Shown piece by piece: positions 1 through 23,057 of a stretch of DNA of 23,057 nucleotides (position 1 is the first letter of the stretch; every line of letters begins with the position of its first letter). A program made the translations under genes and the position numbers. Source of the stretch: Chthonomonadales bacterium (lineage in GTDB: Bacteria; Armatimonadota; Chthonomonadetes; Chthonomonadales; Chthonomonadaceae); the NCBI GenBank assembly GCA_038217285.1, contig JBBQPO010000067.1:1-23057 (forward strand), written 5' to 3'. The notes under the pieces were generated by a model that worked only from the letters and a program-made list of their open reading frames with translations, was not told where the DNA came from and did not search any database.

Positions 1-808
1 CATGATGGTCACTGCCGGGGCTCACCGCGTCTAACTGGGCGATTTTTTCATAGAGATAGATCACTCGTCGGGCGGCAGGCCAGTGCTTGTCATACGGTAG
101 CTTCAGATTGATGGTCCAGTCGGTCTGGGCGACATCGAAGCGACTGGTATCGTCGTCTCGCGCGGCTGTCTCGGCCAGGTCGAAATCCAGGTCGATCTCG
201 GCGGCGGTCAGCGCTTCTCGTTCGGTCGGATCGAGGTGCGCCAGGCGAAAACGCTCGAACAGCTCCTGCGCTCGGACCAGTGCGGCGTCCGCCGTCTGAT
301 CATCTTCCGATTCTAACTGTACCTGCTCCGGCGCGTCTTCTCCTAAGGATTTCGGCACGTCACTGCCCCGCGTGATCTTCTCCCCGATCTTGTAGCCGCT
401 ATGCTCGACGATGCGATAGAGCCGTCCACGCCATACCTGCCCTCGCGCCTCCCACACCTTATCGCGATAGGTGGCGACATAATCCTCCGCCGCAGCGATC
501 GCCTGGTCCCACTTCTTCGCCCGGCCCAATGCGACCATGATGCGGTACGCGATCTCCGGTCGGTTCGGCAGTTTCGGATCTGCCGCCAGGGCCTTTTGAT
601 ACGCCTCCAGCGCAAGTTTGTACGACTGCTCGTTCCAGCTTTTGTCGCCCTGCCGCACCAGTTCCTGCGGGTTCTGCCGTGCCAGGGAGGGCCGAACTGC
701 CAACCCTATCCCCACGACCGAGAGCGCCAGCAAAAGCGCGAAGGCCCCGCAGCGCCGAAAGGCGACAAGCCGTTGCAAAGGCTGAAAACGAGGGTTCGAG
801 GTCGGCAT
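1..808 (-). CDS. Secreted TPR-repeat protein, N-terminal part (runs off the left edge)
   Basis: Read manually: ATG at 808 with GGAG upstream, open for 269 codons to the window edge. Sequence MPTSNPRFQPLQRLVAFRRCGAFALLLALSVVGIGLAVRPSLA (signal-like) is followed by TPR-like helices (ELVRQGDKSWNEQSYKLALEAYQKALAADP...ALGRAKKWDQAIAAAEDY). Absent from the ORF track because there is no stop in the window. Confidence 0.8.
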   Translation of the reverse strand, partial: MPTSNPRFQPLQRLVAFRRCGAFALLLALSVVGIGLAVRPSLARQNPQELVRQGDKSWNEQSYKLALEAYQKALAADPKLPNRPEIAYRIMVALGRAKKWDQAIAAAEDYVATYRDKVWEARGQVWRGRLYRIVEHSGYKIGEKITRGSDVPKSLGEDAPEQVQLESEDDQTADAALVRAQELFERFRLAHLDPTEREALTAAEIDLDFDLAETAARDDDTSRFDVAQTDWTINLKLPYDKHWPAARRVIYLYEKIAQLDAVSPGSDHH

Positions 809-1110
809 AGTCCAGATTATCTCCAGCAAACGAATTGGGGAGGATCCCGTCTCAAAGGTTAGTTCCGGAAAGGTGGGGAATGGTTCAGGCCCACTTTGGT
901 TCCGGCCTATTAGGCGAACCACGATAAGAGAAGGTTACAGCGTCAGCGACAGGGGAAGCCATGTTCCGAGCGGCCTCCCCATTATGGCAGGCAGAGAGAC
1001 GACCGAAACCGCAGGGAACGGATTATATGTTCAGGCCGTCCAACGCCTGTCCCTCCTTGAGGAGGGGTCTGCTGGAGCGTCCGAGAAGGAGGCTCCGGAA
1101 AGTCAGAACC

Positions 1111-2490
1111 ATGAAATTCCGACCAGATCGTTTTTCGATAGTATCTAGGCACCGTAGACGAGGCGCGTTGCGCCCGGCTCTGGGGATCTGCCTGCTGGCG
1201 CTGTCTGCGCCACTGATGGGGGCGCAGGCGACGGTACCGCCGCCCACGCCGCCAAAGACCCCCGCTGCGGCTCCGAAGACGCCCCCTCCTGCCCAGCCCG
1301 TTCAGCCGCCGCCTGCTGCGCCTAAAACGCCACCGGCGACGGCGCAGCTCGCGCTGCCGTCTACAGCCGAATTTCGCAACGGAGTGGTCTATGGACGGGT
1401 GCTCGATCTGGATGGCAAGCCGCTTCCCGACGCTACCGTCGCCCTACAGGATCCGAACGGCAAGGTGATGGCCTGGACGAAGACGAACGCTCAGGGTGAA
1501 TATGCCCTGGCCGCCGATCCGATGAACGCCCTGCACCTCCGTCCCTCCGCACGGCGCGGGCTGTTGGAGATCTGTGCGCGGGCCGTTGGCGATGTCGCCA
1601 TGGCGCCGGTGAAGGTGGTCGCCAATGTCGTGATCAATCCAGGCCAGACGGTCAAAGCCGCTGCCGTATCGGTCGCGACCGGAACGCCGGTGCCGCTGGT
1701 CGGGCAGGCGGTCGCTCCGATCCTCGGCGATAAAAATGTGACCGACAAGACCGCAAAGCAGGCACGCGAAGTCGCCGCCAAAACAGCGGTCGGTGACGGC
1801 CCCGCGCCGAAAGGCAAGAAGACCCCGCAAGATAAGGGGGAGGCGCTCCTGCTGGTCAGCGCTCCCAACTTCAAGGAGGCCCGGGTAAAAGCCGGCGCTT
1901 ACTGGCTGGAAGGTGCGAGCACGGACAAGGCGAAACCGCTGGGAATGCAGGCCTGGGTCGATACCGTCAAACTGGCCCCTATCGCAGGAGACAAGAAGTC
2001 CGATGTCGTGCAGGAAGCCCTCACGCTGACCGAGCCCACGATAGACCAGCCTCTCCTGGCTGCAGGCAGCCCGGTGAAACTCAAAGTCAAGCTGCTCTCC
2101 CCACCCGGTCCGGACCACAGGGTGCGCGTCTTCGCCCGAGAAGCCCGTAAGGATGTCGTGGTGGAGCTTACCCCGCAGGAAGGGGCCGATAAGAATATCT
2201 ACGTCGGCACCCTGACGCTGGACCTGAAGACGCCTGCAGGCGAAACCACCGTGAGTATCGCCGCTCTGCGCGCCGAGCCGGTCGACGTGAAACTCGATCC
2301 TAAAAAGGCGGATCCTCTGAACGAATTCGTGCGCCGTTTGGACGATATGCGGGCCAACAAGCCCTACCAGTATGATCCGCGGATCATGGCCAGCGAAAAC
2401 CGTATCGACCTCAAACTGAACGTACTGGATGCGAAAAAAGGCACGGGGATAGCCCTACCCTCGCCGCCGCCCGCCGCGCCGAAAAAGTGA
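1111..2490 (+). CDS. Exported protein with Pro-rich linker and carboxypeptidase-regulatory-like (transthyretin-like beta-sandwich) domain
   Basis: Signal-like LGICLLALSAPLMGAQA, PPKTP/APKTPP repeats, then motif GVVYGRVLDLDGKPLPDATVAL...TKTNAQGEY. Start uncertain (961, 1027 or 1111). Confidence 0.7.
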   Translation: MKFRPDRFSIVSRHRRRGALRPALGICLLALSAPLMGAQATVPPPTPPKTPAAAPKTPPPAQPVQPPPAAPKTPPATAQLALPSTAEFRNGVVYGRVLDLDGKPLPDATVALQDPNGKVMAWTKTNAQGEYALAADPMNALHLRPSARRGLLEICARAVGDVAMAPVKVVANVVINPGQTVKAAAVSVATGTPVPLVGQAVAPILGDKNVTDKTAKQAREVAAKTAVGDGPAPKGKKTPQDKGEALLLVSAPNFKEARVKAGAYWLEGASTDKAKPLGMQAWVDTVKLAPIAGDKKSDVVQEALTLTEPTIDQPLLAAGSPVKLKVKLLSPPGPDHRVRVFAREARKDVVVELTPQEGADKNIYVGTLTLDLKTPAGETTVSIAALRAEPVDVKLDPKKADPLNEFVRRLDDMRANKPYQYDPRIMASENRIDLKLNVLDAKKGTGIALPSPPPAAPKK

Positions 2491-2607
2491 GGTCATGCAG
2501 ACCATTCCTCTTCGGGGCTTCCTCTCGTAAGGTACGAAGGCTTGAACGACCTTTCAGGCATCCAGGCATCGCTCCTCTCGGATCAAAATTTACGTTGCGG
2601 CACGGAC

Positions 2608-2655
2608 AAAATATGCCGTTTCGCAGATGCGCTTCGATTCTATGTCTGTTATACT
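2608..2655 (+). promoter_or_regulatory. Box A: AAAATATGCCGTTTCGCAGATG plus -10 element TATACT
   Basis: Matches the boxes upstream of both pilin genes (17781, 20311). TATACT at 2650-2655 lies 20 nt after the box (21 nt in the other two copies). Confidence 0.65.
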
Positions 2656-2661
2656 GCGGGT

Positions 2662-2718
2662 ATACAGATCTCCGCAGTTTTTAGAGTGCCGGCTGCAAGA
2701 CCGGCACTCTCTTTTTTT
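2662..2718 (+). ncRNA. Putative ~55-nt small RNA
   Basis: Lies between predicted promoter box A and an intrinsic terminator, with no credible ORF. Inferred from this arrangement only. Confidence 0.35.
2683..2718 (+). terminator. Rho-independent terminator
   Basis: AGAGTGCCGG-ctgcaaga-CCGGCACTCT perfect 10-bp stem followed by C and T7. Confidence 0.85.
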
Positions 2719-2827
2719 GTGTCGCGCTTTCGGCTTTGAAGCCTGTTCGTTTGCTTCTTCCGAGGGCATGAAAACAGGACCGAGTCGCCTCGATCCTGTC
2801 ATCGAATCTCCGATACCGAACCCGACT

Positions 2828-3850
2828 CTACTGCCCTCCTGCTTTCGGTGCCTCGTCCTTTGCAGCCTCAGCGCCCGCCCCCAGCTTAGCGACCAGCCAG
2901 TCTTCCGCCCGCTGCCGGATCGACGCCGGGACATCGTGGGTACCTGCATACCAGACCACCTTTTTGGGCTCTTTGGCCGCATTCTGCAGCAGATAAGCGG
3001 CAGGCGCCACGATAACAGGGTCGGTCCTGCCATTAAACATGATGAGTGGGCGCGGCGAGAAGTGCGCGATGAAGAGACTGGGCGATACATCGTAGTCCTC
3101 CGGCCGTGAGCGCGTTCGCGCGACCGCGAGAAACGGGTCGCCGCCCACGCAGAGCGAGAGCGCCTTCACGCGGTCGTCTACCGAACCAAGGATCGAGCTC
3201 ATGATCGCCCCCATGCTGTAGCCGATTGCGCCGATGCGCTCCTTGTCGATGTCCGGCCGCGCGGTGAGATAGTCCAGAGCGCGCCGATAGTTGCGGTCGC
3301 CCTGATGCACGGCGGTCGTGTAGACCTCATCGGTCCAGTACTTCTTGTTCGGCGACTGCTGCTTGCCATGCTCGGGGGCATCCAGCGCCAGAATGGCGCA
3401 GCCTTTTGCGACCAGCCGATTGCCATAAAGCTTTATGGCGATCTCCTTATTGTTCGTAAGGCCATGCAGGACGAGCGCGCAGGGATAGACACCCTCCGCC
3501 TTGGGCCGCATAAACGTTCCGTGGACCGGCTTGCCGTCGGGTCCAGTGAAGGAGATCTGGATCACCATCGCGGTCTCGCTCTCCTGAGGCTCCTCTTTAA
3601 CGTCGGGGGCAGCGCTACTGTCGTAGTCGTAGGCGGCCTTCAGCTTTTCCCATGCCGGCGTCGCGGTGACGTGCTTCACGACCTTTTTCGTCGTCCGGCG
3701 GGCCACCTTCACGGTCTTTCGAGCGACATAGACGATCTTTTTCCCGACCTGTTGCGCCTGAGCGGCGGCGCTCTGCCTCGCCGAAGCCGGCAATACCAGG
3801 GTCGAGAGAGCGACCGCACAGAGAACGGTCGAAATTCGGTTGTTATTCAT
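2828..3850 (-). CDS. Secreted alpha/beta-fold serine hydrolase (dienelactone hydrolase / esterase-like)
   Basis: Signal peptide (LVLPASA), LVLHG oxyanion region, GYSMG nucleophile elbow, GRTDPVI (Asp), GTHD (His). AGGAG RBS. Confidence 0.85.
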   Translation of the reverse strand: MNNNRISTVLCAVALSTLVLPASARQSAAAQAQQVGKKIVYVARKTVKVARRTTKKVVKHVTATPAWEKLKAAYDYDSSAAPDVKEEPQESETAMVIQISFTGPDGKPVHGTFMRPKAEGVYPCALVLHGLTNNKEIAIKLYGNRLVAKGCAILALDAPEHGKQQSPNKKYWTDEVYTTAVHQGDRNYRRALDYLTARPDIDKERIGAIGYSMGAIMSSILGSVDDRVKALSLCVGGDPFLAVARTRSRPEDYDVSPSLFIAHFSPRPLIMFNGRTDPVIVAPAAYLLQNAAKEPKKVVWYAGTHDVPASIRQRAEDWLVAKLGAGAEAAKDEAPKAGGQ

Positions 3851-4111
3851 AAATCAGGCTCCTGTATTTCGTTACAGGTCGCCAGCGGCCTGTTCAGAGG
3901 CAGACGGTCACACAGCGGGAAACTGTTCCCGCATGTCTGAACTCGGATTGATCGGATGACCTGATAATCCGAGTTCGGACAGAAAGGAGAGCCGACCCGA
4001 AAATCAGACGGAAGTCAAATATGCTATAGTGTGGCAGTATTGGCGAGGGGCGGAAATCGACCGCTTCCGCAAGGACCGGAAGCGGTCCGCACAAGGGTCA
4101 GGAAATCGTTC

Positions 4112-5866
4112 ATGCAGGATGACGGATCAGCGGTTCGGCTCTGTTTTGATTTTGTCGGCGAAGGGTCTTTGCATCCTCTCGTGTTGACGCGACCCGTCCG
4201 TATCGTAACAGCGCACCGTGTGGAAGAGGTTTTGCCAGCCTTACAAGCGGTGGAGGCCGCGGTCAGGGGGGAAGGTCTTTATGCGGCCGGATTTGTCTCC
4301 TATGAAGCGGCTCCGGCCTTCGAGGCCGCCATGCAGGTTCCGCCTGCATCCCCTCTCCCCCTGGTCTGGTTCGGCCTCTTTAACGGCCCGACAGTTCCCG
4401 AGCTGGACGACGCACCAGGTCACTTCGCGCTGACGCCGTGGGAACCGAACCTCTCCGAACTGGAGTTCACGCGGGATATCACGCAGATCCGGGCGGCCAT
4501 TCGCGACGGGGAGTGTTATCAGGTCAACCACACCCTGCGCCTGCGAGCGCAGTTTACGGGGGACGATTTCGCCTGGTATCGGCAGTTGCAGGCCGCGCAG
4601 CAGTCGGCGTACAGCGCCTACCTTGACATCGGGCGCTATCGTATCCTCTCCGTCTCCCCCGAACTGTTCTTCCAGCGTACCGGCGACCGGATCGTCACCC
4701 GTCCCATGAAAGGCACTATGCCGCGGGGTCGTTGGCCGGAAGAGGATCTGCAGCGCGCGCAGGAGCTGACCGCTTCGGAAAAGGAGCGCGCCGAGAACAT
4801 CATGATCGTAGACCTGCTCCGCAACGACCTCGGCCGAATCGCCGACACAGGTTCGGTAAAGGTCGAAAAACTGTTCGCGGTGGAACGCTATCCGACGGTG
4901 CTGCAGATGACCTCGACCGTCGCCGCTACCCTTCCCCCTGCAACAACGCTGGCCGACCTGTTTACGGCTCTCTTTCCCTGCGGCTCCGTCACCGGCGCGC
5001 CGAAAATCAGCGCCATGCGCCGCATCGCCCTGCTGGAAACCACGCCCCGCCAGATCTACTGCGGCGCTGTCGGCTATATGGTTCCGAACGGTCCCACCGT
5101 CTTCAATGTCGCCATTCGCACCGTGCTTCTGGATACCGAGACAGGCGGCGCGGAGTACGGCGTCGGCAGCGGCATCACCTGGGACTCGACACCGCAGGGC
5201 GAGTACGCCGAAAACCGCCTGAAAGCACAGGTGCTCGCACAGGCGTGGCCTCGCTTCGACCTTCTGGAAACGCTGCGCCTGGAGCGAGGCGCTTACGCGT
5301 TGCTGCAGCGACATCTCGACCGCCTCTGCGCTTCCGCCCTCTATTTTGGAATCCCCCTGATCGAACAGGACGTACATACCGCGCTCGAATCGCACGCGCA
5401 CCGTCTCGATACCGGTCCCTGGCGCATACGGCTGCTCGTCGCGCAAGACGGAGAGATTCGCATCGAGACCCAGCCTCTTAAGGCCCTCCCAACGATCGGC
5501 CTTCGGGCGACTCTCGCTCGCTCTCCTCTCTCCCGGCAGGATCGCTTCCTGTTTCACAAAACGACGCATCGCACGGCCTACGAGACGCGCCGTGCTGAGC
5601 GCCCCGATGTCGAGGAGACGCTGCTCTGGAACGAGGAAGAGGAGTTGACGGAGTTCGCTACCGGCAATCTGGTTCTCGCTCGGGACGGGAAGCGCTGGAC
5701 GCCGCCGCTGGACTGCGGTCTGCTGCCCGGCACGATGCGGGCCGAACTGCTGGCAAACGGGGAGATCTTCGAGCGCGTCCTGCTCAGGCCCGATCTCGAA
5801 GCCGCGACCGGCCTCTGGCTCATCAACAGCGTAAGAGGTTGGGTTCCGATCCGCATCGTACCCTGA
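4112..5866 (+). CDS. pabB: Aminodeoxychorismate synthase component I fused to class IV aminotransferase (ADC lyase) domain
   Basis: Chorismate-binding motifs YQVN, SPELF, PMKGT, KERAENIMIVDLLRNDL, FPCGSVTGAPK. C-terminal LLETLR...HLDRL, FHKTT, GLLPGTMR, NSVRG. ATG 4112 preferred over GTG 4031. Confidence 0.9.
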   Translation: MQDDGSAVRLCFDFVGEGSLHPLVLTRPVRIVTAHRVEEVLPALQAVEAAVRGEGLYAAGFVSYEAAPAFEAAMQVPPASPLPLVWFGLFNGPTVPELDDAPGHFALTPWEPNLSELEFTRDITQIRAAIRDGECYQVNHTLRLRAQFTGDDFAWYRQLQAAQQSAYSAYLDIGRYRILSVSPELFFQRTGDRIVTRPMKGTMPRGRWPEEDLQRAQELTASEKERAENIMIVDLLRNDLGRIADTGSVKVEKLFAVERYPTVLQMTSTVAATLPPATTLADLFTALFPCGSVTGAPKISAMRRIALLETTPRQIYCGAVGYMVPNGPTVFNVAIRTVLLDTETGGAEYGVGSGITWDSTPQGEYAENRLKAQVLAQAWPRFDLLETLRLERGAYALLQRHLDRLCASALYFGIPLIEQDVHTALESHAHRLDTGPWRIRLLVAQDGEIRIETQPLKALPTIGLRATLARSPLSRQDRFLFHKTTHRTAYETRRAERPDVEETLLWNEEEELTEFATGNLVLARDGKRWTPPLDCGLLPGTMRAELLANGEIFERVLLRPDLEAATGLWLINSVRGWVPIRIVP

Positions 5867-5880
5867 GCCGACAAACTGTA

Positions 5881-5909
5881 TTGACTTTTTGAATGGGAGT
5901 GGTTAAAAT
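5881..5909 (+). promoter_or_regulatory. Near-consensus sigma70 promoter
   Basis: TTGACT (5881-5886), 17-nt spacer, TAAAAT (5904-5909), AT-rich in a GC-rich background. Confidence 0.75.
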
Positions 5910-5915
5910 AGAACC

Positions 5916-6199
5916 AGGAAGGGATGACAAAATCAGAACTTGTCCCTCGCAGCTGATCAGGCTGCATTTCCCGTTGCCGCGAGCGACGGCAACCCCACAG
6001 GAGGCTGGAAGAGAGCCACAGGTTCCGCAAGGTTCCGATCCGTGGCGTTGAAGTAAGCCTGCCTATAGCTTAAGGAGTCTCTAAAACAGGATCTGCAGAA
6101 GGGTCGGACGGCTTCCGGCGATCTGGCTTGCCCGCCTCTGCGGGAAGGCCGATCAATCTGGAATCGTTCTGCTCTTCGTGTAGATCCTGTTTTATTTTT
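5916..6199 (+). ncRNA. Unassigned structured RNA / long leader
   Basis: Consecutive hairpins directly after the promoter and a 113-nt rod hairpin at 6082-6194 followed by T5. No family recognised. Confidence 0.4.
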
Positions 6200-6216
6200 G
6201 GGGAAGGGGAGTTTTC

Positions 6217-7011
6217 ATGGAGTTCGGACTGAAGGGTAGAGTCGCCCTGGTAGCGGCGGCAAGCAAGGGACTCGGGTATGCCTGCGCCCTGGGGCTGGCG
6301 CGCGAGGGCGCGAACGTCGCGATCTGTGCGCGGACACAGGCCGATATCGAGGCTGCGGCAGCGCGGATTCGCACGGAGACAGGCGCGGAGTGTCTGCCGC
6401 TGGTCGCCGACGTCACGCGGGCCGAGGATCTGCGCCGGGTGGTGGAAGAGACGGTCGCCGCCTACGGCGCGCTGCATATCCTGGTACCAAACAGCGGCGG
6501 ACCGCCTGCCGGAACCTTCGAAACCCTGGACGAGGCCAAATGGCAGTCCGCCCTTGACAGCACGCTCTTCGGCACGACCCGACTGATACAGGCCGCCCTG
6601 CCGCACCTGAAGGCGGTGGAGGGAGGGGCGGGGCGCATCGTCGTCATCACCTCGACCTCCGCGCGGCAGCCGATTCCCGGCCTGCTGCTCTCCAATACCA
6701 TTCGGGCCGGAATCACCGGCCTGTGCAAAACGCTCTCGCAGGAGTTCGCGCCGTACCACATCACGGTCAACACCGTTGCACCGGGCAGCTACGACACCGA
6801 TCGCCTAAAACACCTGCATGAGCGCAATGCGCAGGCCGCCGGTATCTCCTTCGCGGAAGCACGCAAGCAGGCCGAACAGAAGATCCCGCTCGGCCGTCTC
6901 GGTCGCCCGGAAGAGCTGGCGAATGTGGTCGTCTTTCTCGCCTCCGACGCCGCCAGTTATGTCACCGGCCAGACCTGGCTTATCGACGGCGGGCAGACGC
7001 TCGGCCTCTGA
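6217..7011 (+). CDS. SDR family oxidoreductase (BKR-like atypical subgroup)
   Basis: ALVAAASKGLG Rossmann motif, NSGGP, SNTIR in place of YxxxK, ITVNTVAPG, YVTGQ..IDGG. GGGGAG RBS. Confidence 0.9.
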   Translation: MEFGLKGRVALVAAASKGLGYACALGLAREGANVAICARTQADIEAAAARIRTETGAECLPLVADVTRAEDLRRVVEETVAAYGALHILVPNSGGPPAGTFETLDEAKWQSALDSTLFGTTRLIQAALPHLKAVEGGAGRIVVITSTSARQPIPGLLLSNTIRAGITGLCKTLSQEFAPYHITVNTVAPGSYDTDRLKHLHERNAQAAGISFAEARKQAEQKIPLGRLGRPEELANVVVFLASDAASYVTGQTWLIDGGQTLGL

Positions 7012-7016
7012 ACCCG

Positions 7017-7070
7017 AAAACGCAAAAACCGCCGCACGGAAGCCCTCTGGAGAGCCTCTGGCGGCGGTTT
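7017..7070. terminator. Probable terminator between convergent genes
   Basis: AAACCGCCGC (7026-7035) pairs with GCGGCGGTTT (7061-7070). A-runs on the left give a U-tract for the minus-strand gene. The loop is large. Confidence 0.55.
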
Positions 7071-7101
7071 CGTCGCTTCGGTCGTCGAAGCGGAACCGGC
7101 T

Positions 7102-7836
7102 CTATTTACGTTTGCGGCGGCGGATCAGCAGGCCGGCAGGACCGGCCAGTCCGAGCAGAAGGGCAACGACGCCGGGTTCCGGTGTGGTGGTGGCGGTGAA
7201 ACTGTTCCCTATCAGGGTGTTTCCCGTGGTCGAACTGACCGCAAAAAAGTTATAGGTGGTATAGCCCGGGACCGGAATCGTATGCACGTCGGCGCCCGGC
7301 GCTCCCGTCGTATTGATGTACGTGTTGAGAAGTATCCCCGGCGTTCCAGCGCTATTGCTGCCCCACAAGTAGTAGCCTTCGTTTTGCTGTATGCTCGAGA
7401 TCATAATAGTCGGGTTGATGAGCTTCGCGACTTTGAGGTTGGTCGTATCTATCTGGATGAAAGATTTCGGAACGATTTCGTGGTCGCCGTCGAAGGTTAA
7501 TCCCAGTCCCGTTTCCGGGTCGGTAAGGGAGGTCGTAAACTTATTGTAGAGATTCGAATCGGCGGTCCCGCCTGTGGTCCAGGTAGAGACGTTCACGGTG
7601 GTGCCGGACGGCGCATTCGTCGTGGTGTAGCCATGAACAGGAAGAGAGATGCCGTGCCCTGAGTTGTCCAGGTACACAGCACTGGCGGCTCCAACATCCC
7701 CCTGATGCGTACTGGTGGCGAAATTCCAGGTGTACGTCGTGTCCGCGTGTCCGGCGGTAGCGAGGCCCATCCCCAGGATCCCCAGAACAGCGCAAGAGCG
7801 CAGATTTTTTGAAAAGCGAAATGAAGTCGTCAGCAT
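7102..7836 (-). CDS. PEP-CTERM sorting-domain surface protein (Thr-rich)
   Basis: Signal peptide ending AGHA-D. C-terminal TPEPGVVALLLGLAGPAGLLIRRRKRK. AAGGA RBS before ATG 7836 (not 7977). Confidence 0.9.
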   Translation of the reverse strand: MLTTSFRFSKNLRSCAVLGILGMGLATAGHADTTYTWNFATSTHQGDVGAASAVYLDNSGHGISLPVHGYTTTNAPSGTTVNVSTWTTGGTADSNLYNKFTTSLTDPETGLGLTFDGDHEIVPKSFIQIDTTNLKVAKLINPTIMISSIQQNEGYYLWGSNSAGTPGILLNTYINTTGAPGADVHTIPVPGYTTYNFFAVSSTTGNTLIGNSFTATTTPEPGVVALLLGLAGPAGLLIRRRKRK

Positions 7837-8034
7837 AAAAAATATTCCTTCTCGTTTCGACAGGGGCTCCGGGCGGACAGCTACACTGCAAGCGCAGGAA
7901 GAGTCTGCCGTCGCGCAGGCCACGAGGAGGCGCCTGCCAGCGAATACAACCCTGATTCGGTGGACGGAGGCGCCCACATATCGTCGAAGCGAATTAGCGT
8001 AGTTTTATGATGACATCGTTCGGTGGAGGAGGCT

Positions 8035-8052
8035 ATACGTACAAATACGTAT
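8035..8052. promoter_or_regulatory. Inverted repeat ATACGTA-CAAA-TACGTAT, candidate transcription-factor site
   Basis: Perfect 7-4-7 palindrome ~200 nt upstream of the PEP-CTERM start. Confidence 0.45.
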
Positions 8053-8167
8053 CTTTGGGCGTAGTTCGCCTTATTATGCTGGAACGTCCGGCGCGCTCCC
8101 CAGTCGGACGGCTAAAACGACGTACAGGAGCGCGACAGTGCCTTTAATGTCGGTGCGAAGAGCGCTT

Positions 8168-9373
8168 TCAGCGAACGTCCACATCGATAGGCAAAGAGTG
8201 GTGAATCAGATAGTTTTCGGCATCGGCCTGGCGCAGGAGAGGCTGCGTGGCGCCGCGCGCATCGGTGGCTCGCGACAGCAGGGTCGTGCGTCCAGGCCGC
8301 GCCGGAACGTTCCATTTCATCTCCCAAAAGCGCCAGGTAAACCGCGTCGATTTGCCGAGAAGCTTTGTCGGCTGCCAGCTCAGACCGCCGTCCGCACTGA
8401 CCTCGACGCGAGTGATCTCCGAGTCGCCTGTCCAGGCCGCGCCGTAGACACGGTAGACCGAGCCTGCGGCGATGACTTCGTGCATATCCGGGCGCGCGAT
8501 CTGCGACTTGACCTGCATCTCCGTGATCGGCACACGCGTCGGGACGCCGTTCGCGCGTTCCCAGATCGCATAGTCCACCGACTGAAAATGCCCGTTGAAA
8601 GGCCGCACGGTCACGAGGAGCCGCGTCAGCCATTTCACCGACGCAACGCCGTACCAGCCCGGCACGACCACGCGCAGCGGGAAACCGTGCGCTACGGGCA
8701 GGTCCGCACCGTTCATGCGATAGGCCAGCAGCACCTCCGGGCGGTTCGCCTGCGCGAGGGGCAGGCTGCGGGCGAAATGGATGGCGCCGCTCGGCTTCGG
8801 CGGATCTTTGAGCTCGCCGCTGTCCGCGCCCTCCAGCACGACATCGACCGCGCCGGGTTGCACACCGGCCCGTTGCAGGACCGCCCCGAGCGAAACTCCC
8901 GTCCACTCCGCATTGCTCACCGCGCCCAGCTCCCACTGCGCGCCCTTGGCGGCAGGCGACAGAAAGACCCGACCATTGCCCGCGCACTCCAGCGTGGCCG
9001 GCACGGTGCGGGACGGCATCTGCATCAGATCGGCCAGCGTAAGCTCCAGTGGGGTCTTGACGGCCCCCTCCACCCGCAGTCGCCAGGTCGCCGGGTCGAG
9101 CGTTGGGACGGCGAAATGGCTGCGGATATAGAACCGGTCGTTCGGCGTCACAAAGGTGTCCAGCGCAGAGAAGGGAAACTCCAGGTTCTCCGGCATCTTC
9201 TCCCGGATGATCATTCCCGGCAGCCGCCGACTCTCCTGCGCGGTCGCCACCGGGATCTGCCCCTGCGCCCGATCCTCGTGCAGCAGAACCGCGAGCGGAA
9301 GTCCCGCCGCCGCCGCCCTTAAGAAGTCGCGCCGGTCCATTCCGTGCGCCCGTAAACGTTGCTCGTCACTCAT
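8168..9373 (-). CDS. Tat-exported sulfite oxidase family molybdopterin oxidoreductase
   Basis: Tat motif DRRDFL, FYIRSH, LECAGNGR (Mo-ligating Cys), HGFPLRVVVPGWYGVASVKWL, C-terminal dimerisation domain (SRATDARG). Confidence 0.9.
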   Translation of the reverse strand: MSDEQRLRAHGMDRRDFLRAAAAGLPLAVLLHEDRAQGQIPVATAQESRRLPGMIIREKMPENLEFPFSALDTFVTPNDRFYIRSHFAVPTLDPATWRLRVEGAVKTPLELTLADLMQMPSRTVPATLECAGNGRVFLSPAAKGAQWELGAVSNAEWTGVSLGAVLQRAGVQPGAVDVVLEGADSGELKDPPKPSGAIHFARSLPLAQANRPEVLLAYRMNGADLPVAHGFPLRVVVPGWYGVASVKWLTRLLVTVRPFNGHFQSVDYAIWERANGVPTRVPITEMQVKSQIARPDMHEVIAAGSVYRVYGAAWTGDSEITRVEVSADGGLSWQPTKLLGKSTRFTWRFWEMKWNVPARPGRTTLLSRATDARGATQPLLRQADAENYLIHHSLPIDVDVR

Positions 9374-9400
9374 TACAAAATCCTCCTGCTCACGGTTCGA

Positions 9401-11080
<1,680 letters not shown>

Positions 11081-11176
11081 CTACCTCCCCGCTGCATTCC
11101 TCTCTTGACGACGCTTAAAAAGAGGTTTAGTCCTCCCCCGTTTTCATATCCGAAATCCCCGCCCTGCAATTTTGAT

Positions 11177-11206
11177 GGAACTTTGTGGGACGTATTCAGT
11201 TATAAC
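11177..11206 (+). promoter_or_regulatory. Candidate ECF-type stress promoter for dps
   Basis: GGAAC (11177-11181), 17-nt spacer, GTT (11199-11201), overlapping TATAAC (11201-11206). Confidence 0.4.
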
Positions 11207-11256
11207 AAGTGAGAGTGTTCGTGCAGAATTCAACCCCCTACAAGGAGTAAAGGCCC

Positions 11257-11832
11257 ATGACGGCTACAACAACCCATCCTATAGTGAAGACGGACATCAA
11301 GCATTCTAGTGACAACGACAGTATCAAGAGCTACCCTGCGCCGCACCAACTGGCGACCCCCACCGATCTGGAAGGCATCAAAGACATTGTGAAGGCCTTG
11401 AACCCACTCGTTGCGGACGCTTTTGCTTTGTACGTCAAGACCAAAAATTTCCACTGGCATCTGGCGAGCAGCCATTTCCGCGACTACCATCTGCTGTTCG
11501 ACGAGCATGCCGATCAGATTTTCGCGACCATTGATCCCATCGCCGAGCGCGTCCGCAAGATCGGTGGCACGACCATTCGCAGCATCGGCCACATCGCCCA
11601 ACTGCAAAGCGTAAAGGACGACAACCAGGACTTTGTCGCACCGCTCGACATGATGCGCGAACTGATGCAGGACAATCAGAACATGGCGGCCAACATGCGT
11701 AAAGCGCATGAGGTCTGCGATAAGCATAAGGATGTGGCGACGGCCAGCCTGCTGGAAGTGTTCATTGACGAAACCGAACGGCGCGTCTGGTTCCTCAATG
11801 CGACCGCGCAGGGGGACACCAACACACGATAG
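11257..11832 (+). CDS. dps: DNA starvation/stationary-phase protection protein (Dps, ferritin-like)
   Basis: LYVKTKNFHWH, HLLFDE, D.IAERVR, DVATASLLEVFIDETERRVWFL. AAGGAG RBS. Confidence 0.95.
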   Translation: MTATTTHPIVKTDIKHSSDNDSIKSYPAPHQLATPTDLEGIKDIVKALNPLVADAFALYVKTKNFHWHLASSHFRDYHLLFDEHADQIFATIDPIAERVRKIGGTTIRSIGHIAQLQSVKDDNQDFVAPLDMMRELMQDNQNMAANMRKAHEVCDKHKDVATASLLEVFIDETERRVWFLNATAQGDTNTR

Positions 11833-11907
11833 GCAATAAACCCGTGTTCACCGACGATAAGATCCATTTCGTGATCGAGGGACACCAACACACGATAGGC
11901 AATAAAC
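11813..11907 (+). repeat. Two identical 29-bp direct repeats separated by a unique 37-bp segment
   Basis: GGGACACCAACACACGATAGGCAATAAAC at 11813-11841 and 11879-11907. Copy 1 contains the last dps codons and the stop. Confidence 0.95.
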
Positions 11908-11926
11908 GACTGGCAGCAATATCCAA

Positions 11927-11972
11927 GCAGCGCGAGCAGGCATTCGATTGCCTGCTCGCGCTGCCTTTCTTT
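11927..11972 (+). terminator. Rho-independent terminator of dps
   Basis: Perfect 16-bp stem GCAGCGCGAGCAGGCA-ttcgat-TGCCTGCTCGCGCTGC followed by CTTTCTTT. Confidence 0.85.
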
Positions 11973-12137
11973 GAGAAGGCGTGTTTTCTGTGCGTGTAAG
12001 CGTCGCGCTGCGTGAGCGACCAGAGGCTTACCGCTGTATTCTCCCCTACCTTCCGGTAGAGCGCGCCTGAATCGCCATACGTTGTTCTCTCCGCTGATCA
12101 GAGCGGTGACCTGGGCGAACACCGCTATATTGAAGGG

Positions 12138-12724
12138 ATGCAGGGGAGGGAAACCGATGCCAGGGAGTGTGTGGTGCGCCTGCTCAACCTCGCTGAAGGA
12201 TGGCTCGAACAAATCTCCACGCTCAAAGAGCAGAACCAACTCCTCCGAGACGAGATCGCACGCCTGAGGGGACAGCAGGGCAAGCCCAATGTCAAGCCCA
12301 ACAAGCCCCAAGTCGATCATTCCAGCGAAGCCCACTGAAGAGAACCCAAGGTCTGGAAGAAACAGCCCAAGCGCGATCTTATCGAGGTTCACCACACCTG
12401 TGAACTCCTCCCCGATCTCTCGACGCTCCCTGCAGATATCCAGATCAAAGGCTATGAAGACTTCGTGGTGCAGGATCTCAAACTCGTCTGCGAGAATGTC
12501 CGCTTTCGCCGCGCCAAGTTCTACTCCCCTTCCACCAAGAAGACCTATCTCGTTCCACCAAGAAGACCTATCTCGCTCCCTTGCCCAAGGGCTACGAAAG
12601 CCATTTCGGGCCGGGGATCAAGTCACTCGCCCTCTTTTTGGGATATGCCGGCAACATGAGCCAGGCGGGCATCCACCACCTGTTCACAAGCGCCGGAGTG
12701 ATCCTATCCACCGGCGTTCCCTAA
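12138..12724 (+). pseudogene. Degenerate IS66-like transposase (N-terminal fragment)
   Basis: Joined reading: ...LKEQNQLLRDEIARLRGQQGKPNVKPNK...SSEAH*REPKVWKK...LPADIQIKGYEDFVVQDL...RFRRAKFYSPSTKKTYL/APLPKGYESHFGPGIKSLAL...GVP*. In-frame TGA at 12336-12338, frameshift from a 23-bp duplication, truncated before any DDE domain. Family assignment by resemblance. Confidence 0.7.
12530..12575 (+). repeat. Perfect 23-bp tandem duplication
   Basis: TTCCACCAAGAAGACCTATCTCG x2 (12530-12552, 12553-12575). Confidence 0.95.
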
Positions 12725-12744
12725 CGGGCCCAGATTGAAGGGCG

Positions 12745-13110
12745 CTATAGGGGTTCAATGGTAACCGTTCTGCCATCGGCGAACGGAATGTTGACCTCAT
12801 ACCCCTCCAGTAATGACGTGCCGAGGAGAGGACGTTTGCCAGTAGCAAGAACTGCGACCGTACGTACTTCGCCATTCCACAATATCCTAGCGCGATGGAC
12901 GTCAACCCGGATACTGGAGTCGTCCGCCAGATTCGCAATCAACTCCTGATCAAAGGGAAGACCGAGAGCGGCAACGGCTTCTGGTGGCATTGTCAATGCC
13001 CCCTCAAATCCCGTATCGATCACGAATTCCATCTCGATGCTGGGCTGGCCTGCCAAGAGAAAAGCAACGCCGATGCGTGCCTGTTGACCTGCTACATAGC
13101 CAATGGTCAT
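12745..13110 (-). CDS. Clan AA (retropepsin-like) single-lobe aspartic protease
   Basis: FVIDTGFEG catalytic motif, LADDS flap-like segment, PLLGTSLL motif. 121 aa. Confidence 0.85.
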   Translation of the reverse strand: MTIGYVAGQQARIGVAFLLAGQPSIEMEFVIDTGFEGALTMPPEAVAALGLPFDQELIANLADDSSIRVDVHRARILWNGEVRTVAVLATGKRPLLGTSLLEGYEVNIPFADGRTVTIEPL

Positions 13111-13379
13111 TGCAGAGTCCGGGTCAGTGTGCCACCGAGAGAGTACGCAGCATCGTAGCCGATTCTGGCTCCGAAAAGTGCAGCGCCTGGATGACTGGCA
13201 AAAATGTGATCTGCGGCCACGATAGGGTCGTCGGCAATGGCATAATCGCCTGTCTCAATATCGATTGCGATCATCTTGCCGATGTTCTCTTCCGTCTCGA
13301 CTTGCCTGCGTATGTCCTGTTTGTAGAGTTCTTCTCCACGCCGAGCGATCTCTTCACCGCTGAATCTTGGATGTCCCAT
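13107..13379 (-). CDS. Small protein, DUF5678-like partner of the aspartic protease
   Basis: 90 aa with GEELY...GKMIAIDIETGDY...RIG. Strong AGGAGG RBS. Stop overlaps the protease start (ATGA). Confidence 0.7.
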   Translation of the reverse strand: MGHPRFSGEEIARRGEELYKQDIRRQVETEENIGKMIAIDIETGDYAIADDPIVAADHIFASHPGAALFGARIGYDAAYSLGGTLTRTLQ

Positions 13380-13398
13380 TTCCGTCGCCTCCTGGATC

Positions 13399-14448
13399 TC
13401 AACGCTTACCTCTTGATTTTACCACAGTGGATAGTTCTGCCAGTTTCACAGGACGGCCTTCGGTAGAGCTGAGTTCGAGGGCGTAACAGACGGCATGGGT
13501 CTTCGCAGCATCGGCGAGATTGACGAACGATTCGCGCTCCTCCTGGATGCAGTCGAGGAAGTGGGCGATCTCGCCGTCGAAGGGGTGATGCGCGACGTCG
13601 CCGCTATCAGGGCGAATGGTCGGCACGGTGATCCAGTCGGTCTGGCCGGCGAAGAACTTCTGCGCATAGATACGGTTGTCGCGGATCGCGCCCTTGTCGC
13701 CCAGCAGGTCGATGTTGAAGGCGTACGGGCACTGCACTTCGAAGGAGGCCGAAACCTTGCCCACCGCGCCCCCGGCAAACTTGACGATCCCCACGACGGT
13801 CGTGTCGTACTCGTAGGCAGCATTGCGCCGATTGCCGTAGGCGGTCACCTCGACGATCTCATCCTGAACGAAGGTACGCAGCGCATCCACGGCATGGCAG
13901 CCCGCCGAGAGCCAGACGCTGCCCGCGACTTCCTTCTTGACGTTCCAGCGGTACTGCGCGTACTGGGGCCCGATGTTATGCCAGTAGTCCACCTCGGCGT
14001 AAAACAGATCCCCGATGGCGTTCGCCTGAAGCATCCGCTTGATCCACTGGAACTGCGGATTCCAGTGCAGGACGAAGCTGACGACGGTCCTCACGCCTGC
14101 ACTTTCGACAGCCTTGAGCATCGCGCTGAGCGAGGCAGGATCGTTGGCGACGGCTTTTTCGATGAGCAGGTGCTTGCCCGCCTGCGCCGCGAGAATCGTC
14201 TCTTGTGGATGGCAGTTCGGGGGGGTGCAGATCGAAACAGCGTCTACCTCCGGGTCTGCCAGCATCGCCTCGTAACTGTCGTAGATGCGGGCGTCCGTCA
14301 ACCCAGTTTCACGCGCCTTCGCCTCCGCTCCCTCCCGCGTGCGACTGCACAACGCGACCACGCGACAGTCCGCGCGTTTGCCATACGATTTTATGTGCTC
14401 CCCTGCCACCCAGCCCGTGCCGTGTATGGCCACGCCGATCGTTTTCAT
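13399..14448 (-). CDS. Gfo/Idh/MocA family oxidoreductase
   Basis: IHGTGWVA..H, DPEVDAVSICTP...H, AGKHLLIEK, GCHAVD. GAGGAGG RBS favours ATG 14448. Confidence 0.9.
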   Translation of the reverse strand: MKTIGVAIHGTGWVAGEHIKSYGKRADCRVVALCSRTREGAEAKARETGLTDARIYDSYEAMLADPEVDAVSICTPPNCHPQETILAAQAGKHLLIEKAVANDPASLSAMLKAVESAGVRTVVSFVLHWNPQFQWIKRMLQANAIGDLFYAEVDYWHNIGPQYAQYRWNVKKEVAGSVWLSAGCHAVDALRTFVQDEIVEVTAYGNRRNAAYEYDTTVVGIVKFAGGAVGKVSASFEVQCPYAFNIDLLGDKGAIRDNRIYAQKFFAGQTDWITVPTIRPDSGDVAHHPFDGEIAHFLDCIQEERESFVNLADAAKTHAVCYALELSSTEGRPVKLAELSTVVKSRGKR

Positions 14449-14489
14449 CACCGCCTCCTCTTGTACATTTTCAAAATCGAAAGTTGTGG

Positions 14490-15419
14490 TCAGTGCATCT
14501 CGGTTTCGCAGGTTCCGAGGCCGCCGCGATAGTAGTTGAACTGCACATCGGGATGGTCTGCGAGCAGCGACATCGGGACGGCGGAGTCGGCGATCCCTTT
14601 CGAGATCATCAGGGCCGTCAGGCGCATGCCGAACGGGTTGTCGTGGTGTCCCGGATGCCAGATCGAAACCTTCTCCGCCAGCCAGGTCTGCACGGGCCCT
14701 ACGGTCATGGCGTGAGTCGGGACCAGGGGGATATTGCCACCCCCGGACGTACGCGCGTTCTGAACGAGCGTCAGCGGGTGCAGTTCCACGCAGCGTGTAC
14801 CGAGGCGGCGATAGACTTCCGGTGCGGGAGGAGCGTCCCGGTACAGACCTTCCCGCCGCACGGGATCATTGAAGGCCCAGTGCTTCACCTCGCCCTGCCC
14901 GCCCTGCATGACCGCGCACCGCACTCCATGCCAGGACGCTTCATAGGCGTGAACATCCGCTTTGGGAAAGTGTAGGTTCTCGGACGGCATTGCAAGTTCA
15001 GGGCGGAGGCGATCAAAACAGAGTTCCCTGTCCGCGCGGGCGAACGATAGCGGATGGCTCTCCTCCACCTCCTTGCCGTCGAGAACCCACTCATCCATGC
15101 CCCAGAAGTGCGCACTGCGCAGTGAAAGGCCGAGTTCGTTTACCAGCAGCGCCACTAGCGGCAACTGCTCCGTCGGACCGATGGGGCCGCACAGGCCGAC
15201 CGGGTTGTCCGGGGTCGCCGCCTGCCAGGCGCGGATATATTCGAGCGCTTCGGCCAGGAAGAACTCCGCCAAAGTGTCGTAGAAAACGATGCGGAAGCCA
15301 GGGCGCGCCAACCCGGCCAGATCTTCGGCGCTTAGACGGGCGGCATCCTGCAACAGTTCGGGATCGAGCGTTGTATAGTCCCACCAGTCGGGGGCGATCT
15401 TGCTGAGTGGACGCGGCAT
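14490..15419 (-). CDS. Glucosamine-6-phosphate isomerase/deaminase-like (NagB-fold) protein
   Basis: [35 protein letters not shown] (variant of GIG.NGHIGFNEP), VPMSLL..HPDV. Confidence 0.75.
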
Positions 15420-15441
15420 AAATCTCTCCTGGTTCGTTGGC

Positions 15442-16221
15442 CTACCCTGTGGGGGTGCTCGGTGCTACCGCGCCCAGCAGGGTGGCAAGAAGGTCTTCCG
15501 TTGGGTGCGGATGGCCGAGGTGCTGACAGAACCCTTCGGCGTAGGCCACGCCGATCTGTTCGCCACGATGCGCGCTCCAGCGTCGCATCGTGGCGATGTA
15601 CTCATCCAGTCCGTGCTGACGCCGAAGCCACGCGCGTTGACTATCGTGGCAGGCGAGGGCATCGGCTTTACGCTCGATCTGCCCGGATATATCGACAAGA
15701 CACCGAACCGGTGTCGGATCGCCGAAGAGGTCGTGGCCCCCGATGGCGTCGGTGTAAAAGAGCGTGGGAATCCGAGAGGCGGGGCGTTCGCCGCCATCCG
15801 TCACGTAGTTCGGCACAGCGGCATTGAAACAGGCGTCTCGCACCAGGCGGGACGTAATCTCATGGTCCGCCATGTAGTCTACGGGAGGCGTCGTGAAAAT
15901 CAGGGTCGCATCAATACGCCGCAGCAACGCTGTAACCCGCCGCCGGGACGGGTTATCGAACACGATCTCCAGGTCGGAGAACTCCAGGCAGGAATAGCTA
16001 GCTGCGTTCAGAACCTCGGCCCCAAGGCGCGCTTCCACGCGCCGCACCGCTGCGATCTCGCTCCGGCTGAGTTCTTCAGCCCCCTTGTCGCCAGGGGTCA
16101 TCGTCGCAATATGAATCTCGAATCCCAGTGCCTGCAGGCGGAGCAGTGTGCCCGCACACAGGATTTCGCAGTCGTCCGGGTGCGGCATAATCGCCAGCGC
16201 CCTCCGGTTTTCTCTCTCCAT
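15442..16221 (-). CDS. PIG-L/LmbE family Zn-dependent deacetylase
   Basis: [45 protein letters not shown] before ATG 16221. Confidence 0.9.
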
Positions 16222-16377
16222 GACGGTCTCACCTCGCAGAAATATTGTTCTTACCACGACCCAATTCCTTCCGTGCTCGGCATCCCCGCTTCGTTTCCGG
16301 CAAACCCGCTCCCGAGTGGACAGCAGGATTACGATGCAGATGGTAGAATAGAGAAGCGACTGTAGGAAATAGAACGC

Positions 16378-17742
16378 GTGTCGCCGGTAAAGATCAAGCA
16401 CGTAGGCCACGGGAGAACTAATTTGGAAGAGATCGAACGACCGGAAAGCACGCCCGCGAGTGTAACGCAGGAATCGGCCGCTGATGCACCTGGGCTGACG
16501 ACAGCAGCTCGGGTGAAGTCGCGCTCCCGGTGGAGATTTCTCAAGGGTGCGCTGGCGGTCGGCGTCGTTTTGGCCTGTTTGACGGTAGGCATGACGGTCG
16601 GCTACCTGGATCGTACCAGCAACATATTCAGGATGTGGCGGAAGGAGGCGCTGCGGCACCCGATCACCGTCATCACACATCCGACCGATCCGCTGGCCGC
16701 GTTCACGCCCGCGTTGCAGTTGCCACCGAAAAGTCAACACGTCGTAAACCTGCTGCTGATCGGCGCCGACAGCGATTATGAGGAGGCCCGGCCGGTCGCT
16801 CTGAAGGACACGCATGGTCGCAGCGACGCCCTCATGGTGGTTCAGGTCGATTTCGACAAGAACAAGATTGCGGTCTTGAGCATCCCCCGCGATACGGCGG
16901 TCATCATTCCGAACTACGATGGCCGGATCCATAAGATCAACGCCGCGCATGCCTACGGCGGTCCGCAGCTTGCGCAAAAGACGGTGGAGAGCGCCTTTGG
17001 CATTCACACCGACTATTTTGTCAGCCTCAACTTCGAGGCGTTCCAGAAGGTCGTCGATGCCATCGATGGGGTCGATCTGTCCATTGGACCACTCCCGCTT
17101 GACTACGATGACAACTGGGGGCACCTGCACATTCACTTGAAGCCCGGCTTTCAGCATCTCAACGGCTATCAGGCGATGGGATACGTGCGTATCCGCCATT
17201 TAGACGACGATCTGCACCGTGCCGCACGTCAGCATGAGTTCATGGAGGCGATGCGCGCGAAGATAATGCGCTCTGATACGTTCCTGAAACTCCCGGAAGC
17301 ACTGAACCAGATCACCAATAACATCGACTCTAACCTCCTGTCGGCGCAGCAACTGACGTTCGCCAACTTCGCGCGCAGCGTTCCGAAAGGGAGTTTTCAG
17401 GTGGCGACCCTCCCCTCGACCGCAGGACGCAGTTTCGTCTATGCCAACGTGCCCGAGAGTGAAAAACTGATCTCTCAGATGTTCTTTGCCGGTCGCCCCA
17501 ACTCCGTAAACGTGACGGTTCCCGAACGACCTCTGATTCCGTCGCGCCGTACTCTTCTGGCCCGCGCGAACAACACCGAGCATCGCCGTCGGCATCGGCG
17601 GCGGCGGAGTGTGCCCTCCCTTCCCAAGGCGCCTGTCGGTCCTTCCAGTGACGATCCCGGCAGTCCGGTCGTTCCCGATCCGACCTCCCCGCTGTCGAAT
17701 GGAACCGGCGCTGCTTCCCATGAAGGCGCCTACGGAGCCTGA
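16378..17742 (+). CDS. LCP (LytR-CpsA-Psr) family protein
   Basis: Single N-terminal TM helix, NLLLIGAD, GRSDALMV, LSIPRDT, KINAAHAYGG, YVRIRH..DD..RAARQ. Arg/Pro-rich tail. Confidence 0.9.
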   Translation: MSPVKIKHVGHGRTNLEEIERPESTPASVTQESAADAPGLTTAARVKSRSRWRFLKGALAVGVVLACLTVGMTVGYLDRTSNIFRMWRKEALRHPITVITHPTDPLAAFTPALQLPPKSQHVVNLLLIGADSDYEEARPVALKDTHGRSDALMVVQVDFDKNKIAVLSIPRDTAVIIPNYDGRIHKINAAHAYGGPQLAQKTVESAFGIHTDYFVSLNFEAFQKVVDAIDGVDLSIGPLPLDYDDNWGHLHIHLKPGFQHLNGYQAMGYVRIRHLDDDLHRAARQHEFMEAMRAKIMRSDTFLKLPEALNQITNNIDSNLLSAQQLTFANFARSVPKGSFQVATLPSTAGRSFVYANVPESEKLISQMFFAGRPNSVNVTVPERPLIPSRRTLLARANNTEHRRRHRRRRSVPSLPKAPVGPSSDDPGSPVVPDPTSPLSNGTGAASHEGAYGA

Positions 17743-17780
17743 ACCCGCACCTTTGCCTCCGAATTTCGTTGTCGTCCCCC

Positions 17781-17829
17781 AAAATGTGCCATTTCGCAGA
17801 TGTCTTCTTCCTGTTCGCTGGAATACAAT
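17781..17829 (+). promoter_or_regulatory. Box B: AAAATGTGCCATTTCGCAGATG plus -10 element TACAAT
   Basis: Box starts 119 nt before the pilin 1 ATG. TACAAT at 17824-17829. Confidence 0.7.
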
Positions 17830-17899
17830 AGGATCACTGGAGCGGAGACGTTCCAAGAGAAACTCGACATTCCTAACCCGCTCTGACAAGGAGACACTC

Positions 17900-18313
17900 A
17901 TGATTCGCACCCAAATGCTCGCCTCTTTCCGAAACCGCAAAGGTTTCACGCTCATCGAGTTGCTCGTCGTCGTTTTGATCCTCGCCATCCTCATGGCCGT
18001 CGCCATGCCGCTCTACCTCAGCGCGGTCGCCGACTCTCAGAAGAAGACCTGCCGCGCCAATATGCAGACCATCGCCAACGCCGTCTCAGCCGCCCGCGTC
18101 AAGAGCGGCGCCAGTGACTTTACCTCCCTGATCGCCGGCGGCGTCACCACCACCAACGTGCCCGACCTGACGGCGGTTCCCGCCTGCCCGGTCGCCGGGA
18201 TTACGGCCTACTCGCTCGCCAACGGCACCGGCGGTGCGGTCTCCTTCAAAGTCGTCTGCTCCACGGGCCTTGCCGTGCACGGCAAGTTCGAGCCGGGTGT
18301 AGACAACAACTAA
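17900..18313 (+). CDS. Type IV pilin / pseudopilin-like protein, paralog 1
   Basis: Class III signal RNRKG|FTLIELLVVVLILAILMAVAMP. AAGGAG RBS before ATG 17900. 137 aa. Confidence 0.92.
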   Translation: MIRTQMLASFRNRKGFTLIELLVVVLILAILMAVAMPLYLSAVADSQKKTCRANMQTIANAVSAARVKSGASDFTSLIAGGVTTTNVPDLTAVPACPVAGITAYSLANGTGGAVSFKVVCSTGLAVHGKFEPGVDNN

Positions 18314-18329
18314 GCCTGGACCCGCAGGA

Positions 18330-18359
18330 CTGTGCCCGGCCACCTACGGTCGGGCACAG
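18330..18359 (+). terminator. Strong hairpin after pilin 1 (leaky terminator or mRNA stabiliser)
   Basis: CTGTGCCCGGCC-acctac-GGTCGGGCACAG, 12-bp stem with one G-U pair, poor U-tract. Confidence 0.55.
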
Positions 18360-18490
18360 AGTTCTGTCAGAATCCAGCGCGACCTGGCGAGACATCTGCC
18401 TTTTTCGGCCTGGTGTGCATCGGCCATGCAACGCAAAAGACCGATAAAGAGTGCGATCCATGGACACCAACGACTTTTGTGAGGATCCTT

Positions 18491-20191
18491 ATGTCACCGA
18501 GAATGCCCCTAACGGACTTTCCTTCCACCAAGGCCACCCTTTACTCTGCTGTCATCGCAGGCAACGATCAGGGACTGGTACAAGAGCGACTTCTTCTGGC
18601 TGCCATCATCGAAGCGTCGCAGGAAGCAGTCTTGTCCGAAACACTCGACGGTATCGTCACCACCTGGAACAACGCCGCCGAACGGCTGTTCGGGTATACG
18701 ACCGGGGAGATCATCGGGCAGCCCAACCGCATGTTTGTGCCGCCCAACTACGTGTATGAGGAAGCGGTCTTAGTGGATCAGGTCTGCCATGGGGATCTGC
18801 CGCCGGCCGTCGATACCGTGCGCCGGCACAAAGAGGGACACCTGTTGAATGTCACGCTGACCTTTTCGCCCGTCAAGAACGCGGTCGGAAGGACCGTCGG
18901 AGTCTCGACCATTGCCAGAAACACACGAGAACCCAAGAAACGCGCCGAGACACTACAACAGATCGAGGCTCCGCCGACAAGCGCGAAAAACGCAGGCCGA
19001 GGCCCGGAAGCGACAAGCGCCGAGCGGGAGTCTCTGACGACTGACAGCCTGACCGGATTGCAGAATCACCGCGTCTTTCAAGAGCGGATCCGAACGGAAG
19101 CAGGCCAGTCGGCATGCTACGACGCGCCGCTCTCCATGCTGTTGCTCGATGTTGATCGCTTTAAGGAGTACAATGACCGCTTCGGCCATCTCGCGGGCGA
19201 TTCCGTCCTGCAGAAAATAGCGGACGTGCTGAAGGCGACGGCCCACAAAATGGATCTGGTAGTACGCTATGGCGGCGAAGAGTTCGCCGTCATCCTGACG
19301 GAAACCGATGCGGATGGCGCGAAGGCGACTGCCGAGCGGTTTCGCGCAGCGATTGAAGCGGTTCCGTGGCCGGACCGGCCCATAACCGCCTCGTTCGGGT
19401 TAGCAACGCTCACCCTGACGACTTCCGGTCCCGCCGCGCTGATCGCGCAAGCGGAAGAAGCGCTGTCACGATCCAAAAAACGAGGCCGCAACTGCGTCAC
19501 GCATAGTGCGGACCGCCCCGAACCCGGTCTCGCGTCCGGCCCCTCCGCAGTCCTCATGCAGCATCTCGAGGGCCTGGAGTCGGACGCGTTCACGGTACCG
19601 TCGGAGACACTGAAGCAGAGCCTGCAGGCGTCCTACGACTCGACAGTCGAGAGTTGGTCGCGTCTCCTGGACATACGCGACAAAGAGACAGAAGGACACA
19701 ACAAACGAGTCACGTCGCTCATGGTACGTCTGGCGCGGCACGTGGGCATGACCGAAGAAGAGGTGTCGTTCGTCAAATGGGGCGCGCAACTGCATGACAT
19801 AGGGAAGATGGCGGTACCCGACCATATTCTGCACAAGCACGGGCCGTTGACGGTGGAGGAGTGGGTGGAGATACGACGGCATCCTGCGGTCGCTTACGAG
19901 ATGCTGGCGCCGATCGAGTTTCTGGGGCCTGCCATCGACGTGGCGTATTGCCACCATGAGAAATGGGACGGCACCGGCTATCCTCGATCGTTGAAAGGGA
20001 CGGCTATCCCGGCTGCGGCGCGGCTGTTCGCGGTGATCGACGTCTACGATGCGCTCTGTTCGGATCGCTGCTATCGGGACGGCTGGCCGGAACACAAAGT
20101 ATGCGAGTACCTGCGAGAACAGGCCGGAACGCACTTCGAGCCGAAGGCTGTCGAAGCGTTCCTGGAGATGCTGGAGGCAAACCACGCGTAG
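18491..20191 (+). CDS. PAS-GGDEF-HD-GYP protein (diguanylate cyclase / c-di-GMP phosphodiesterase)
   Basis: PAS (WNNAAERLFGY..EIIGQ), DVDRFKEYNDRFGHLAGD, RYGGEEF, RDKETEGH, LHDIGK, HHEKWDGTGYP. GAGG RBS before ATG 18491. Confidence 0.92.
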   Translation: MSPRMPLTDFPSTKATLYSAVIAGNDQGLVQERLLLAAIIEASQEAVLSETLDGIVTTWNNAAERLFGYTTGEIIGQPNRMFVPPNYVYEEAVLVDQVCHGDLPPAVDTVRRHKEGHLLNVTLTFSPVKNAVGRTVGVSTIARNTREPKKRAETLQQIEAPPTSAKNAGRGPEATSAERESLTTDSLTGLQNHRVFQERIRTEAGQSACYDAPLSMLLLDVDRFKEYNDRFGHLAGDSVLQKIADVLKATAHKMDLVVRYGGEEFAVILTETDADGAKATAERFRAAIEAVPWPDRPITASFGLATLTLTTSGPAALIAQAEEALSRSKKRGRNCVTHSADRPEPGLASGPSAVLMQHLEGLESDAFTVPSETLKQSLQASYDSTVESWSRLLDIRDKETEGHNKRVTSLMVRLARHVGMTEEEVSFVKWGAQLHDIGKMAVPDHILHKHGPLTVEEWVEIRRHPAVAYEMLAPIEFLGPAIDVAYCHHEKWDGTGYPRSLKGTAIPAAARLFAVIDVYDALCSDRCYRDGWPEHKVCEYLREQAGTHFEPKAVEAFLEMLEANHA

Positions 20192-20310
20192 CCGTAAGTC
20201 TCCTCGATGCGCTTCCGTGACATGATCGTCGCGTGTCGACCGGCGCTCCAAACTCGGCTCAACGCCGCTCTGATTTTACCGCAGTGTATCTGCCGGAATC
20301 ACCGCGACAC

Positions 20311-20359
20311 AAAATCTGCCGTTCCGCAGATGTGTTCTCCCGGACCGTTCCGCTACAAT
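20311..20359 (+). promoter_or_regulatory. Box C: AAAATCTGCCGTTCCGCAGATG plus -10 element TACAAT
   Basis: Perfect palindrome ATCTGC-N6-GCAGAT. Starts 119 nt before the pilin 2 ATG. TACAAT at 20354-20359. Confidence 0.7.
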
Positions 20360-20429
20360 AGCAACACAGGAGCCACCGAGTTCCTCTACAAATCCTAAAT
20401 CGACGTACTGTTCCTACCAGGAGGCTTCC

Positions 20430-20846
20430 ATGTTCCAGAATCAACGGCGCACTGCTGCTCGAAACCGCAAAGGTTTCACTCTTATCGAACTGCTCGTCGT
20501 CGTCCTTATCCTCGCCATCCTCATGGCGGTCGCCATGCCGCTCTATCTGAGCGCGGTTTCCGACGCGCAGAAGAAGACCTGCCGCGCCAACCTGCAGACC
20601 ATCGCCAACGCCGTGCAGGCTGCCCGTATCAAAAGCGGCGCCGCCGATTACGGCACGCTCATCACCGCAGGCGTCACCGTCATCAACCTGCCCGACCTGA
20701 CGGCCGTGCCTGCCTGCCCAAACTCCGGCGCTTACACCCTGGCCAACGGCAGCAGCGCCTCGACGGCGACCTTCCAGGTCAAGTGCGGCTATGGAACCGG
20801 CACCGGTGCGCACGGCAAATTCGAACCCGGCGTCGACAACAACTAA
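20430..20846 (+). CDS. Type IV pilin / pseudopilin-like protein, paralog 2
   Basis: Same RNRKG|FTLIELLVVVLILAILMAVAMP signal. AGGAGG RBS. C-terminus HGKFEPGVDNN identical to paralog 1. Confidence 0.92.
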   Translation: MFQNQRRTAARNRKGFTLIELLVVVLILAILMAVAMPLYLSAVSDAQKKTCRANLQTIANAVQAARIKSGAADYGTLITAGVTVINLPDLTAVPACPNSGAYTLANGSSASTATFQVKCGYGTGTGAHGKFEPGVDNN

Positions 20847-20868
20847 TCGTCCCTGTCTCTTCACTATC

Positions 20869-20900
20869 GAGGGGGAAGCCGTATGCTTCCCCCTCTTTCT
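20869..20900 (+). terminator. Rho-independent terminator after pilin 2
   Basis: GAGGGGGAAGC-cgtat-GCTTCCCCCTC 11-bp stem followed by TTTCT. Confidence 0.75.
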
Positions 20901-20951
20901 ATTCTCTCCAGTCTCCGCAACGAGGCGGCTTGACGCTATAGAGAGGTCATT

Positions 20952-21869
20952 ATGAGCCATTATTCGTCGCGCTCCGTTGTACATATACTTTTTATCGAAG
21001 CAAACCCTGTCGACGCCGAACGCATCGACCAGATCCTGTGCGAGGCCCACCAGACGGCGTTCGCCGTGACCCGCGTGACGCGTTTCCAGGAAGCCCTGGA
21101 GCGTCTCGATACCCACTGTTTCGACCTGATCCTGCTGGACCTGACTCGACAGGATCCCACCGATCTTGCCATGATGACACAGTTCTGTGCGAAGGTTCCC
21201 GGATTTCCCATCGTCGTGTTGATGGGAGAGGATGAGAGGCGCGGAGCGGAAGCGATGGAGGCAGGCGCGCACGAGTACGTCAGCGCGGGGAGTCTCGACG
21301 GAGATCATCTCCCCCAGGCGCTCAGATACGCGCTGACGCGACACTGGATGCAGAAAAATATCCAGGTCTCCTCACTGACGGATGAGCTGACCGGCCTGAA
21401 GAACGGCGACGGTCTCGTATTGATGGCGGAGCAGCAACGCAAAATTGCCCAGAGGTCGGGCCGTGAGTTCCTGCTGCTGGCTCTCTCTCTCGACCCGCTC
21501 GCGTGGACAGGTGCAGACACGGGAGATCGCGAAGGCGACCGCGCGCTTATCGACATCGCGCAGATCCTGCGCAAAACCTTTCGCGCCACCGACGTGATCG
21601 CGCGAACGGGGCCACATGAGTTTGCGGTCGCGGTACTCGACACGCATGCGAGATGGAGCGCCGCGTTTGTCGCCCGCCTGGAGCATAACGTGACTCTACA
21701 CAACACGCAGGCGCAGCGTCCCTACGAACTGAAGATCCGGATCGGCATCGCGACCTATCGCTCGGACGATCCGTCTACAATCGAAGCGCTCCTGGAAGAG
21801 GCCCACGCAGCAAGAATCGTACCACCCCTCTTCTCTCCCAGGATGGAGTTGGCGGCGACGCCCGGCTAG
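20952..21869 (+). CDS. Receiver + degenerate GGDEF protein
   Basis: REC-like N-terminus (FDLILLDL), TDELTGLKN, then RATDVIARTGPHEF in place of RxxDxxxRxGGDEF. Confidence 0.85.
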   Translation: MSHYSSRSVVHILFIEANPVDAERIDQILCEAHQTAFAVTRVTRFQEALERLDTHCFDLILLDLTRQDPTDLAMMTQFCAKVPGFPIVVLMGEDERRGAEAMEAGAHEYVSAGSLDGDHLPQALRYALTRHWMQKNIQVSSLTDELTGLKNGDGLVLMAEQQRKIAQRSGREFLLLALSLDPLAWTGADTGDREGDRALIDIAQILRKTFRATDVIARTGPHEFAVAVLDTHARWSAAFVARLEHNVTLHNTQAQRPYELKIRIGIATYRSDDPSTIEALLEEAHAARIVPPLFSPRMELAATPG

Positions 21870-21916
21870 AGGTTCGGGAGGGTCGTCTCTCCAGAACGCG
21901 CCCCAGAAAGTCTTCT

Positions 21917-23057
21917 CTATTTGCCCTCCGCCGAAGGCGCGGTTTTGGTGCGCAACCGGGCGTCCGACAGATCCAGCCGGTACATCATCTGGTTATACTC
22001 GTAACGCGGCGTGGGCGGCGTATCCGGCGTACCGGTGAACTGATTGGTGTAGGTTCCCTCGAAGTAGATCAGACGTCCGCCCTGTTGATCGAAAAACGGA
22101 TGCTGCGTCGGATTGTAGAAAGTATAGCGGTCGTGCGTCACGATCTTTTTGGCCGTTCGCCAGGGGCCTTCCGGCGCCTCTGCCTCGGCATACCAGACCT
22201 CCCCCAAATAGGAGGTTCCGCCTGCCTGAACACAGATCATGATCCAGCGATTGCGAAAGGCGTTCCAGGCTACAGACCCCCCATGCGCCTCAACACTCTT
22301 ACCGGTGTCCAGATCGCGCAGCGCAAAGGGGGAGTCATCGAGGTTCATTTTGCCTGCTGTGACCAGTTCGCGCTGTTGCGGGGGCGAGAGCGGTGCGGTG
22401 TCGCGTTTCCATCCCCAGACCGGCTTTCCGACCGCATCCCGTTCTATCTTACTGTTCGCGCCGTTGAAGCGACTGCCAGACACGAGCGGCGTGTAGGCTT
22501 CGTAGTGCGTAAGATCCTGAAGATCCGCCATTGTGGCGCGCACACGCAGGTTCGCATAGGGCGTGGGAAAGTAGAGATAGTCCGTGCCCTGAACGATGTG
22601 ATGGAACGGATGCCCCTGTGGGTAGAGCGGGTTTGACAGGTCGAACCGGGTGAAAGGCTCGAACGTCTGGGTGGAATCGTTGAAACGCATCAGCCCGCGT
22701 TCCAGGGGCGCACTCAGGCCCTTGAGACGCTCGTACCTCGACAGCAGCCTCTCGTGACCATCGGAATCCCGCACCGTCATCAGCGCATCGATCCAGACCA
22801 CGCCGGGATCGGGGAGAGGCGCCATTCCCCGGCAGAATCCCTCTTTGTTGACGAAATAGGTCAGGTCAACTCCGATGTCCGGGTCTAAACCGCCATGGCC
22901 CGGTAACTTCGATGTCGCGCCGGACGTCGAGAAGTTACCCAGGGGATACGATGGACGACTGGTATCGCCCCAGAACCAGAACAGTTTGCCCTGATACGGG
23001 ACTGCCTCGACCGTGTCCTGTCCGGAAACCTGTCCATTGAGCACCGGCTCCGCGACG
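21917..23057 (-). CDS. Hypothetical beta-propeller protein, DUF4185-like, 5'-truncated by the window
   Basis: Frame stays open past GTG 23044 to the window edge. Motifs GKLFWFWGDT, HGGSVAWN, EAPEGPW, TFYNP..HP. Family assignment tentative. Confidence 0.65.
   Translation of the reverse strand, partial: VAEPVLNGQVSGQDTVEAVPYQGKLFWFWGDTSRPSYPLGNFSTSGATSKLPGHGGLDPDIGVDLTYFVNKEGFCRGMAPLPDPGVVWIDALMTVRDSDGHERLLSRYERLKGLSAPLERGLMRFNDSTQTFEPFTRFDLSNPLYPQGHPFHHIVQGTDYLYFPTPYANLRVRATMADLQDLTHYEAYTPLVSGSRFNGANSKIERDAVGKPVWGWKRDTAPLSPPQQRELVTAGKMNLDDSPFALRDLDTGKSVEAHGGSVAWNAFRNRWIMICVQAGGTSYLGEVWYAEAEAPEGPWRTAKKIVTHDRYTFYNPTQHPFFDQQGGRLIYFEGTYTNQFTGTPDTPPTPRYEYNQMMYRLDLSDARLRTKTAPSAEGK

Follow-up and report, generated by a model that had tools for sequence, protein, structure and literature searches.

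Spacer-sized inserts between duplicated targets suggest natural off-target CRISPR integration in a Chthonomonadales bacterium

The immune-memory machinery of a Chthonomonadales bacterium seems at times to write into the wrong place, a view that we take because of the shape of an insertion at the end of a Dps-like gene and because of three more scars in the same genome. The window that we analysed, 23,057 nucleotides long, is the entire contig C67 of genome G000 (6.21 Mb in 459 contigs, 95% complete) and contains a 37-nt insert between two identical 29-nt sequences. On balance, we favour the reading that this dps scar arose by off-target integration of a spacer by Cas1–Cas2, probably by the module associated with the type III system of the host. 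The genome-wide set of scars is a more valuable result than the dps scar alone.

Results

An insertion with target duplication at the end of a Dps-like gene

The ORF at 11257–11832 (plus strand, 191 aa) encodes a protein with a Pfam Ferritin-like domain (E 2.3e-29); we call the gene Dps-like solely from this Pfam match, ‘Dps’ being the label used in a preliminary description of the window. Its last six codons and TAG stop lie within the first copy of a 29-nt repeat (11813–11841), which starts with G, ends with AAAC and is either the original or the duplicated target. The repeat is followed on the same strand by a spacer-like insert of 37 nt (11842–11878; GC content 48.6% versus 60.4% for the genome) and by a second copy of the 29-mer that is 100% identical to the first (11879–11907). 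An intrinsic-terminator-like hairpin with the T-rich tail of the dps transcript begins 19 nt after copy 2 (11927–11974, plus strand) and is kept in G001, a genome of the same genus. The hairpin itself, at 11927–11964, has 16 pairs, 12 of them G–C, and forms a palindrome with 19-nt arms. Copy 1 retains the gene end with its stop codon, and the terminator has likewise stayed whole. Our recount of the window sequence, together with the coordinates of the ORF and the hairpin, agrees with the preliminary description, which had reported a 29-37-29 arrangement with 100% identical repeats, the gene end and stop in copy 1 and a terminator after copy 2.

The 29-nt pair is not extendable, as the bases flanking each copy differ on both sides. 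Across the 6.21-Mb genome, the 29-mer occurs at these two sites only and the 37-mer occurs once (both allowing ≤3 mismatches), and a blastn-short search of G000 returned no other match longer than 20 nt to either sequence. Identical 29-mers 66 nt apart in 6.2 Mb cannot be chance.

The neighborhood within the window is of a housekeeping kind, with pgi and genes for a chorismate-binding enzyme, dehydrogenases and a GGDEF protein. Among the 14 large ORFs of the window, none matched an integrase or transposase family, and the 23-kb sequence contains no cas gene, no tRNA or tmRNA and no Rfam match.

Downstream of the dps terminator, similarity to G001 fades past ~12040, and the stretch from there to the next genes (12040–12750) is specific to G000. 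The short ORFs in this stretch have no Pfam family, and two near-identical 23-nt direct repeats lie at 12525–12570. Two candidate features of this region were discarded: an IS66-like transposase fragment at 12138–12738 was withdrawn for want of Pfam support, and a 21-nt inverted match (76%) between the insert and 12375–12395 was judged to be chance.

Empty sites in relatives and support from a separate assembly

A homologue of the dps region was present in 8 of 60 other genomes searched in the order, the closest being that of G001 at 92% identity. In G001, a single 29-mer (2 mismatches) leads directly into the terminator region, and the alignment leaves G000 with 66 extra bases; this is the simple gene–terminator junction that, according to the preliminary description, removal of 66 bp should restore. 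We also compared Logan contigs of four metagenome runs (X1–X4, from four studies) over 11400–12200. Two contigs from X3 and one from X4, which belong to other studies, join 11812 to 11879, skipping exactly 66 bases, and represent the empty site in related but diverged populations, adding to the comparison with close relatives that had been proposed as a check. Contigs from X2 end at 11841 and resume at 11907, and neither show nor exclude the insert. Because G001 is without the insert and the X3 and X4 contigs skip the 66 bases, the dps scar is, judging from these alignments, a recent insertion with target duplication that postdates the split from all relatives seen.

Run X1, the best-holding of the four and possibly the source sample, has a depth of ~7 and provides a separate assembly in its Logan contigs. 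A 1305-nt contig from this run is identical to 11400–11892, a span that takes in copy 1, all of the insert and the first 14 nt of copy 2. Because this separate assembly reproduces these elements, the 29-37-29 structure is not an artefact of one assembler. The X1 contigs do not cover 11893–12003, which is evidence neither way, and the link from copy 2 to the terminator has the genome assembly as its sole support. This unconfirmed link, the division of G000 into 459 contigs and the low depth of the best-holding run are what could be cited for an artefact of a low-coverage metagenome bin. Such an artefact is nevertheless very unlikely, as the X1 contig gives the structure unchanged, misassembly would not invent a unique 37-mer, and the sister scars described below are backed by an empty site or by a homologue.

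The same comparisons bear on the alternative that the two 29-mers are the attL and attR of an integrated element whose interior has been almost wholly deleted. An integrase with the 3′ end of a gene as its target brings its own copy of that end, so that direct repeats of this size remain, and the dps scar resembles such att duplications in that its direct repeats preserve the gene end. Unlike att sites, however, the scar encloses only 37 nt, and the window holds no integrase, transposase, tRNA or element. Moreover, precise excision is far more probable than a deletion that stops ≤37 nt from both att cores, and the relatives and the other metagenomes show empty sites only, never the full integrase element between the repeats that the preliminary description had named as contrary evidence. 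We regard a relic of this type as exceedingly unlikely. Casposons, which combine Cas1-family integration with a target duplication of about half of 29 nt, flank a multi-kb element, in contrast to the 37-nt insert at dps with a duplication about twice as long.

CRISPR systems of the host

The preliminary description had made spacer integration depend on the presence of cas1 and cas2 in the host, and G000 has two Cas1–Cas2 sets and two arrays. The type I-E locus on C74 is complete (cas3, cse1, cse2, cas7, cas5, cas6e, cas1e and cas2e). Its array has 51 full repeats of 29 nt with a period of 61, and the 50 spacers measure 32 nt (43), 33 nt (6) or 34 nt (1), with none of the 50 longer than 34 nt.

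A type III locus on C56 has matches to Cas10 palm2, a Card1-like nuclease, a CARF protein and three RAMP proteins. Next comes a protein of 957 aa in which FHA, reverse transcriptase (RT) and archaeo-eukaryotic primase domains are fused, and then Cas1 and Cas2. The fusion matches the NCBIfam family ‘CRISPR-associated primase-polymerase type A1’ above cut-off. A type III array opens contig C73, with 19 repeats of 37 nt that end in GAAAC; its 18 spacers are 32–45 nt long, with a mode of 37 (5/18). The type III leader is unassembled, as C56 stops just past cas2 and C73 begins within a repeat, and a search for the type III repeat in 41 other genomes of the family, made to recover the leader, found none.

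The gene for the FHA–RT–primase/polymerase fusion occupies C56:20897-23770 (L024:7898-10771), directly upstream of the Cas1–Cas2 genes, and a gene for a Ser/Thr kinase just precedes it. We know of no description of an FHA–kinase pairing beside an adaptation module.

Fit of the dps scar to the two systems

The dps scar has the topology of a neo-CRISPR locus, with a unique spacer-sized insert between exact copies of a local target, and its lengths are hybrid. The preliminary description had proposed that 29 and 37 be compared with the repeat and spacer lengths of the host, and each number does find a counterpart: the duplication equals the I-E repeat in length, and the insert equals the mode of the type III spacers. 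However, no single system fits both, as I-E spacers are 32–34 nt versus 37 nt for the insert and the type III repeat is 37 nt versus 29 nt for the duplication.

Likeness to the native repeats is not significant. The 29-mer matches the I-E repeat at best at 12 of 28 positions (background P ~0.09 per register) and the right-anchored type III repeat at 12 of 29 (P 0.09). It does share G...AAAC ends with the type III repeat, whose terminal GAAAC bears out an earlier remark that the 29-mer ends in AAAC as CRISPR repeats often do; 0.17% of random genomic 29-mers have such ends, a feature chosen post hoc. The GC content of the insert lies within 1 s.d. of that of native spacers (type III, 54.2 ± 8.5%).

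Both native repeats contain a GC-rich inverted repeat that the 29-mer does not have. For this reason, the scar is best seen as inert; from its sequence it is probably not a working array, and crRNA would not be expected. The locus has one insert, stands in the 3′ UTR of a housekeeping-type gene and has no cas gene in its window, unlike a functional CRISPR array, and the term ‘neo-array’ used in the preliminary description was an overstatement.

Source of the 37-mer

Within G000 the 37-mer has no source, the longest exact match being 15 nt. No exact copy was present in the viral, metagenome and genome contigs scanned, and a search of 67 other genomes of the order allowing ≤3 mismatches was also negative. 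In the coding frame suggested previously, G or C occupies 9 of 11 third positions; a codon-degenerate pattern built on that frame matched nothing in these three kinds of contig. Searches with blastn against phages and plasmids returned chance-level matches only (best E 0.5). The protospacer and PAM that the preliminary description suggested seeking were therefore not found in the viral, phage, plasmid, metagenome and genome sets searched. Most spacers are without a known source, and because this outcome is common for spacers, a missing protospacer weighs little.

Sister scars in the genome

We scanned G000 for every exact direct repeat of at least 20 nt with an insert of at least 20 nt outside both arrays, which gave 45 rows, and ran it a second time with 2 mismatches in 26 permitted. 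Tandem arrays, protein repeats and contig-end elements account for most rows. Five, by our own selection from the scan, are isolated repeat-insert-repeat units with an unrelated insert: the dps scar on C67 (29 + 37); an apparently intergenic unit at C41:5676-5767 (L022:1977-2068), which is 31 + 30 and readable as 28 + 33; a 28 + 33 + 28 unit at C137:8394-8482 (L020:1995-2083) that splits a gene of the endonuclease/exonuclease/phosphatase family; a 29 + 32 + 29 unit at C194:9421-9510 (L021:2022-2111), close to the 3′ end of a long ORF on the minus strand that matches no Pfam family; and a 24 + 27 + 24 unit at C9:9128-9202 (L037:1529-1603) that fits neither CRISPR system. The C41, C137 and C194 units each have a period of exactly 61, which is that of the I-E array; the chance that at least three of five units fall on one pre-named period among 51 is 7e-5.

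Read as 28 + 33, the C41, C137 and C194 units match the I-E repeat in their best registers at 16/28, 14/28 and 14/28, respectively, for which the background is P(≥16) = 0.0012 and P(≥14) = 0.014 (Fisher, register-corrected, p 1.9e-4). In these registers the target starts with C, like the native I-E repeat, and the insert starts with G, the base by which the native I-E repeat reads as 29 nt. None of the three unique inserts was found in viral contigs.

Each of the three has its own supporting evidence. The C41 scar has a clean empty site in G003 (91% identity), and its target contains a 12-nt GC palindrome. At C137, a 319-aa homologue (P0003) aligns continuously over both gene halves. The nine residues that the 28-nt duplication encodes align to it twice, and removal of 61 nt in silico extends the open frame from 275 to 355 codons. 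The gene at C137 thus has the appearance of one inactivated by a misplaced I-E spacer. The evidence at C194 is weaker: the frame is shifted near the 3′ end of the ORF, and removal of 61 nt extends it from 864 to 897 codons. In four congeners, searches found no DNA homologous to C137 and none covering the C194 scar, the only C194 match being 60 nt at the start of the query, away from the scar. Because these three period-61 scars combine I-E metrics with I-E-like targets, off-target spacer integration by the I-E integrase, at repeat-like sites, appears to occur in this lineage. It appears to have cost this genome a gene twice, at C137 and, on the weaker evidence, at C194.

The I-E enzyme could also be asked to account for the dps scar, by attacking off-target with its normal 28/29-bp stagger and carrying an abnormally long prespacer of 37–38 nt. 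Its repeat length equals the 29-bp duplication, the three period-61 scars point to its off-target activity in G000 and, in Pyrococcus furiosus, off-target spacing follows the length of the native repeat (PMC6698737). We nonetheless consider an overlong I-E prespacer improbable. Not one of the 50 native I-E spacers exceeds 34 nt, and the I-E-like scars all have a period of 61, admit a G-start insert and a C-start target and show 14–16 of 28 matches to the repeat, whereas the dps scar has a period of 66 and at most 12 of 28 matches and, when read as 28 + 38, offers no G-start insert and no C-start target in any register or orientation.

For the type III system, an approximate-repeat scan found no canonical off-target scar (37 + 32–45) in G000. 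Two candidates with ~37-nt repeats, at C182:10033 and C291:4435, proved to be in-frame protein repeats. A 24 + 36 unit at C119:12824 was also set aside, as it lies inside a block of tandem and genus-wide interspersed repeats.

The C9 unit shares its layout with the dps scar. The last codons of a gene and its TAG stop are duplicated, with a terminator hairpin right after copy 2; G003 is too diverged at this position for a clean empty site. The C9 scar hints at a route without Cas proteins, in which a break or a stalled fork by the terminator palindrome would lead to the capture of filler DNA and the re-copying of 29 nt, by template switching or end joining. Such a duplication-insertion event would also agree with lengths of 29 and 37 that fit no single CRISPR system, and with a dps target that ends 19 nt before a palindrome with 19-nt arms. 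On the other hand, templated repair would be expected to draw on sequence nearby or elsewhere in the genome, and G000 holds no such source for either the 37-mer or the 27-mer; three scars in the same genome obey the rules of an integrase; and no repair pathway of bacteria is known to us that leaves clean 24–29-bp duplications on either side of unrelated DNA of 27–37 nt. Taken together, we judge a repair-based origin of the dps scar to be a serious rival, though clearly less likely than integration.

Discussion

We propose that one off-target spacer integration by Cas1–Cas2 could have produced the 66 bases at dps. The two 3′ ends of a prespacer of ~37 nt would each attack a different strand of the chromosome, at points that are separated by 29 bp and lie just within the dps end, and gap repair would then copy the 29-bp target on either side of the insert. 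Because the duplicated target holds the last codons and the stop, dps would be left intact, and the scar would be harmless in the 3′ untranslated region ahead of the terminator. Staggered attack by 3′ ends followed by gap repair is the only route known to us by which an unrelated insert of ~35 nt comes to lie between clean copies of a ~30-bp target, and the host has two enzymes that act in this way. That an integrase made the dps scar, and which integrase it was, we infer from this shape, from the host enzymes and from the sister scars.

Of the two host integrases, we consider that of the type III-associated module on C56 more likely to be responsible, for several reasons. First, the length of the insert is the modal spacer length of its array. 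Second, the I-E enzyme keeps canonical lengths here even when it acts off-target. Third, spacer length is fixed on the integrase ahead of integration. Finally, the choice of the second site depends on motifs inside the repeat, and a stagger of 29 bp rather than 37 bp could reflect second-site attack in DNA without the internal ruler motif of the repeat.

Studies of other integrases describe related behavior. In Haloarcula, moved repeat motifs change the size of the duplication to 29, 31, 32 or 33 instead of 30 (PMC4872114), and in the type II-A system of Streptococcus thermophilus, which has a 36-bp repeat, altered motifs give aberrant attacks 8 nt away (PMC6895254). A type III-A Cas1–Cas2 alone integrates promiscuously in vitro (PMC13769266). 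In P. furiosus, off-target full-site integration in vitro keeps the native 30-bp spacing, and the sites share conserved bases of the repeat (Grainy et al. 2019, PMC6698737). Those sites lie in non-CRISPR DNA and have G/C at their borders, as does the dps target, with G first and C last; unlike them, the dps target has a spacing that falls 8 bp short of the type III repeat, and its similarity to that repeat is not significant.

Several observations count against the reading of the dps scar as a type III off-target product. The lengths 29 and 37 match no one system of the host, the P. furiosus off-target sites and the three I-E-like scars keep canonical lengths, the scans of G000 gave no canonical type III scar, and the C9 scar has a dps-like layout and fits neither system. 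In addition, the literature searched, as far as its text was accessible, held no precedent for an integrase with a 37-bp repeat making a 29-bp stagger. The proposal in the preliminary description of a natural off-target spacer integration thus stands in part: the empty site, the host enzymes and the sister scars speak for it, and the lengths, the poor likeness to the native repeats and the missing protospacer and PAM do not.

Compared with canonical acquisition in the two host arrays (I-E on C74 and type III on C73), the dps scar shares the signs of staggered attack, duplication of a repeat-length target and a spacer-length insert. It differs in its position away from any leader or array, in a target unlike the native repeats and in lengths drawn from different systems. 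The closest known comparison is with laboratory loci. Nivala, Shipman and Church reportedly described, in Nat Microbiol in 2018, non-canonical spacer integration and neo-CRISPR loci in Escherichia coli with overproduced I-E Cas1–Cas2. Like the E. coli neo-CRISPR loci, the dps scar has a spacer-sized insert between copies of a non-CRISPR target of roughly repeat length in a host with Cas1–Cas2, and the three period-61 scars match those loci closely. In contrast to the laboratory loci, the G000 events are natural, and the dps lengths fit no single host system. We therefore file the dps scar as a natural case of known off-target integration, with a reservation on the lengths.

Passages citing Nivala 2018 state that overproduced E. 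coli Cas1–Cas2 integrates outside arrays, and an excerpt of a preprint indicates that the evidence for natural off-target cases in two other species is circumstantial (bioRxiv 10.1101/148544). Off-target spacer integration is established in the laboratory with overproduced E. coli Cas1–Cas2, with natural examples scarce and circumstantial. The accessible text of the literature searched included no paper that takes natural genomic scars as its subject and compares them with empty sites.

If off-target integration is the correct reading, there are several implications. First, the genomic cost of CRISPR adaptation in the wild would become measurable, by scanning genomes for repeat-insert-repeat units at the period of their own arrays. 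Second, the scars would be natural substrates that reveal how an integrase recognizes DNA without a leader and a repeat. Finally, they would give a concrete view of the birth of new arrays. Among the scars, that at dps is the odd one out: its hybrid lengths either expose the off-target behavior of an RT/primase-associated type III integrase, a poorly studied enzyme, or point to another insertion route that operates by terminators.

More broadly, and tentatively, a single account could link these observations, although we consider it more doubtful than probable in its entirety: the type III module with the FHA–RT–primase/polymerase fusion would have used a shortened stagger of 29 bp to place a spacer of 37 nt, possibly derived from RNA, into the 3′ UTR of a stress gene, and the I-E integrase would have left three more scars, two of them inside genes. 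If the type III reading is true, G000 would hold a natural record of CRISPR adaptation as a recurrent insertional mutagen and as a seed of new repeat–spacer units, with two integrases that follow different off-target rules side by side in one genome.

Other repeated sequences

The genome-wide scan also brought up two repeat families of other kinds. One element end, marked by direct repeats of 21 nt at a distance of 46 nt, recurs ≤121 nt from the ends of contigs C26, C37, C80, C97, C203, C204, C243, C260 and C344, and is probably that of a multi-copy insertion sequence that breaks the assembly. The second family comprises palindromic interspersed or tandem repeats of ~40 nt (core ...GCGAGGGGT.A.ACCCCTTG...) on C33, C41:12091, C50, C138, C220, C340 and C367. 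Because this family is abundant in G001 and G003 as well, it is, from its sequence and distribution, best described as a REP-like element of the genus.
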